Translations under genes and position numbers: made by a program
Source of the DNA: an uncultured Methanosarcinales archaeon
Lineage (GTDB): Archaea > Nanobdellota > Nanobdellia > Woesearchaeales > JACPBV01
Direction: 5' to 3'
Length of the DNA: 64,000 nucleotides
Assembly: GCA_964618315.1 (NCBI GenBank)
Contig: CAZTWQ010000004.1
Coordinates: 15,866 to 79,865, forward strand
The notes under the pieces: model-generated
The model's database searches: none
Told to the model about the DNA's origin: nothing
What the model saw: the letters and a program-made list of their open reading frames with translations, nothing else
Part shown: in pieces, positions 1 through 64,000 of the stretch
How positions within the stretch are numbered: the first letter of the stretch is position 1
How the letters are laid out: each line of letters begins with the position of its first letter

Positions 1-9930: not shown

Positions 9931-10749
9931 ATGGAAGTAATAAGGGCAAAAGAAGCAGGATTCTGTTTTGGGGTAAAACAGGCTATAGATAGGATAAGCA
10001 CACTTCATGGTAAAGGCGATATCTTTGTATTGGGTAAACTTATTCATAATCCTCAGGTAATAGATGAGCTTAAGGGCAGGGGCATAAAGTTCGTAGATAA
10101 TCTAGATGAGGTAGATCATGGGACTTTAGTGATCTCTGCACATGGCATCCCTGATCACATTATCCATGAAGCAAAGAAAAAAGGTCTGGATGTTATAGAC
10201 ACTACATGTTCTCTTGTAAAAAATGTCCATAATATAACAAAAGAACTTGAAAAAAAAGGATACAAGATAATAATATTTGGTGACAAGAACCATACAGAAG
10301 TCAAAGGGATAACAGGTAACCTTGATGATCCAATTGTAATAAGTGGTGTAGACGATCTTGACAATATTAGTCCTGGAAAATATGCTTTAGTTTCCCAAAC
10401 AACTCAGGAAGTGATTAGATTTAATGAAATTGGGGATAAATTAAAGAAAAATATAACAGACTTGATTATAAAAGATACTATCTGTTCCGCAACCAAATTA
10501 AGGCAGGAAAGTGCAAAACAGGTAGCAATGCAGTCTGACCTTATGATTGTTGTAGGCGGTCTCAACAGCGCAAACACCAGGCGCTTGAAAGAGATTTGCA
10601 GCAAGATAGTCCATACTGTACATATAGAAAGCACTTCTGATATAGATCGTAGCTTGTTCTATGGCAAGAATATAATCGGTGTTACAGCAGGAGCCTCAAC
10701 ACCAGAAAATGTGATAAAAGAAGTTATAGGTCTGATAACTAATAGATAA
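9931..10749 (+). CDS. ispH: 4-hydroxy-3-methylbut-2-enyl diphosphate reductase
   Basis: 272 aa. EAGFCFGVKQAI, HNPQV and SAHG, with conserved Cys spacing of the LytB family. Confidence 0.92.
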   Translation: MEVIRAKEAGFCFGVKQAIDRISTLHGKGDIFVLGKLIHNPQVIDELKGRGIKFVDNLDEVDHGTLVISAHGIPDHIIHEAKKKGLDVIDTTCSLVKNVHNITKELEKKGYKIIIFGDKNHTEVKGITGNLDDPIVISGVDDLDNISPGKYALVSQTTQEVIRFNEIGDKLKKNITDLIIKDTICSATKLRQESAKQVAMQSDLMIVVGGLNSANTRRLKEICSKIVHTVHIESTSDIDRSLFYGKNIIGVTAGASTPENVIKEVIGLITNR

Positions 10750-10779
10750 TTAAATAAATTAATAAAAAAGAAAAAAGTT

Positions 10780-10798
10780 TTGGCAACATCATTGCCAA
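10780..10798. terminator. Hairpin between convergent ispH and rps15 genes
   Basis: TTGGCAA-CATCA-TTGCCAA with A/T runs on both sides. Confidence 0.35.
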
Positions 10799-10805
10799 TA
10801 CATGT

Positions 10806-11261
10806 TTATTCTATAAACATGCCTGCTCTCTTTGGATCATATTTCCATTCTGAAGGCAATTTACCAGATTTCTTATAATATTTGATTAACCTTCTAATCT
10901 TCGATTCAGTTAATGTTAATCCCCTATGGGCTGTTTCGTCTTTTTTATTCACTTCTATATGTTTGTTTACTGCGATGCTTTTTGTGATTAGAGCCAACAG
11001 ATCTTCAGGTATCTCTGACAATAACGCTTTCTCTTTCAGGATTTGTGTTATTGATTTCTTTGTAACTAAGCTTGAATCAGGTATCCCATATGTATCCCTT
11101 AATATCATACCAATCTTAGATGGTTTATTGCTTTCTTTTGCTAATTTTACGATTAACATCTCTATTTCTTTCTCTTTATAGGTCATCCATGAATGTACAC
11201 TTGGTTGTGCAGGTTTATTTGAACCAGCATTACCTCTCTTCCTTGAATGCATTTTTGCCAT
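10806..11261 (-). CDS. rps15: 30S ribosomal protein uS15 (archaeal/eukaryal S13e-type long form)
   Basis: 151 aa. MAKMHSRKRGNAGS N-terminal extension and a C-terminal S15 helix bundle (HRGLTLTESKIRRLIKYYK). Confidence 0.9.
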   Translation of the reverse strand: MAKMHSRKRGNAGSNKPAQPSVHSWMTYKEKEIEMLIVKLAKESNKPSKIGMILRDTYGIPDSSLVTKKSITQILKEKALLSEIPEDLLALITKSIAVNKHIEVNKKDETAHRGLTLTESKIRRLIKYYKKSGKLPSEWKYDPKRAGMFIE

Positions 11262-11493
11262 AGTTTTTCACCTTTATGTTTATTTACTTGGAAACAAATG
11301 AGAATTCATCTTGTCTCCAGCATAACCGAGCAATGGTTTCCCAAAACCAGATTATCTCTTGATACTCTTAGAAATATTCATCCATTTAAAAACCTTGTGG
11401 ATTTGATAAAGCAAGTCAACAATGGTTTAGAAATAACCTATTTCTAAAAACTTTCTCTCTACATTCAAAGCAGCATACCTAAGTTTCCACTTA

Positions 11494-12102
11494 TCAAAAA
11501 CTCAAAGCCTTCTTAGGACACACATCAACACATCGAGAGCACTTTATACAATCGGGTTTATGTGATATTTCATTAACAGTAAGCCCCATAGGACATACTT
11601 TATTGCATAAATTACAATTAACACATTTATTCTTATCAAACTTAAGCTGGTATCTCTTCCCCCCAAACCACCTTTGCAAAGTCCCCATAGGACAAAAACT
11701 GCACCAGGTTCTTGGATTTATCAATATACCAAATAATATAGCAATTAATGTAGTTACAATACACATCACAACTAAGACCATACCTACTTTGTCAACTAAA
11801 CCTTTAGTGCCAATAATCCTATAAACAAAAAAGACCATAAATAGGATAAAAACCACAGTTCGTAAAGTCATGCTCTTAAACGTATTAGGAATCTTTTTTT
11901 TCAAACTGATTTTCCCTAGCCAAAAATCATTAAAACTCCCCCTAGGGCATAAATTGCCGCAAAACCACCTCCCTCTAAAAGGGCTGATCAGCATCAAAGC
12001 AGCAAACACTAATAATAGAAAATAACCTAATTTAGGATACCACAATCCACCAATAGATACAATCACTACCAATATTCCTAGATAAGGGGTTATCTTTAAC
12101 AT
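11494..12102 (-). CDS. Membrane-bound 4Fe-4S ferredoxin-type protein (NapH/MauN-like polyferredoxin)
   Basis: Several TM helices with internal Cys pairs, plus C-terminal CVNCNLCNKVCP and CIKCSRCVDVCP clusters. Confidence 0.6.
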   Translation of the reverse strand: MLKITPYLGILVVIVSIGGLWYPKLGYFLLLVFAALMLISPFRGRWFCGNLCPRGSFNDFWLGKISLKKKIPNTFKSMTLRTVVFILFMVFFVYRIIGTKGLVDKVGMVLVVMCIVTTLIAILFGILINPRTWCSFCPMGTLQRWFGGKRYQLKFDKNKCVNCNLCNKVCPMGLTVNEISHKPDCIKCSRCVDVCPKKALSF

Positions 12103-12178
12103 ACCCTACTCAAATCACAAATCCTTTTTAAATATTATCTTTAATGTTTTAAAATCATACTACTTAGAATAAAATTAA

Positions 12179-12251
12179 TAGCCCCACGCAGATTCGAACT
12201 GCGGTCCCCAGACCCAAAATCTAGGATGATTGGCCACTACACTATGGGGCT
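12179..12251 (-). tRNA. tRNA-Gln (anticodon TTG), no intron
   Basis: Hand-folded cloverleaf. Acceptor AGCCCCA/TGGGGCT (A1-U72), anticodon arm CTAGA-TTTTGGG-TCTGG, T arm CGCAG-TTCGAAT-CTGCG. Confidence 0.9.
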
Positions 12252-12333
12252 ATACTCCGAAAGAAATAATTTACAATTTATAAAACTATCTATAGAAAAA
12301 TATTTATACTAGCATTCCAATATCACTATCAGA

Positions 12334-12660
12334 ATGAGAAAAATCCTAATTTTTGTTGTTCTGACTTTATTTCTATTAGGTTGCTCAAAACAAGATATAG
12401 AGCCCGAAACTAAATTAGCAGGCAATGTAGTTATAGACACAAAAGGACCTACAACTTGCGAAGATTCTGACAATGGAATTAAAGAAGGGACAGCAGGAAA
12501 AATAACAGGAGAAACTGATGGGGAAGATTATTTGTTATACGACAAATGCATAGGGGACACAAATATATTGGTAGAATACCACTGTGAAAACAACAACCCA
12601 GTTAACCAAAACATTAGATGCACAACAAAGAAAGGTTGCTTAGCAGGCGCATGTAGGTAA
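12334..12660 (+). CDS. Small secreted Cys-rich lipoprotein-like protein
   Basis: Signal peptide ending in the lipobox-like LLGCSKQ, then six further Cys. Confidence 0.5.
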   Translation: MRKILIFVVLTLFLLGCSKQDIEPETKLAGNVVIDTKGPTTCEDSDNGIKEGTAGKITGETDGEDYLLYDKCIGDTNILVEYHCENNNPVNQNIRCTTKKGCLAGACR

Positions 12661-13398
12661 TCATCTGTACTTTTTTAAGAACTCTTCTTCCATAAAGTGC
12701 ATCTTAGAGACAACTATTAAACACTGTGGAAATTTCTTAAGCTTTTTCTTCAACAAATCACTGACTTTTCCAGCTTTAATATCAGGTTCTTCACTGCCAA
12801 TGCCCCCACAACCAACACAAAGTTGAGCTTTAGATACCCCCATCCTGACTAAATATTCCAAAGCTTCATTAACTGTCATATACTTATCATTTGAAGGATC
12901 AAGATCAAGAAGCACTAATGTATGTAAATTATTCTTTAAATTATTCTTAATCACATCATAAGGTGATTTTACATTTTTATTATCAAAAGGTATTGTAGTA
13001 GTTCTTCCAAACTTATACAGATCAAGTCCAGTAACACCTATAGCGATAAGTATAGAAACATTCTGCACTACCTCAGTCTTTATCCCTAATTCATCAGCCC
13101 TTACCTTTAGATCAATATGGGTTGTAGCTGAAAAAGGATCACCAACAACCAAAAACACAATGTTTTTCTTCTTAGCATTCTTCAATATAGTCTCAGAAGC
13201 CTTATTCTCAACCATATCCCTATCAGCGGAAATTATCTTCTTGCCATAGAACTTCTCAAGGTCTTCCTTACCCGAACGAACTAACTTAGAAGTATACTCT
13301 TCAAGATATATCTCATCAGCTTTTTTGATAATCTCAAGACCCCTAACGCTGATGTCTTTCTCATCTCTAAGCCCTAAGCCAATAAAGTATAGTGTCAT
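12661..13398 (-). CDS. dph5: Diphthine synthase
   Basis: 245 aa. MTLYFIGLGL start and VVGDPFSATTH, of the tetrapyrrole-methylase fold typical of Dph5. Confidence 0.88.
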   Translation of the reverse strand: MTLYFIGLGLRDEKDISVRGLEIIKKADEIYLEEYTSKLVRSGKEDLEKFYGKKIISADRDMVENKASETILKNAKKKNIVFLVVGDPFSATTHIDLKVRADELGIKTEVVQNVSILIAIGVTGLDLYKFGRTTTIPFDNKNVKSPYDVIKNNLKNNLHTLVLLDLDPSNDKYMTVNEALEYLVRMGVSKAQLCVGCGGIGSEEPDIKAGKVSDLLKKKLKKFPQCLIVVSKMHFMEEEFLKKYR

Positions 13399-13473
13399 AT
13401 CAATATAAAGAAGCCATATCTTTAAAAATTATTTGTTTTTATAAAAGAATTCAATCAAAAAAAATAAAAAAAA

Positions 13474-13506
13474 CCTTCCAAAATCATTGGGGGTGGTTAA
13501 GGAAGG
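13474..13506 (-). terminator. Hairpin plus T-tract (second of two tandem terminator-like elements downstream of ftsZ)
   Basis: CCTTCC ... GGAAGG stem with a conserved loop CATTGGGGGTGGTT (plus-strand reading). On the minus strand it is followed by a long T run (13453-13473). Confidence 0.45.
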
Positions 13507-13560
13507 CATAAGAATAGGATTCACCTGAAGCCTTTGTTCTTTTTAAAAAAAGAAAAAAAT

Positions 13561-13603
13561 TGCCTTCATCAAAAAACATTGGGGGTGGTTTAAAATGAAG
13601 GCA
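13561..13603 (-). terminator. Hairpin plus T-tract (first terminator-like element downstream of ftsZ)
   Basis: TGCCTTCAT ... ATGAAGGCA stem with the same loop core CATTGGGGGTGGTT. On the minus strand it is followed by a T-rich run (13535-13560). Confidence 0.45.
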
Positions 13604-13641
13604 AAAGAACTTTCTCACCACAAAGACTAAAGGGGTGAATA

Positions 13642-14682
13642 TTATACCAGTTCAATGCCTAGCTCTTCTGAGATCTGTTGGGCTTGTTCTGATGGTTGTG
13701 AATAGTCAACCTTCCCTAATATCCAGGGAGACTTTACACCAGTAACAATGGTCATTATTGTAACCTTACCTTTCATCTCTTCATCGACTCTAGCTCCCCA
13801 GATAACATTTGCATCTGGATCTAGTGTTTCTGTAACTAATTCGCCGATTTTTGAAATCTCATCCAAGGTCATATCTGGTCCGCCACTTATATGGATCAAA
13901 GCACCAGTAGCTCCTTTATAGCTAATATCCAACAATGGATTGCTTAAAGCACCTCTAACTGCTTCATCTACTCTGTTGTTTGTGTCAGAAGCACCTACTC
14001 CGATAGCAGCTACTCCTCCATTTGTCATGATTGTCTTAACATCTGCATAATCCAGATTAACCAATGAAGGTACAGCTATTGTTTCAACAATCCCTTTGAT
14101 CATTGTTGCAATCAATTCATTAGCTACTGCAAATGCTTGTTGTATTGGCAGATTACCTGCAATACTTACTAATCTGTTATTATCAATAACAATTACTGTA
14201 TCAGAAACTTGTCTTAATTGTTGTAATCCAAATTCTGCTTTATCAACTCTAGCTCTTTCAATCTTAAATGGCATAGTAACAGTCCCTATCACTATAGCAC
14301 CAGCATCTTTAGCAACCTGTGCTACTATTGGAGCACCGCCAGTACCTGTTCCACCGCCCATTCCAGCGCATACAAATACCATATCAGAAGCCTTAAGGGT
14401 TTCTTTTATCTCCTGAAGACTCTCTTGTGCAGATTCAGCTCCTTTTTCAGGATATCCTCCACACCCTAATCCTCTTGTAACCCCTCTTCCCAGCAAAATT
14501 TTTCTATCAGCATTAATTATATCTAAATGTTGTTTATCAGTATTAGCCCCGATTATCTCAGCACCTTTAACCCCTTTATTATATAGCCAGCCAATCATAT
14601 TATTGCCTGCTCCCCCTACTCCAAACACCTTTATATTTGCTTGTCCTACCTCTACTCCGAATTCAGTTGTGTCCATATTCAT
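13642..14682 (-). CDS. ftsZ: Cell division GTPase FtsZ
   Basis: GVGGAGNN and the tubulin signature GGGTGTGGAPIVA. Confidence 0.95.
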   Translation of the reverse strand: MNMDTTEFGVEVGQANIKVFGVGGAGNNMIGWLYNKGVKGAEIIGANTDKQHLDIINADRKILLGRGVTRGLGCGGYPEKGAESAQESLQEIKETLKASDMVFVCAGMGGGTGTGGAPIVAQVAKDAGAIVIGTVTMPFKIERARVDKAEFGLQQLRQVSDTVIVIDNNRLVSIAGNLPIQQAFAVANELIATMIKGIVETIAVPSLVNLDYADVKTIMTNGGVAAIGVGASDTNNRVDEAVRGALSNPLLDISYKGATGALIHISGGPDMTLDEISKIGELVTETLDPDANVIWGARVDEEMKGKVTIMTIVTGVKSPWILGKVDYSQPSEQAQQISEELGIELV

Positions 14683-14845
14683 TTTATATCCCCCTTGTGG
14701 TTTTCCTATTATTATATACCTTAATATAGATATTTGAGTACCGATATATTTATATTAAAGTACTTTCATAATCATTCCTAGAAAAAACTTAATTGTTCAC
14801 GCCAATGGACAGTTAACTAACAGTTTTTCAAATACCAAGAAATTT

Positions 14846-14898
14846 GCTTTCGCCAAAAAGCTGATTTAAACAACATTTGAGTTTTCGCCAAAAAACTC
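14846..14898. promoter_or_regulatory. Two hairpins / direct repeats with shared core TTTCGCCAAAAA, upstream of ftsZ
   Basis: GCTTT-CGCCAA-AAAGC (14846-14861) and GAGTTTT-CGCCAA-AAAACTC (14879-14898). Confidence 0.3.
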
Positions 14899-15073
14899 AT
14901 TAATTCTTAAATTTTTATCTTTATATGGGTATAGCTTATATTTAAACATTTCTCGAAACTTTCTAGTAGTGAAATTAGTATATTAGTATAATAATAACTT
15001 TTATCGTCTAAAAGTGGAAATTTGAGGTAATCATTAGCATAACACTCTAAATTTAGAATTAATACAATTATCT

Positions 15074-15706
15074 CTACTTCTTCAAATTCTTAGAAACTCG
15101 CTTTAAAGCACCCTTAGCGTCGTCTATAGCTTCTTTTAACGCAACACTGGCATACCCTCTTGCACTATAGCCTTGTCCTTTACCACCCCATCTATCCAGA
15201 TAGACAGTATGCTCCAATTCTCTCCTTGGAGGCATTTCTGGTTTTTCATCTGCATAACCTATAGTTAATATCGCTTGAACAGTAACATCTTCAGGCATAT
15301 TCAATATACTCTTTACCTTATCTTCATCAAAAGCCCCTACCCAGCAGCTTCCTAGACCAGCATCACAAGCAGCTAACATCATATTCTCGACAGCAGCAGC
15401 ACAACTTTGGATTGTATACAAACTCTCCCCTCTAACTCCATAAAATTTGGAAGCTTTTTCAGGTTCACCAACAATTACAATATAAATTGGCGCTTCTCCC
15501 ATCCATTCTTGGTCAAATGATGCTTCAGCTAATTTATCCCTTGTATCTTGTTTCCGGGCTACAATAAATTTCCAATTTTGTATATTGCCTGCACTAGGTG
15601 CAAACTTACCACAATCAACTATCTGCACTACTTTTTCCCATTCTACTGGATGATCTTTGTATTTTCTGACAGATCTTCTCCTCTTTATACACTCTTGTAC
15701 ATCCAT
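15074..15706 (-). CDS. Nitroreductase-family protein
   Basis: Start taken at the internal Met (MDVQECIKRRRSVRKY...). Motifs RRSVRKY and APSAGNIQNWKF. The longer track ORF would overlap the ligase gene. Confidence 0.8.
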   Translation of the reverse strand: MDVQECIKRRRSVRKYKDHPVEWEKVVQIVDCGKFAPSAGNIQNWKFIVARKQDTRDKLAEASFDQEWMGEAPIYIVIVGEPEKASKFYGVRGESLYTIQSCAAAVENMMLAACDAGLGSCWVGAFDEDKVKSILNMPEDVTVQAILTIGYADEKPEMPPRRELEHTVYLDRWGGKGQGYSARGYASVALKEAIDDAKGALKRVSKNLKK

Positions 15707-15746
15707 AATAACCTTTTTATAAGAGTACTTATATTTAATATTTACT

Positions 15747-17495
15747 ATGAAATATGTAGACTTGGTTGAAATATATAGGCAGCTTGAAGAGACAACTAAG
15801 AGATTAAATAAGATATATATCATATCAGAATTTCTAAAAAAAACACCTAATGAAGACATTGGGCATATAGTTTTACTATTACAAGGCAAACTTTTTCCTA
15901 ATTGGGATCCCAGGAAGATAGGTGTAGCATCAAGATTAGTTCTAAAAGCAATAAATATATCTACAGGTATTACATCAAAGAAAATAGAAGATGAGTGGCG
16001 CAAGACAGGCGACTTAGGCCTGGTTGCAGAAAACCTGACTAAAAAGAAAAAACAATCAACATTATTCTCACATGATCTATCAGTTAGGAAAGTATTCAAT
16101 AATCTAAGAAAACTCTCAGAACTTGAAGGTCATGGAACAGTAGAAAAAAAGATGCAATTAATTGCAGAACTCTTAACTTCAGCTAATCCACTAGAAGCAA
16201 AATACATAGTAAGATCAATTCTCGAAGATTTAAGAGTTGGAGTTGGAGAGGGATCTTTAAGAGACTCCATTGTATGGGCATTCTTTGGACATGAAATAGG
16301 ATTAAAATACTTATCAGATAACAAGATAGACATAGAAAGCAGAGAAGAATACAACAAATATGTAAACATAGTCCAGCGTTCTTTTGACTTGACAAACGAT
16401 TTCTCCTCAGTTGCAGAAGCAGCTAAACAAGGATTAAAACATCTGGAAGATATGGAAATAGCTATGTTTAGGCCATTAAAAGTTATGCTGGCTCTAAAAG
16501 TTAAAGATGTAAAAGAAGGATTTGAACGATGTGGCGAAAAAGTAGATATAGAATACAAGCTGGATGGATTTAGGATTCAAGCCCATAAAAAAGCAAATAA
16601 GGTAAAATTATTCACACGCAGATTAGAGGAAGTAACTGATCAATTTCCTGAAGTTGTAGACTATGTAAAAAACCATGTAAAAGCAGAAAGCTGCATACTT
16701 GATTCAGAAGCAGCTGGATTTGACCCAAAAACAGGAAAATATCTCCCTTTTCAGAACATCTCTCAGAGGATAAAAAGAAAATATGATATTGAAGAGATGT
16801 CAAAGAAGTTTCCAGTAGAACTAAATGTATTTGATATTCTTTATTATGATGGAAAAGCCCTTATCAAAGAAGATTTCATAAAAAGGCGTGAGATTATAGA
16901 GAAAATAATTCAGCAAAAACAAAAAAAGATTGTTGTAGTTAAAAATTTAATAACTTCAGATGAAAAAGAAGTAGAGAAATTCTATAAAGCAAGTCTGGAT
17001 GCAGGCAATGAAGGAATCATGTTTAAGAAATTAGATTCGCCATATAAACCAGGAGCACGTGTTGGACATATGAATAAGATGAAACCAACAATGGAAACAC
17101 TTGATTTGGTGATAGTTGGAGCAGAATGGGGAACAGGTAAAAGAGCCAACTGGCTAAGTTCATTCACCCTGGCATGCATAGATGAAGATGGAAACTTTTT
17201 AGAGATTGGAAAGATGGGGACGGGAATAAAGGAAAAAGAAGAAGAAGGCATAAGCTTTAATCAACTGACAGAAGAACTAAAACCCCTGATAAAGTCTGAA
17301 AAAGGAAGAGAAGTAACAATCAAGCCAAAAATAGTGATAGAAGTTAGCTACGAAGAGATCCAAAAATCACCAACATATTCAAGTGGCTATGCCTTAAGAT
17401 TCCCAAGACTTAAGAATCTAAGAACAGACCGTGATCCATCAGGAGCATCAACCATTGCTCTGGTTGAAGACTTCTATTATGGTCAAAAATCATAA
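15747..17495 (+). CDS. lig: ATP-dependent DNA ligase (archaeal Lig1 type)
   Basis: 582 aa. Adenylation motif EYKLDGFRIQ, with a DNA-binding domain, adenylation domain and OB layout. Confidence 0.93.
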   Translation: MKYVDLVEIYRQLEETTKRLNKIYIISEFLKKTPNEDIGHIVLLLQGKLFPNWDPRKIGVASRLVLKAINISTGITSKKIEDEWRKTGDLGLVAENLTKKKKQSTLFSHDLSVRKVFNNLRKLSELEGHGTVEKKMQLIAELLTSANPLEAKYIVRSILEDLRVGVGEGSLRDSIVWAFFGHEIGLKYLSDNKIDIESREEYNKYVNIVQRSFDLTNDFSSVAEAAKQGLKHLEDMEIAMFRPLKVMLALKVKDVKEGFERCGEKVDIEYKLDGFRIQAHKKANKVKLFTRRLEEVTDQFPEVVDYVKNHVKAESCILDSEAAGFDPKTGKYLPFQNISQRIKRKYDIEEMSKKFPVELNVFDILYYDGKALIKEDFIKRREIIEKIIQQKQKKIVVVKNLITSDEKEVEKFYKASLDAGNEGIMFKKLDSPYKPGARVGHMNKMKPTMETLDLVIVGAEWGTGKRANWLSSFTLACIDEDGNFLEIGKMGTGIKEKEEEGISFNQLTEELKPLIKSEKGREVTIKPKIVIEVSYEEIQKSPTYSSGYALRFPRLKNLRTDRDPSGASTIALVEDFYYGQKS

Positions 17496-17795
17496 GGGCA
17501 GTTTTAATACAATATAATGCACATTACTAGTTTAGAAAAGAACAAAATCTTTTCTAAAAAAGAAATAACAAGCTTTTTAAAGGGATATACACTTCTTAAA
17601 TTAAAATGAGTAAAAGCAAACACTGGAAAGCATACAACACAAAAAACAAAGATAAGTATGAAGTAAAAGAAATATCTTGCGTTAGCAATAAATTTCACCA
17701 TACTAAAAAAATCAAGATAAAGAAGAAATAGATCTTTCTATAATATAATTATTTCATTACTTTTTATCTTTCTAGAATTATATTTATTAATTTTA

Positions 17796-19349
17796 TTAGA
17801 AATCCTTCAAAGAAATCTGACCTTTCCTTTTATTCTCTTTAACTTCAATCTTAGAATAATCTTCACCCACTTGTGCCTTAACATTTAAAGCAACATTTCT
17901 TCCAAGTATCTGCACCAGCTTCATAAAATCAGCTGACTTTACATCACCTATGCTTTTGATCTTATTAGCATAAAGACGACGGGCACGAACCCTCCCAATC
18001 TTATCCAACTTTAGCAAAGGTATCAATTCTTCCTTAACCCCTTTCTTGACCCTAAACCTTAATTTAATAAGATCTTTCAAAAGAGATTGAAATTTCATTA
18101 TCCTACAAAGCTCTTCACAGGTATACAATAACCAATCAGCATTATTCAGTTTTACATTTATCTCTCCTGGACGGACATCATAATTCAAGAGCAGATACTC
18201 TTCATCCTTTTCATTTATCCATTCTAAAAAAAACAAAGCAGTCTTTATCGAATTAATAAATTCCTTATATTCTGGTTCATACAAATTAGGTTCTTCTTCG
18301 AGTAATATGCCTTCATGTTTGATCAGTTCTTCTTGTATCTTATCATGTTCTTTTACCTTAACCCTAAGCAAAGGTCTTAACTCCAAAGAAGAAGAGATCA
18401 TCTGCAAAAACGAAAAATCAATAACACTTTGACCAGTAGCTTTACGCAGACCTAATACAAAATTATGTGCTGTTAATGGATCAATATAAAGTTCAGCCAC
18501 CCTTTTACCTAGTAAAGTAGCTTTATATCTTTCATCAGAGATAGAATCAGCAGAAACAAAATCATCTTTATTGCTTCTTAAAAACTCCCATTCTGAAAGT
18601 AACCCTAGCATCTTTTCAATGGTCTGATGCAGTTCAAAAGTATCTGCAAACTGATATGCCCAGAATGTCTTAGCAAAGAAATCAAATATTTCCTTTTTTG
18701 TATTCACAAAATTAGCAGCTATTAAACTTAATACATATGTACGAAGAACAGGCTCTACAGCCAACTTAGAATATATTTCTTCAGGCGAACCTTGTATATA
18801 CTTCTCAATTAGCTCATCTTTATGCCCCTCAGATCCAGCAATACATATAGCTTCACCATATTTATCAAACTTTGGACGACCAGCACGACCAGCCATCTGC
18901 AGATACTCCAAAACAGGAATATATGCAAGACCTCTTTTACCATAACGACGTAAGTCTTTAAGAACAGCCCTAAAAGCAGGAAGATCAACCCCTATAGCCA
19001 AAGTCGGCGTACAGCAGATTATCTTTATAACTCCTTTCTTAAAATTATCCTCAATCAATTCCTTTTGCTTTGAAGTCAATCCTGCATGGTGAAAAGCAAT
19101 CCCTTTCTTTACACATCCCGATAATCTTTTACATTGTTTTGTTGCTTTTGACAAAGAACCCAAAACTTTCTCAGATAGTTCAACTAACATATCACCTTCA
19201 GATTTAACTTTCTTACTAATATCTTCAGCAGTTTTCTCAGCACTTCGTTTAGTATTTGCAAATACCAAAGCTTGCTTCCCTATTTTTATAGTATCCAGTG
19301 CCAGATCTATAGTTAAATCACCAGATACAGAATCAATCTTTAGCTTCAT
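17796..19349 (-). CDS. hel308: Ski2/Hel308-type helicase fragment lacking the RecA1 domain
   Basis: Begins at RecA2 (QALVFANTKRSAEKTA, HHAGL, TPTLAIGVDLPA, QMAGRAGR), followed by winged-helix, ratchet and HhH regions. No Walker A or DEAH box. An in-frame TAG lies 4 codons upstream of the ATG. Confidence 0.8.
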   Translation of the reverse strand: MKLKIDSVSGDLTIDLALDTIKIGKQALVFANTKRSAEKTAEDISKKVKSEGDMLVELSEKVLGSLSKATKQCKRLSGCVKKGIAFHHAGLTSKQKELIEDNFKKGVIKIICCTPTLAIGVDLPAFRAVLKDLRRYGKRGLAYIPVLEYLQMAGRAGRPKFDKYGEAICIAGSEGHKDELIEKYIQGSPEEIYSKLAVEPVLRTYVLSLIAANFVNTKKEIFDFFAKTFWAYQFADTFELHQTIEKMLGLLSEWEFLRSNKDDFVSADSISDERYKATLLGKRVAELYIDPLTAHNFVLGLRKATGQSVIDFSFLQMISSSLELRPLLRVKVKEHDKIQEELIKHEGILLEEEPNLYEPEYKEFINSIKTALFFLEWINEKDEEYLLLNYDVRPGEINVKLNNADWLLYTCEELCRIMKFQSLLKDLIKLRFRVKKGVKEELIPLLKLDKIGRVRARRLYANKIKSIGDVKSADFMKLVQILGRNVALNVKAQVGEDYSKIEVKENKRKGQISLKDF

Positions 19350-19459
19350 ACTCTACTGGCTAATCAATTTGAATATATAAGCCTTATTAAAAGAATTACT
19401 CCCTATTATCTCAAAACTGATTTACATCACGAAACTAGTTCGTTTTCGTTTTAAAAAGC

Positions 19460-19591
19460 AAAAAATAACATTGATGAAAATATGGGTGCAGAGGGAATTT
19501 CCATACGGAGTGTGGAAATTTCCTTTGTGAATAGGACTTTACATAGTAAAGTCCGTGTTTGAATTATATGTTGTTATTTTTTGAATTTTCT
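19460..19591 (+). repeat. Structured intergenic element, copy B (homolog of 7756-7889)
   Basis: Closing stem AAAAAATAAC/GTTATTTTTT. Hairpins GGGAATTTCCA-N9-TGGAAATTTCC and GGACTTTAC-ATA-GTAAAGTCC. Shares the 3' tail TTGAATTTTCT with copy A. Confidence 0.55.
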
Positions 19592-19642
19592 ATATTAAGT
19601 ACACAGTATACGAACTAAAAACATAATAACTCAAAGAAAGAA

Positions 19643-20788
19643 TCATCCTTTAACTATATCTATGATTACAGGTGGTCTATTCACATTGCTGATAACAACA
19701 TTTACTTTCTGGCTTACTTCAGATACATAGTCAGAAACACTCACTGTTATAACATACTCCCCAGCATCATCAAAATCTGTTTCCCAGATAAACTCACTCT
19801 CATCTCGATCAAATTTACCGCCCTCTACCCCAATAACCAACTCATCACCATCTTCATCGCTTGCTTTTGGTTCTATAACAACCTTGCCTTTCTCTTCAGT
19901 CCAAATACTAGGTATTGGCTCTAGGCTAGGTTCTCTGTTTATATTTTCAACTTCTATATCCCATTCCCTTGAAACTTCTGTAGAACCATCTGTAACTATA
20001 ACTTCAATTGTATGTTCGCCTGCAGAATTATAATCAGCATCATAGATATATTCATCATCTTTAGAAACTTCATCCCCATCTAGTTTCCATATATAGTCTA
20101 ATTTATCTTTGTTCTTATCCTCAACAACAATAACAAAGCCAATATTTGAATTCTCATCAATCCCAACTTCATCTTCAGTTGGAGAAAAACCTTCTATTGT
20201 TGGGGCTTCTTCTTTTTTGTTTACTATAATTTTAGCCTCTTTAGTGCTCGATAAATCACCATCAGATGCAGTAACTGTAATTGTATATTCTCCAGCATCC
20301 CCATAATCAGTCTGCCATTCACCCCCCTCATTTATAGGTAAGCTGAAATCATATTTGATAACATCTTCATCAGGATCATAGCCGTCTGGAAGAAGGGCAA
20401 TCTTTTCAGTCTCTGAGATAATAAACTCTATATCTTTTTTTATTTCTGCTTCTTTTTCTTCTAAGTCTTCACTATTAAAATCTTTAGCAGAAACATCAGA
20501 TCCTTTTTTCTTTGCTTCTAGGAACTTATGATACTCTTCTCTGTTATATATGCAGACTTCATCTCTGTCTAATACTATCATTGTATCTTCCAATGCACTT
20601 GCCCCATAATCCATTGAGCAGTATGCAGTATCAACAAAACATTGCCCAAATGTAAAAAAATAAACACATTCATCTAACCAGGGGTTAAATCTTGTATGTG
20701 GTTCTGTGATCTTTACCGGTACCGCAATAGCTATAGAACACAACAATAAAAAAACAGAGATAATTAAATATATATTTTTTATCTTCAT
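19643..20788 (-). CDS. Secreted surface protein with alternating cadherin-like/He_PIG-like and PKD-like Ig repeats
   Basis: Signal peptide. Repeats such as EWQTDYGDAGEYTITVTASDG and YIWKLDGDEVSKDDEYIYDADYNSAGEHTIEVIVTDG. Confidence 0.6.
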   Translation of the reverse strand: MKIKNIYLIISVFLLLCSIAIAVPVKITEPHTRFNPWLDECVYFFTFGQCFVDTAYCSMDYGASALEDTMIVLDRDEVCIYNREEYHKFLEAKKKGSDVSAKDFNSEDLEEKEAEIKKDIEFIISETEKIALLPDGYDPDEDVIKYDFSLPINEGGEWQTDYGDAGEYTITVTASDGDLSSTKEAKIIVNKKEEAPTIEGFSPTEDEVGIDENSNIGFVIVVEDKNKDKLDYIWKLDGDEVSKDDEYIYDADYNSAGEHTIEVIVTDGSTEVSREWDIEVENINREPSLEPIPSIWTEEKGKVVIEPKASDEDGDELVIGVEGGKFDRDESEFIWETDFDDAGEYVITVSVSDYVSEVSQKVNVVISNVNRPPVIIDIVKG

Positions 20789-20789
20789 T

Positions 20790-22937
20790 TTAGTTTACCT
20801 CTACAAACCTTTTACTTTTTTCATCCAATACTTTATCATCATGCGTTATTTCATATTGGTTATATGCATAGCTTGTTTTCTCCTGTTGCACTATCGGTTT
20901 AACTATGGGCTTAACTACTGGTTTCTTTTCTTCTTTCTTCTTTAAAACAATCTTAATATTCTTTTTTACTTCTTTCTTAACAACTTCTTCCTTCTTCTCT
21001 TGAACTTTCTTTGTTTCAACAACAGCTTTAGCATTAGGATCTTTAACAACCCCTATTCTCAATTTATGTTCTGTTTCAGATTCACCATCAGATACAACAA
21101 CCTTTATAGTTTTAATTCCAGTAGAGGTAAAAGTTCTTGCCATAGACTTCTCTGCTTCATACTCTTCCAATAGTCCAAATTTCCATCTATAGCTTAATTC
21201 ATCACCATCAGGGTCAAAAGCATCTATCTCCAGTAATACTTTTTTGCCAACATAAAAAACAGACCCTTCTTCTGGTTTTACAGAAATTATTTCAGGTGCC
21301 CTGTTTACATCATATACAGTTATATTGACTTCTTTTATGTTCTCACTTTCACCATCACTGGCCACAAATTTTATTGTAAACGTATTTGAGCCAGACTCAA
21401 CAGAATCATGGTCTGGAGTCCATCTAAAAACATTATCCTCGATTATTGCACCTTCAGGCAATGCTTCAACATCGATATTTACAGATTCACCATCAGGATC
21501 GCTGGCAGATAATATCATCTCTAATTCCTCGCCCTCTTTAATCTCTGCATTTTGGATATCGTTTATTGTTGGTCCTCTATTAGAATTTTCAACTTTAATC
21601 ACTACAAATTTTTCATCAGTTAAAAAACCATCTGAAGCGACTACCTTTACTTTGTAAGTTCCCTCACTATTATAATCTGGAGTATGCCTGTCTACATCAA
21701 TCCATCCAGAATATGAATAAGTTACTTTGTCCCCATCAGGATCATTTGCATTTGCTTCTATGATGAATTCCTCACCCTCTTTAGCTGAAATATCGAGAAT
21801 ATCCCCCATTACAGGGGCCATGTTGACATCCTTTACCATTATAAGTACATTCCTTTTAACCTCTAATTCATTACTTTTAGCTGTAAACGTTATCTTAAAT
21901 GGGCTGTACAATATATGGAATTTATTCAATACTTTCTCTAATGCATTATCCTTATTGACAGTATCTAGGTTTGTAACAAACTCAAATACATTACCTTCTA
22001 AAGAAGCACCTTCTGGCATATTCTCTGCGATATATTCTATTTTGTCCCCATCAGGATCTTCAGCTTCAAGTTCAATAGTAACTTTTTGATTCTCTTTTAT
22101 CCATGCATTGGATATGTCCTTAAACACAGGAGCCCTATCAACATCAACTACCTCTAACTCAATAGTTCTGGAAGCATCAAACTCTCCATCTCTTATCTCA
22201 ATTTCAATATCATACATTCCAGCATCATCAAAATCTGTTTCCCAGGTATTATCGTCCCCTATAGGTTCTGATACACTATACTCTAGATTATATTTCTCAA
22301 AATCTGGAAGGTCTAACTTTGCAACCTCTCCTTCGTTAACCTTAATATCTCCTATATCATCGATTAATTCATCCCTATTCACTTTATTAACTTTAACTCC
22401 CCATATTCTTTCAGTTTCAGATTCACCATCAGAGATTAGGATTTCAATATCATGCATACCTGCATCAAAATAATCTGATTTATACACATACTCATTACCC
22501 TCAAAAATATCATCCCCATCTAGTTTCCAGATATATTCTAATTCATCATTATTTGTATCAGATGCTTCTATGTTAAACTTTATAGATTCACCCTCCATTA
22601 TTTCTAGTTCATCTTGTTCCGGAGAAAAAGAATCTATGCTTGGATTTACATTTAGCTTCTTAACAATTAATATTACTTCTTCAAACGCATCTAATTTGCC
22701 ATCAGAAACAGTAACTGTAACTTTATACTCCCCATTATCACCATATGTTGTCTGCCATTGCCCATTTTCATCTAATGGTTCAGAAAAATTATATGTTAAT
22801 TCATCACCATCTTCATCAATAACATCTAGTTCTAATGAAACAAGCTCAGTTTCCTGAAAGTTCATTGTCTTGATCGCATCAGCCAAACTAATAGAAAGAA
22901 CCAGTACCAATAAAAATATCCAAATCTTACTCCTCAT
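20790..22937 (-). CDS. Large secreted surface protein with the same Ig-like repeat family and a Lys/Glu/Val-rich C-terminal tail
   Basis: 715 aa. At least eight repeat units of the same two types. Its stop lies 1 nt from the next gene's start. Confidence 0.6.
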   Translation of the reverse strand: MRSKIWIFLLVLVLSISLADAIKTMNFQETELVSLELDVIDEDGDELTYNFSEPLDENGQWQTTYGDNGEYKVTVTVSDGKLDAFEEVILIVKKLNVNPSIDSFSPEQDELEIMEGESIKFNIEASDTNNDELEYIWKLDGDDIFEGNEYVYKSDYFDAGMHDIEILISDGESETERIWGVKVNKVNRDELIDDIGDIKVNEGEVAKLDLPDFEKYNLEYSVSEPIGDDNTWETDFDDAGMYDIEIEIRDGEFDASRTIELEVVDVDRAPVFKDISNAWIKENQKVTIELEAEDPDGDKIEYIAENMPEGASLEGNVFEFVTNLDTVNKDNALEKVLNKFHILYSPFKITFTAKSNELEVKRNVLIMVKDVNMAPVMGDILDISAKEGEEFIIEANANDPDGDKVTYSYSGWIDVDRHTPDYNSEGTYKVKVVASDGFLTDEKFVVIKVENSNRGPTINDIQNAEIKEGEELEMILSASDPDGESVNIDVEALPEGAIIEDNVFRWTPDHDSVESGSNTFTIKFVASDGESENIKEVNITVYDVNRAPEIISVKPEEGSVFYVGKKVLLEIDAFDPDGDELSYRWKFGLLEEYEAEKSMARTFTSTGIKTIKVVVSDGESETEHKLRIGVVKDPNAKAVVETKKVQEKKEEVVKKEVKKNIKIVLKKKEEKKPVVKPIVKPIVQQEKTSYAYNQYEITHDDKVLDEKSKRFVEVN

Positions 22938-22985
22938 TTAAAACCCCCAATTTTAACTAAAAAAAGATAATAAAAAAATAAAAAA

Positions 22986-24134
22986 TTATCCTAACACAAT
23001 ATCATCTATTACAGGAGCCCTGTTAACATTCCCTACATTTACTTCTACTTTTTGGCTCACTGCATCAGTACCATCAGAAACAGTTATGGTTATTGTGTAA
23101 TCTCCTGCATCATCATAGGTGGTGTCCCATTCAAACTGGCCATCGACTTGCTTGAATTTATCACTGTCAACACTAAATACTAGATCATCACTATCTGGAT
23201 CATTTGCTTTAGGAGACAAGATGACCTTTTCAGTTTCCTTAACACTTATTGCTTCAATCAAACCTACCAACACAGGCTTTCTATTGACATTATCAATCTT
23301 TATAGTCCATATCTTACTTGCTTCTCCAGCACCATCAGCTACAGCAATTTTAACTGTATGCTGACCAGCACCATCATAGCCTACATCATATGTATAACTA
23401 TCCTCTTTAGAAACTTCATTTCCATCTAGTTTCCATGTATAATCTAATGCATCGTTATTTAGGTCACTTGCTTGGATACTAAATTTCAATTCAGAAGCCT
23501 CTTTTGAATTCAATGCATCTTCTGCAGGGATAGCTTGATTAATTACAGGCAGTTCTTCTTTTTTATTGACAATTATCAAAACATCCTTTGTAGCACTTAA
23601 CTCACCATCAGATGCCGTCACTGTAACTGTATACTCTCCAGCATCCCCATAATCAGTTTTCCATTTTCCTTCTGTAGTAAGTGGACTGGTATAGATAAAT
23701 TCTAATTGATCTTGGTCTGGGTCAATTGCTTTTGGTGTTAATGAAACAAGTTCAGTCTCTTCAACAATAACAACTTTAGATCCAGCTCCTTTAATCTCAT
23801 CCACGACTTCTACTTCAGTAGTCTCTTCAACTTCTTCAATAATCTCTTCAACTTCCTCGAGAATTTCTTCATCATCAAGAACGTCATCATTAACTTCTTC
23901 AATAATCTCTTCAACTTCTTCAAGAACGACCTCGCCCTCTATTTCATCATCTTCAGGAATCTGAGGTGGCAAATCTTCTTCCTCTTCCATCTTTATTTCT
24001 TCTAGAGGTACATATTCATCATCAGTTGTCTGAATACCATACAATTCTTTTAGCTGTTCACAACCACTTAAAAGAAACATACTTACTATACATAATATTA
24101 AAATTTTTTTTATCATTAAAATCCCCTCCCTCAT
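22986..24134 (-). CDS. Secreted lipoprotein-like surface protein, close paralog of 19643-20788, with an acidic N-terminal repeat
   Basis: LLSGCEQ lipobox-like signal, duplicated LEEVEEIIEEV acidic segment, then the same repeat order as 19643-20788. Both end in VNR(A/P)PVI.DIV.G. Confidence 0.6.
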   Translation of the reverse strand: MREGILMIKKILILCIVSMFLLSGCEQLKELYGIQTTDDEYVPLEEIKMEEEEDLPPQIPEDDEIEGEVVLEEVEEIIEEVNDDVLDDEEILEEVEEIIEEVEETTEVEVVDEIKGAGSKVVIVEETELVSLTPKAIDPDQDQLEFIYTSPLTTEGKWKTDYGDAGEYTVTVTASDGELSATKDVLIIVNKKEELPVINQAIPAEDALNSKEASELKFSIQASDLNNDALDYTWKLDGNEVSKEDSYTYDVGYDGAGQHTVKIAVADGAGEASKIWTIKIDNVNRKPVLVGLIEAISVKETEKVILSPKANDPDSDDLVFSVDSDKFKQVDGQFEWDTTYDDAGDYTITITVSDGTDAVSQKVEVNVGNVNRAPVIDDIVLG

Positions 24135-24273
24135 AATCCTTTTTTAAAATTAAAATGTTATTATTGTTTAATACACAACTACTATATAAACTTTATGGTA
24201 GTTAAAATATAGATTATGTTATCACTAATCTCCACAAATCGATGTTACAAAAATCTAAGATAAAAAAATAATA

Positions 24274-24372
24274 TGGGCCCACGGAGATTCGAACTCCGGA
24301 CCTCACGATCTCTATTGACATTATTTATGTCCATTATCAGTCGTGCGCACCACCAGACTATGCTATGGGCCC
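24274..24372 (-). tRNA. tRNA-Ile (anticodon GAT) with ~25-nt intron at the canonical 37/38 position
   Basis: Acceptor GGGCCCA/TGGGCCC. Anticodon arm CACGA-CTGATA[intron]A-TCGTG. T arm CGGAG-TTCGAAT-CTCCG. Confidence 0.9.
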
Positions 24373-24579
24373 ATTGACATTAAATTAAATAACATAAAAA
24401 CAAAATAATTATCTTATTTAACTTATTGCTTTACACTCAGAAAACCAAGTCTGTTTATAAATTTTATTATTAAATTACAAATGCAGAAATCTCTTCTATT
24501 TATGTGTTTTAAATGAAATACTTATAAATTTCTAAGAATATATCTGCAATTTCTTATAAAAATATTAAAAAAATAAAAA

Positions 24580-24682
24580 CGCCTCCACGCAGACTCGAAC
24601 TGCGGACCTTGCGATCACCACAAACAATTTATAAAAAATCGTTGATAACAGTCGCACGCTCTACCTACTAAGCTATGGAGGC
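24580..24682 (-). tRNA. tRNA-Asn (anticodon GTT) with ~30-nt intron at 37/38
   Basis: Acceptor GCCTCCA/TGGAGGC. Anticodon arm TGCGA-CTGTTA[intron]A-TCGCA. T arm CGCAG-TTCGAGT-CTGCG. Confidence 0.9.
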
Positions 24683-24770
24683 ATTAAAAAAGCCTTTATC
24701 TCCTGTAAAGCTGATACAATAGAATCATCAAATTCTTTATAAAACTTTCTTTCCCAGAATCATAGGTTGG

Positions 24771-25466
24771 CTATCTTCTATAATACTGCGCCCTCTGTTG
24801 TTGCAATATAATATCCCTTTTCTTTTTCTTGATCTGCTTATACTTTAAATATGCCCCAATTACCAAAACAGCCAGGACTAAGACCCACCAGAACGATCTT
24901 CTCTTAAAAAACAACCTCTCTTCGATTAATGGAACTTCTAATATCCTGTATTTTCTTGGATTATACACAACAATGGATTTAACTTCATCATAATATGGGA
25001 ATATCAATGCAAAATCAGTTTCATTCAATTCAATATACCCCCCAGATAAACTTTTTATTAATGGATCGACAGAATCAAAATTAACTTTCAATGGAACTTC
25101 AAACTTAAATGAATATACTACTTCATTATTTATATCTATCATCTCTGCTATATACCCTTCTCCTGGCTGTAATGCTCTATCAGGAGCATACCCGCATTTT
25201 ATTACTTTGTCTTTATATTTGATAACCCCATTATCATAATTAAAATTAACAACAACTGCCTGACTGCACTCTACCCCATCATCTTGAGATGAAGATACAA
25301 CTGGGATTAACAAGACAAAGATCAAGCAAAGTAATATTTTATTTCTTCCCATGGGGAAATTTGAAAATCCCAGCGGGATTCTTGAAATCGAAGATTTCAA
25401 TAAACTTCTAGCTTTGCTTGAAGTATTGGGTACAAAAATTCCAATAATCCCTTTTTTCATATTCAT
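24771..25466 (-). CDS. Membrane-anchored secreted protein (hypothetical), coupled to the upstream peptidase gene
   Basis: Internal signal-like segment ILLCLIFVLLIPVVSS and a C-terminal TM helix plus basic tail. 4-nt overlap with 25463-26635. The true start could be the internal MGRNK. Confidence 0.45.
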   Translation of the reverse strand: MNMKKGIIGIFVPNTSSKARSLLKSSISRIPLGFSNFPMGRNKILLCLIFVLLIPVVSSSQDDGVECSQAVVVNFNYDNGVIKYKDKVIKCGYAPDRALQPGEGYIAEMIDINNEVVYSFKFEVPLKVNFDSVDPLIKSLSGGYIELNETDFALIFPYYDEVKSIVVYNPRKYRILEVPLIEERLFFKRRSFWWVLVLAVLVIGAYLKYKQIKKKKRDIILQQQRAQYYRR

Positions 25467-26635
25467 CTTTCACCATAGCTGTTTAATTTATTTATCATTA
25501 TATTCTCATTTAATGGACCAAACTGTTCAGTCTTTAAAGATCTCATCAATGAATCTGCTGTTGGTCTTGAGAATTCATTTAATGAACAGCCTTCAAAACA
25601 GCCCGTACCTTCTATTCCATCCCATTCATTGCAATCAGGGGGGCTATCGCAATTTGGATACTCATCCTCATCAAAACCCATATTAGAATAATATCTTTCA
25701 TCCACATATTCGTCGGCTAATCCCCCAAATATATGTCCAAATTCATGCAAAACCACAATCATATTATCTGCAGTGTTCACTTTCTCCATATTCGATACAG
25801 CACTTGATCTTACTGGCTTTATAAAATCCTGTACCTTATTTCTATCTACTAATACTATTATATAGTCATTAGGACAATATGATGCTAGCTTCTTAACCTC
25901 AAACTCATCACATTTTACCCATGATCCAACTTCACAGTTCAGTACATCTAATTTATCTACCCTATAGAAATTTATTTTATCTTGATTTCCTTTAAATGGC
26001 TCAGTCGTCACAAATAAATTGACATAATCATTTACATCCTCTCTGAAGTTATCAAATGTGCTATAGCCATAACTCAGGAAAACAACATCAATCGAATTAT
26101 TTGGATGCGAATTATATAGTACAGAAACACAATCAATATCTTTCTCAGTTGCCCTAAATGTACTTACTAATGTCTTATTGCCTTTGCTTGTTAAGCTTAA
26201 TCTTGTAGTTCCTTGTAGGGATTTCAGACAAATTGGATTCTCATCCTTATTTAGCTCAAAATTACTGACAGATATGGGGGAAAACTTATCAAATGGTCCA
26301 AAGAATATATTCTTATCCGGATATTTATTTATCTCAAAATTAAGGTCGCAATTAATCAATGGGGAGATCTCTTTAGTCTTATCAACAAAACAGACAGATT
26401 CTATATCATTAGGGAGTGCAATAACTTTTTCATCTACAGACCCATAGCTTCTTGATGTCTGTTTTCTTATCACATTTTGGACAGAACTTAAGAAATTACC
26501 AAGCTCCAATTTCTCTGATGTTCTTGCCCATTGGACTATCTGAACTGTTCCAAAAATAAGAATCAAACCAGCAACTATAGTAAATAATGAATACATGATG
26601 GGTCTTCCCATAAACTGACCCTTTTTACTTACCAT
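25463..26635 (-). CDS. Zinc metallopeptidase, M64 (IgA-peptidase)-like
   Basis: N-terminal TM anchor. VVLHEFGHIFGGLADEY matches the HExxH...DEY pattern I associate with peptidase family M64. Confidence 0.6.
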   Translation of the reverse strand: MVSKKGQFMGRPIMYSLFTIVAGLILIFGTVQIVQWARTSEKLELGNFLSSVQNVIRKQTSRSYGSVDEKVIALPNDIESVCFVDKTKEISPLINCDLNFEINKYPDKNIFFGPFDKFSPISVSNFELNKDENPICLKSLQGTTRLSLTSKGNKTLVSTFRATEKDIDCVSVLYNSHPNNSIDVVFLSYGYSTFDNFREDVNDYVNLFVTTEPFKGNQDKINFYRVDKLDVLNCEVGSWVKCDEFEVKKLASYCPNDYIIVLVDRNKVQDFIKPVRSSAVSNMEKVNTADNMIVVLHEFGHIFGGLADEYVDERYYSNMGFDEDEYPNCDSPPDCNEWDGIEGTGCFEGCSLNEFSRPTADSLMRSLKTEQFGPLNENIMINKLNSYGER

Positions 26636-26666
26636 ATTCTTAGTTTAGGATAAGAAATATATAAAC

Positions 26667-28124
26667 TTAATCGTTTTCAACAACTGCAGTAACGCTTCTC
26701 AACATATGCTTGCTTACCTTTAGATTATAGAACTTACCTAATTCTAACCTTCCTTTTACTCCAGCAATTAAGGGGTACGTCCCTATTTGCCTTCCAAAAG
26801 TTGTATTCCCATCATAGACCTCCATCCTAACATTATTCAATACACTTCCAACAGGCACCAATTTCTTTAACATCTCAAAATCAATATTCTGTCTTATATC
26901 ATTTCTCCATTTCCAATAATACTTCTTATTCTTTCTTATGAACTTATTACCCACTTTCTCATGTAGTGGAGTTCCAGAAAAAATATCAACTTGCCTAACA
27001 TTTATTCTCCTGATTAATAATCCCTCATCCAATAACCGTTTTAACCAATCGACATTGTATTTATTAGTATCTTTACTCTCACCAATTAACCCAAACAATA
27101 GATTGATACCAGGTAAAAACTTAGGCATCCCATTTTCTCCCTTCTCAGCACCATACTTATTCAATATCCTGCTTGCTTCATAAGTGACTTCTGGATCAGC
27201 ATTTAAGTTATTCTCCTTGATAACAGCAGGATCAAAACTCTCAACACCAAAAGCAGCGACATTGCCTGGAGTACAATACTTCACAATAGCTTTAGTTATC
27301 TCAATCCCTTTTTTCGAAACAACATTCATTGGATTTACATTGTCTATATGCAGTACATCTATCTTGCATTCTTTTCTGATATCCTTGACAATCTCAGCAG
27401 CTTCGGGGTGTGCATAATAACAGCTTTGCTTCCCTACCCTGAAATTCTTAACACCCAATTTACCCAAAGCCTTAACCTCATTGATAATATCCTTTCCAGT
27501 TCTAAACTCCAATTTATTCTTCAATGGTTCTGTACAAAAACTACAATGAACTTTTCTTGAGCATCCTTTTGAACTCTCAAGCTCAACAACCCTCAATTTT
27601 GGTATCTGCTTAATGATCTCAGCACCTTTGATAGCAAATTCATTTATATCATCATAAGAAAAATTAAAATCTTTAACCATATCAAAAGAGCTTAAATCAA
27701 CTTTCTCAGCAAACCTGCCGCCCTCAACAGAACTCCCATAAACAGCAGGACCAGTCAGTATTTTCTTACAGGAAATATCCTTAGTCAATTCAATTATTTC
27801 TTTTAGTGTCCCTGGAATTGCAGAAAGATACTTGCCAGGGGTATGAACACCAGCGATTATTATCAATTCAGTTGTATCTTGAAGTACTTCTTTTATTTTA
27901 CCGATATTCTTTGTCAGATTATATATCTTGATATTAGTCTTATGACTAACTTCTTTCTTCTTATCATCAAGATTATAATACTTGAAAAAACGAAGATCAT
28001 CTATAGTGATATAATTAGGCATTTCACTAAGAGAACCAGCTATATATCTTGGGTAAGTTCCTAGATAAGGTGGCACACCCAACCCTGCAGGCTCATCTGT
28101 ATAACAGTCTAATATAGTTATCAT
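26667..28124 (-). CDS. Radical SAM-type Fe-S enzyme (archaeal COG1031-like), with an unusual Cys spacing
   Basis: 485 aa. N-terminal ILDCYTDEPAGLGVPPYLGTYPRY. The cluster GCSRKVHCSFC is C-x5-C-x2-C, not the canonical C-x3-C-x2-C. Confidence 0.55.
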   Translation of the reverse strand: MITILDCYTDEPAGLGVPPYLGTYPRYIAGSLSEMPNYITIDDLRFFKYYNLDDKKKEVSHKTNIKIYNLTKNIGKIKEVLQDTTELIIIAGVHTPGKYLSAIPGTLKEIIELTKDISCKKILTGPAVYGSSVEGGRFAEKVDLSSFDMVKDFNFSYDDINEFAIKGAEIIKQIPKLRVVELESSKGCSRKVHCSFCTEPLKNKLEFRTGKDIINEVKALGKLGVKNFRVGKQSCYYAHPEAAEIVKDIRKECKIDVLHIDNVNPMNVVSKKGIEITKAIVKYCTPGNVAAFGVESFDPAVIKENNLNADPEVTYEASRILNKYGAEKGENGMPKFLPGINLLFGLIGESKDTNKYNVDWLKRLLDEGLLIRRINVRQVDIFSGTPLHEKVGNKFIRKNKKYYWKWRNDIRQNIDFEMLKKLVPVGSVLNNVRMEVYDGNTTFGRQIGTYPLIAGVKGRLELGKFYNLKVSKHMLRSVTAVVEND

Positions 28125-28211
28125 AATGTTATGTATTTATACATCTATATAAAAATATTGATATATCTTACCAAAAGACTTTAATATTACCCCTCCTTCA
28201 AGAATTTTAAT

Positions 28212-28841
28212 ATGGTTTATCCAATAGGTCGGATATTTAGACCAATTGTAACATTCCCTGTAAAGCAAATTCAAGGACTTGAGAATTTACCTAAAAATAC
28301 TCCTTTTATTCTGGCTTCTAATCACAATAGCTTTGTTGATCCAATGATTATAAGCTTTTTGATACCTAGTTATATTAAAAAGCGCATTTATTTCATCTCA
28401 GCAATGTTTTTTATATTCGATTTACTGGCAAATTTTATTGTCAGCGAATTTGCAGGGAGTATACGCTTAAAGAAAAAAGCCCATGGTGGATTTATGAAAT
28501 CTGCCCTCAAAAAGTTAAAAAAAGGAGACATTGTATGTATATTTCCAGAAGGATTTCCAAACAAGAAACCTCATATCAGGAAAGGAAAAACAGGCGTTGC
28601 AAGATTAGTTCTAAAAGCAAAATTACCTATAGTCCCCATGGGTATTAAAGGCACACTATATTTATGGTCTCGGCTAAAATGGATTCCAAGACCTAGAAAG
28701 CAAGTGACTATAAAAATAGGTAAACCCCTATATTTCAATGATTATTATAATAAAGACGAAGACTACCCTACTTTAACTAAAGTTACTAGGTCTATTATGA
28801 AACAAATTGCCAAATTAACAGATCAAGAATATAAGTTTTAG
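28212..28841 (+). CDS. plsC: 1-acyl-sn-glycerol-3-phosphate acyltransferase-family protein
   Basis: HX4D motif in ASNHNSFVDP and FPEG in CIFPEGFPN, with VPMGIKG further on. Confidence 0.75.
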   Translation: MVYPIGRIFRPIVTFPVKQIQGLENLPKNTPFILASNHNSFVDPMIISFLIPSYIKKRIYFISAMFFIFDLLANFIVSEFAGSIRLKKKAHGGFMKSALKKLKKGDIVCIFPEGFPNKKPHIRKGKTGVARLVLKAKLPIVPMGIKGTLYLWSRLKWIPRPRKQVTIKIGKPLYFNDYYNKDEDYPTLTKVTRSIMKQIAKLTDQEYKF

Positions 28842-28843
28842 GT

Positions 28844-29353
28844 TCACTCCATCAAAAACCTTTTTGCTTTTATAAAATAATCCACACCAGAAGCTAGAGT
28901 TAACACAACAGCAACTAACATAAACCACCAATTATAAGGAAAACTGATAATAACAGCAACAATGGCAGATATCTGTGAAATTGTTTTTATTTTACCAAAT
29001 TTACTTGCAGCTATTGTTACATTCTTAGCAGAAGCACTCAACCTTAACCCAGTAACAGCAAATTCTCTGGCTATTATCACAAAAGCCATCCAGGCATCTA
29101 CACCTTTACCGATTAAAAATATTAAAGCTGCAGATATCAATAATTTATCAGCCAATGGATCCAGCAATTGTCCTAGCTTAGTTACTTCTTTTCTCTTCCT
29201 AGCTATATAACCATCCAATGCATCTGTCAAAGCTAGGATTATAAAAACACTCGCAGATATATATTCAATGTATTTTATTTTAATAGATAATATAATAATA
29301 AAAATCGGAATAAGAGCAATCCTTAGAATTGTAATCTTGTTTGGAACATTCAT
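28844..29353 (-). CDS. CDP-alcohol phosphatidyltransferase (PgsA-like)
   Basis: Family signature DALDGYIARKRKEVTKLGQLLDPLADK, with multiple TM helices. Confidence 0.78.
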   Translation of the reverse strand: MNVPNKITILRIALIPIFIIILSIKIKYIEYISASVFIILALTDALDGYIARKRKEVTKLGQLLDPLADKLLISAALIFLIGKGVDAWMAFVIIAREFAVTGLRLSASAKNVTIAASKFGKIKTISQISAIVAVIISFPYNWWFMLVAVVLTLASGVDYFIKAKRFLME

Positions 29354-29519
29354 ATTATCTAGTTTCTCCCTTATTATTTAAATCTTTTTCTAATGGTCAT
29401 CCAAAACGACCTACAGATTAAAACAAATCATATTTATTAAGATATATTTTCATAACATCTTTTATTGATATAATTAGAAAACTTTTAATAATAGCTTTAA
29501 TTTACCCAAATTAATTCAA

Positions 29520-29942
29520 ATGACATATACTAATACCCTACAAAATATGGGATCACATTGTCTGGAACAAGCAATATATCTCTTTATGCCAGCTAGCGAA
29601 CTAAAAAGCACACTTCTTGATAAAGCTAAAGCACATAGTGGACGTAAAGCCCTTATGGCCTCAGGTTGTGTTGTGGAGATGGTTGTTGCAAACGCCGTTG
29701 CTATCGGATTAGATGCAATGGTGGATAACGAACTTTTTATTTTAAAAGCAATAACTGTAGGGTGGTCTGCTGCTCTGGCAAGATATGTTCATAATTCTGC
29801 AATTCATCAGGAGAATGGACCAGAACATGAAAATTTAGTTGGAAACTATGCAATTGAAGCATTGTATTTACCTATTAGAGCAGTAAAAGCGTTAAAAAAA
29901 TATTGTAATAATTACATGCATCAAGCTAGAAATCCAGTATAA
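29520..29942 (+). CDS. Hypothetical protein (orphan)
   Basis: 140-aa ORF with no recognisable motif. Ala/Leu-rich and Lys-poor relative to its neighbours. Confidence 0.4.
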   Translation: MTYTNTLQNMGSHCLEQAIYLFMPASELKSTLLDKAKAHSGRKALMASGCVVEMVVANAVAIGLDAMVDNELFILKAITVGWSAALARYVHNSAIHQENGPEHENLVGNYAIEALYLPIRAVKALKKYCNNYMHQARNPV

Positions 29943-29943
29943 C

Positions 29944-30651
29944 TTACTTCTTTTTCCCAATATAATAAATCCAATAAAAGAATACCATAATATAAACAAT
30001 TGAAACAATAACAAATATCTTAGTCAATAACGGATTACCTTTTATTACATCACTCCCAAAATAAGATTGAACAAAGACCAAAGGCGCCAACCCCAATGCA
30101 GTACCTAGTATTAATTGTTTTGCAGGCATCTTAGTTAACCCAGCAAGATAACTAAATATATCTGATGATGTTATTGGATTAATTCTTAATAAAAAAATAG
30201 CATGGCTGCCATACTTTCTTGAAAATTTATCAAACTGATTCAATTTCTTCTTATCTATTTTCTTCTCAACAATTTTCCTGCCATATCTTCTGGCAATAGC
30301 AAAAGCAACCCATGCCCCGATTATATTACCCAGTAAAGCACCCACCCCACCTAAAAATGTTCCAAATAAAATCCCGCCAACAGCATATAATATCACACTA
30401 GGGATAGGTGCAACAATAACCTCAACAATAACTAAGATAATAAATATTAAAAGAGACAGATAACCAAAAGACTCAACAAAATCAACAACAGAATTAAAAT
30501 CTCTTTCTAATAATATATTTGATATTCCTCCTCGATTATAACTGACCAATATCAATAACCCCAATAAGACTACAGCCAAAGTAAGTGCTTTATGATTCAA
30601 GAAAAAACACATTATGCCTTTTTCTTTACAAGTTGTTGATTTATTTTTCAT
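29944..30651 (-). CDS. DedA / TVP38-TMEM64 family membrane protein
   Basis: Multi-pass membrane protein with VAPIPSVILYAVGGILFG ... AFAIARRYGRK, typical of the SNARE-associated DedA family. Confidence 0.7.
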   Translation of the reverse strand: MKNKSTTCKEKGIMCFFLNHKALTLAVVLLGLLILVSYNRGGISNILLERDFNSVVDFVESFGYLSLLIFIILVIVEVIVAPIPSVILYAVGGILFGTFLGGVGALLGNIIGAWVAFAIARRYGRKIVEKKIDKKKLNQFDKFSRKYGSHAIFLLRINPITSSDIFSYLAGLTKMPAKQLILGTALGLAPLVFVQSYFGSDVIKGNPLLTKIFVIVSIVYIMVFFYWIYYIGKKK

Positions 30652-31195
30652 TCTTCTTCAGATAATCCATCAACTTCAAGACAGCATTTCTCCTAAACTT
30701 CTTCATCCCCTCACAATCAGACATTTCACCATATGTCTTACGAGAACCTACTGGAATAACTATAGGGTCATGACCAAAACCATTCTTCCCCCTGATCTTG
30801 GTTGCAATCTTTAACTTTTCAACCCCTAAAAAACTAACTGGCTTTTTCCCAGGCTCACAATAACCAACAGCACTCATATACATCGCTTCCCTATTTTTAA
30901 CACCTTTCATCAGCTTCAATATGCCTTTTAACCCTATCCTTTTATGGATATAAGCAGAATTCGTACCTGGCAGCCCATTTAATGCTTTGATAAAAAGCCC
31001 GGAATCTTCGACAACTATCCCTTTCTTTAATGTATCAGCAAGTTGTTTTGCAGCAAGCCTTGCTATCTCTTCAGGATCATCAGAACGAAGCTCAGGATAA
31101 TCTATCGCCATCTGCTCAACTTTAACATTTGGCTCAAGAATCTGTTTAAACTCTTTTACCTTTCCTTTATTACAGGTTATAAAGAATATTTTCAT
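30641..31195 (-). CDS. Non-canonical purine NTP pyrophosphatase (HAM1/RdgB/ITPase family)
   Basis: MKIFFITCNKGKVKEF, EDSGL..ALNGLPG and GFGHDP. Confidence 0.85.
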   Translation of the reverse strand: MKIFFITCNKGKVKEFKQILEPNVKVEQMAIDYPELRSDDPEEIARLAAKQLADTLKKGIVVEDSGLFIKALNGLPGTNSAYIHKRIGLKGILKLMKGVKNREAMYMSAVGYCEPGKKPVSFLGVEKLKIATKIRGKNGFGHDPIVIPVGSRKTYGEMSDCEGMKKFRRNAVLKLMDYLKKNEK

Positions 31196-31270
31196 GTATA
31201 TAAGAAAAAAGATTTAGTATTTAAAGTTTTAGAAAAAATATTATTATTACTTCTATTTATTATATTCACT

Positions 31271-31750
31271 TCATAATCTATTGTGCATTGATAATAACAC
31301 TCCAGTCGGTATTCTATCTGCCCAATTAAGTGCAGTGTTATCTACCCCCTTATAATCTCTTAAACCCTTAACTTGGTCTATTAATCTTCTTGAATATGAT
31401 CTATTTGTCCTACTATATCTTCCATCTGGTTCAAATACTGCAAGAACACTTCCACTTGTAATATCATCTACACTACTTACTGCCTCAAAACCACCACCAT
31501 TCATCTTTGCAATTGTAACTCCAGCTACATTAGCACTTAGGATATATCTCATCAAATCAATTCTTTGCATAAAAGAAGTTTCAATTCTACTACCTGGATC
31601 ATAATAAGTGATGGAATGACCTGGAGAATCCCCCATATTTGGTCTTAAAGTTACACCACTTTTTGCAAGCTTTTCCCCCCATGGCCCATAACTATCATTA
31701 AGTGCTTCTATATGTCTTACTCTTCTTGAATTATACATCATCATAATCAC
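31271..31750 (-). CDS. Hypothetical protein (Arg-rich orphan)
   Basis: 159-aa ORF with 15 Arg against 5 Lys, all Arg codons AGA/AGG. No recognisable domain. Confidence 0.5.
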   Translation of the reverse strand: MIMMMYNSRRVRHIEALNDSYGPWGEKLAKSGVTLRPNMGDSPGHSITYYDPGSRIETSFMQRIDLMRYILSANVAGVTIAKMNGGGFEAVSSVDDITSGSVLAVFEPDGRYSRTNRSYSRRLIDQVKGLRDYKGVDNTALNWADRIPTGVLLSMHNRL

Positions 31751-31880
31751 TTCTATTTATATAAATTATATAGATATGGACATCCAACATCTTTATAAAT
31801 ATTACTATTTTGTTGACGTAATTTCAGATTTAATCAATAAATACATATTTACCAGAATATCAACCAATAATTCAGAAAAA

Positions 31881-33632
31881 TTACTCTTTCTTCTTTACAA
31901 CATCCAACTTAATGCTCAATTCCTTAAGCTGCTTATCAGATATCTCAGATGGGCAGTCATCCATAGGACATTCTGCTGCTTTGTTCTTTGGAAATGCAAT
32001 CACTTCTCTAATATCATTTATACCTGCCATCAAAGCAACTTGTCTATCTAAGCCTAGACCCATCCCACCATGTGGTGGTCCGCCATACTTATAAGCTTCA
32101 AGCAAAAATCCGAATTTCATTTTTGCCTCTTCTTCATCAATACCGATAAACTTCATAATCCTTTTCTGAATTTCTGGAATAGTAACACGGATAGATCCAG
32201 AACCAAGCTCAATTCCATTTAGCACAACATCCCATAGATCTCCAATCACTTCTTTAGGTTTTTTCTCAAAATCTTCTATAAACTCAGCCTTTGGCATGCT
32301 AAACATATGATGTTCTGGTTCCCATCTGTCTTCATCTTTGTTCCATGCAAATAACGGAAAGTCATTTACCCAACAAAACTTAAAATCATCATTCTTCACA
32401 AGCTCAAGATCATCTCTAAGCTTTACTCTCAATTTTCCAAGTATCTCATTTGTTGATCTCTCTCCATCAGCTATAAACATAAGTACAGATCCTTTCTTAG
32501 CTCCTGTCTTGGAAAGCAGTTTATCCTGCATTTCTTTGTTAAAGAACTTGACAATATTGCTCTCAAGACCTTTTTCAGTAACTCGCATCCATGCCATCCC
32601 TTTTGCACCATTTGTAGTTGCAAATTCAATATACTTATCAAGCTCTTTTCTGCTCATCTCTTTACTGGGATTTAAACATTTAACTTTCTCAGCTTTTTTG
32701 AAAACCTCAAAATCACAATCTTTAACAATATCAGTAACATCGATTAACTCAAGATTAAATCTTATATCTGGTTTATCCGTACCATATTTATCCATAGCTT
32801 CTTTATAACTAAAGACTGGAAAATCATCAAGTTTAATATCTAATACTTTCTTAAAAATATGCTTATATAATTTCTCGACAAATTCTCTAATGTCGTCGCT
32901 TTTAACAAAACTCATCTCAAAATCAAACTGCATATGCTCTGGCTGTCTGTCAGATCTTAGATCCTCATCACGAAGACATACAGCTGTCTGATAATATTTA
33001 TCAAATCCAGCAACCATCAATATCTGTTTATATAATTGGGGACTTTGAGGTAAAGCATAAAAACTTCCACCCTTGACTCTTGATGGAACAACATAATCTC
33101 TTGCACCTTCTGGTGTTGATTTCACAAGCAAAGGCGTTGTTATCTCCAAAAATCCATTATCATTAAAGAATTCTCTTCCAGCAGAAATTACATCATGTCT
33201 TAACTTCAATCTTTTCTGCATTATAGGCCTTCTTAAATCAAGATATCTGTATTTTAATCTCATATCTTCATTTGCTTCAATCCTGTCATCAACCTCCAAA
33301 GGGGGAGTTTCTGATTTATTTAATATACTCAATGAATTAGCAATAACCTCAATCTCACCAGTTGTAAGTTTAGGATTCTCCATTCCAGGTGCCCTAGGTC
33401 TTACCTTGCCACTAATCTCAATAACATCTTCTCTGCGTAAATGTTCTGCATTTTTATGTGCATCAGAACTATCTTTCGGATCAAACACAATTTGCGTCAA
33501 CCCATACCTATCTCTAAGGTCGATAAATATGATTCCACCATGGTCTCTTCTTGTGTTCACCCAACCACATAAAGTTACTTCTTTCTCATCATTCTTCTTG
33601 GTAAGTTCTCCACAAGTATTTGTTCTTTTCAT
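31881..33632 (-). CDS. aspS: Aspartyl-tRNA synthetase, long bacterial type
   Basis: 583 aa. N-terminal OB (GWVNTRRDHGGIIFIDLRDRYG), class II motifs (RDEDLRSDRQPEH, GGPPHGGMGLGLDR) and a ~130-aa insertion domain between motifs 2 and 3. Confidence 0.93.
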   Translation of the reverse strand: MKRTNTCGELTKKNDEKEVTLCGWVNTRRDHGGIIFIDLRDRYGLTQIVFDPKDSSDAHKNAEHLRREDVIEISGKVRPRAPGMENPKLTTGEIEVIANSLSILNKSETPPLEVDDRIEANEDMRLKYRYLDLRRPIMQKRLKLRHDVISAGREFFNDNGFLEITTPLLVKSTPEGARDYVVPSRVKGGSFYALPQSPQLYKQILMVAGFDKYYQTAVCLRDEDLRSDRQPEHMQFDFEMSFVKSDDIREFVEKLYKHIFKKVLDIKLDDFPVFSYKEAMDKYGTDKPDIRFNLELIDVTDIVKDCDFEVFKKAEKVKCLNPSKEMSRKELDKYIEFATTNGAKGMAWMRVTEKGLESNIVKFFNKEMQDKLLSKTGAKKGSVLMFIADGERSTNEILGKLRVKLRDDLELVKNDDFKFCWVNDFPLFAWNKDEDRWEPEHHMFSMPKAEFIEDFEKKPKEVIGDLWDVVLNGIELGSGSIRVTIPEIQKRIMKFIGIDEEEAKMKFGFLLEAYKYGGPPHGGMGLGLDRQVALMAGINDIREVIAFPKNKAAECPMDDCPSEISDKQLKELSIKLDVVKKKE

Positions 33633-33678
33633 ATGATTATATTGTTTTAATACTATTTATAAAAGTTTTGTATAAGAT

Positions 33679-33895
33679 CGGCTGCGTTGAAAATATAGGT
33701 CGCCATCAATTCGTGAGCTTGATAGATAATCACTTCAAACTGACAAGGGGGAGGTCCCTTACGGGGAACCTCCGAATGAAATGAGCGAGGTACCAGAAAA
33801 TTCAAAGAATTTTCTCAGTAAGTCAGTTATCTATACCAACTTCAAAAAGCGAACCCGATGGCAACCCGAACGTAGTGAGATTTTCAACGCAGCCG
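33679..33895. ncRNA. Highly structured intergenic RNA candidate of unassigned class
   Basis: Nested helices. The 16-bp terminal helix pairs 33679-33694 with 33880-33895. A 10-bp helix pairs 33698-33707 with 33857-33866 (one mismatch). An 8-bp helix pairs 33722-33729 with 33827-33834, and a 5-bp helix pairs 33740-33744 with 33822-33826. Internal hairpins lie at 33750-33773 and 33795-33815. There is no ORF. Confidence 0.5.
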
Positions 33896-33987
33896 TATAA
33901 AATCTCCAAAATACTATTTAAGTTCAATTCAGTTAATATCTAATAATTAAGGTAAATTAATAAATAACAGACAATTACTAAAGATTC

Positions 33988-34695
33988 ATGACAAACGAAC
34001 TACTCTGGATTTTATTATTATTAGTTACATTTCTATTACAAATCCTAGCATATAGGCTATTTGGTAAAACAGGACTATATATATGGATAGCGATGGCAGT
34101 AATCCTTGCAAATATTCAGGTGATGAAAACTATTGGCATATTTGGATTAGTGACTGCAATGGGAAACATACTTTACTCAACAACATTTTTAACAACTGAT
34201 ATAATATCAGAAAATTATGGAAAAAAAGAAGCACAAAAATCAGTCTGGATAGGTTTCTTTATATTAGTCACAACAACAATAGTTATGCAGATTTCTTTAA
34301 AATTTATAGCTCATGAATCAGATACATTAAGTCCAGCATTACAACAAATTTTTGGTCTTCTTCCAAGAATTGCAATCGCATCCTTAATAGCATACCTGAC
34401 TTCCCAATTACATGATGTATGGGCATTCAACTTCTGGAAAAAGCTATACAAGGGAAAATACCTTTGGTTAAGAAACAATCTATCAACAATGACATCCCAA
34501 TTGATAGATAATATATTATTCACATGGATAGCTTTTGTTGGATTATTCGGTCTATTCGGATGGAACCAGGTATTCGGATGGAGCATCATAATCCAGATAT
34601 TCTTAGTTTCTTATGTGATGAAAGTTATTGTTGCAATAGCAGATACTCCTTTTATCTATTGGAGTAGAAATATAAAGAAAAAGAATAGATTATAA
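33988..34695 (+). CDS. yhhQ: YhhQ/COG1738-family queuosine-precursor (preQ0/preQ1) transporter
   Basis: 235-aa multi-pass membrane protein. The N-terminal region, the NILYSTTFLTTDIISENYGKKEA segment and SQLIDNILF resemble the VUT/YhhQ family. Confidence 0.7.
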   Translation: MTNELLWILLLLVTFLLQILAYRLFGKTGLYIWIAMAVILANIQVMKTIGIFGLVTAMGNILYSTTFLTTDIISENYGKKEAQKSVWIGFFILVTTTIVMQISLKFIAHESDTLSPALQQIFGLLPRIAIASLIAYLTSQLHDVWAFNFWKKLYKGKYLWLRNNLSTMTSQLIDNILFTWIAFVGLFGLFGWNQVFGWSIIIQIFLVSYVMKVIVAIADTPFIYWSRNIKKKNRL

Positions 34696-34698
34696 AAT

Positions 34699-35301
34699 CT
34701 AACAAAAAAACATCTCGGGATGTTCACTTCCTGCTCCCCTTTCTTGTTGTGGTCTGCTGACCTTAACTTTTTCCATAAAAGCATTTGCAATCTCTGCCTC
34801 GATTCTGAGTATGTTTCTTGCTTGGTCCAAAGCACCCCTATATCCTTGTTTCTGCCTTATATATTCAGGCAATCTACCTACTGCTTCTATAAAATCTTTT
34901 TCCTCATTAGGTGAATATGAATCTACACCCTTCTTAAATGCAATCCCTTCAAATTGACTCCATGACCTTATATCATCCCCTTTTGCATTGGAAAATGTAT
35001 CATTTGAAACATCTCTTCTGTTCTTAAACTCCAGCCAAGCATCATGCCTCATCTGATGGACAACATTATATCTAAACATCATACCTACAGCGTCTTCTAT
35101 TCCAATTCCTTCTAATATTGTTCCTTCATCTAATATTATATTATATGATTCAGTTCTTTCAAATGCCCTATTTCTTGCTCCATGGAAGTATTTATCTGCA
35201 ACATCACTAGGTAAAGCAGATTCCACAATGCCTTTTGTTATACTTTCAGCTGTTTCAAACTTTTGATAGGTATCTTGGAGTATTGCTCCTATGTCTGTCA
35301 T
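34699..35301 (-). CDS. Hypothetical protein (Arg-rich orphan)
   Basis: 200-aa soluble ORF with no recognisable domain. Confidence 0.5.
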   Translation of the reverse strand: MTDIGAILQDTYQKFETAESITKGIVESALPSDVADKYFHGARNRAFERTESYNIILDEGTILEGIGIEDAVGMMFRYNVVHQMRHDAWLEFKNRRDVSNDTFSNAKGDDIRSWSQFEGIAFKKGVDSYSPNEEKDFIEAVGRLPEYIRQKQGYRGALDQARNILRIEAEIANAFMEKVKVSRPQQERGAGSEHPEMFFC

Positions 35302-35364
35302 TTATTACCACCTTCTTTTAAGAATCAAAGTCTATTTATAAAGCTAATTTTTTAATAGACGAGA

Positions 35365-36570
35365 CTAAGAAAGCCATTCCTTCTTCAACTTATTAAACGT
35401 CCCTTTTTTAATCGATTCACGTATCTTTTCCATCAAACGAAGAATAAAATTCAAATTATGGATTGAAGCCAGCCTAAAATAAGTCAGCTCAGAAGCCTTG
35501 AACAGATGCCTAAGATAAGCACGAGAATGATTCTTGCAAGCATAACAATTACATGTTTTATCTATGGGTTTCTTATCAGATTCAAACCGTTTATTCTCAA
35601 TATTAAACCTGAATTTATTAGCCACATTCCCCCCACCAGATGGAGTTATATAAACATGACCTCTCCTAGCCCACCTTGTAGGTGCAACACAATCAAACAT
35701 GTCTATCCCTCTTGAAACAGCCTCAAACAAATCCTCAACAGCACCAATACCCAGCAAATGTCTAGGCTTAGAATCAGGCAAAAATGGGATTGTCCAATCT
35801 AAGATATTATGCATATCATCTTTTGACTTTCCCAACGAACCCCCAATTCCAAAACCATCAAAATTAAGCTTACCCATAAACTTTGCACTCTTTAGACGAA
35901 GGTCTTTATATTCCCCTCCTTGAACAATTCCAAATAAAGCTTGTTTCTTATCATAATACTTCAAACATTGCAAAGCCCATCTATGTGTCCTATCTAAAGC
36001 AATAGAAGTATATGTTTTTGAAGACAAAGGGGAAGTGCATTCATCAAAAGCAAATATTATATCGCTCCCAAGATTACTTTGAATATCCATAGAAATCTTA
36101 GGTGTAAATCTACGACGTTCACCACTTATAGGGTCCTTAAATGTAACCCCTGTCTCATCAACTTTGGCAAATTTCTTTTCTTTCTCATATGCTTTCTGAT
36201 GTTTTTTATTTGAAAGATCAAGATAATGATTAGCTATCTTTCCAACTTGATGTTCAACAGCATAACCTAAACTAAAAGCCTGAAACCCACCAGAATCAGT
36301 AATAATTGGCTTGTCCCAATTCATAAACTTATGAAGTCCTTTTAATTTCTTAATCAATTTATCTCCCGGACGAAGATGTAAGTGATAAGTATTTGAAAGG
36401 ATAATAGAAGCACCAAGTTCTTGAATATCTTTATTATCCAAAGCACGAATCGTAGCTGTAGTTGCAACTGGAATAAAATACGGTGTTTCAAATGAACCAT
36501 GATTAGTTTCAACAACACCCAACCTAGCTTTAGATTTCTTATCTTTTTTGATTACTTTAAACTTAAACAT
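35365..36570 (-). CDS. tgt: tRNA-guanine transglycosylase, short bacterial (queuine) type
   Basis: 401 aa. Motifs YFIPVATTA, FAFDECT, LFGIVQGG and the Zn motif CNCYACKNHSRAYLRHL...IHNL. No C-terminal C1/C2/PUA domains. Confidence 0.88.
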   Translation of the reverse strand: MFKFKVIKKDKKSKARLGVVETNHGSFETPYFIPVATTATIRALDNKDIQELGASIILSNTYHLHLRPGDKLIKKLKGLHKFMNWDKPIITDSGGFQAFSLGYAVEHQVGKIANHYLDLSNKKHQKAYEKEKKFAKVDETGVTFKDPISGERRRFTPKISMDIQSNLGSDIIFAFDECTSPLSSKTYTSIALDRTHRWALQCLKYYDKKQALFGIVQGGEYKDLRLKSAKFMGKLNFDGFGIGGSLGKSKDDMHNILDWTIPFLPDSKPRHLLGIGAVEDLFEAVSRGIDMFDCVAPTRWARRGHVYITPSGGGNVANKFRFNIENKRFESDKKPIDKTCNCYACKNHSRAYLRHLFKASELTYFRLASIHNLNFILRLMEKIRESIKKGTFNKLKKEWLS

Positions 36571-36630
36571 AATAAAGAAAGAAAAGTAATCATTATTTAA
36601 ACTTTCCTTTAATCATATACAGTAGAAATA

Positions 36631-37200
36631 TCATTTCTTCTTAATATCATACATAACTTCTTCCAACTTCTTCAGATTCCATTTTATAGAATCAGACTTT
36701 TTACGGATATTTCCATTTCTCAGATCAAGTTTTAAAAACTCTCCAAATATTTCTTCAACTAATTCCTTTATCTTAATAACTTCTTTATCATCTTTATGGG
36801 CTATAGTAACTGCTTTTCTTGTAAGCTCACCAGTAAAATCGCAGATACCCATAAGATAATCCCCCTCATTAACCTTTAAGTCTGTTGAAGTTGGAATCTT
36901 CTTATTCTTGATAAATCCATAATAACAAAGTGCCTCAACATATTCTTGGCATGCATCAGAATAACTACCTTCATAAATCAGCCTTTTACCCATAGATGCA
37001 ATCTTATCTAATTTAGACTTCTCATTCTTAACTTTACTAACTAACTCTTCAGCTTCTTTGATATTCTTCCTATGGACAGAATAAATCAACTGCTTAGAAA
37101 GCTTCAAAACATCCCTTGCTTGCTTGATTAAAGCTTCCCGATCTTTATCATATTTAGTTAATTTATCCCTTATATCATTAAAATCTTTTTTGTTTATCAT
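36631..37200 (-). CDS. Translin-family protein
   Basis: 189-aa helical protein. GDYLMGICDFTGELTRKAV matches the translin/TRAX signature region. Confidence 0.65.
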   Translation of the reverse strand: MINKKDFNDIRDKLTKYDKDREALIKQARDVLKLSKQLIYSVHRKNIKEAEELVSKVKNEKSKLDKIASMGKRLIYEGSYSDACQEYVEALCYYGFIKNKKIPTSTDLKVNEGDYLMGICDFTGELTRKAVTIAHKDDKEVIKIKELVEEIFGEFLKLDLRNGNIRKKSDSIKWNLKKLEEVMYDIKKK

Positions 37201-37230
37201 ATTAACCTAAAATTATTAACTATATTTAAA

Positions 37231-37265
37231 CTTTTTGAAATCAGAGATTTCAAAACGGTTTAAAA
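37231..37265 (-). promoter_or_regulatory. Palindromic motif just upstream of the translin TATA-like box, shared with the smc upstream region
   Basis: The minus strand reads TTTTAAACCGTTTTGAAATCTCTGATTTCAAAAAG followed by TTTAAATATA. It ends 30 nt before the ATG. Confidence 0.4.
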
Positions 37266-37475
37266 AATTTATTTTTTAAAACTTTTGGGATATTATGGCT
37301 TAGTAGAAAAAGTCCTACTACACTAATTATAACCACCTACTTCGTATGTGAACCTAGTTATTTCTAAAACTTTTGTAATTAAAAAACATATATTTCAGAA
37401 TACATGTGTTATGGTAGATGAGTTACTATTAAAAAATAGAAAGATTTATATATTAACATATTCAAGATTAGTTAT

Positions 37476-38039
37476 ATGACTACAGCATTTAGGGGCGTAA
37501 TAGAATTTTTTGCAGAAATCGGATTGTATGATGTGGTTTTACCGTTTCTTTTAGTCTTTACAATTGTTTTTGCAATCCTGGAAAAAACAAAAGTTCTAGG
37601 TACAGAAACAATTGATGGAAAGCAATATACAAGAAAGAATATCAATTCTATTACTTCATTTGTCATGGCTTTCTTTGTAGTAGCATCATCAAAACTAGTT
37701 GAGATAATAACAACCGTCTCTTCATATACAGTTATCTTACTTCTATTATCGGTACTCTTCCTTTTATTAGTAGGATCATTCATGAAAGAAGGTGATGGAA
37801 CATTTCTTCAGGGAAACTGGAATTATTTCTTTATGATCATGATGTTTGTTGGTATTGTAATAATATTTGTATATGCACTAGGTTGGTGGGATAAAGTTTG
37901 GGACTTCTTCAGATTTGAAACAGGTGGAGAAGTAGTGGGATCAATTATATTACTGGTTATAATCATATTGTTTATTTGGTATATAGTAAAAGGAGAACCC
38001 CATAGAGGGGAAATAATAAACAAAGAAGATTCAAAATAA
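37476..38039 (+). CDS. Multi-pass membrane protein, paralog 1 of 3
   Basis: 187 aa. Shared N-terminal pattern F..IGLYDVVLPFLLVFTIVFAILEKTKVLG and 4-5 TM helices. Confidence 0.6.
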   Translation: MTTAFRGVIEFFAEIGLYDVVLPFLLVFTIVFAILEKTKVLGTETIDGKQYTRKNINSITSFVMAFFVVASSKLVEIITTVSSYTVILLLLSVLFLLLVGSFMKEGDGTFLQGNWNYFFMIMMFVGIVIIFVYALGWWDKVWDFFRFETGGEVVGSIILLVIIILFIWYIVKGEPHRGEIINKEDSK

Positions 38040-38058
38040 AACAACGAGGTGTTTTTAA

Positions 38059-38658
38059 ATGGCAAGTGGAGCATATAATCTTGAGGAATTTGTTAGGATT
38101 CTGGATTCTTGGGGACTAACAGACGTTATGTTACCTTTTTTATTGATTTTTGTGGTAATGTTTGCATTATTGACCAAAGCTAGGATTTTAGGTGAGGACA
38201 AAAGAAGATTTAACCTAATCATAGCTCTGGTATTGGCATTATTGGTTGTCATACCACACGTACTGGATGTATATCCTGAAGGTGGCGATGTTGTAGAGAT
38301 AATGAACAACGCCTTACCACAGGTATCACTTATTGCAGTAGCAGTAATAATGTTGTTGCTATTGATTGGATTATTCGGTGGAGAAGCAAAATGGATGGGA
38401 TCAAGCATGTCCGGATGGATAGCCATAGTAGCGTTTATAATAATATTAGTGATATTCGGTGGAGCAGCAGGCTGGTGGGGTAACTGGTCATGGTTCTATG
38501 ACTTCTTCGGTGGAGAGACCATAGCGATAATAATAATGATTTTGGTATTTGCCGTAATCGTATGGTGGATAACAAGAGGGGAAGGCAAGGAAAAAGAACT
38601 CAACGCACTATCCAATGTTGGAAAGTGGGTTGGTGAAATGTTCGGTGGCGGAAAATAA
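38059..38658 (+). CDS. Multi-pass membrane protein, paralog 2 of 3
   Basis: 199 aa. LDSWGLTDVMLPFLLIFVVMFALLTKARILG and a Trp/Gly-rich loop GGAAGWWGNWSWFYDFFGG. Confidence 0.6.
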   Translation: MASGAYNLEEFVRILDSWGLTDVMLPFLLIFVVMFALLTKARILGEDKRRFNLIIALVLALLVVIPHVLDVYPEGGDVVEIMNNALPQVSLIAVAVIMLLLLIGLFGGEAKWMGSSMSGWIAIVAFIIILVIFGGAAGWWGNWSWFYDFFGGETIAIIIMILVFAVIVWWITRGEGKEKELNALSNVGKWVGEMFGGGK

Positions 38659-38665
38659 ATAGAAA

Positions 38666-39175
38666 ATGGCTACATTCCTGGATATAACAGGATTGCAACA
38701 GTTTTCTACTTTTTTTGTTTTTATTTTTGTATGGCTGTTAGTTTATGCAATTCTGAGTTATACTAAAATTATTGGAGATAACATAGGTATAAATGTAATC
38801 ATAGGCCTGATATTAGGTCTCCTTGTCTTATTCTCCCCCATTGCAACAGGATTGATTGAATATGTAGCCCCTTGGTTTGGAGTTCTATTTGTTTTTATTA
38901 TATTTGCAACAATAGCCCTAAGGTTATTTGGAGCGACTAATGTAGAAAGCTTAGGATCTCTAAGGATAGTTACAATAGTAGTCATCTTAGTCATATTTAC
39001 AATCGGTGCACTAAGTTATGTCAGACAGCAAGTTACAGCACCAGGTGATAACGAAACAAGCATAGATTATGGAAAAACAACTACAATACTATTCCATCCA
39101 AAAATACTAGGTGTACTATTCATACTTATACTTGCAGTATTTACTATAGTCTTGATGGCTGGAAAACAATATTAG
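38666..39175 (+). CDS. Multi-pass membrane protein, paralog 3 of 3
   Basis: 169 aa. LDITGLQQFSTFFVFIFVWLLVYAILSYTKIIG. Confidence 0.55.
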   Translation: MATFLDITGLQQFSTFFVFIFVWLLVYAILSYTKIIGDNIGINVIIGLILGLLVLFSPIATGLIEYVAPWFGVLFVFIIFATIALRLFGATNVESLGSLRIVTIVVILVIFTIGALSYVRQQVTAPGDNETSIDYGKTTTILFHPKILGVLFILILAVFTIVLMAGKQY

Positions 39176-39397
39176 GACCATTTCTTTATTATCTAATTTT
39201 TTATAATATTGCCTATAATTATACTTTCAGTATCTACTTAAGAATGCCAATCAATAAATCATTAGAATTTCTATTTGTTAAGAATACCTTGCTGCTTGCG
39301 GTGATTGGGTAATTAATAGATTATTGCATAAATGGTATTATTAACTTTAAAAATCCCGCCTAATTAAATACATTGCCCCTTGGAGAGATTGGGATTT

Positions 39398-39991
39398 TTA
39401 TTTTCTTTTTACAACACTAGGAGCCTTACCTGAATATCTTTGTAACTTATTAACACTATCAGTCAAAGATGGCAAAACCTTAGAAAAAACCTTTCCCATT
39501 GCTTTTATTTCTGTTCCAACATTAGTTAGGTTATCATCATATTCAGTAATCTTGCCTAACATTCCTTTATGTAAAGAATCAAAAGAACCCTTTAGATCAT
39601 TGATTTGTTGTTGTAATTGGGATAATTTTTCAGTAACTCCTTCTTTCCATTCTGTTATCTTCTCTATCTCTTTTTTCTTCTCTGCCCATTTCTCCTCAAC
39701 AATCGCTTCTGCAACTTCTTCTATCCCTTCCTTATTTAGTTCAGGTGCAGGTGGTTGAGGTGGAGCTTGACCACCAGCCATTGGTGGTGCTGCTTGTTGT
39801 TCCATTGGAGCTTGTGCTCCTTGAGAATAAGGATCTTGTTGAGGATAAGCTTCTTGACCATAACCTTGGTCTGCAGCCCCATATTGTTGCCCATATGGGT
39901 CTTGTGCAGGTGCTGCTCCAGGTGGCATCCCCATATCAGGTGGAGGCATTCCTGGCGTAGCTTCCTCTTTCTTTTTACCAAATAATACCAT
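39398..39991 (-). CDS. Pro/Gln/Gly-rich low-complexity N-terminus plus coiled-coil C-terminal domain protein
   Basis: 197 aa. The first ~85 aa are P/Q/G/A repeats (PQQDPYSQGAQAP...), followed by heptad-like helices. Confidence 0.55.
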   Translation of the reverse strand: MVLFGKKKEEATPGMPPPDMGMPPGAAPAQDPYGQQYGAADQGYGQEAYPQQDPYSQGAQAPMEQQAAPPMAGGQAPPQPPAPELNKEGIEEVAEAIVEEKWAEKKKEIEKITEWKEGVTEKLSQLQQQINDLKGSFDSLHKGMLGKITEYDDNLTNVGTEIKAMGKVFSKVLPSLTDSVNKLQRYSGKAPSVVKRK

Positions 39992-40090
39992 AATCTATCT
40001 AACCTCTTTTTATTAATTTATTGTAACATTAGTATATAAATTTATCGAAAAATTTCTAATGAACTTATCGAAAATAAACATTACCTAATT

Positions 40091-40555
40091 TTACTTTCTT
40101 TCACTAAGTTTCTCATCTATAATTTCATTAATCTCATTACGTGTAACAAAATTCAAAGGTTCCCACATATCAACATACTTTTGTAATACTTTGATATCTT
40201 CTTTCTTTGCTCCACTCTGCAGTTCTTTTAATATCATCAATATCTTACTCTTCATTTCATCTGATTCTTTCCTTAGTTCATTTATATCTGATATCAATGT
40301 TTTAATCTCCTTATTTAGTTTATTATTCCTTTTAATCATATTTGATTCAGTAACCTTTAACTCAACCTGTAAATTAGAATATCTTTCTTCAAGAACCCTC
40401 AATCTATTGATGGTGTTTGCTAATTCAGGAGAAAGTGGCTTAACCTCTTCTTCTTTTTTCTTCTGCTTAAACAGACCGCCGCCTTTCTTTTCTTCATGCG
40501 CCTTCTCAAAAGGATTAGGGATTTCTACCATATCCCTATAAAAAAAGAAATACAA
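40091..40555 (-). CDS. Coiled-coil protein (hypothetical)
   Basis: Central RLRVLEERYSNLQVELKVTESNMIK... coiled coil. The likely true start is the internal MVEIPNPF at 40531. Confidence 0.5.
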   Translation of the reverse strand: MYFFFYRDMVEIPNPFEKAHEEKKGGGLFKQKKKEEEVKPLSPELANTINRLRVLEERYSNLQVELKVTESNMIKRNNKLNKEIKTLISDINELRKESDEMKSKILMILKELQSGAKKEDIKVLQKYVDMWEPLNFVTRNEINEIIDEKLSERK

Positions 40556-40646
40556 TATAAACTTATGTTAGTATTTCAGAGTTGTACATAATACCATTTG
40601 GTTTTCAATAGATACTTTTAAATAAATATTATCTATTATTTATCAT

Positions 40647-40901
40647 ATGGCGGGAAGTTTTATTGGAAAATCTATAGAATTCTTGATTGGATTAATCATA
40701 CTTCCAAGATTAGTTACTTTAATCTGGATATTGATAGTGCCTTATTTTGGACTGGGTGCGCAAACTGCCATTATTGCTAATCTTGTGATTTCTGCAGTTT
40801 TGATAATCATAACATTCTTCATAAGAAAAACAGTAGCTATCGGATTCTTGATTGGAACTGTTTGGGATATAATCGCAGGATATCTTGTATTATCTGGATG
40901 A
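40647..40901 (+). CDS. Small membrane protein (hypothetical)
   Basis: 84 aa with three hydrophobic helices. Confidence 0.45.
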   Translation: MAGSFIGKSIEFLIGLIILPRLVTLIWILIVPYFGLGAQTAIIANLVISAVLIIITFFIRKTVAIGFLIGTVWDIIAGYLVLSG

Positions 40902-41075
40902 GATAAAAACCAAGAAATTACTTCCTGATAAAACTTCATTTTTATCTGAATGGGGTTAGAATGTCTTTAACAAATGTACAATATCTTTAGTCTTTTTACC
41001 CTTTGTAGCCCGAGACTTCCAATGAACTCGAAACAATAATAACCTTTATATAAGTATAGAATATTATTAATCATT

Positions 41076-41378
41076 ATGAAGGCAGTTATTATTATATGTT
41101 TAATATTATCAATCTTTATTTTTGGCTGTTCCAAACAGATGCCAAATTCTTCAGATACTAATGATAATGATGTTGATGTTTCAGGTGTAGATATGTCAGA
41201 TTTAAAATATTGCGAAACAGATGATAATTGTGTGATTCAATATAATATTCTATATAATAACCAATGTTCTGCAGGTTGTTTCAACAAAAATTCAGAAGTT
41301 GATAATTCCTGCGATTTAAAATGGGAACCATCTTCACCAGATAAGATATGTGTATGTAACAATAACATATGTTCTTAG
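41076..41378 (+). CDS. Small secreted Cys-rich lipoprotein-like protein
   Basis: Signal peptide with the lipobox-like FIFGCSKQ (same GCSKQ as 12334-12660) and eight further Cys. Confidence 0.5.
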   Translation: MKAVIIICLILSIFIFGCSKQMPNSSDTNDNDVDVSGVDMSDLKYCETDDNCVIQYNILYNNQCSAGCFNKNSEVDNSCDLKWEPSSPDKICVCNNNICS

Positions 41379-41462
41379 TTCTGTCTCGGGCTCTTAATTA
41401 TATTAATTAATATATCACCTAGTTAAGGATAATAAAAAAAGCAAAGCCCAAATATAGCATCA

Positions 41463-41789
41463 TTATCTCAATCTTTGACCACACTTAGGACAGAAATTCT
41501 CATAACCATACAATCTACTTCTGCATTTTATACAATATGGCATCTTTCGTTGAACAGCCCTCTGCTTTGCATAATTCTGCTGATAAGCACCTGCCTTAAT
41601 CTGCCTTTTTTCAACAGAGCTTTCTTTTTTCCTGTTAACAAACATTATCCCTAGCTTTGCAACACCCACAATCAGGAAAACATACCCTAATAAGATAAAC
41701 AAAGCAAACTTCTTAGAATCCAGTTTATAAGAAAAGAACAAGACACTAACCCCTAAGATTAAATAAACACTCCAATGAATCTTAACCAT
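41463..41789 (-). CDS. Membrane protein with C-terminal zinc ribbon
   Basis: Two TM helices, then CIKCRSRLYGYENFCPKCGQRL. Confidence 0.55.
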   Translation of the reverse strand: MVKIHWSVYLILGVSVLFFSYKLDSKKFALFILLGYVFLIVGVAKLGIMFVNRKKESSVEKRQIKAGAYQQNYAKQRAVQRKMPYCIKCRSRLYGYENFCPKCGQRLR

Positions 41790-42103
41790 TTAAACCTCTT
41801 TTTTTGTTTATTCTTGATGATATTTATTAAACTTTGATGAGTATTATTTTATTAGTTATTCTTTATTAATTATTTTTTTAATGATTTTAATTATTTATTA
41901 TCAGTTATTTACTTTGTTAAATTTCTTTTTAATTATTTATTAATTTTTATGAGTATTATTTTATTATTAATTCTTACTTATTATTGATAATTTCCTTATT
42001 AATTATATTTTTTAATAGTATTTATTTTCCAATGATTTTTATCTTTTATCGAGTTTACCTTTTAATTATTAACCTTTTAATAAACTAATCATTTATTATA
42101 AAC

Positions 42104-43405
42104 TCATTTCTTACCAATAACCTTAATCCCATTCATATAAGGCACCAAAACAGCAGGAACCTTTATTGAACCATCTTTTTGCTGATAATTCTCGATTATA
42201 GCACGAAGCGCACGACCTGTAGCAATAGCAGTTGAATTCAAAGTATGTATATATTCTTTGTCAGAACCTTTCTTATACTTAATATTCAACCTCACAGCCT
42301 GATAAGAAGTGCAATTAGAACAAGAAACAGCTTCCTTATACTCATTCTCACGAGGCATCCATACTTCAAGGTCAAATTTCTTAGCAGCAACAATCCCAAT
42401 ATCTCCTGTGCATATATTCACTATCCTATATGGCAGTTTAAGCTTCTTAAATAATTCCTCAGCATTGCCTATCAACTCTTCATGAAGCTTCCATGAATCT
42501 TCTGGTTTGCAGAATATAAACTGCTCAATCTTATTAAACTGATGAACTCTAAATAATCCCCTTTCATCAACACCATGTGAACCAATCTCTTTTCTAAAAC
42601 ATGCACTGACTCCGCAGTATTTTATAGGCATATCTTTTTCATCCAGCACCTTATTCATCATCAAAGCACCTATAGGATGCTCAGATGTAGCTATCAAAAA
42701 AAGATCTTCATTCTCACCCTCTACTTTATACATGATATTCTCAAAATCAGAAAGGTCAGTAACACCCTCATATGGTTCTCTTCGAAGCATAAATGGCGGC
42801 TCAACCAGACTAAACTTTTTCTTAGTCAAAGAATCAATAGCAAACCTTTGCAATGCCTGCTCCAATAAAGCAAGATCACCTATAAGATAGTAAAATCCCT
42901 TACCTGAAACTTTAGCAGCGTCCTCAAAATTAGCAAGCCCTCTTTCCTCGATCAACTCACCATGCGGTCTCAACTCAAAGTCAAACTTAGGTATATCTCC
43001 CCATTTCCTGACTTCTTGGTTTTCAGTATCATCTTTCCCAACAGGAACACTTTCATGTAAAACATTAGGCAGCCTCATCAGATAGTAATTTATTTTATCT
43101 GAAACCTCTTTTATCTTCTCATCAACTTCCTTTATCTTATCAGGGAGATCCTTTGCTTCTTTTACCTTTGCAGAGATATCCTCGCCTGATTTACGAAGTT
43201 TGTTTATCTCATTTGTAATCTCATTTCTCTTATGCCTTAGTTTTTGATTTTCTTGTAGAAGTTCTTTTCTTTCTTCGTCTTTTTTTATTACTTCATCTAC
43301 CCATTTTATCTTTTCAGTATCCTGTCTTTTCTCAAGGTCTTTCTTGATAACATCAGGATTTTCCCGTATTAGCTTTATATTTAACATAAGAACTTGTTTA
43401 TTCAA
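42104..43405 (-). CDS. serS: Seryl-tRNA synthetase
   Basis: N-terminal coiled-coil arm and a class II core (TSEHPIGA, CFRKEIGSHG). The likely true start is MLNIKLIRENP at 43387. Confidence 0.93.
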   Translation of the reverse strand: MNKQVLMLNIKLIRENPDVIKKDLEKRQDTEKIKWVDEVIKKDEERKELLQENQKLRHKRNEITNEINKLRKSGEDISAKVKEAKDLPDKIKEVDEKIKEVSDKINYYLMRLPNVLHESVPVGKDDTENQEVRKWGDIPKFDFELRPHGELIEERGLANFEDAAKVSGKGFYYLIGDLALLEQALQRFAIDSLTKKKFSLVEPPFMLRREPYEGVTDLSDFENIMYKVEGENEDLFLIATSEHPIGALMMNKVLDEKDMPIKYCGVSACFRKEIGSHGVDERGLFRVHQFNKIEQFIFCKPEDSWKLHEELIGNAEELFKKLKLPYRIVNICTGDIGIVAAKKFDLEVWMPRENEYKEAVSCSNCTSYQAVRLNIKYKKGSDKEYIHTLNSTAIATGRALRAIIENYQQKDGSIKVPAVLVPYMNGIKVIGKK

Positions 43406-43437
43406 CTGGATATTTAAATATTTTGATTATGGACTTA

Positions 43438-44535
43438 TTATCTCTCTGAACTGGCATGAAGATATCTGCACATATCAGCAAAAAGGAAAGTATGAGCTTG
43501 ATTTACAACACCGTCTGGCAAATCTTGCATACATCTTAAGTCTTGCATATCTCTTTCAAACAAAGAACCAGCCCCACTATGGCTAAATCCTGAAAGATCA
43601 CGAACTCTATGATAATCTACTGGAAAAGAATCCCTTCTTCCATCTGAATAAGTAACATCAACTCTTAATCCAATATGATCTGTTCCTTCTGTTAATGTAA
43701 ATACACCATCAGATCCAGCTTCAATGTCCTTTAAACTAACTCCATGAACACCATAATCAAAGTTTTCTTGACTTAAAGCATCTCTCGCTAAATTAAGCAT
43801 ACGATGTAAGGTACCATTAGCAGGTTCCTCTCTATAAACTTCTGTTATCCCTGTTTTATCAAAAGTTAAGATGCGTATATATTCTTGTTGACCTTCAGAC
43901 CATTGAACAATTGTGCTCCCATAAACCTCTTCCATTGTACCCTCTGGGAAATAACCCATAAATTCATTATAATTTAATCTACTTATAGCATTACCTAACA
44001 TGGATATTCTTGTTAAATCCTTTGTAGCTTCTTCTGGAAGATTACTCACATCCCTACATTCTAATTCTAGTCTCTTCATTGATTCTCCAACAAAAGTATT
44101 ATAACTAGATAATACTGATGCAGGTGACATATCTCTTGACCTCTCATCTAATTTTTGAAGGTTATCACCAATTACAACAACAAGCCTGTAAAGTTCGCTT
44201 GCTTTTTGTAATTCATAGAATTCAGTCTTTAATCTATCTGTTGCTTCTTTTAAAGCCCCAGAGTTTGCTAGATAACCCCAGTTACTTGCTGTTGCACCTA
44301 CTCTCTCAACAAGGTCGTTAATTTCAAGACCATGCTTATATCTAAGTTCCTCAACACCTGGATATCGATTCTCAAGATATCCTCTAGCAGAATCTAATCT
44401 CCATAAAAACAAAGAACAAAGCCTTTGTGCTAAATCACCACCAGAATTAGATTCCCCTAAATCAACAATCTCCCCTTCAGAACTTTCTACAGTCGTTTCC
44501 AAGTCTATGCTAGGAGCATTTATCGTATTTACCAC
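43438..44535 (-). CDS. Hypothetical protein (large Arg-rich orphan, GTG start)
   Basis: 365-aa soluble ORF with no recognisable domain. Same strand as the PIN-ATPase-KH gene and 94 nt downstream of it. Confidence 0.5.
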   Translation of the reverse strand: MVNTINAPSIDLETTVESSEGEIVDLGESNSGGDLAQRLCSLFLWRLDSARGYLENRYPGVEELRYKHGLEINDLVERVGATASNWGYLANSGALKEATDRLKTEFYELQKASELYRLVVVIGDNLQKLDERSRDMSPASVLSSYNTFVGESMKRLELECRDVSNLPEEATKDLTRISMLGNAISRLNYNEFMGYFPEGTMEEVYGSTIVQWSEGQQEYIRILTFDKTGITEVYREEPANGTLHRMLNLARDALSQENFDYGVHGVSLKDIEAGSDGVFTLTEGTDHIGLRVDVTYSDGRRDSFPVDYHRVRDLSGFSHSGAGSLFERDMQDLRCMQDLPDGVVNQAHTFLFADMCRYLHASSER

Positions 44536-44629
44536 CTATTTTGGTATTCAATACCAAAAAAACCACATATTATTTCTGTAAGTTCATGTATTTAAAACTT
44601 TTGTTTGAGAATTCTATTTTATGGTCTTA

Positions 44630-46501
44630 TCAACCCATCAACTTAATCTCATCATCACTATTATAAGCATTGATAAGCATACGACCTATCGGACTGTTCT
44701 TCTTAACTTTTATAACACCAGTCTTTCCAGCTCTGGCGTTTAAAACAAAATCCCCCTTGACATAAACATCAATATCTTTATTCTGCATACCAGTACCTAA
44801 TTGAAACATAATTCCATTTTTCTTAATTCTAACATCATATGACTGTCCATCCTTCTCTTTTCTCTCACCTTCTCGGATATCATCTCTTGTCAATGCTTGA
44901 ACATCAATACTCATCCCTAACTTTTTTTCCATAGCAATAATATTCTTTCCTTCTTTGCCGATAATCTTAGCGACATCATTCTCAGGAACCTTTACAACAC
45001 ATTTATTATTAGATATGCAATCTACCTCAACATCATCAACATATCTTCTAAACTCATTTACAATACCTTCTTCTGCTAATTTGTGGACACTGCTTTTACT
45101 GCCTTCTTCATTTACTGGAACAACAACAGTCTGCTCACCATAAGAATATATCTCATAAATCAATTTCCCTGATTCAAAATCATTTATAACCACTATTGGA
45201 CGGGCAAGATCAGCTTCAGTCATACCAGAAGGAACCTTAACAGTCATCTTCAAGCTCAAAACTTTTTCGATCCCACCGTTTTTGATAAAAACAACAGTAT
45301 CGATAATCTGGGGGATAACACCCATCTCAACCCTGCCCAAAAATCTTTGGATCGCATCAACAGGGTTTGTTGCGTGAACAACGCCAACCATTCCAACACC
45401 AGCAAGGCGCATATCTGCAAACAGCTTAAAATCATCAGTATTTCTCATCTCATCAAATATAGTATAGTCAGGACGGCTAAGCAACAAGATATCATGGATC
45501 TCTTGGGCATCTCCATGTGAGATAGCATACTGTGTCACTCTTTCAGGCAATATTAAATCTCTTGGAGCCTCAACAGTTTTTACGATCTTATCTTGGGCAG
45601 CATAAAACTCGGCTAACCCTTGGGAAAAAGTAGTCTTACCCATTCCAGGAGCTCCAGCAACTAAAATTCCTTCTGCCTGCTCTGCAATTCTTGTCTTTAG
45701 TTTTTCACTTAATCCATATTCATCTAATCCTAATCTTTTAACTGGCCTTACAGCAGTGATCTCCCATCCATCACTAAATGGTGGCTTTGTAATGACAATC
45801 CTATTCTTTCCAAGCTGTATTATCGTACTACCTTCTCTCTCTATCTCGATAAAACCATCACGTCGAAGTTTTGCATCCTCGATTATTTCCCTAGAAATAT
45901 CCTGTACCTCTTCCTGCGTCAGCTCTTTTTTACGTAGTGCTACAAAATCCCACTTACCCGGAAATCCTTTCTTAGCATATGGCTGCACATTCTCTCTCAG
46001 ATGTACACTCATTGTTGTTTCATCAAAGAACTTATCCAGCTTTAGGGTTCTAACTGCACTTTCAGGACTAAAATAAAGAACCTTAACTCCTATTGCTAAT
46101 GCAACTTCTTTCTGGACCTTATCAGAAGTTATCAAAGTACCATCTTCATCATAGGCTAACTGCCTAATCATACTATCTATCTCTCCCAAAGACGCATATT
46201 TTATCTCAGAAGCCTTAGGTCTGGTTCCCTCAAATTTTAATTCAAATTCCTTACCAAGTTCTCTCATCCTTTTAATCTCATCAAGTCCTAGAAAACCGAT
46301 TGCCTTACCTAGATTAGCCTGATGTTCAAGTTCAGCAATGACTGCATTGTGGATAATAACTAACTTAACTTGTAATTCTTTATCACTTACTTTCTTAGAA
46401 ATAAGACCTTCTATTATAACAGAAGTATCTGGAATAAGTTTTTCAATTTGTTCATAAGAGTTATCCTTTAAATTTTCTTTTTTTTCGTTTGCCATATCCA
46501 C
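44630..46501 (-). CDS. PIN-domain / PilT-like ATPase / KH-domain protein (COG1855 type)
   Basis: N-terminal PIN-like region, Walker A GAPGMGKTT and C-terminal KH motif IIGKEGKNI. The ATG at 46495 is the probable start. Confidence 0.75.
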   Translation of the reverse strand: MDMANEKKENLKDNSYEQIEKLIPDTSVIIEGLISKKVSDKELQVKLVIIHNAVIAELEHQANLGKAIGFLGLDEIKRMRELGKEFELKFEGTRPKASEIKYASLGEIDSMIRQLAYDEDGTLITSDKVQKEVALAIGVKVLYFSPESAVRTLKLDKFFDETTMSVHLRENVQPYAKKGFPGKWDFVALRKKELTQEEVQDISREIIEDAKLRRDGFIEIEREGSTIIQLGKNRIVITKPPFSDGWEITAVRPVKRLGLDEYGLSEKLKTRIAEQAEGILVAGAPGMGKTTFSQGLAEFYAAQDKIVKTVEAPRDLILPERVTQYAISHGDAQEIHDILLLSRPDYTIFDEMRNTDDFKLFADMRLAGVGMVGVVHATNPVDAIQRFLGRVEMGVIPQIIDTVVFIKNGGIEKVLSLKMTVKVPSGMTEADLARPIVVINDFESGKLIYEIYSYGEQTVVVPVNEEGSKSSVHKLAEEGIVNEFRRYVDDVEVDCISNNKCVVKVPENDVAKIIGKEGKNIIAMEKKLGMSIDVQALTRDDIREGERKEKDGQSYDVRIKKNGIMFQLGTGMQNKDIDVYVKGDFVLNARAGKTGVIKVKKNSPIGRMLINAYNSDDEIKLMG

Positions 46502-46593
46502 AATTAGAATGTTGTTATTTATATACCTTATGATTTTAACAAAGTTAAAGTCATAATGGTTTTAGGAAGTGAAGCTTACTAAACTGTTTTGTA

Positions 46594-47448
46594 TTATTTA
46601 ACAGGGTCAATATGCACAAACGCCCTATCTACTTCTTCCAAATTCTCAACCTTGCTTTGAACATTATCCCCAATATGATGTGCTCTATAGATTGTTAACT
46701 TCCTACTTACTTCTATATGCACTTCTACCTGCAATAAAACACCGACATAATGCGCCCTAACATCATTAAGACCCTTGACATCCTTAACACCTAAGGAAAT
46801 TTTCTTAATCTTCTCCATTAATTCTGGAGAAGGCGCACTACCCATTAAAAACCTAACATTATCAACTCCAACATTATAACCAGAATAGATAATCCATAAA
46901 CCAATAATCAAACCAACTATTGGATCTAAAAATACATACCCTAAATAAGCCCCCCCTAATCCAATCAATACTCCAATAGAGATCAAAACATCATTTCTAT
47001 GGTCAATGGCCGTCGCTAATAAGGCAGGACTATTAATTCCTTTGTTCGCTTTCTTAGTATAGACATATAAGTAAGATTTCAAAATCAAAGTAAATCCCAT
47101 AACCATCATTGGAGCAACACCCTTGATCATCCCCCCGCCAATAATCAACCTATCAACAGCAGCTTTGATAATCTCAAAACCTAAGATACCCATAAGGATA
47201 GCCACAATAAGCCCGGCAATTGGTTCAGCCCTATGGTGTCCAAATGGATGACCTTCATCAGCTCGTTTAGCAGAAACCTTTACACTAATAAACAATATGA
47301 CTGATGTGATTATATCAGTAAGTGAATTTATAGAATCAGAAATAACAGATATGCTGTTATACACAATCCCTACAAAAATCTTCAATATAAACAATACAAT
47401 ATTACCAAATAATCCCCATAGCGTTGCTTTTTTAGCTGTATTATTCAT
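46594..47448 (-). CDS. Cation diffusion facilitator family transporter
   Basis: Six TM helices with SDSINSLTD and HHRAEP-type motifs, plus a C-terminal cytoplasmic domain. Confidence 0.8.
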   Translation of the reverse strand: MNNTAKKATLWGLFGNIVLFILKIFVGIVYNSISVISDSINSLTDIITSVILFISVKVSAKRADEGHPFGHHRAEPIAGLIVAILMGILGFEIIKAAVDRLIIGGGMIKGVAPMMVMGFTLILKSYLYVYTKKANKGINSPALLATAIDHRNDVLISIGVLIGLGGAYLGYVFLDPIVGLIIGLWIIYSGYNVGVDNVRFLMGSAPSPELMEKIKKISLGVKDVKGLNDVRAHYVGVLLQVEVHIEVSRKLTIYRAHHIGDNVQSKVENLEEVDRAFVHIDPVK

Positions 47449-47462
47449 AATCTCATCTCACT

Positions 47463-49430
47463 TCAGTTAAATAATCGTGTTATACCTTTAAAAAATATCG
47501 AAATCCTTTGAAAAAAACCTACATTAATCAATTCAATATCAAATCCCTCACTTACCTCATAAGTTTTATCATTCTTATCTTTATACTTTATTAAGATCAT
47601 AAATTCATTCTCTCCTGCTTTTAGATCATTTCCTTGCATCTTTAAAACAAATTTTCTATCTTCATTCAATTGGCTAACCTCAAACTCTTTGCCTATTGGC
47701 TCAATCTGTATGCCTATATTCTGAGGTGCAAACTTTGATTTCTTATTTAATACAAAAGAGATATCATAATCATCTTTATAACCTATTTCTTCAGGATAAA
47801 CTATGTCACTTATTCCTATGGATGGCTTATCATATACAGTAAGGTCAACAAAAGTAGATTTGCTAACGTCTGGATTAATAGCTTTGATAACTACTTCTTG
47901 CATACCTATCTCAGTAGGACTATAATCAAAGCTTACTGACTCTTTTTGCGTTAAACCTAGATCAATCTTTTCACAATCTCCATCTAGACAGATATTTAGA
48001 TCCTCCAGATAAATATTTCCAATATTGCTAACATCACAATCTATCTTAGCAGTTTCATACTCATAAACTTCAGCTTTCTCAGTACTACAGCTTAATTCAA
48101 TATCCCCTTCATAATTTTGTTCTTCTTCTGTTTCTTCAATCAAGCTTTTTATTCCTTCTAGACTAAACCTCTTTCCATCTCTGATAACATCAAATCTTGC
48201 ATCTGAACTAATATTTCTGACAGAACTAACAACAAGCGGAAAAGTATACACATACCCTTCTTCCAGATCATTACTAACTTTAATTATCCAATTTACTTTC
48301 TTTTCTTCTTTTGGCTTCAGTAATAATGTTTTCCTTTCTTCACCAACAATCTCTACCTCCTTTGACCTGGATAATATCAACTCAGTAGCAATATATGAAT
48401 TCCTTATATTGCTTACAGTTGCTTCAATCAGATTATAACTTCCAAAACCAATATTATTCTTTACAGCTCTTGCACTAATATCTATTGGAGAGCTAATATC
48501 CCCTTTCTTATCTTCAATCACCACATCAATATCTAAAGCATATGTTTCAATATTAATATCCCTGCCCAGCCACTGGAATTTTGTAGAAGCTTCTTTTGCA
48601 TCTACCCCTTCTTTTAATTTTATATGGCCTGCATCAACAAAACCAAATTCACCATAAGTTACATCAAATGCTATCCACCCATAACCTGGAAAATAAACCT
48701 CAGACCAGCCATGCGGCCCAAACCCTTCTTCAAATTGTGCAGCATTGGTATATGAAACTCCAGAGACAAACTTAGCAGGGATGCCAAGTGCTCTGCACAT
48801 AGCTATAAACAGATTAGTCAATTCATCACATACTCCTTGTTTATTCGTCAATACCCATGAAGCAGGTTGGCTTACACTTTCTGTCAATGTACTTAAGTCA
48901 TATTTGATATTCTTTTTTGTCCAATCGGCTAACTTAAAAACTACAACATAAAGATCATCCTCACCTTTAGCCAATTCAGAAGCCAATCTTACAATATCTT
49001 TGTTTGTAGAATCTATAGTTTCAGATGGCTTTGCATATTTTTTTATTTCATCAGGCAAATTGCTCAATGGAAATAAGACTTTGCTTTCAATATCTTTTAT
49101 CCTATTATAATTTCTAAGATTACTTGTTAAGCTATACTCTAATTCTTTCACACTTGGATTATCCCATCTAAAGATAGCAGCATTATCTTCCATACTAGCT
49201 TCTGGACTAGTACTAATCCCTAATATATCTGTTTGAAAATCATCCATAGGAATAAAAGACAAATTTGCAATAACATAATCAGCATCATATTGAGAACCCT
49301 TAGAAACTAAATTTATTTTACTGGATATGTCTAGATTCAACAGTAGATATTCACTGTTAAATATGGAGTTATCAGAAACAACAATAGGTAGTACTAATAA
49401 GAATACTAAAACTATCACACTCTTTTTCAT
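47463..49430 (-). CDS. Secreted transglutaminase-like domain protein with C-terminal beta-sandwich repeats
   Basis: Signal peptide. Core QGVCDELTNLFIAMCRALGIPAKFVSG ... GPHGWSEVYFPGYGWIAFDVT. Confidence 0.75.
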   Translation of the reverse strand: MKKSVIVLVFLLVLPIVVSDNSIFNSEYLLLNLDISSKINLVSKGSQYDADYVIANLSFIPMDDFQTDILGISTSPEASMEDNAAIFRWDNPSVKELEYSLTSNLRNYNRIKDIESKVLFPLSNLPDEIKKYAKPSETIDSTNKDIVRLASELAKGEDDLYVVVFKLADWTKKNIKYDLSTLTESVSQPASWVLTNKQGVCDELTNLFIAMCRALGIPAKFVSGVSYTNAAQFEEGFGPHGWSEVYFPGYGWIAFDVTYGEFGFVDAGHIKLKEGVDAKEASTKFQWLGRDINIETYALDIDVVIEDKKGDISSPIDISARAVKNNIGFGSYNLIEATVSNIRNSYIATELILSRSKEVEIVGEERKTLLLKPKEEKKVNWIIKVSNDLEEGYVYTFPLVVSSVRNISSDARFDVIRDGKRFSLEGIKSLIEETEEEQNYEGDIELSCSTEKAEVYEYETAKIDCDVSNIGNIYLEDLNICLDGDCEKIDLGLTQKESVSFDYSPTEIGMQEVVIKAINPDVSKSTFVDLTVYDKPSIGISDIVYPEEIGYKDDYDISFVLNKKSKFAPQNIGIQIEPIGKEFEVSQLNEDRKFVLKMQGNDLKAGENEFMILIKYKDKNDKTYEVSEGFDIELINVGFFQRISIFFKGITRLFN

Positions 49431-49486
49431 AATTGATTATATTGGTATGATACTTTATAAGTTTTTCCTAATAGATAAATAAAAAA

Positions 49487-49570
49487 CGCCGCCACCGAGA
49501 TTTGAACTCAGAAATCCGTTAGGAAACAGGATTAGCAATCCTGCGCAGTACCAGGTTGTGCCATGGCGGC
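49487..49570 (-). tRNA. tRNA-Ser (anticodon GCT), long variable arm, no intron
   Basis: Acceptor GCCGCCA/TGGCGGC. Anticodon arm CAGGA-TTGCTAA-TCCTG. Variable arm TTTCCTAACGGATTT. T arm CTGAG-TTCAAAT-CTCGG. Confidence 0.88.
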
Positions 49571-49657
49571 ATATGATATGCTAGTATTTTTATGCTGTAT
49601 ATAAAGTTTTTGAAATTAGTTATCTTTATAAAGAATATCCTTTTTCTATTGAGTTAT

Positions 49658-49758
49658 AGCGGGGTAGGGCAGTCAGGAGTGCCCGGGGGGCTCATAACCC
49701 CCAGGTCGGTGGAAGTAGGATGGAAGGCTACTGCCGAGTTCAAATCCACCCTCCGCTA
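49658..49758 (+). tRNA. tRNA-Met (anticodon CAT), initiator-like, with a 26-nt insertion between T-stem and T-loop
   Basis: Acceptor AGCGGGG/CTCCGCT (A1-U72). Anticodon arm GGGGG-CTCATAA-CCCCC. T arm GGTGG[49713-49738]TTCAAAT-CCACC. Confidence 0.75.
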
Positions 49759-50582
49759 TTTTTCCTTCCAATTTTCTTTTATTTTCTTTAAATGTTTAGG
49801 GCTTTCAAAACCCACACTCAATAACCAATTTTTAAGATTATCTTTACCATTCATCTCTATCCTATTGATTATAGTATATCCTTTAGAGTTTCTAATGTCT
49901 TTAACTTTGTAATCATATATCTCTACGATATTAAATTTCATATTTTTGAGGAATGAAGAAATTTGTTGAATTAATTTTTTGCTTTTTGAAGAAACCGTAA
50001 TTACAGGATAATATGGCCTTTCTTTGTACTTTTTCTTAAATGAGATACAACCATCTGTATCAAATATGCCTTTTATTACATACATTAATAATTCTTTATC
50101 GTTTAAGAATATCTCTGGTATTTTTAGTCTTTGGTCTTTTCTACCTTGTTCTAATCCAATTGCTTCTGTGAGGTATCTAAAAATATTCTTAGAATGTACA
50201 GTAAAACCATATGTAGTATTAGTATCTTGAAGTCTAATATTGGGTATAAAACCAAAAGCATGTTGGAATTTAGGCCCTATAATTTGGTGATATAATTCTT
50301 TCTCATCATGGGGATTTCCAACACATTTTATAATATAATCATTTTTATCTATTCTTTTATATATACTACCATCACCTATTATTATTCCACACAAATATGC
50401 AAATTCATTATCTATTGATGAGGGTAATTTTAAACCTTTAACAATATCCTTTTTACTTAATTCTATATTAAATAGTAATTTTTTGTTAGCCATTTTAAAT
50501 CAACTAATCTATGTGTTTAAAATGATTAACTATATAAAATTACCCTTTAGTACATGGTTCAAATCCACCCTCCGCTATTTTT
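49738..50582. mobile_element. LAGLIDADG gene cassette bracketed by 26-bp direct repeats of the tRNA-Met 3' end
   Basis: GTTCAAATCCACCCTCCGCTATTTTT occurs at 49738-49763 and again at 50557-50582, flanking the endonuclease ORF. Confidence 0.55.
49756..50493 (-). CDS. LAGLIDADG-family homing endonuclease (two-motif, monomeric type)
   Basis: Motifs LCGIIIGDGS and IKGIFDTDGC. Its stop codon overlaps the last 3 nt of the tRNA-Met feature (49756-49758). Confidence 0.8.
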   Translation of the reverse strand: MANKKLLFNIELSKKDIVKGLKLPSSIDNEFAYLCGIIIGDGSIYKRIDKNDYIIKCVGNPHDEKELYHQIIGPKFQHAFGFIPNIRLQDTNTTYGFTVHSKNIFRYLTEAIGLEQGRKDQRLKIPEIFLNDKELLMYVIKGIFDTDGCISFKKKYKERPYYPVITVSSKSKKLIQQISSFLKNMKFNIVEIYDYKVKDIRNSKGYTIINRIEMNGKDNLKNWLLSVGFESPKHLKKIKENWKEK

Positions 50583-50640
50583 TTCTTATATTTTTCTAAT
50601 TAAGCCAATTCATCCTATCGTAAAAAATCCTAGAATAATC

Positions 50641-50946
50641 TCAATCCCTAATACTATGCTCAATTTCCCTTTCAATATTCTTAAAAACTTTATGCAATGT
50701 TCTAGCTAAGTCCCAATCACTTTCTTGGCTTTCAAAAACCTTGGTAGGAGAAATTACTTTAACTCTAATATCTGATTTTTTTCTTTTGCCGCCTTTACTA
50801 TGTTGTTTTATATGTATGCTCATAGAATTAATATTTTTTAAAGCTCTCTCTATCTTACCATAATAATCATTAGCAAGAGTATTCACCAAATCCTTATCAG
50901 ATTCTTCTTTTAAAACATCTATTCCTATTATTTGTATTGGTTCCAT
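50641..50946 (-). CDS. HPF/RaiA (S30AE)-like ribosome-associated protein, tentative
   Basis: A 101-aa product from the internal Met. By eye the pattern IQIIG.DV...L...YYGKIERAL.NI.S..I.IK.....D.RV.V......ES.ESDWDLA..L..VF.NIEREI.H aligns to bacterial HPF. Confidence 0.45.
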   Translation of the reverse strand: MEPIQIIGIDVLKEESDKDLVNTLANDYYGKIERALKNINSMSIHIKQHSKGGKRKKSDIRVKVISPTKVFESQESDWDLARTLHKVFKNIEREIEHSIRD

Positions 50947-50973
50947 AATAATATACTGGGTTAGCTTATTTAT

Positions 50974-51054
50974 ATACTTTATGATTTGAGCGAAGCGAAA
51001 AGCATAAAGTATTGGGTACAATACTTTATGATTTGAACGAAGTGAAAAGCATAA
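50974..51054. repeat. Two tandem 34-nt direct repeats (32/34 identical), each a hairpin
   Basis: ATACTTTATGATTTGAGCGAAGCGAAAAGCATAA at 50974-51007 and ATACTTTATGATTTGAACGAAGTGAAAAGCATAA at 51021-51054. The stem is CTTTATG/CATAAAG. Confidence 0.6.
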
Positions 51055-51144
51055 CGGATTAGAAACTCTATTTCTACTATTTTATCCTTCAATTAATTCA
51101 AAAAACCCAAAAACATTTAAAAACTTAAACTCCAAACTACTATT

Positions 51145-51798
51145 ATGACATTAATATGTGGTATAGATGAAGCAGGACGTGGTCCAGTAATAGGTCCAAT
51201 GGTAATGGCTGGTGTTTTAATAGAAGAAAAAGACCTACCTAAATTAACTTCTCTTGGAGTAAAAGATTCAAAACTACTTACACCTCAAAGAAGAGAAGAA
51301 CTCTACGATCAGATCATCAAAACTGTAAAAAAACACCATATAGTTATAGTAGGACCAAAAGAGATTGACGATGCCTTAGACTCAGACGAATTAAACCTAA
51401 ACTGGCTAGAAGCCCACAAATCAGCAGAGATTATAAACACATTAAAACCAGACAAAGCAATCTTAGACTGCCCAAGCAACAATATCCAGGCATACACTAA
51501 TTATGTAAAAAACCTCCTAAAAACCAAAACAGAACTAGTTGTAGAGCACAAAGCAGATCTAAATTATATAGAATCAGGAGCAGCATCAATCTTAGCAAAA
51601 GTAACCAGAGACAGGGAAATAGAAAAAATCAAGAAAAAATACGGAAACTGCGGTCCTGGCTACCCTTCTAACCAAATAACAATAAACTTCCTAAAAGAAA
51701 ACTGGAACAAATACCCTGAGATCTTCAGGCAATCCTGGGCTTCTTATAAAAAACATAAAGATGCAAAGAATCAGAAGGGTCTAGGGGATTTTAACTAA
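51145..51798 (+). CDS. rnhB: Ribonuclease HII
   Basis: GIDEAGRGPVIGPMV active-site start, 217 aa. Confidence 0.9.
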   Translation: MTLICGIDEAGRGPVIGPMVMAGVLIEEKDLPKLTSLGVKDSKLLTPQRREELYDQIIKTVKKHHIVIVGPKEIDDALDSDELNLNWLEAHKSAEIINTLKPDKAILDCPSNNIQAYTNYVKNLLKTKTELVVEHKADLNYIESGAASILAKVTRDREIEKIKKKYGNCGPGYPSNQITINFLKENWNKYPEIFRQSWASYKKHKDAKNQKGLGDFN

Positions 51799-51816
51799 AA
51801 AAACAGCTAATTAATA

Positions 51817-52368
51817 TTATACCCCCTCATAAGGTGCACCAATCAAAGCTCTTGCAACTTTTTCCCGTACTCTATATGTTTCTGCAGCGACATTACAAGC
51901 CCTTGCAAGTCCTTCGGCATCATCCCCATCATCTGGAAAAAATGAACACCCATATTTAATAGCTTCTCCATATTTCATAATCATCAACCTAGCATGGCCC
52001 ATATAATCATCAAATCCCCTCTCAGAAAGAATCTCTCTTTCATTCCTTGACATTGCATTTTCAAGTTCACCCATAGCAAAAGCCGCAGTCATCATTAAAG
52101 AAACTAGATTTTCTGGATTATTAATTGGGGTGAATCTATTATCCCTCCAGGGATTTTTTAATCTTTGATAATCTTGAATTTCAGGTAGTCCCACAAATTT
52201 TGGCACTCCAACTTTTGCCTTACTTTTAAATCCATCTTTACATCTACCTTTATTAGAAAAATAATGCATCCATTCATGAAATGCAGAATATGCTTCTATG
52301 TAACCAATTCTCATTAAATATAAGTCATATATTCTGTCTTTAATCGTATTAATCTCTTCAGGTTTCAT
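51817..52368 (-). CDS. Hypothetical protein with an HExxH motif (possible small zincin)
   Basis: 183 aa. AFHEWMHYF is the only recognisable motif. Confidence 0.45.
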   Translation of the reverse strand: MKPEEINTIKDRIYDLYLMRIGYIEAYSAFHEWMHYFSNKGRCKDGFKSKAKVGVPKFVGLPEIQDYQRLKNPWRDNRFTPINNPENLVSLMMTAAFAMGELENAMSRNEREILSERGFDDYMGHARLMIMKYGEAIKYGCSFFPDDGDDAEGLARACNVAAETYRVREKVARALIGAPYEGV

Positions 52369-52452
52369 TTTATCACTATTTAAGGATTCAACAGCAACAT
52401 TTAAATACTAAGAACAACTATTAGTGGTTGTTAAAACAATTATCAGTTTAAA

Positions 52453-53202
52453 ATAGAGCAGGAATTAAAAGAATTAGGCTTAACAGAATACGAGATAAAA
52501 GCATACATTACTCTAATAAAAGAAGGCACCTTAACTGGCAATAACTTAAGTAAATTAAGCGATGTACCTCAAGGTAAGATATACAACACACTATATAAGT
52601 TATCTAGCAAAGGATTTGTCTCTTTTATGGACTCTAAGCCTAAACTATTCAAAGCAAATGATCCAGATATAGCTTTAACTCATCTTATCAAGAAAAGAAA
52701 AGAAAAACTTAACCAGATTGAATCCAAGTTACCAAATAGCATTAAACAACTAAAAAAAATAAAACCAAAAGAGCAAAAAACAGACGAAAAGGTCTCTATC
52801 TTTTATGGAAGGAAAAATGCGTTTGCTATAGAACAGCATCTTTTCCAATCTGCAGCTAAAACCTTAGATATAATGTTTACATTTGAAGTTATAAACCATA
52901 CAACTTGGAGAATCTTAAGAGAGAAGAAAAAACAAAAAGTAAACATCAGAGTAATAGCTACAAAAAAGGACAATGAAAAAATAAGAAAGAGCTTAATAAA
53001 AGAAGGATTTGATATTAGATATTATCCTGTTGAAGAGTTAAGGATATTTATAAAAGATAATGAAGAGTCGCTTGAAACAATAGTAAACCCAAAAAATCTA
53101 ATGGATCGGATGTCAGTCCTAATTCAAAGCAAGGAACTAACAAAAGCACTAGAACATTACTTTGACATAATCTGGGACAAAGCTAAAATAATCAAAGTTT
53201 AA
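52453..53202 (+). CDS. TrmB-family transcriptional regulator with no canonical start codon for its wHTH
   Basis: The in-frame upstream sequence KIEQELKELGLTEYEIKAYITLIKEGTLTGNNLSKLSDVPQGKIYNTLYKLSSKGFVSF is a complete TrmB wHTH. The first ATG (52627) lies after it. The frame is open only from 52435 and has no ATG, GTG or TTG. ATA at 52453 is taken as a provisional start. Confidence 0.6.
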   Translation: MEQELKELGLTEYEIKAYITLIKEGTLTGNNLSKLSDVPQGKIYNTLYKLSSKGFVSFMDSKPKLFKANDPDIALTHLIKKRKEKLNQIESKLPNSIKQLKKIKPKEQKTDEKVSIFYGRKNAFAIEQHLFQSAAKTLDIMFTFEVINHTTWRILREKKKQKVNIRVIATKKDNEKIRKSLIKEGFDIRYYPVEELRIFIKDNEESLETIVNPKNLMDRMSVLIQSKELTKALEHYFDIIWDKAKIIKV

Positions 53203-53204
53203 AA

Positions 53205-53324
53205 ATGAAAATAAAAATTAAGAAACAATCAAAAAAGAATAAAAAGACGGCAGATGGATTCGGAATATTCAAGGGAGCCCCAAAATTTGAACGAGAAGAA
53301 GATCCATTTAGGAAATATAAGTAA
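53205..53324 (+). CDS. Possible 39-aa basic micro-protein
   Basis: Hand-translated MKIKIKKQSKKNKKTADGFGIFKGAPKFEREEDPFRKYK. It begins 2 nt after the TrmB stop. Confidence 0.25.
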   Translation: MKIKIKKQSKKNKKTADGFGIFKGAPKFEREEDPFRKYK

Positions 53325-53388
53325 AATAATCCAAGATTAATAATGAACATACACTAAACCAAAACAAAACTTTTAAAACCCTAAATGG

Positions 53389-53424
53389 TTTTAAACGGTT
53401 TGGAAATCTCTGATTTCCAAAATC
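53389..53424 (+). promoter_or_regulatory. Palindromic motif upstream of smc, shared with the translin upstream region
   Basis: TTTTAAACGGTTTGGAAATCTCTGATTTCCAAAATC followed by TTTATTAA. It is 31/36 identical to the 37231-37265 element, with a compensatory change in the palindrome arms. Confidence 0.4.
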
Positions 53425-53495
53425 TTTATTAACCAAAAAACAAAATATAATCAAAAAGAGCAAAAAGGTGCCATAAAATCACGAGAATAAACAAA

Positions 53496-56400
53496 ATGGT
53501 TATGCGTGGCTTCAAAAGCTTCGCACAACACACAGAGATGAACTTTGGGTCTGATTATAATTGTGTTCTAGGTCCAAATGGTAGTGGTAAATCTAATGTT
53601 TTAGATGCCTTATGCTTTGTTCTGGGTAAGTCCAGTGCAAAATCTATGAGGGCAGAGAAATCATCTAATCTAATTTACAACGGGGGAAAAGCAAAAAAAC
53701 CAGCAAAAGAAGGCGAAGTCTCTATATATTTTGATAATGCAGAAAAAAAATTCCCAACAGATGATCCAGAAGTAAAACTAACAAGGATAGTCAGGCAAAA
53801 CGGACAGTCCATATACAAGATTAATGACAAAACAAGAACAAGACAGGAAATCTTGGACTTGTTGGGTCTTGCAAAGATAGATCCAGATGGTTATAATATA
53901 ATTCTTCAGGGCGACATCACTAAATTTGTAGAGATGCCAACATCAGAAAGAAGGATGTTGATAGAAGAGATATCGGGAATTTCCTTATACGAAGAAAAGA
54001 AACAAAAAGCACTTAGTCAGCTTGAAAAAGTAGGAGAACGCCTAAAAGAAGCAGAAATCGTATTGGCAGAGAGAAAAACATACCTAAAAGAGCTAAAAAA
54101 AGACCATGATCAGGCTCAAAAATTCAAAGACATGGAAAATAAGATATCTCAAAACAAAGCTTCATTATTAAAGATACAGATAGACAAAAAAGAAAAAGAA
54201 AAAACCAATCTGCAATCCACATTAGAAGAGACAAAAAAAGAACTTGATAGAGTCAATGAAAAAATCAATCAATTAAAACAAATAAATCTGGAAAAAAAGC
54301 AGGAAATAGAGAACACATCAAAAGAGATAGAAGAAAAAGGAGAAGTAGAGCAGGTTTCACTAAATAAAGAGATTGAAACCCTAAAGATAGACCTTACCAA
54401 AAAGAATTCCAGAGTAGAAACCTTAACTGATGAAATAACTAAGATAGAGAAAAGAAATCAGGATCTTAATAATTCACTAAAAGAGACAGACAAGAAAATA
54501 ATTGAATTAAAAGAAGAAAAACAAGACCTAGAAAAAAGAAAACAAGAGATAGAAACACAAAAAAACGAATTAACAGAGAAAATAAGTATTTTTAGGGGCA
54601 AGAACAAGTTAGAAGAACTTGCAGGTGTTGAGAAAAAGATAGAAGATATAGATAAACTTGCAGAAGAACTACAAAAAGAAACTCATACTTTAAGGGAAAA
54701 ACAACACGACTTGATAAGAAAAAAAGACCTATTAGAACATCAGATAAACACAATAGATGACCAGATAAAAAAAGTAGATGAGATAGAAAAAGAGCATAAA
54801 CAAGAGATAGATTCCTTAAAAGAAAAACGTGAAAAATTCAAAAAATCAACTCTAGAGCTCAACAAATCATTAAACGAAGATTCGTCTTTAGCTGTGCAGA
54901 TAGATGCTAAAAGGAAAAAGCTACAAGATGCAAGGGAAGAGCTTGCAAAATTACAAGTAAGGCAGACAACAATAAGGGAGACGACAAAATCTGACCTTGC
55001 GATTAAGAAAATTCTGGAGAAAAAAGCGCCCGGTGTATATGGTTCAGTATCTGATCTTGGAAACGTTAATTCAAAATATTCTTTAGCACTTGAGATAGCA
55101 GCAGGTCCAAGATTAAAAAGCATAATCGTAGAAGACGAAAAAATAGCTTCAGAACAGATAAAATACCTGAAACAGAATCGGCTGGGGATAGCAACATTTA
55201 TCCCGCTAAGTAAGATTAAAGCAAGACCTATTGATGCAGAGACAAAAAAACTTGCAAAATCAAACGGATGTCAGGGACTTGCTTTAGATCTGATTGATTT
55301 TGATCCTAAATTCAAGAAAGCGTTTGAATATGTTTTCTCAGGCACATTAGTGGTTGATAATATTGATGTAACAAGGCGTTTAGGAATTGGAAAGGCAAGA
55401 ATGGTTACTTTAGATGGCGATCTTGCAGAATTCTCTGGATTGATGCATGGCGGCTATCGGAAAAAACGAGCAGGCATGGGCTTTAATGAAAAAGAGTTAA
55501 CACAAGATGTAGACAAATATGAAAAACAAGCAGCAGAGATAGAAAACACCATACAAGTACTTGAGACAAGACGATCAGAAAACGAGGAAAAGATAACTCA
55601 ACTAAGGGAAACAAAAGCGATTCTTGAAGCAGACGCTATCAAGATAGAGAAAACATTGCATCTGGAACCTACTGATCTGGAAATAACAAAAAATCAAAAA
55701 GAAAAATTATCAGAAGAATCAGAAAAGATACAAAAAGATATTGATGAAGTTATAAATAATATATCTGATAAGAATAAAGGACTAGCTCAAAACAGGATAG
55801 AGAAACAAACACTCAAAAATCAAATATCCTCATTAAGAGATCCTGCATTATTAGCAGAACTAGCAACATTCGAGGAAAAAAGAAACGAGATAAATGAAGA
55901 GGTAGCTAAGTTAGGTGGGGAATTAAATAATATTGATGTTCAGATAAATACTATTTACCTAAAAGAACAAGAAAAGACTAATCAGATACTAAAACAGATA
56001 GCAAAAGAAAAAGATGAATTCAAGACAGAGATAGAATACCTAGGAAAAGAAGCAAATGAAAAACAAGAGGAATTAAAGAAAAAAGAAACCTTAGCTAAAG
56101 AATTTCATTCTAAATTCCGTGCTTTATTTGAAAAAAGATCTCAGATCGACAGTGAAATATCCAAGAATGAAGCTACTATTTCCAACAGGCTGGATGAAAG
56201 CAGAAAAGTAGAGATAAAACAGAACACATTGACCTTAAAACATGCTGAAGTAGCATCCGAAGTAGCAGGATTACAGCAGGAGTTCCAGCAGTATGAAGGC
56301 GTCCAAATATTACCTAATAGGACCGAAGAACAGCTAAAATATGAGATCTCAAAATTTGAGAAACTTAAATCAGAGATTGGCTCTGTAAACATGAGAGCAT

Positions 56401-56966
56401 TAGAGATATTTGATTCTGTAGAAAAAGAATACCATAATCTACTGGAAAAGAAAGATGTTTTAATAACTGAAAAAGAAGACGTAGTTAGTATGATGGGCGA
56501 GATAGAAGAAAAGAAAAAAGACCTGTTCATGAAACATTATACAGTTATAAACGAGAACTTCAAGAGCATATTCTCTCAGCTTACTACTAAAGGAGAAGCA
56601 ACATTAGAGCTTGAAAACAAGCAGAATCCATTTGAAGGTGGTTTAGGCGTTAAAGTAAGATTAACAGGACAAAAATTCCTGGATATCCGTTCATTATCTG
56701 GCGGAGAAAAGACATTAACAGCATTAGCTTTTATCTTTGCCATACAAGACCACGAACCAGCATCTTTCTATATATTGGATGAAGTAGATGCGGCATTAGA
56801 CAAAAGAAATTCAGAAAAACTCTCACAGCTTGTAGCAAAATACGCAGAAAAAGCACAATACATAATAATTTCCCACAATGATGGGATCATTTCTAATGCA
56901 TCTAATCTATATGGTGTATCTATGAACGAACATGGTATTTCTAAGGTTGTCAGTTTAAAGGTTTAA
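53496..56966 (+). CDS. smc: Chromosome segregation protein SMC
   Basis: Walker A GPNGSGKSN, long coiled coils, hinge, signature LSGGEKTLTALAF and Walker B FYILDEVDAALD. Confidence 0.95.
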   Translation: MVMRGFKSFAQHTEMNFGSDYNCVLGPNGSGKSNVLDALCFVLGKSSAKSMRAEKSSNLIYNGGKAKKPAKEGEVSIYFDNAEKKFPTDDPEVKLTRIVRQNGQSIYKINDKTRTRQEILDLLGLAKIDPDGYNIILQGDITKFVEMPTSERRMLIEEISGISLYEEKKQKALSQLEKVGERLKEAEIVLAERKTYLKELKKDHDQAQKFKDMENKISQNKASLLKIQIDKKEKEKTNLQSTLEETKKELDRVNEKINQLKQINLEKKQEIENTSKEIEEKGEVEQVSLNKEIETLKIDLTKKNSRVETLTDEITKIEKRNQDLNNSLKETDKKIIELKEEKQDLEKRKQEIETQKNELTEKISIFRGKNKLEELAGVEKKIEDIDKLAEELQKETHTLREKQHDLIRKKDLLEHQINTIDDQIKKVDEIEKEHKQEIDSLKEKREKFKKSTLELNKSLNEDSSLAVQIDAKRKKLQDAREELAKLQVRQTTIRETTKSDLAIKKILEKKAPGVYGSVSDLGNVNSKYSLALEIAAGPRLKSIIVEDEKIASEQIKYLKQNRLGIATFIPLSKIKARPIDAETKKLAKSNGCQGLALDLIDFDPKFKKAFEYVFSGTLVVDNIDVTRRLGIGKARMVTLDGDLAEFSGLMHGGYRKKRAGMGFNEKELTQDVDKYEKQAAEIENTIQVLETRRSENEEKITQLRETKAILEADAIKIEKTLHLEPTDLEITKNQKEKLSEESEKIQKDIDEVINNISDKNKGLAQNRIEKQTLKNQISSLRDPALLAELATFEEKRNEINEEVAKLGGELNNIDVQINTIYLKEQEKTNQILKQIAKEKDEFKTEIEYLGKEANEKQEELKKKETLAKEFHSKFRALFEKRSQIDSEISKNEATISNRLDESRKVEIKQNTLTLKHAEVASEVAGLQQEFQQYEGVQILPNRTEEQLKYEISKFEKLKSEIGSVNMRALEIFDSVEKEYHNLLEKKDVLITEKEDVVSMMGEIEEKKKDLFMKHYTVINENFKSIFSQLTTKGEATLELENKQNPFEGGLGVKVRLTGQKFLDIRSLSGGEKTLTALAFIFAIQDHEPASFYILDEVDAALDKRNSEKLSQLVAKYAEKAQYIIISHNDGIISNASNLYGVSMNEHGISKVVSLKV

Positions 56967-56977
56967 AAGAAAATAAA

Positions 56978-57091
56978 TGCGTCGGCCGGGATTCGAACCC
57001 GGATAGCCGGCTTGCTTCTAAAAGCGAAGCTTTTTGAAGAGCTTGCTTCTGAAATGGAAGGCCGAAGTCATAGCCATTAGACCACCAACGC
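56978..57091 (-). tRNA. tRNA-Gly (anticodon TCC) with ~42-nt intron at 37/38
   Basis: Acceptor GCGTTGG/CCGACGC. Anticodon arm TCGGC-CTTCCA[intron]A-GCCGG. T arm CCGGG-TTCGAAT-CCCGG. Confidence 0.85.
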
Positions 57092-57135
57092 ATTATAATA
57101 ATACTTAAGAATCAACCAACCATATTTAAAATTAT

Positions 57136-58167
57136 CTAAATCTGCTCCCGAATACTCTCAATAAATCTCTTAAAATCATCTTTCTTAACATTTGCCCCGC
57201 AAGCGCATTCATGCCCTCCGCCATAACCCTCAACTCCAATTAAGGCCTTTTTTAGTATATCCCTTACAGGTTTATAATATCTTAAACTCATCTTTACCTC
57301 ATTTTGTTTATCTCTGCCTACAATAATCAATTTTTTTGGATATCTATGCAGTAATTCATTAGACAAATCACTGCTAAAACTCATCTTATTCTCATTATAG
57401 ATATACAAAAGGAGTTCATCATCATCTTTTGCGCATTTCTTTCCTGCTTCTATAAGTTCTGTATATCCTTCATTTATCTTTAAGAATTTTCTATAGACAA
57501 ACTTGCCCTGGGATGATTTTTGTTTTAATATCTCATCAGGTTCTTTTACCCTTGTCAAGACCTTAAAGCATTTCTTTACATCGCTCGTTTTTCCTTTAAG
57601 GACAAAAGAAAAAATCCTTACCAGATAACCGAGTTTAGTCTCAAATAATATATCGCCAGGATCTTTAGAATCCATTTCGACCATGCCAGGGTATTCTTTC
57701 TTAAACTCATCCATAAAATCAGGAATATACCAATCACCTATGCAACCAACAGCAGCAATCCATATATTCTCTTGCACAACCTGGTGGCACATATACGTTA
57801 CCGGAGTTCCATCATCTTTATTTTTAATCCTGGGATTAAATATCTTAGTATTTGTAAGTTCTAGTGGTTGATGATGATCAATCCATATGACAGGAACATT
57901 GATAGAATCAACAAATTCCTGATCAACTACTGCTATATCAAGGATAAATACCTTATCAGCATTATACTCAGCTACTTTTGAGACAAACTGCCCATCTACA
58001 GTAGGCGTAGCCCTCTTTACAATAACACCATGACCATCCCCCTTATATTTATATAACAATAAAAAAGAGCACAACCCATCAGGATCATCATGGAAAAAGA
58101 ACAAAGGATTCTTACAATTATCAAGTTCGTCTCTTATCTTATCTACTTGTTCTTTTGTTAGAGGCAT
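57136..58167 (-). CDS. DHH-family phosphoesterase (RecJ/Cdc45/NrnA-like)
   Basis: FFFHDDPDG, VIWIDHH and the DHHA1 GGGH (YGGGHECACGA). Confidence 0.75.
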   Translation of the reverse strand: MPLTKEQVDKIRDELDNCKNPLFFFHDDPDGLCSFLLLYKYKGDGHGVIVKRATPTVDGQFVSKVAEYNADKVFILDIAVVDQEFVDSINVPVIWIDHHQPLELTNTKIFNPRIKNKDDGTPVTYMCHQVVQENIWIAAVGCIGDWYIPDFMDEFKKEYPGMVEMDSKDPGDILFETKLGYLVRIFSFVLKGKTSDVKKCFKVLTRVKEPDEILKQKSSQGKFVYRKFLKINEGYTELIEAGKKCAKDDDELLLYIYNENKMSFSSDLSNELLHRYPKKLIIVGRDKQNEVKMSLRYYKPVRDILKKALIGVEGYGGGHECACGANVKKDDFKRFIESIREQI

Positions 58168-58263
58168 GTTATTCCAGTTACCCCCCTATTAATAAATCTT
58201 TGTATTGACCTTACTATCACTCACATCAAAAACTATTTAACTAAATATACCTTACCTATCCTT

Positions 58264-59496
58264 ATGAATATTCCCTGCATTAAATGCAAAGGTAGAAACC
58301 CTGCTAATTGCGGAAGAACCTTCTGCCCAATAACTGCTAAAGCAAATAGCAGAGTAAGGATCGAAAAACAAGACATTAAAGAAGATTTTAATGGATCTGC
58401 CCCTTCCCCTTTTGTAGGCAGACACGGCTATCCTTTTGTTAATGTCGGCATTCTTTCTCTCCCTCAACAAAGGGATGACGCTTGGGAATTCGACTCCCCT
58501 AGACATTGGGCGCAAAATAATCTTGGATTTAAAAAGATTGTAGATTACAGGAGCTCATTGATAAATTCCAGATTTAAAGCCAATGTCAAACAACAAAACA
58601 AGATGCTTGATATCTCCCAGGAAGTTGGGATGGCGAGCAGTCCAGTAGATGTTGAATTCAATCTAGAAAGCAAACCCCAATTTAAGTTAAACACAGACAG
58701 TTTTCTAGCACCAACAGGACCAAATGCAAAGCTAAAAAAAGCCCAGATCACATCTAACCCTAAAATTGATCAGAAGGTAGACAAAGTAGTCTCAGATACA
58801 GACCTAAGATCAACACAGGCCTTAAACTATCTATACAACAAAGGCTTTGATGAAAACTTCTTAAGCAAATTACTTTCTGTCGGCACATTAGGCATAAAAA
58901 ACAACAGAAGATTAGTTCCTACAAGATGGAGTATAACAGCAACAGATGACACCTTAGGTAAAAAAAGAATACAAGAAGTAAAAGAATTCTCAGAAAGCAA
59001 TTATCAAGCCTATTTTGGCGGTTATTTAGGAAATTATTTCCTAATACTTCTCCTATCAGATGTTTGGAGCTATGAACTATTCGAAACATACATGCCTGGC
59101 GCAGAATTCAACATCTCTGATAAAATCCAATACACAACAGACCATGAACTATATGCAGGAAGAAAAACATATGCCCATAATTGTGCAGGTGGTTATTATG
59201 CTTCGAGATTACCTGTATTGGATAAATTAAGGCAGATGAAAAGGCAAAGCACAGTTCTTGTATTAAGATTTATCACAGGAGAATATGCAATACCCCTCGG
59301 GGTCTGGTGCGTAAGAGAAGCTACTCGTAAAGCCTTAAACAATAAACCAATAGAATTTTCAAGCAAAGAATTAATGCTAACTTATGTTAAACATTTAGTT
59401 AAGAAAAAGTTCAACTACAACGTAGAAAACTTATTAAAAGAAAGCGTCTTACTAAGAAACCTAAAGACCCAAAGCAAATTATCTCAATTCACCTAA
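58264..59496 (+). CDS. nreA: Nre-family DNA repair protein (NreA-like, DUF650/651 type)
   Basis: N-terminal Cys cluster CIKCKG..CGRTFCP and FVGRHGYPFVNVG. C-terminal PIP-box-like QSKLSQFT. Confidence 0.65.
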   Translation: MNIPCIKCKGRNPANCGRTFCPITAKANSRVRIEKQDIKEDFNGSAPSPFVGRHGYPFVNVGILSLPQQRDDAWEFDSPRHWAQNNLGFKKIVDYRSSLINSRFKANVKQQNKMLDISQEVGMASSPVDVEFNLESKPQFKLNTDSFLAPTGPNAKLKKAQITSNPKIDQKVDKVVSDTDLRSTQALNYLYNKGFDENFLSKLLSVGTLGIKNNRRLVPTRWSITATDDTLGKKRIQEVKEFSESNYQAYFGGYLGNYFLILLLSDVWSYELFETYMPGAEFNISDKIQYTTDHELYAGRKTYAHNCAGGYYASRLPVLDKLRQMKRQSTVLVLRFITGEYAIPLGVWCVREATRKALNNKPIEFSSKELMLTYVKHLVKKKFNYNVENLLKESVLLRNLKTQSKLSQFT

Positions 59497-59498
59497 AA

Positions 59499-60251
59499 AT
59501 GGAATTCAAAACAACTCTAATCAGCTTACAAAACGCAATTTCTTCAGCTATTAAGAATAATGTTAATCTAAATCAAGAACCAGACAAGGAAAAAGCAATC
59601 TACGACTATAAAACAAAACAAGTAATCTATTATTACGATAGCTTAAAAACAAAATTAAAGCTGGTAAAATCAAATTCATTAGAACTTCTACAGCTAAATA
59701 AACAAGACATCAAAAACCAACCAATCATTAACCAAATACTTGAATTAATCCCAGAACTAGACTCCAAAGACCTAGCTAAACTTGACAAAACTACTAAACA
59801 AATAACAACCCTAACAAACCAACTAATCTTTCCAAAAATAGAACCAGAAGACCAATTTCAAACTCCAAATAACATCCCTGAAGAGATAAAATCAGATGTA
59901 AAAGCAGATGTAGAAGAACTATCTAAATGCTTTAACAGTGAGTGTTATAGGAGCGCCACAATCCTATGCGGCAGATTACTAGAAACAGCATTGCATCGAA
60001 AATACTATGAAACAACAAACAACGATTTACTAGAAAAAAGCCCAGGTATTGGCTTAGGCAATATAATATCAAAACTAAAAGATAAACAAGTAAGCATAGA
60101 CCCAACTTTAACAAATCAGATACACCTTATAAATCAGGTAAGGATATTCTCAGTTCATAAGAAAAAAGAAGCATTCTACCCAACAAAACAACAAGCACAA
60201 GCAACAATCCTTTATACATTGGATATCTTGGAAAGATTATTCAATCAGTAG
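59499..60251 (+). CDS. DUF4145/HEPN-like domain protein
   Basis: The C-terminal half has CYRSATILCGRLLETALHRKYYE (R-x6-H) and VRIFSVHKK (R-x4-H). It starts 2 nt after the nreA stop. Confidence 0.5.
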   Translation: MEFKTTLISLQNAISSAIKNNVNLNQEPDKEKAIYDYKTKQVIYYYDSLKTKLKLVKSNSLELLQLNKQDIKNQPIINQILELIPELDSKDLAKLDKTTKQITTLTNQLIFPKIEPEDQFQTPNNIPEEIKSDVKADVEELSKCFNSECYRSATILCGRLLETALHRKYYETTNNDLLEKSPGIGLGNIISKLKDKQVSIDPTLTNQIHLINQVRIFSVHKKKEAFYPTKQQAQATILYTLDILERLFNQ

Positions 60252-60276
60252 ATATAGATAGTCATTAATCTTAAAA

Positions 60277-61176
60277 CTAAATCTTATCATAAACCTTCTT
60301 AAGATCATCAACATCCTTAGCACCATTCATCTCAAGCCTTAACTCTCCGCCGCCCGCCATACCTTTTGTGAACCATTGTGCATGTTTTTTTATCTCATCA
60401 AAATTAACTTTATATTTCTTTGAATATTTCAGGTATTGCAAAAACAATTTCTTTCTGGAAACTTCTTTATTCTTCTTTCCCTTAAGATAATATTTTATCT
60501 CATCAAACACAGCAGGATTCCCAATAACCCCCCTCCCCACCATTATAGAATCACATCCAGTACTATCAAACATCAAAGAAGCACTTTTCCCATCAACTAC
60601 ATCCCCATTGCCTATTACAGGAACATTAACAGCATCTTTAACTTTCTTGATAATGGAATAATCCACCGGATGCATATAATTAACAGTCCTGGCACGACCA
60701 TGGACAGCTATAGCACTTACACCTTCTTTTTCACATATCTTAGCAATCTTAACAGCGTTTATATGTTCTCTATCATAACCAGCTCTTATCTTTACAGTGA
60801 TTGGAATCTTACTTTTCTTAACTAATTTTTTAACAATCTTCTCAATCTTTTTTGGATACCTCATGATCTCAGCACCACACTTCCTTTTACAAACACTAGA
60901 ATCAGGACACCCCATATTAACATCAAAAGCCTGGACCTTATCTTGAACCTCATTTAAACATTCAGCAAAAACATCAGCATCATTCCCCAAAAACTGGGCA
61001 ACAACATTCTTCTCATCATAAAAATCAGCCAATCTATGATTACCTCGAACAAAACCCTCAGAATCAATCATCTGCGAATAGACGATATCAGCACCATGAT
61101 CACTGCATAGCTTCCTGAATGATATATTGGTGATAGCTACCATTGGTGCCAGTATTATCTTGTTTTTGAAGTTCAT
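60277..61176 (-). CDS. dus: tRNA-dihydrouridine synthase
   Basis: ILAPMVAITN, VNMGCP and VKIRAG, of the TIM-barrel Dus family. Confidence 0.85.
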   Translation of the reverse strand: MNFKNKIILAPMVAITNISFRKLCSDHGADIVYSQMIDSEGFVRGNHRLADFYDEKNVVAQFLGNDADVFAECLNEVQDKVQAFDVNMGCPDSSVCKRKCGAEIMRYPKKIEKIVKKLVKKSKIPITVKIRAGYDREHINAVKIAKICEKEGVSAIAVHGRARTVNYMHPVDYSIIKKVKDAVNVPVIGNGDVVDGKSASLMFDSTGCDSIMVGRGVIGNPAVFDEIKYYLKGKKNKEVSRKKLFLQYLKYSKKYKVNFDEIKKHAQWFTKGMAGGGELRLEMNGAKDVDDLKKVYDKI

Positions 61177-61218
61177 ATATAGAAATAATCATTGATTATT
61201 TTTAAAATCTATGGAAAT

Positions 61219-63237
61219 CTAATCAACATCTCTTCTTTGAAAAACAGTTCCATCAGGACCTTTACGATGTTCTTGTAAAAGAACACCAAATGGGGTAGTA
61301 TCTTCTTTAGGTATATCTCTTCGATCCCTAGTTGAAACTACAGGTCCCCTATCAGAGATTCTTACTGTTTGTACTTCATTTTCATGTTCTTCATCAGGAG
61401 TTCTATAATTCCATTCATTACCTAATCCCTGGATTGGTGTGCCATTAGGATCAAGAACCAGATACGAACCACGACTTCCAACTCCATTTCCAATAGATTG
61501 TTGTATAGCAGCAAGTCTAGCTACACTTTCAACAGCCATATTATAGGTTGCAAATGCCAATGGTAAATCTTTTCTTCTATTTATACCCCTATTCCCCCTA
61601 TTTAGCATATCACTTTGAGACTGAGCTAATGCAGATGATACACTACCCGCCCCCCTAACAAAACCAGCTGCTTCTGACATACGTGCTCTAATCCCCATTA
61701 ATACATCTCCAGCTTGAGATCCATCATTCTCTAAAAATCCAGTACATAATTGATATACCCTATTAACTTCTCCTAAAGCCTTACCTTCAAAATCATGATA
61801 ATCCACTGTTGGTTTATTATAAACATTTCCTATCCATTCAGCAGCCCTTATTCCACCAACTTGCCCGGCAAGAAGTGCAGTCCCACCTGGTCTTCTAATC
61901 CCATTTGTAGCAGCACATTCACCTACTGCAAAAAGATGATCTAGTGAAGTTTCCCACCATTCATTGATAGCAAGACCACCATTGCTATGTTGGATTCCAA
62001 CAGCAACTTCAATTGGAGTATTACTTATATCAATGCCTAATTTTCTAAATGGCAATTCAGCTTGAGGATTTAATGCCATCAATCTTTCATAAGGTGTACC
62101 TCGTAAAGCGTTACCTTCATTTAAAAATTGATAAGGTGTTCTATCAAATTCAGGCATTACTACACTCAAATCATCTAAACAAAATTGCCCTTCACCTTTA
62201 GGATTTTTAGAAAAATCCCAAAAAACTTTCCTACCTAATATTATTGTTTGAATATATGTTAAAACATCTATCCTTGATGAACTATCTCTTCCATTTATTT
62301 TTGTTGCAGCAAATGGCCACTGATTACCTTTCATAAATGTATTTAATGCAATATCTTGAGTTGTTGCGAATGCGTCATCTAAAAAATTATATCTAGTTCC
62401 CTCTGAATCAACACTATACATACTTGGAATTGCCCGCCCATAACTGCCTGATAAAGCCAATGGTGGATTCATAGGACTTATTCCAAATTGACCTTCAGGT
62501 AAATTTGCTGCAAGACCGCCTTTATCTAAGGCCATACCTATAGAACCAATAACTCCTTTGGGATATACAGAATGTTCATAAAGACCTGCTGGTCCACCAA
62601 CACCCAAAACAACATTTTCTCCTTTAAAGACACACAATCCCAGATTATCAGATTCAACTTGACTTTTATCAATAGCAACAACACCATATACTCTTTCATT
62701 ATCAGCAATAATGCTTATTACTTCATATTTATCAAATACTTCTATCTTATCATCATATCTTCTAACTTGATCTTCCAAACATTCAACCATACTTCTTGAA
62801 GTAAATGGACCAGCAGACGTCCCCCCCTTTTCTTCCCTGAAATCTGTTTGAAATCCTAATGCAGTGCCATGCCTTGTTTTTGGGAACTTTACACCAATTC
62901 CCATAAGTTCGTTAAAAGCTTGTGCAGCAGTATCGCCTTGAGCTAAAGCAACATCTCCATCTAAACACCCCCCCTGGTACAATACTTCTGCTAGACTATA
63001 ACCTGAATCAGGGGTTCTTCCAGAAACACCAGTAGTATGGAATGTCATCCTATCAGAACTAGTCCAGTATGATGTGCTATTATGCATATTTGAAGTAACA
63101 AGTGCTATATCATCTATTCCTTCTATAGCAAGCTTATGTGCACATTTAAGTGCAGCTGCACCAGAACCTACAACTATTGTATTCCCTTCATAAACAGGAA
63201 CTTCTAATCCGTCTAGTTTAAGTGTGTGTTTTATCAT
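61219..63237 (-). CDS. FAD-dependent oxidoreductase (fumarate reductase / succinate dehydrogenase flavoprotein-like fold)
   Basis: N-terminal VVGSGAAALKCA dinucleotide fold and C-terminal GECAATNGIRRPGGTALLAGQVGG. No adjacent Fe-S or membrane subunit. Confidence 0.65.
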   Translation of the reverse strand: MIKHTLKLDGLEVPVYEGNTIVVGSGAAALKCAHKLAIEGIDDIALVTSNMHNSTSYWTSSDRMTFHTTGVSGRTPDSGYSLAEVLYQGGCLDGDVALAQGDTAAQAFNELMGIGVKFPKTRHGTALGFQTDFREEKGGTSAGPFTSRSMVECLEDQVRRYDDKIEVFDKYEVISIIADNERVYGVVAIDKSQVESDNLGLCVFKGENVVLGVGGPAGLYEHSVYPKGVIGSIGMALDKGGLAANLPEGQFGISPMNPPLALSGSYGRAIPSMYSVDSEGTRYNFLDDAFATTQDIALNTFMKGNQWPFAATKINGRDSSSRIDVLTYIQTIILGRKVFWDFSKNPKGEGQFCLDDLSVVMPEFDRTPYQFLNEGNALRGTPYERLMALNPQAELPFRKLGIDISNTPIEVAVGIQHSNGGLAINEWWETSLDHLFAVGECAATNGIRRPGGTALLAGQVGGIRAAEWIGNVYNKPTVDYHDFEGKALGEVNRVYQLCTGFLENDGSQAGDVLMGIRARMSEAAGFVRGAGSVSSALAQSQSDMLNRGNRGINRRKDLPLAFATYNMAVESVARLAAIQQSIGNGVGSRGSYLVLDPNGTPIQGLGNEWNYRTPDEEHENEVQTVRISDRGPVVSTRDRRDIPKEDTTPFGVLLQEHRKGPDGTVFQRRDVD

Positions 63238-63359
63238 CTATACCAATCAACTACTATTTGAAATTAATCATAGTTTAAAAACTTTACTATTAACAAGTAA
63301 GTAAAAAATACAAAAGTTTAAAAAACAACACCATTCTCTATAATCTCAAGTGAGGCAAT

Positions 63360-64000
63360 ATGGGTATAGAACAATTACAACCACTAGTTACAAACAATCT
63401 CTTAGTATTTCGTAAACCTTACTTAGAAGGGCTTGAATCATTTAGATATACCGGAGAAAATCCGATTACAGGATCTATTGATGAAATGAGATTTAGAGCA
63501 GCAGATTTTTCAGATCTTCAAGGTTATAGATTTGGTGGAATTGTAGGTGGCGCTCAACCATCTGATTATGCAGCAAGTGTTCCTCTTTGGAATGATTATT
63601 TCTTTAGTAAATGGGTTCAAGCAAGTGATGGAATTCCAGCATTATATTTTGGATTTGATGTAGCCCCAAATAGAGATGCCGATGGAAGACCTTGTGAAGA
63701 ACAAACAAACTTAGTTAATTTTCTTGAAGCTGCTCTTGGACAAGGAGAGATCTTTGATCTTACTATCACAGATCCATTCAAATATGCTACATTCCAATAT
63801 CTTGATTCAATAGGTGCCACAATACAATATAGTGCAAGAAGGATGCAAGCTGTAAATCATGTTTTAAAAGCACCTGAGGGCTATGTATATGGATATAATA
63901 GTGATGGTCAGGGTATGTTTTTAGCCCTAGAACAAAGAAAAAGAGGTCATGACTTAGATATGGTAGCAGACCCAAATATTCTAGTGATTGGAGCCGGTGG
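63360..64000 (+). CDS. Divergent shikimate/quinate dehydrogenase-like protein (partial, runs off the window)
   Basis: Hand-translated from the ATG at 63360. TITDPFKYATFQYLD, AVNHVL....GYNSDGQG and ILVIGAGG parallel the AroE motifs NVT.P.K, NT, NTDG and GAGG. Confidence 0.5.
   Translation, partial: MGIEQLQPLVTNNLLVFRKPYLEGLESFRYTGENPITGSIDEMRFRAADFSDLQGYRFGGIVGGAQPSDYAASVPLWNDYFFSKWVQASDGIPALYFGFDVAPNRDADGRPCEEQTNLVNFLEAALGQGEIFDLTITDPFKYATFQYLDSIGATIQYSARRMQAVNHVLKAPEGYVYGYNSDGQGMFLALEQRKRGHDLDMVADPNILVIGAG

Follow-up and report, generated by a model that had tools for sequence, protein, structure and literature searches.

A probable IS903-type MITE with a covarying fold between aspS and yhhQ of a Woesearchaeota-type archaeon

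The aspS-yhhQ spacer and the ends of the element

The window, i.e., the whole 64,000-nt stretch of DNA analysed, harbours an element proper of 215 nt (33680-33894) in the spacer between the divergent genes aspS, encoding a bacterial-type AspRS, and yhhQ, encoding a predicted Vut_1 transporter (Table 1). Its left end is located 47 nt from the aspS ATG and its right end ~92-93 nt from the yhhQ start; both neighbours and the ~92-nt spacing to the transporter agree with the preliminary description of this DNA, which had regarded 33679-33895 as a multi-helix RNA candidate. The nested fold reported there is formed by the helices as described, the 16-bp terminal helix being composed of a 15-bp inverted repeat and a chance C-G pair (33679/33895). 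Further inside are the inner helices and two internal hairpins, one of which carries a GUAA loop on the minus strand. The folding energy is beyond that of shuffled sequences on both strands, amounting to -75.4 kcal/mol on the plus strand (shuffles, -47.9 +/- 4.3; z -6.45) and -86.5 kcal/mol on the minus strand (shuffles, -52.3 +/- 4.5; z -7.67), with 0 of 200 shuffles as good in either case. Likewise, the G+C content of the element (45 %; 0.41-0.48 inside) is higher than that of the adjacent spacers (0.21-0.31), as had been noted. The statement that the region contains no ORF is nearly right, two mechanical ORFs (54 and 50 aa, TTG starts) being the only ones that overlap 33679-33895.

Table 1. 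Coordinates (window positions) of the element, its structural parts and the neighbouring features
Feature	Position	Strand	Evidence or remark
aspS, bacterial-type AspRS, 583 aa, tRNA-synt_2 + OB + GAD	31881..33632	-	Pfam PF00152 (1.5e-109), PF01336, PF02938
Putative aspS TATA box TTTATAAA	33656-33663	-	read from sequence; centre ~27 nt from ATG at 33632
Putative BRE-like motif of aspS, AAAACT	33664-33669	-	read from sequence
Left target-site duplication GTATAAGATC	33670..33679	.	9/10 positions match 33895-33904
Whole element (probable MITE), long variant, 215 nt	33680..33894	+ (orientation modelled in R1)	R1, 188.5 bits over positions 1-163
Left terminal inverted repeat GGCTGCGTTGAAAAT	33680..33694	+	exact reverse complement of 33880-33894
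Helix 2, ~10 bp, GGTCGCCATC pairing with GATGGCAACC	33698-33707 with 33857-33866	+	98 % of cells paired; both-side changes in 7/9 pairs
Conserved core	33740..33768	+	near-invariant across genera
Core closing helix, CTGAC pairing with GTCAG	33740-33744 with 33822-33826	+	
Core purine tract S1, AAGGGGG	33745-33751	+	
Core pyrimidine arm S2, TCCC	33755-33758	+	followed by loop TTAC
Core purine arm S3, GGGGAA	33763-33768	+	
Optional 53-nt accessory arm, making the copy 'long'	33769..33821	+	single T at this site in the 8 short copies
Accessory arm hairpin a	33769-33790	+	C-GA-[AT-GAA-AT]-GA-G at 33773-33785
Accessory arm hairpin b, AGAAAATTC-AAA-GAATTTTCT	33795-33815	+	
3' junction mini-hairpin, C-GA-[AC-GTA-GT]-GA-G	33867..33879	+	inner 2-bp stem covaries (GC 48, AU 19, CG 13)
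Right terminal inverted repeat, ATTTTCAACGCAGCC on the plus strand	33880..33894	-	
Right target-site duplication GTATAAAATC	33895..33904	.	9/10 match with left copy
yhhQ-like Vut_1 transporter	33988..34695	+	Pfam PF02592 (1.1e-53)

A search with 4227 Rfam families yielded no match at gathering thresholds in the whole window and no relevant one at E<=10 in the range 33550-34050. This supports the earlier view that the region does not correspond to RNase P or SRP, and extends to preQ1 and other riboswitches, for which a match was absent even at E<=10. The one hit obtained at E<=10, on the minus strand to the C/D snoRNA Afu_264, is attributed to chance (12.5 bits vs a gathering score of 40; E = 9.7). 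An archaeal housekeeping RNA (RNase P, SRP, C/D or H/ACA) was rejected, since no model matches and the sequence is present in ten copies with transposon hallmarks.

The terminal inverted repeats (15 bp) are exact in the aspS-yhhQ copy and are present in all ten copies of the own genome; in a variant subfamily, both are altered together. The element is bracketed by a target duplication of 10 bp with one mismatch. Flanking duplications surround all ten own-genome copies as well, including the perfect examples GGATTTACAAA, AGTTTATCC and CTTTTTCTC. Most copies of the family have a target duplication of 9 bp; among 109 copies from many genomes, 27 display a perfect 9-bp duplication and most others one of 8-11 bp with 0-1 mismatch. 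Inverted termini together with 9-bp duplications argue against a HUH-mobilised hairpin repeat (REP/RAYT, or PATEs derived from IS200/IS605). For IS903B, the inverted repeat GGCTTTGTTGAATAAATC and a target duplication of 9 bp have been reported (PMC10569121), and the left end of the element matches this repeat at 13 of 18 positions. The family member L156 carries exactly GGCTTTGTTGAA.

Dispersed copies, candidate partners and promoter-edge position

The own genome (1.48 Mb) harbours the ten copies on six contigs, all of them intergenic and in unrelated gene contexts; two are long (215 nt, 95 % identity) and eight short (163 nt), with the copies in this genome being 95-99 % alike. With a covariance model, the family was detected in 12 of the 14 genomes from the GTDB family of the host (up to at least 53 copies per genome) and, within the order (Woesearchaeota-type DPANN archaea), in 44 of 201 genomes; hundreds of copies are present across the order. 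All 35 positive genomes of a phylum-wide sample belong to that same order. The core pattern yields at least 118 matches in genome_contigs, those listed being all from MAGs of archaea; of the 80 listed, about 45 bear Woesearchaeota, Nanoarchaeota or Nanoarchaeia in the title and the others 'uncultured Methanosarcinales archaeon'. A search of 2.9 million viral contigs with this pattern gave no match. The short form was also considered as coding (GGAGGT, 13 nt, ATG and a frame running out through the right end), but this was discarded, since ATG and frame are unconserved in other genera; the long aspS-yhhQ copy reads ATGAAATGA where the short form has its ATG.

Insertion sequences qualifying as candidate partners (~900-1020 bp) are found in relatives. 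L030, a 900-bp insertion sequence of a genus in the same family, has the ends GGGTGCGTTCAAAA, 14/15 identical to those of one MITE subfamily, a perfect 9-bp duplication (ATACAAACC) and a 277-aa transposase matching NF033579 (IS5 family) at 138 bits. The ends of another element, L033 (GGCTAATATGAA; 9-bp duplication, AAATAGAAG), are 12/12 identical to those of a second MITE subfamily. The transposase shares ~29 % identity with haloarchaeal IS5-family proteins. Neither an IS5-family transposase (PF01609) nor a full-length partner was found in the own genome (a MAG, 87 % complete, 68 contigs), and a solo end at C11:20188-20202 was rejected as a full-length insertion sequence, since no transposase adjoins it. 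A second, unrelated MITE family of 142 nt in the own genome uses the same end type (GGCTTAGTAGAAAA), suggesting the interior to be dispensable for transposition.

Since the ends are IS903-like and IS5-family insertion sequences with nearly the same ends occur in relatives, 33680-33894 is very probably a MITE, i.e., a non-autonomous DNA transposon, and belongs to the IS903 type of the IS5 family (probability about 0.9). With IS903/IS903B and derived MITEs it shares the GGCT..GTTGAA ends and the 9-bp duplication and is short, non-coding and multicopy. It differs from them in its DPANN archaeal host, in an interior whose covarying fold does not derive from the ends of the partner, in a fixed spacing of the insertion from archaeal TATA/BRE promoters, in candidate partners of the above size, and in a transposase distant from characterised IS5-family proteins.

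Mobility of the MITE would be provided in trans by a DDE transposase of the IS5 family, which would bind the GGCT..GTTGAAAA ends and produce a 9-bp staggered cut. The presumed landing site between the divergent genes aspS and yhhQ, ~10 bp upstream of BRE and TATA box of a presumably leaderless aspS promoter, may reflect the target geometry preferred by the family. In many copies this TATA/BRE motif recurs at an equal distance from the end of the element. A TATA-like consensus (TtTAaAAAtTTT) at -23 to -12 from the element end is present on the left in 36 and on the right in 18 of 105 copies, i.e., a promoter is faced by the left end twice as often as by the right end. Similarly, the element end is positioned 44-48 nt from the start codon in 17 of 53 left-facing vs 4 of 54 right-facing genes. 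To our knowledge, no archaeal transposon has been described to target promoter edges.

The aspS-yhhQ insertion is likely to be old and fixed, since its duplication has acquired one mismatch and since it is present in every sampled contig of the population: all contigs from other samples with an identical AspRS or YhhQ have the same 355-bp spacer or are broken inside the element. An empty allele of this copy or of copy C8:16111 was not found, which is weak evidence against a MITE considering that the search covered exact patterns and identical-protein contigs only; joined-flank patterns for both copies had no match in metagenome contigs. Copies of the element also account for assembly breaks, with some contigs ending within it.

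Conserved pairings, core and optional arms

The family shares an architecture of a terminal helix made of both inverted repeats, two arm helices, a 3' GNA mini-hairpin and an apical core with a mirroring purine tract. In relatives the pairings are kept via compensatory changes, as the preliminary description would have predicted for a structured RNA. In alignment A2, 92.2 % of cells are paired (30-43 % with partners slid) and both-side changes occur in 40 of 49 pairs (695 cells), and in alignment A3 the respective values are 92.5 % and 42 of 49 pairs (897 cells); both are model-based alignments fitted to the structure, and the counts of compensatory changes exceed those of independent events, since the copies are related by descent. 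The sequences are diverged between genera, with all four pair types at many positions, and the interior is more conserved across genera than end positions 5-10. Since such conservation of the interior is beyond that expected for a passive MITE, the reading as just a MITE leaves something unexplained. The pairing is probably kept by selection on a single-stranded form, which may be RNA or DNA.

In the solid helices, read in plus orientation, G.U pairs outnumber A.C pairs (110 vs 47). Helix 2 of the aspS-yhhQ copy contains one C.A mismatch on the plus strand, which is a G.U pair on the minus strand. The junction motif, a tandem-GA/GNA structure with the consensus C-GA-[GC-GNA-GC]-GA-G, is found on the plus strand in 86 of 159 copies and on the opposite strand in 1 of 159. 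The stems of both mini-hairpins of the aspS-yhhQ copy are A-T rich (ACGTAGT, ATGAAAT).

In the core, the purine tract S1 mirrors S3 and covaries with the S2:S3 pairs, with G/G/C to A/A/U exchanges at three positions, and the mirror relation of S1 and S3 is kept in 61 of 64 informative copies. This three-way covariation resembles that of base triples, suggesting an arrangement as in a triple helix. An alternative Watson-Crick hairpin of S1 and S2, predicted by RNAalifold, is less likely: among discriminating core types, 16 of 16 copies carry the mirror copy and 2 of 16 the direct copy that this hairpin would require.

The 53-nt accessory arm occupies the same structural site in several subfamilies. 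Homologous arms (85-97 % identity) in other genera display compensatory changes in hairpin b, and optional hairpin arms are confined to two fixed sites of the fold. The 53-nt arm does not represent a nested transposon, since its borders (GGGGAA/CCTCC...CAGTAA/GTCAG) have neither an inverted repeat nor a duplication. Genuine nested insertions were observed in relatives.

Possible roles of the fold and implications

One may tentatively propose that the MITE is at the same time a functional structured RNA transcribed in plus orientation, a possibility compatible with its mobility but to be regarded with some doubt. For example, divergent transcription could proceed from a symmetric TATA box next to the element, ~20 bp away from its left end, with a start a few nt inside the element, and the T-run before the right end would stop the transcript; the fold could then stabilise the RNA, bind a protein or regulate the transposase or neighbouring genes. 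The covariation in A2 and A3, the excess of G.U over A.C and the restriction of the tandem-GA/GNA motif to the plus strand are consistent with such an RNA, as is the preference of the left end for the promoter side; conserved unpaired motifs and arms that vary in presence at two fixed sites are likewise reminiscent of structured RNAs. However, no Rfam family matches the element, shared descent of the copies inflates the counts of changes, both alignments are fitted to the structure, and the aspS-yhhQ copy folds better on the minus strand, where the C.A mismatch of helix 2 is resolved.

Alternatively, the fold may act as single-stranded DNA, being extruded or formed during replication or transposition, where it could aid copying, recognition by a host or transposon protein, or nuclease resistance; this appears unlikely, and less probable than a role as RNA. 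Homopurine mirror repeats are a classic sign of intramolecular DNA triplexes, and the core, a homopurine mirror repeat around a pyrimidine strand, resembles H-DNA in this respect. The junction hairpin GC-GNA-GC, flanked by tandem G.A, in turn resembles the mini-hairpin DNA d(GCGNAGC). The latter is an 'extraordinarily stable' DNA structure (Tm 76.5 C) known from single-strand priming sites, while the RNA counterpart r(GCGAAAGC) has a Tm of 39 C, so that GNA triloop mini-hairpins, being far more stable as DNA, speak against the RNA (PMC13037366). Both are structural motifs rather than element families, and their formation in the MITE is suggested by sequence patterns. However, the 9-bp duplication and the IS903-like ends indicate a DDE mechanism acting on double strands, either cut-and-paste or replicative, for which a folded strand is not needed. 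The A-T rich mini-hairpin stems of the aspS-yhhQ copy likewise disfavour a role as DNA, and the excess of G.U over A.C would be more natural for RNA, though DNA tolerates G.T.

It is rather improbable that the fold is functionless, i.e., that it originated by fold-back from one insertion-sequence end, with intrastrand template switching or repair homogenising the arms and recent horizontal spread accounting for the distribution. Many MITEs are indeed long imperfect palindromes, and the likeness of the copies within the genome as well as the patchy occurrence in the order would fit. However, the element is no simple palindrome, and asymmetric features (3-nt vs 13-nt junction, one-sided mini-hairpin, purine-pyrimidine-purine core) are kept across families of the order. 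Moreover, S1 and S3 form a mirror and not an inverted repeat, which homogenisation of arms cannot yield, and the divergence between genera with four pair types at many positions also disagrees with this origin.

YhhQ-type transporter genes in bacteria are often controlled by preQ1 riboswitches, and the strong fold 93 nt upstream of a queuosine-precursor transporter gene of this type had led to the idea of a locus-specific RNA gene or leader of yhhQ; this reading (and that as an unrecognised housekeeping RNA gene) is effectively refuted by copy number and target duplications, since the sequence is a dispersed mobile repeat with inverted termini that adjoins unrelated genes at nine other places of the own genome and hundreds elsewhere, has no riboswitch, RNase P or SRP match, and is unneeded as a 5' leader because a promoter-like TATA box stands between it and the yhhQ ATG.

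Small dispersed intergenic hairpin repeats are known from bacteria (REP/BIME, ERIC, Correia/NEMIS, BOX, RUP), some of which act as RNA on their neighbours. The MITE is likewise small, dispersed, intergenic and hairpin-forming, but REPs, which depend on HUH (RAYT) enzymes for their movement, do not duplicate their target, and Correia elements duplicate TA. We know of no such repeat, from REP/BIME to RUP, that has a mirror-repeat triplex-like core or optional arms, and of none that is archaeal. The literature searched contained no paper on MITEs in Woesearchaeota.

What sets the MITE apart from an ordinary one are the hundreds of compensatory changes across many genera, the three-way covariation of the core, and the fixed offset upstream of TATA/BRE promoters with its orientation bias. 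With due caution, as the odds are clearly against it, one may speculate that it is a mobile carrier of a selected folded module: landing at promoter edges would give rise to a divergent RNA of ~150-200 nt with an apical small triple helix (a purine or pyrimidine tract placed in the groove of a hairpin of 4-5 bp) and optional arm modules. For annotation, 'structured RNA candidates' of this kind in Woesearchaeota genomes are best entered as copies of a MITE and not as RNA genes or riboswitches. Transcription of the fold would make it a novel RNA borne by a transposon; a role as DNA would mean that mini-hairpin and triplex motifs are put to use in nature. The mobile carrier, if real, would establish a novel type of structured RNA that is borne by transposons of DPANN archaea and that IS903-like transposases, their end specificities changing, have carried through one order.

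Structure and dispersal of the aspS-yhhQ spacer element

The stretch 33679-33895, placed between aspS and yhhQ by our gene calls also, forms a strong multi-helix fold (-75.4 kcal/mol, z -6.45 on the + strand; -86.5 kcal/mol, z -7.67 on the - strand), equalled by none of 200 shuffles on either strand. The helices listed in the preliminary description, including the 16-bp terminal helix, are present, as is the GUAA loop on the minus strand, and the G+C content (0.41-0.48) exceeds that of the adjoining spacers (0.21-0.31). No Rfam family matches this stretch at gathering thresholds; the sole match at E<=10 (Afu_264, 12.5 bits, E = 9.7) is due to chance.

The MAG holding the window (1.48 Mb, 68 contigs, 87 % complete) contains ten copies of the element, all intergenic: two long ones (215 nt; 95 % mutual identity) and eight short ones (163 nt) without positions 33769-33821 of the long form. 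All copies end in the terminal inverted repeat GGCTGCGTTGAAAAT / ATTTTCAACGCAGCC, in three of them as the variant GGCTTAGTAGAAAAT with both ends altered jointly, and a short flanking sequence is directly duplicated on either side of each copy, perfectly so in, for example, GGATTTACAAA, AGTTTATCC and CTTTTTCTC. A solo right end of the same family, with neither partner end nor transposase nearby, was found on contig C11. Two other observations concern the window: bacterial-type genes for AspRS, TGT and YhhQ/Vut_1 occur in this archaeon, the latter two suggesting bacterial-style queuosine salvage, and three Rfam tRNA matches missed by ARAGORN in default mode are probably intron-containing archaeal tRNA genes.

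Location of the element, its parts and related features (window positions unless a contig or locus, C or L, is named)
Feature	Location	Details
aspS, bacterial-type	31881-33632	- strand; AspRS with GAD domain, 583 aa
yhhQ/Vut_1 transporter gene	33988-34695	+ strand
Bacterial-type genes	31881-33632, 33988-36570	GAD-domain AspRS; short TGT (401 aa, PF01702); YhhQ/Vut_1
Element, long copy 1	33680-33894	215 nt
Element, long copy 2	C16:10714-10928	215 nt
Target duplication	33670-33679; 33895-33904	GTATAAGATC; GTATAAAATC; 9/10 positions identical
5' purine tract (S1)	33745-33751	
Pyrimidine arm (S2)	33755-33758	
3' purine arm (S3)	33763-33768	
Optional arm	33769-33821	53 nt
Solo right end	C11:20188-20202	GGCTTAGTAGAAAATCTCC
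142-nt family, full copies	C1:45067-45208, C25:4270-4411, C35:7989-8130, C8:35008-35148, C9:18025-18166	outside window
142-nt family, truncated copy	37297-37365	~69 nt; left end only, GGCTTAGTAGAAAAAGTCC
11-bp direct repeat	37277-37287, 37366-37376	TAAAACTTTTG; 9 nt before truncated copy and directly after it
Rfam tRNA matches	24274-24372, 24580-24682, 56978-57091	99-114 nt
Insertion sequence, genome G007	L030:1139-2038	900 bp; ends GGGTGCGTTCAAAA; perfect 9-bp duplication ATACAAACC
Compact IS5-family element, genome G026	L033:1081-2099	1019 bp; ends GGCTAATATGAAACCCTCAT; perfect 9-bp duplication AAATAGAAG
Core hairpin in longer element	L131:5480-5840	Nanoarchaeia MAG DATDVW010000039.1
Contig ending in element	L106:1-30	Logan contig SRR7617950_39895

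Ends, candidate mobilisers and spread

The inverted repeat of IS903B is GGCTTTGTTGAATAAATC, and its duplication is 9 bp long (PMC10569121). The end of the aspS-yhhQ copy is identical to this repeat at 13 of 18 positions; L156, another member of the family, carries exactly GGCTTTGTTGAA. PF01609 transposases were not found in the own, 87 % complete MAG, and are present in relatives. Two compact IS5-family insertion sequences there, with IS903-like ends, are candidate mobilisers of MITE subfamilies: L030, from another genus of the same family, whose 277-aa protein scores 138 bits against NF033579, the IS5-family model, and L033, the first 12 nt of which are identical to the ends of one subfamily (L110, L165, L168). 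Because of the IS903-like ends, the 9-bp duplications and these candidate IS5-family partners, the element is classed as the long variant of an IS903-type MITE, the cognate insertion sequence being absent from the incomplete MAG (probability about 0.9). A second MITE family of 142 nt in the same genome has 19-bp ends of the same type (GGCTTAGTAGAAAAAGTCC), perfect or near-perfect 9-bp duplications and an unrelated interior without conserved core, indicating that the mobilising enzyme needs the ends and not the interior.

A covariance model (R1) built from the ten own-genome copies (alignment A1) and run on other genomes recovered the element from 12 of the 14 genomes of its own GTDB family, where copy numbers per genome reached 53 or more, from 44 of 201 sampled over the order, and from 35 of 251 of a phylum-wide sample, all 35 belonging to the same order. 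The duplication comprises a perfect 9 bp in 27 of 109 flanked copies, most others having 8-11 bp with 0-1 mismatch. Searching genome_contigs with a degenerate core pattern of 24 nt yielded at least 118 exact matches, nearly all surrounded by a full-length element (~163 nt); those listed are all in archaeal MAGs, and about 45 of 80 listed record titles name a Woesearchaeota/Nanoarchaeota/Nanoarchaeia archaeon, the others an 'uncultured Methanosarcinales archaeon'. A search of 2.9 million viral contigs gave no match to this pattern. In the relatives G004 and G013, composites (L070, L072, L069, L040, L039, L050) were observed in which the structured MITE and the 9-bp duplication flanking it (e.g., CTCAGTCGA/CTTAGTCGA) are nested within a tiny outer element (ends GTATGTATTAAGC, own 8-9-bp duplication); the whole composite has multiplied. 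In L131, the same core hairpin (37 nt) lies within a longer element made up of several CAGAAA...TTTCTG hairpin modules, which resemble the accessory arm of the aspS-yhhQ copy.

In other samples, contigs encoding identical AspRS or YhhQ either show an unchanged 355-bp spacer or break off within the element. Since exact joined-flank patterns of this copy, and of another with perfect duplication, were not found in metagenome contigs, and since the duplication contains a mismatch, the aspS-yhhQ insertion appears to be old and fixed. L106, from an independent assembly of this population, stops inside the element's right arm; thus, the repeat breaks short-read assemblies.

Conserved fold, apical core and optional arm

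The pairings are kept among relatives, as the comparative check proposed initially reveals: in alignments fitted to the model, with copies sharing descent, standard pairs occupy 92.2 % of cells in A2 (83 copies, same family) and 92.5 % in A3 (80 copies from many MAGs, chosen by core pattern only), versus 30-43 % and 35-45 % when the 3' partners are shifted by 1-3 columns. Both sides have changed in 40 of 49 pairs (695 cells) and 42 of 49 pairs (897 cells), respectively, unmatched by any of 500 shuffles in either case. Fold conservation thereby goes well past the need of the ends. The consensus comprises (i) the terminal helix, (ii) a 3-nt versus 13-nt junction, (iii) two arm helices, and (iv) the apical core GAC-AAGGGGG-(3-4 nt)-YCCC-(3-5 nt)-GGGGAA-N-GUC. 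A mini-hairpin, C-GA-[NN-GNA-NN]-GA-G, makes up the 13-nt side and is found on the + strand (the orientation modelled in R1) in 86 of 159 copies and on the opposite strand in one; its inner stem covaries (GC 48, AU 19, CG 13), and Watson-Crick pairs replace its tandem G.A in some subfamilies (CTAGCGTAGCTAG, CATGCGAAGCATG).

Within the core, the S2:S3 pairing covaries (UCCC/GGGA, CCCC/GGGG, CUCC/GGAG, UCUC/GAGA) and the S1 tract mirrors that of S3 (S1/S3: AAGGGG/GGGGAA, AGGGGG/GGGGGA, AAAGGG/GGGAAA, AAGAGG/GGAGAA, GAGGGG/GGGGAG). A sample assembled without regard to core sequence (A2 and a single copy for each of 40 additional genomes) contained 64 informative cases: 61 had a mirror copy and 34 a direct copy, which an alternative S1:S2 hairpin would require; discriminating core types gave 16/16 and 2/16, respectively. 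Joint G-to-A changes in S1 and S3 are accompanied by a C-to-U change of the paired S2 base, i.e., G.G-C is exchanged for A.A-U at three core positions (C+.G-C for U.A-U on the other strand). Such exchange is the pattern of base triples, which inverted-repeat homogenisation cannot produce. A triple helix in the core is a supported hypothesis rather than a finding, because independent events are few.

Optional arms with fixed positions, as seen here, are typical of structured nucleic acids. Where short copies carry a lone T, between GGGGAA and the closing GTCAG, the aspS-yhhQ copy has the 53-nt arm, consisting of hairpin a (CCTC...GAGG, enclosing a second motif, C-GA-[AT-GAA-AT]-GA-G) and hairpin b (9-bp stem AGAAAATTC-AAA-GAATTTTCT). 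A nested transposon is ruled out, since the arm has neither own termini nor a duplication. Homologous arms (85-97 % identity), with compensatory changes (AGTAAATTC/GAATTTACT), variable loops and some in tandem, occupy the same structural site in elements from other genera; a second site, lying between S1 and S2, holds insertions of 35-71 nt in other copies.

Judged from these alignments, the fold appears to be selected at the single-strand level. That it acts as RNA, in a putative transcript, is a tentative reading: in + orientation, G.U outnumbers A.C in the solid helices (110 vs 47) and GA/GNA motifs are confined to this strand; however, the - strand of the aspS-yhhQ copy folds better, because one C.A mismatch reads G.U there, and the mini-hairpin motif has greater stability in DNA. 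Action as single-stranded DNA, unlikely to a somewhat greater degree, would agree with the high stability of the GCGNAGC DNA mini-hairpin (Tm 76.5 C, versus 39 C for its RNA counterpart r(GCGAAAGC); PMC13037366). The triple-type covariation fits either strand. A fold without function is improbable, the S1/S3 mirror pattern being one that homogenisation of inverted repeats cannot generate.

Landing at promoter edges

A locus-specific RNA gene or riboswitch, as implied by the earlier proposal of an unlisted RNA class near yhhQ, is very improbable given the ten dispersed copies, inverted ends and target duplications. The hinted leader role for yhhQ did not hold up either: besides the missing Rfam match, a TATA-like box of its own (AAATTAATAAATA, about -34 to -22 from the ATG) separates the gene from the element, which is thus not required as leader.

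On the other side, the left element end lies 47 nt from the aspS ATG, and the flank (- strand) reads, from the element outwards, GATCTTATAC, AAAACT and TTTATAAA ahead of the ATG. It holds a predicted BRE/TATA, spaced as expected for a leaderless mRNA and immediately preceded by the duplicated target. Among 105 copies, the flank consensus TtTAaAAAtTTT is position-specific, at -23 to -12 from the element end, and occurs at 36 left and 18 right ends. By naive ORF calls, the element end is 44-48 nt from the start codon for 17 of 53 left-facing versus 4 of 54 right-facing genes. By this consensus offset and start-codon spacing, the family inserts, or survives, at upstream promoter edges, one orientation being favoured two to one.

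What the first reader, a model, noticed from the sequence alone, without database searches (positions are those of the whole stretch)
49658..50582. Initiator-like tRNA-Met with a T-arm insertion, and a LAGLIDADG gene bracketed by duplicated tRNA 3' ends
The tRNA folds only if 26 nt (49713-49738) between the T-stem 5' strand GGTGG and the T-loop TTCAAAT are removed, which is a non-canonical 53/54 intron position. Immediately downstream, on the opposite strand, a two-motif LAGLIDADG endonuclease gene overlaps the tRNA end. Beyond that gene the last 26 nt of the tRNA region (GTTCAAATCCACCCTCCGCTATTTTT) are repeated exactly at 50557-50582. There are three readings. A free-standing homing-endonuclease cassette may have inserted by duplicating its tRNA target. 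This may be the remnant of integration at the tRNA 3' end. Or the second copy may be an alternative 3' exon, giving an intron of about 845 nt that carries an antisense endonuclease gene. I could not confirm a canonical bulge-helix-bulge at the short intron.
Basis: seen in the sequence. Interest (0 to 1): 0.65.

Follow-up and report, generated by a model that had tools for sequence, protein, structure and literature searches.

The report
Endonuclease cassette inserted in initiator tRNA
An 845-base mobile cassette sits inside the initiator tRNA gene of a DPANN (Woesearchaeota-like) archaeon; it brings a tiny spliceable intron, a spare copy of the tRNA's end and a homing-endonuclease gene, leaves the original tRNA end stranded downstream, and hints at how odd tRNA introns may arise in archaea.

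Summary
Removing 49713-49738 gives a perfect initiator-type tRNA-Met(CAT). A 245-aa LAGLIDADG gene (49756-50493, minus strand) shares its stop codon with the tRNA's last three bases. The 26-nt repeat is exact.

New evidence:
- **Intron:** it has a bulge-helix-bulge (BHB) motif. The central helix and cut geometry recur in 18/18 relatives, with covariation.
- **Empty site:** a syntenic relative (L100) has an intronless tRNA-iMet and no endonuclease gene. The window therefore carries an 845-bp insertion (49713-50557) at tRNA position 53/54.
- **Distal repeat:** it is the native 3' end, still joined to the native downstream flank.
- **Family:** the protein is widespread in DPANN archaea, almost always beside tRNA-iMet, and is under purifying selection with an I-DmoI-like fold. 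Paralogues sit beside other tRNA genes.
- **Loss state:** one relative (L129) keeps the intron but has lost the endonuclease gene.

The best reading is a homing-endonuclease cassette that replaces the 3' exon. It resembles fungal mitochondrial "mobile ORF" gene hybrids, but here it sits in an archaeal tRNA gene and carries a BHB mini-intron. The "845-nt intron" reading is rejected. Integrase-mediated insertion is unlikely. Endonuclease activity and its target were not tested.

The parts
49625..49632 (+). TTTATAAA, a TATA-box-like element about 33 nt upstream of the tRNA 5' end (likely tRNA promoter)
   Evidence: Read from the sequence. Similar TTTATAAA elements lie about 30 nt upstream of tRNA-iMet in relatives. 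Function is inferred.
49658..49712 (+). tRNA-iMet(CAT) 5' exon, positions 1-53
   Evidence: ARAGORN on the spliced sequence. Collinear with the intronless orthologue L100 up to 49712.
49713..49738 (+). 26-nt BHB-type mini-intron at tRNA 53/54, and the left end of the inserted block. Central helix: exon 49707-49710 pairs with 49733-49736. Inner helix: 49714-49718 pairs with 49728-49732. Bulges: GG^A and AG^T.
   Evidence: Same geometry in 18/18 relatives with covariation. The constrained fold gives -42.4 kcal/mol against an MFE of -47.6. Absent from L100.
49739..49758 (+). Proximal 3' exon (positions 54-73), the functional replacement copy. It is followed by a T5 run at 49759-49763.
49756..50493 (-). 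LAGLIDADG homing-endonuclease gene, 245 aa, monomeric two-domain type
   Evidence: Pfam. More than 160 homologues at 47-97% identity. Invariant acidic residues in both motifs. PDB profile hit to I-DmoI at 1e-8. AF2 pLDDT 92.6 and Foldseek match to I-DmoI with target TM 0.70-0.75. dN/dS of 0.15 against L082.
50532..50545 (-). Probable endonuclease-gene promoter. On the minus strand it reads GGGTAA followed by TTTTATATA, about 40 nt upstream of the ATG.
   Evidence: GGGTAA plus TATA is conserved upstream of the gene in L082, L006, L007, L008, L017 and L023. Function is inferred.
50555..50582 (+). Distal copy, which is the native tRNA 3' end (T51-A73 plus a T run), stranded by the insertion and contiguous with the native downstream flank
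   Evidence: Exact repeat. Window 50555-50591 aligns to L100 5714-5751, directly after the L100 5' part, and the ORF126 and RNase HII genes follow collinearly.
49721..49727 (+). Intron hairpin-loop motif TGGAAGG, complementary to 49764-49770
   Evidence: The complementarity covaries in 9-10 of 18 loci.
49764..49770 (+). 3' trailer motif CCTTCCA, which is the antisense of the endonuclease's last codons W-K-E and is complementary to the intron loop
   Evidence: duplex -10.4 kcal/mol.

Best explanation
The locus is an initiator tRNA gene invaded by an 845-bp homing-endonuclease cassette (49713-50557).

**What the cassette holds, in order:**
- a 26-nt BHB mini-intron
- a replacement 3' exon (tRNA 54-73) with a T-run terminator
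- an antisense LAGLIDADG endonuclease gene
- that gene's promoter

The native 3' end was pushed downstream and is the second repeat copy.

**How the tRNA stays functional (inferred).** The gene is transcribed from its own promoter through the proximal 3' exon. The host splicing endonuclease removes the 26 nt at 53/54, so the tRNA remains usable while carrying the cassette.

**How the cassette spreads (inferred).** The endonuclease cuts cassette-free, intronless tRNA-iMet genes in or near the T-arm. Repair from a cassette-bearing allele then copies the cassette in. The mini-intron separates the 5' exon from the new 3' exon, so the target sequence is not rebuilt.

**How it is lost (inferred).** Recombination between the two 3'-end copies can delete the endonuclease gene and leave a solitary 53/54 intron.

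**Shown versus inferred.** Shown here: the insertion relative to an empty site, the anatomy, the BHB motif, the conserved gene-tRNA linkage, and an intact selected protein. Inferred: endonuclease activity, its target, homing, and the protective role of the intron.
For: **Empty site.** L100 is collinear with the window on both sides (transglutaminase gene, tRNA-Ser, tRNA-iMet, ORF126, RNase HII). It has an intact intronless tRNA-Met(CAT) and no LAGLIDADG gene anywhere in 11 kb. The alignments break exactly at 49712 and resume at 50555.

**Same cassette elsewhere.** L082 carries the same cassette at the same locus, 84% identical in DNA.

**Loss state.** L129, at the same locus, has the 53/54 intron but no endonuclease gene, and the tRNA is followed directly by the ORF126 homologue. 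Its intron loop still holds TTGGAAGGG, which in endonuclease-bearing relatives pairs with the endonuclease's last codons.

**Conserved linkage.**
- 336 loci in species-representative genomes encode relatives.
- Among the 47 closest loci, essentially every one with enough flank has tRNA-iMet adjacent.
- Three different orientations occur.
- Paralogues sit beside tRNA-His, -Arg and -Phe. In L061, ARAGORN places the ORF inside a 675-nt tRNA intron.

**Distal copies in relatives.**
- L082, L006, L007, L008 and L030 have distal copies with 1-4 mismatches. L017 and L023 have heavily decayed ones.
- They start at G53, which is the intronless form. L008 keeps a whole intronless T-arm with a different stem.
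- L030, whose intron is at 59/60, has a distal copy starting at A57.

**Protein.** It has an I-DmoI-like fold and invariant catalytic acidic residues, and dN/dS is 0.15.

**BHB.**

**Precedent.** Fungal mitochondrial mobile-ORF gene hybrids have the same layout, and the Allomyces endonuclease was shown biochemically to mobilise the element (PMC3630166).
Against: - No cleavage assay or target sequence is available.
- Many relatives carry the endonuclease gene beside a tRNA-iMet with an intact T-arm (for example L010, L016, L020, L023). L013 and L046 have no intron at all. A universal T-arm target protected by a 53/54 intron therefore cannot hold for the whole family.
- The gene is conserved and under purifying selection, which also fits a host function.
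- The two copies in the window are identical, so they do not show which one is foreign.
- Flanking-gene identities among the window, L082 and L100 give conflicting groupings. Horizontal and vertical history are not resolved.
- The right-hand homology arm would be only about 26-29 bp unless downstream flanks also match.
- The intron-bearing alleles found in the pattern-based metagenome sample (L129, L121) both lacked the endonuclease gene.
Confidence: 0.65

Rival explanations
1. Domesticated LAGLIDADG protein. On this view the gene is a vertically inherited host gene with a cellular role tied to tRNA-iMet, such as a maturase or chaperone for the multi-intron pre-tRNA, or a DNA-binding regulator. 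The duplicated 3' end would be an incidental local rearrangement.
For: - The family is wide and conserved across DPANN.
- dN/dS is 0.15.
- The adjacent tRNA-iMet is unusually intron-rich, with 0-5 introns.
- Foldseek also hits the bI3 LAGLIDADG maturase.
- One source annotates a homologue as WhiA-like.
- A conserved CACTGGACA motif lies upstream of many family members.
Against: - Syntenic relatives lack the gene altogether (L100, L129), so it is dispensable.
- Both catalytic acidic residues are invariant, and maturases that have lost nuclease activity usually lose them (general knowledge).
- The pair is convergent and tail-to-tail, so it is not an operon.
- Three different orientations beside the same tRNA, and paralogues beside other tRNAs, point to repeated targeted insertion.
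Confidence: 0.15
2. Integrase-mediated insertion. A small circular element carrying a tRNA 3'-end attachment site integrated by site-specific recombination at the T-loop to 3'-end region. The 26-nt direct repeats would be attL and attR, and the integrase was supplied in trans or later lost.
For: - The direct repeats consist of the tRNA 3' part from the T-arm to just past the 3' end. This is the usual place and size for tRNA attachment sites (general knowledge).
- The insert is bounded by the repeats.
Against: - There is no integrase or recombinase in the 845-bp insert or within 8 kb on either side; the neighbours are housekeeping genes.
- No close relatives of the gene occur on viral contigs.
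- Most relatives have the gene beside the tRNA without a second repeat.
- Related genes sit beside other tRNAs in several orientations, and ARAGORN places one inside a tRNA intron.
- Integration would not explain an intron at the left junction.
Confidence: 0.1
3. One large intron. The distal copy is the real (or an alternative) 3' exon, and about 845 nt including the antisense endonuclease gene are spliced out.
For: - The distal copy is a perfect 3' exon in this window.
- ARAGORN calls a related ORF inside a 675-nt tRNA intron in L061.
Against: - There is no BHB at the distal junction. The four bases two positions upstream of T54 are ACAT, not the RCCG needed to pair with C48-T51.
- A T5 run follows the proximal exon.
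- Distal copies in relatives carry mismatches that would break the acceptor stem or T-loop.
- The proximal copy with the mini-intron already gives a complete tRNA.
Confidence: 0.03
4. Assembly artefact or chance repeat.
For: Contig L081 is 100% identical to the window from 47000 to 50413 and then diverges inside the endonuclease gene. This shows some assembly or population heterogeneity at the locus.
Against: - Zero matches are expected by chance.
- The same architecture appears in an independent sample (L082) and, in decayed form, in four other genomes.
- A 26-nt repeat is too short to mislead assemblers across 800 bp (inference).
Confidence: 0.02

Closest known systems
Fungal mitochondrial mobile-ORF (mORF) gene hybrids (Allomyces macrogynus atp6; Glomus atp6, atp9, cox2, nad3), PMC3630166
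   Same: An endonuclease ORF (mostly LAGLIDADG) inserts into the 3' part of a gene and brings a replacement copy of that gene's 3' end. The native 3' end is displaced downstream as an unexpressed duplicate. A close relative lacking the element shows the empty site.
   Different: - The host here is an archaeal chromosome and the target is a tRNA gene, not a protein-coding gene.
- The replacement end is joined through a host-spliced BHB mini-intron rather than in frame.
- The endonuclease gene is antisense, has its own promoter, and is not co-transcribed or fused.
- In this window the inserted and native copies are identical, so a foreign origin of the inserted copy is not shown.
Collaborative or trans homing of a free-standing endonuclease gene with an ORF-less intron (cyanophage F-CphI with the psbA intron; T4 mobE with I-TevIII), PMC6083498 and PMC2790892
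   Same: A free-standing endonuclease gene lies next to a gene whose intron has no ORF. Alleles with intron and endonuclease gene, with intron only, and with neither all exist.
   Different: - Those introns are self-splicing group I introns in phage protein genes, and the enzymes belong to other families.
- Cleavage at the intron insertion site is not shown here.
- Many family members sit beside tRNAs whose T-arm is uninterrupted.
Archaeal rRNA BHB introns encoding LAGLIDADG endonucleases (I-DmoI, I-Tsp061I)
   Same: They are the closest solved relatives of the protein. They are archaeal, are spliced by the BHB route, and target a conserved stable-RNA gene.
   Different: - In those cases the ORF lies inside the intron, in sense orientation, and the whole element is spliced out.
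- Here only 26 nt are spliced, and the gene lies outside the tRNA transcript on the other strand.
Non-canonical BHB tRNA introns (Thermoproteales, ARMAN/DPANN)
   Same: The intron lies outside 37/38, is short, and has a relaxed BHB. The broad-specificity splicing endonucleases that cut such introns, including the epsilon2 type, are described in PMC5829648.
   Different: No protein-coding mobile partner has been tied to such tRNA introns in the papers I could search.
Integration of archaeal viruses and plasmids into tRNA genes
   Same: The tRNA 3' part is duplicated as direct repeats flanking the inserted DNA.
   Different: There is no integrase. The insert is 845 bp and holds only an endonuclease gene. 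The left junction is a spliceable intron.

Membership tests
LAGLIDADG homing endonuclease (monomeric, two-domain) | Two LAGLIDADG motifs, each ending in a catalytic acidic residue | tested here: met
   The motifs are ..LCGIIIGDGS.. (D41) and ..KGIFDTDGC.. (D145/D147). G40, D41, G42, D145, T146, D147 and G148 are invariant in 25 homologues.
LAGLIDADG homing endonuclease (monomeric, two-domain) | Sequence-profile match to the family | tested here: met
   Pfam LAGLIDADG_3 at 6.9e-11 for residues 138-220. The family profile hits I-DmoI at 1e-8 for residues 28-111.
LAGLIDADG homing endonuclease (monomeric, two-domain) | Two alpha-beta-beta-alpha-beta-beta-alpha domains forming a DNA-binding saddle | tested here: met
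   AF2 model with pLDDT 92.6 and pTM 0.90. Secondary structure repeats in both halves (H29-41, strands E42-47/E52-59, H61-80, strands E87-89/E94-100, H102-112; then H133-144 onward). Foldseek hits intein endonuclease domains and I-DmoI (probability 1.00; target TM 0.70-0.75 for I-DmoI).
LAGLIDADG homing endonuclease (monomeric, two-domain) | Site-specific cleavage of the allele that lacks the gene | not testable with these tools
   Needs expressed protein and the L100-type tRNA-iMet DNA as substrate.
LAGLIDADG homing endonuclease (monomeric, two-domain) | Presence/absence polymorphism at an orthologous site | tested here: met
   L100 (empty) and L129 (intron only) against the window and L082 (occupied), all with the same flanking genes.
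Archaeal BHB intron | Removal restores a canonical RNA | tested here: met
   ARAGORN calls tRNA-Met(CAT) only after 49713-49738 are removed.
Archaeal BHB intron | A 4-bp central helix flanked by two 3-nt bulges, with each cut 2 nt 3' of the helix | tested here: met
   Exon 48-51 pairs with intron n-5..n-2. The bulges 52,53^i1 and i(n-1),i(n)^54 put the cuts exactly at 53/54 in 18/18 loci. Pair counts: CG 18; GC 14 and AT 4; GC 16 and TA 2. The fourth pair forms in 13/18 loci. The cut rule comes from the known anticodon-intron pair geometry (general knowledge).
Archaeal BHB intron | Flanking helices on both sides (strict hBHBh') | tested here: not met
   An inner helix of 4-10 bp is present and covaries. 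No outer helix can form, because T47 faces T55. The motif is therefore of the relaxed type.
Archaeal BHB intron | Cleavage by the splicing endonuclease and ligation in vivo | not testable with these tools
   Needs tRNA sequencing or an in vitro EndA assay.
mORF-type gene hybrid (endonuclease ORF with replacement 3' end) | An inserted replacement 3' end next to the endonuclease ORF, with the native 3' end displaced downstream and joined to the native flank | tested here: met
   the proximal copy is followed by the endonuclease gene, and the distal copy is followed by sequence collinear with L100.
mORF-type gene hybrid (endonuclease ORF with replacement 3' end) | The native copy is closer than the inserted copy to the element-free relative | tested here: inconclusive
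   The two copies are identical in the window. In L082 the distal copy has one extra difference. In L008 the distal copy has a different T-stem (GAAAG:CTTTC) from the working gene, which fits a foreign replacement.
Integrase-mediated integration at a tRNA gene | An integrase or recombinase gene in or beside the insert | tested here: not met
   The insert holds one ORF, the LAGLIDADG gene. Pfam scans of the ORFs of at least 110 aa from 42.1 to 59.5 kb found no integrase or recombinase; three of them matched no family.
Integrase-mediated integration at a tRNA gene | Direct repeats made of the tRNA 3' part flanking the insert | tested here: met
Collaborative homing (free-standing endonuclease gene with ORF-less intron) | The endonuclease cuts the intronless allele at the intron insertion site, and the intron gives immunity | not testable with these tools
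   Indirect support: distal copies begin 1-3 nt upstream of the resident T-arm intron site (window, L006, L007, L082 at 53/54; L030 at 59/60). Indirect evidence against: many endonuclease-bearing loci have an uninterrupted T-arm.

The most novel reading that the evidence does not exclude
Homing-endonuclease cassettes of this kind may be a source of non-canonical BHB introns in DPANN tRNA genes.

The proposed sequence of events is:
1. The cassette enters an intronless tRNA gene at the endonuclease cut site. It brings a mini-intron that keeps the target split, plus a replacement exon.
2. Recombination between the duplicated exon copies later deletes the endonuclease gene.
3. A solitary short intron remains, as in L129 and L121.

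This would give a concrete DNA-level mechanism for intron gain in archaeal tRNA genes. It would also link tRNA gene fragmentation directly to selfish endonucleases.
Probability: 0.3. Interest if true: 0.85.

Novelty: new variant of a known kind. Interest (0 to 1): 0.68.

Why it matters
How archaeal tRNA genes gain introns at odd positions is a long-standing question. So is whether tRNA gene disruption is linked to mobile elements. This locus offers a testable system with three states at one orthologous site: an empty allele, an allele with intron plus endonuclease gene, and an intron-only allele.

It extends the "replacement 3' end" strategy of endonuclease ORFs from mitochondrial protein genes to an archaeal tRNA gene. 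It shows a way for a selfish gene to sit in an essential, single-copy RNA gene without being spliced out itself.

If the enzymes are active, this large and diverse family would recognise highly conserved tRNA-gene sequences. That is of practical interest as a source of new LAGLIDADG specificities. tRNA-finding software also misses such genes: ARAGORN and Rfam both failed on this initiator tRNA.

Tried and rejected
- **tRNA detection on the unspliced gene.** ARAGORN and Rfam (gathering and E-value modes) found nothing at 49658-49758. Only weak chance hits appeared.
- **Unconstrained folding.** The MFE fold keeps the T-stem and does not show the BHB. The BHB emerged only from comparison with relatives and a constrained fold.
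- **Large-intron reading.** Rejected because there is no BHB at the distal junction.
- **Integrase search.** Nothing within 8 kb on either side.
- **Viral contigs.** Only distant generic LAGLIDADG genes, at most about 31% identity over long matches.
- **Metagenome pattern scan.** Most of the 120 hits were bacterial or other archaeal initiator tRNAs with the same T-arm. Only about a dozen were DPANN-type, too few for an unbiased test of association between intron and endonuclease gene.
- **Does the distal remnant reach back to the anticodon loop?** An ACCC in register 38-41 suggested it. The test was not significant in L006 and L007 and only borderline (about 0.05) in the window and L082, so I do not rely on it. 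L008 does keep a whole T-arm.
- **Flanking-gene identities as a test of horizontal transfer.** RNase HII groups L082 with L100, while ORF126 groups L082 with the window. This is inconclusive.
- **Other copies in the window.** The window holds no second copy of the endonuclease family.
- **Literature.** Searches found no description of LAGLIDADG cassettes linked to tRNA-iMet. One search call failed on syntax.
Full report
**1. Observation**

The window is AT-rich (34% G+C). Its closest protein relatives come from Woesearchaeota and other DPANN archaea.

At 49658-49758 neither ARAGORN nor Rfam calls a tRNA. Deleting 49713-49738 gives a 75-nt tRNA-Met(CAT) with A1:U72 and three G:C pairs at the base of the anticodon stem, as expected for an archaeal initiator.

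A 245-aa ORF on the opposite strand (49756-50493) matches Pfam LAGLIDADG_3. Its stop codon is the complement of tRNA bases 71-73.

The 26 nt at 49738-49763 recur exactly at 50557-50582. A 21-nt core searched with up to 3 mismatches has only these two copies, with none expected by chance.

**2. The short intron is a real BHB-type intron**

The gene scan of species-representative genomes returned 80 loci. Seventeen of these, plus the window, carry an insertion at the same 53/54 position.

All 18 share the following features:
- Exon bases 48-51 pair with intron bases n-5 to n-2.
- This leaves the bulges 52,53^i1 and i(n-1),i(n)^54.
- An inner hairpin helix of 4-10 bp abuts the central helix.

The established geometry is a cut 2 nt 3' of the 4-bp helix on each strand, equivalent to the anticodon-intron pair rule at 37/38. 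With it, the predicted cuts fall exactly at 53/54.

The central helix covaries (GC/AT at 49, GC/TA at 50, and TG/TA/CG at 51 with five A-G mismatches). The inner helices differ in sequence from locus to locus.

There is no outer helix, so the motif is relaxed. The BHB conformer is 5 kcal/mol less stable than the MFE fold, which keeps the T-stem. Broad-specificity splicing endonucleases that cut such motifs are described for DPANN (PMC5829648).

**3. The endonuclease gene and tRNA-iMet form a conserved pair**

The protein has more than 160 homologues at 47-97% identity. 336 loci in species-representative genomes encode relatives.

Among the 47 closest loci (at least about 37% identity; Woese-, Pace-, Nano-, Aenigmat- and Iainarchaeota), every locus with enough flank has tRNA-iMet beside the gene. 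Three arrangements occur:
- usually convergent, with the ORF ending at or inside the tRNA 3' end, which explains C-terminal tails such as ..SGERI in homologues
- tRNA followed by the gene on the same strand (L011, L014, L025)
- gene followed by the tRNA on the same strand (L040, L041)

More distant paralogues (28-37% identity) sit beside tRNA-His, tRNA-Arg(GCG), tRNA-Phe and others. In L061, ARAGORN calls a tRNA interrupted by 675 nt that holds the LAGLIDADG ORF in sense orientation.

Evidence on the protein itself:
- Both motif acidic residues are invariant.
- The family profile hits I-DmoI and I-Tsp061I.
- The AF2 model is confident (pLDDT 92.6) and superposes on I-DmoI and intein endonuclease domains.
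- dN/dS against the 81%-identical L082 gene is 0.15.

The gene is intact and under selection.

**4. The empty site**

A pattern scan of metagenome contigs for this T-arm, with 0-30 nt allowed at 53/54, mostly returned unrelated taxa. It also returned L100.

L100 is collinear with the window across the transglutaminase-like gene, tRNA-Ser, tRNA-iMet, the 126-aa ORF and RNase HII. Its tRNA-iMet is intronless and intact, and there is no LAGLIDADG gene in 11 kb. The alignments run as follows:

| Window | L100 |
|---|---|
| 49532-49712 | 5521-5716 |
| 50555-50591 | 5714-5751 |

The window therefore holds 845 extra bases (49713-50557), with a 3-nt TGG ambiguity at the junctions. The second repeat copy is the native 3' end, still attached to its native downstream flank. 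The inserted block begins with the intron and contains the working 3' exon, the endonuclease gene and its promoter.

L082 has the same cassette at the same locus (84% DNA identity). It also has a second, unrelated LAGLIDADG_2 gene inserted just after the distal copy.

L129, also syntenic, has the 53/54 intron but no endonuclease gene, and its tRNA runs straight into the ORF126 homologue. That is what recombination between the two 3'-end copies would leave.

**5. Distal copies in relatives**

- L082, L006, L007, L008 and L030 have a second 3'-end copy beyond the gene's start, with 1-4 mismatches, including changes that would break the acceptor stem.
- L017 and L023 retain only traces.
- The copies begin with G53, the intronless form.
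- L008 keeps a complete intronless T-arm with a different stem sequence from its working gene.
- L030, whose T-arm intron is at 59/60, has a distal copy starting at A57.

In a rough NJ tree of the proteins, loci with distal copies fall in three places. This fits either repeated invasion or an old duplication followed by repeated decay. The perfect copy in the window suggests a recent event or gene conversion.

**6. Mechanism**

The anatomy matches the mobile endonuclease ORFs of fungal mitochondria. These insert into the 3' part of a gene together with a replacement 3' end and displace the native end downstream. The Allomyces enzyme was shown biochemically to mobilise the element (PMC3630166).

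I infer the same mechanism here. The endonuclease cuts cassette-free tRNA-iMet genes, and repair from an occupied allele copies the cassette in.

One addition is specific to this case. A tRNA sequence cannot be recoded, so rejoining the 5' exon directly to a new 3' exon would rebuild the target. The 26-nt BHB spacer keeps the halves apart in the DNA, and the host splicing enzyme removes it from the RNA. This is the logic of collaborative homing between a free-standing endonuclease gene and an ORF-less intron (PMC6083498, PMC2790892).

These steps are inferred. No cleavage data exist, and many relatives carry the gene beside a tRNA-iMet with an intact T-arm or, in two cases, with no intron at all. 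The target and the protective role cannot be uniform across the family.

**7. Rivals**

- **Host function.** This fits the conservation, but it does not explain dispensability in syntenic relatives or the repeated insertion in different orientations.
- **Integrase-mediated insertion.** This fits the position of the repeats. However, no integrase lies nearby, the insert holds only the endonuclease gene, and there are no close viral relatives.
- **Large intron.** This fails for lack of a BHB at the distal junction and because distal copies in relatives are decayed.
- **Assembly artefact.** An independent contig with the same layout excludes it.

**8. Novelty**

Each component is known: LAGLIDADG homing endonucleases, relaxed BHB introns, replacement-end endonuclease cassettes, and collaborative homing. 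The combination was not described in the papers I could search. That combination is an archaeal chromosome, an initiator tRNA gene, a mini-intron at the junction, an antisense free-standing gene, and a DPANN-wide family tied to tRNA genes. I rate it a new variant of a known kind.

The most novel reading not excluded is that such cassettes seed non-canonical tRNA introns, with L129 and L121 as the post-loss state.

Noticed in passing
window 49721-49727 and 49764-49770; also L004, L006, L007, L008, L012, L015, L038, L082: The intron hairpin loop (TGGAAGG) is complementary to the 3' trailer 2-6 nt past the tRNA end (CCTTCCA), which is the antisense of the endonuclease's last codons. The pair covaries across loci, for example ATGGAGAGG/CCTCTCCAT and ATTGGGAAGG/CCTTCCCAAT. 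It would form a pseudoknot in the pre-tRNA or a stop-codon-enclosing hairpin in the endonuclease mRNA. Which strand uses it is unknown. L129 keeps the loop motif without a partner.
   Followed up: partly
L061 3945-4693 (CP070803.1, Woesearchaeota chromosome): ARAGORN calls a tRNA (labelled Tyr-GTA; splice sites doubtful) interrupted by 675 nt that contain a sense-strand LAGLIDADG ORF filling the whole insert. I could not place a BHB at ARAGORN's junctions.
   Followed up: partly
L048-L080: Paralogues at 28-37% identity lie directly beside other tRNA genes: His(GTG) in L048, L049, L056, L057 and L073; Arg(GCG), overlapping the gene end, in L059, L062, L067 and L071; Phe(GAA) in L066 and L068; also Thr, Leu and others. 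I saw no flanking tRNA-end duplications there at the sensitivity used.
   Followed up: partly
Upstream of the endonuclease gene in L002, L004, L005, L009, L022, L028, L030-L033, L039, L047 and others: A conserved CACTGGACA motif, often as a tandem pair, lies about 12 nt upstream of the TATA box of the endonuclease gene. The window's clade has GGGTAA plus TATA instead. It could be an operator or a recognition site.
   Followed up: no
L082 993-1628 (locus coordinates): A second, unrelated LAGLIDADG_2 gene is inserted immediately after the distal tRNA 3'-end copy, between it and the ORF126 homologue. This suggests serial invasion of the same spot.
   Followed up: no
L081 versus window 50413: An ENA contig is 100% identical to the window from 47000 to 50413. 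It then continues with unrelated coding-like sequence inside the endonuclease gene's N-terminal region. This is a strain variant or a chimeric assembly.
   Followed up: no
L001-L047, L082: tRNA-iMet genes beside this endonuclease gene carry 0-5 introns at recurrent places (about 15/16, 24-30, 37/38, 43/44, 53/54, 59/60). L082 has four while the window has one, although their cassettes are 84% identical. Positions come from a home-made spliced alignment and are approximate.
   Followed up: partly
L014 2954-2976 and 3778-3800: Here the endonuclease gene is flanked by a 23-nt exact direct repeat (TCTCAAAGGACACACTGGACAGA) that contains the CACTGGACA motif. tRNA-iMet lies upstream on the same strand.
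   Followed up: no
window 50974-51067: Two tandem 47-nt units (83% identical) with internal inverted repeats lie at the start of the 126-aa ORF and in the spacer before RNase HII.
   Followed up: no
window 24274-24372, 24580-24682, 56978-57091: Three more intron-containing tRNA genes (Ile-GAT, Asn-GTT, Gly-TCC, with introns at or near 37/38). Rfam finds them, but plain ARAGORN without the intron option does not.
   Followed up: no
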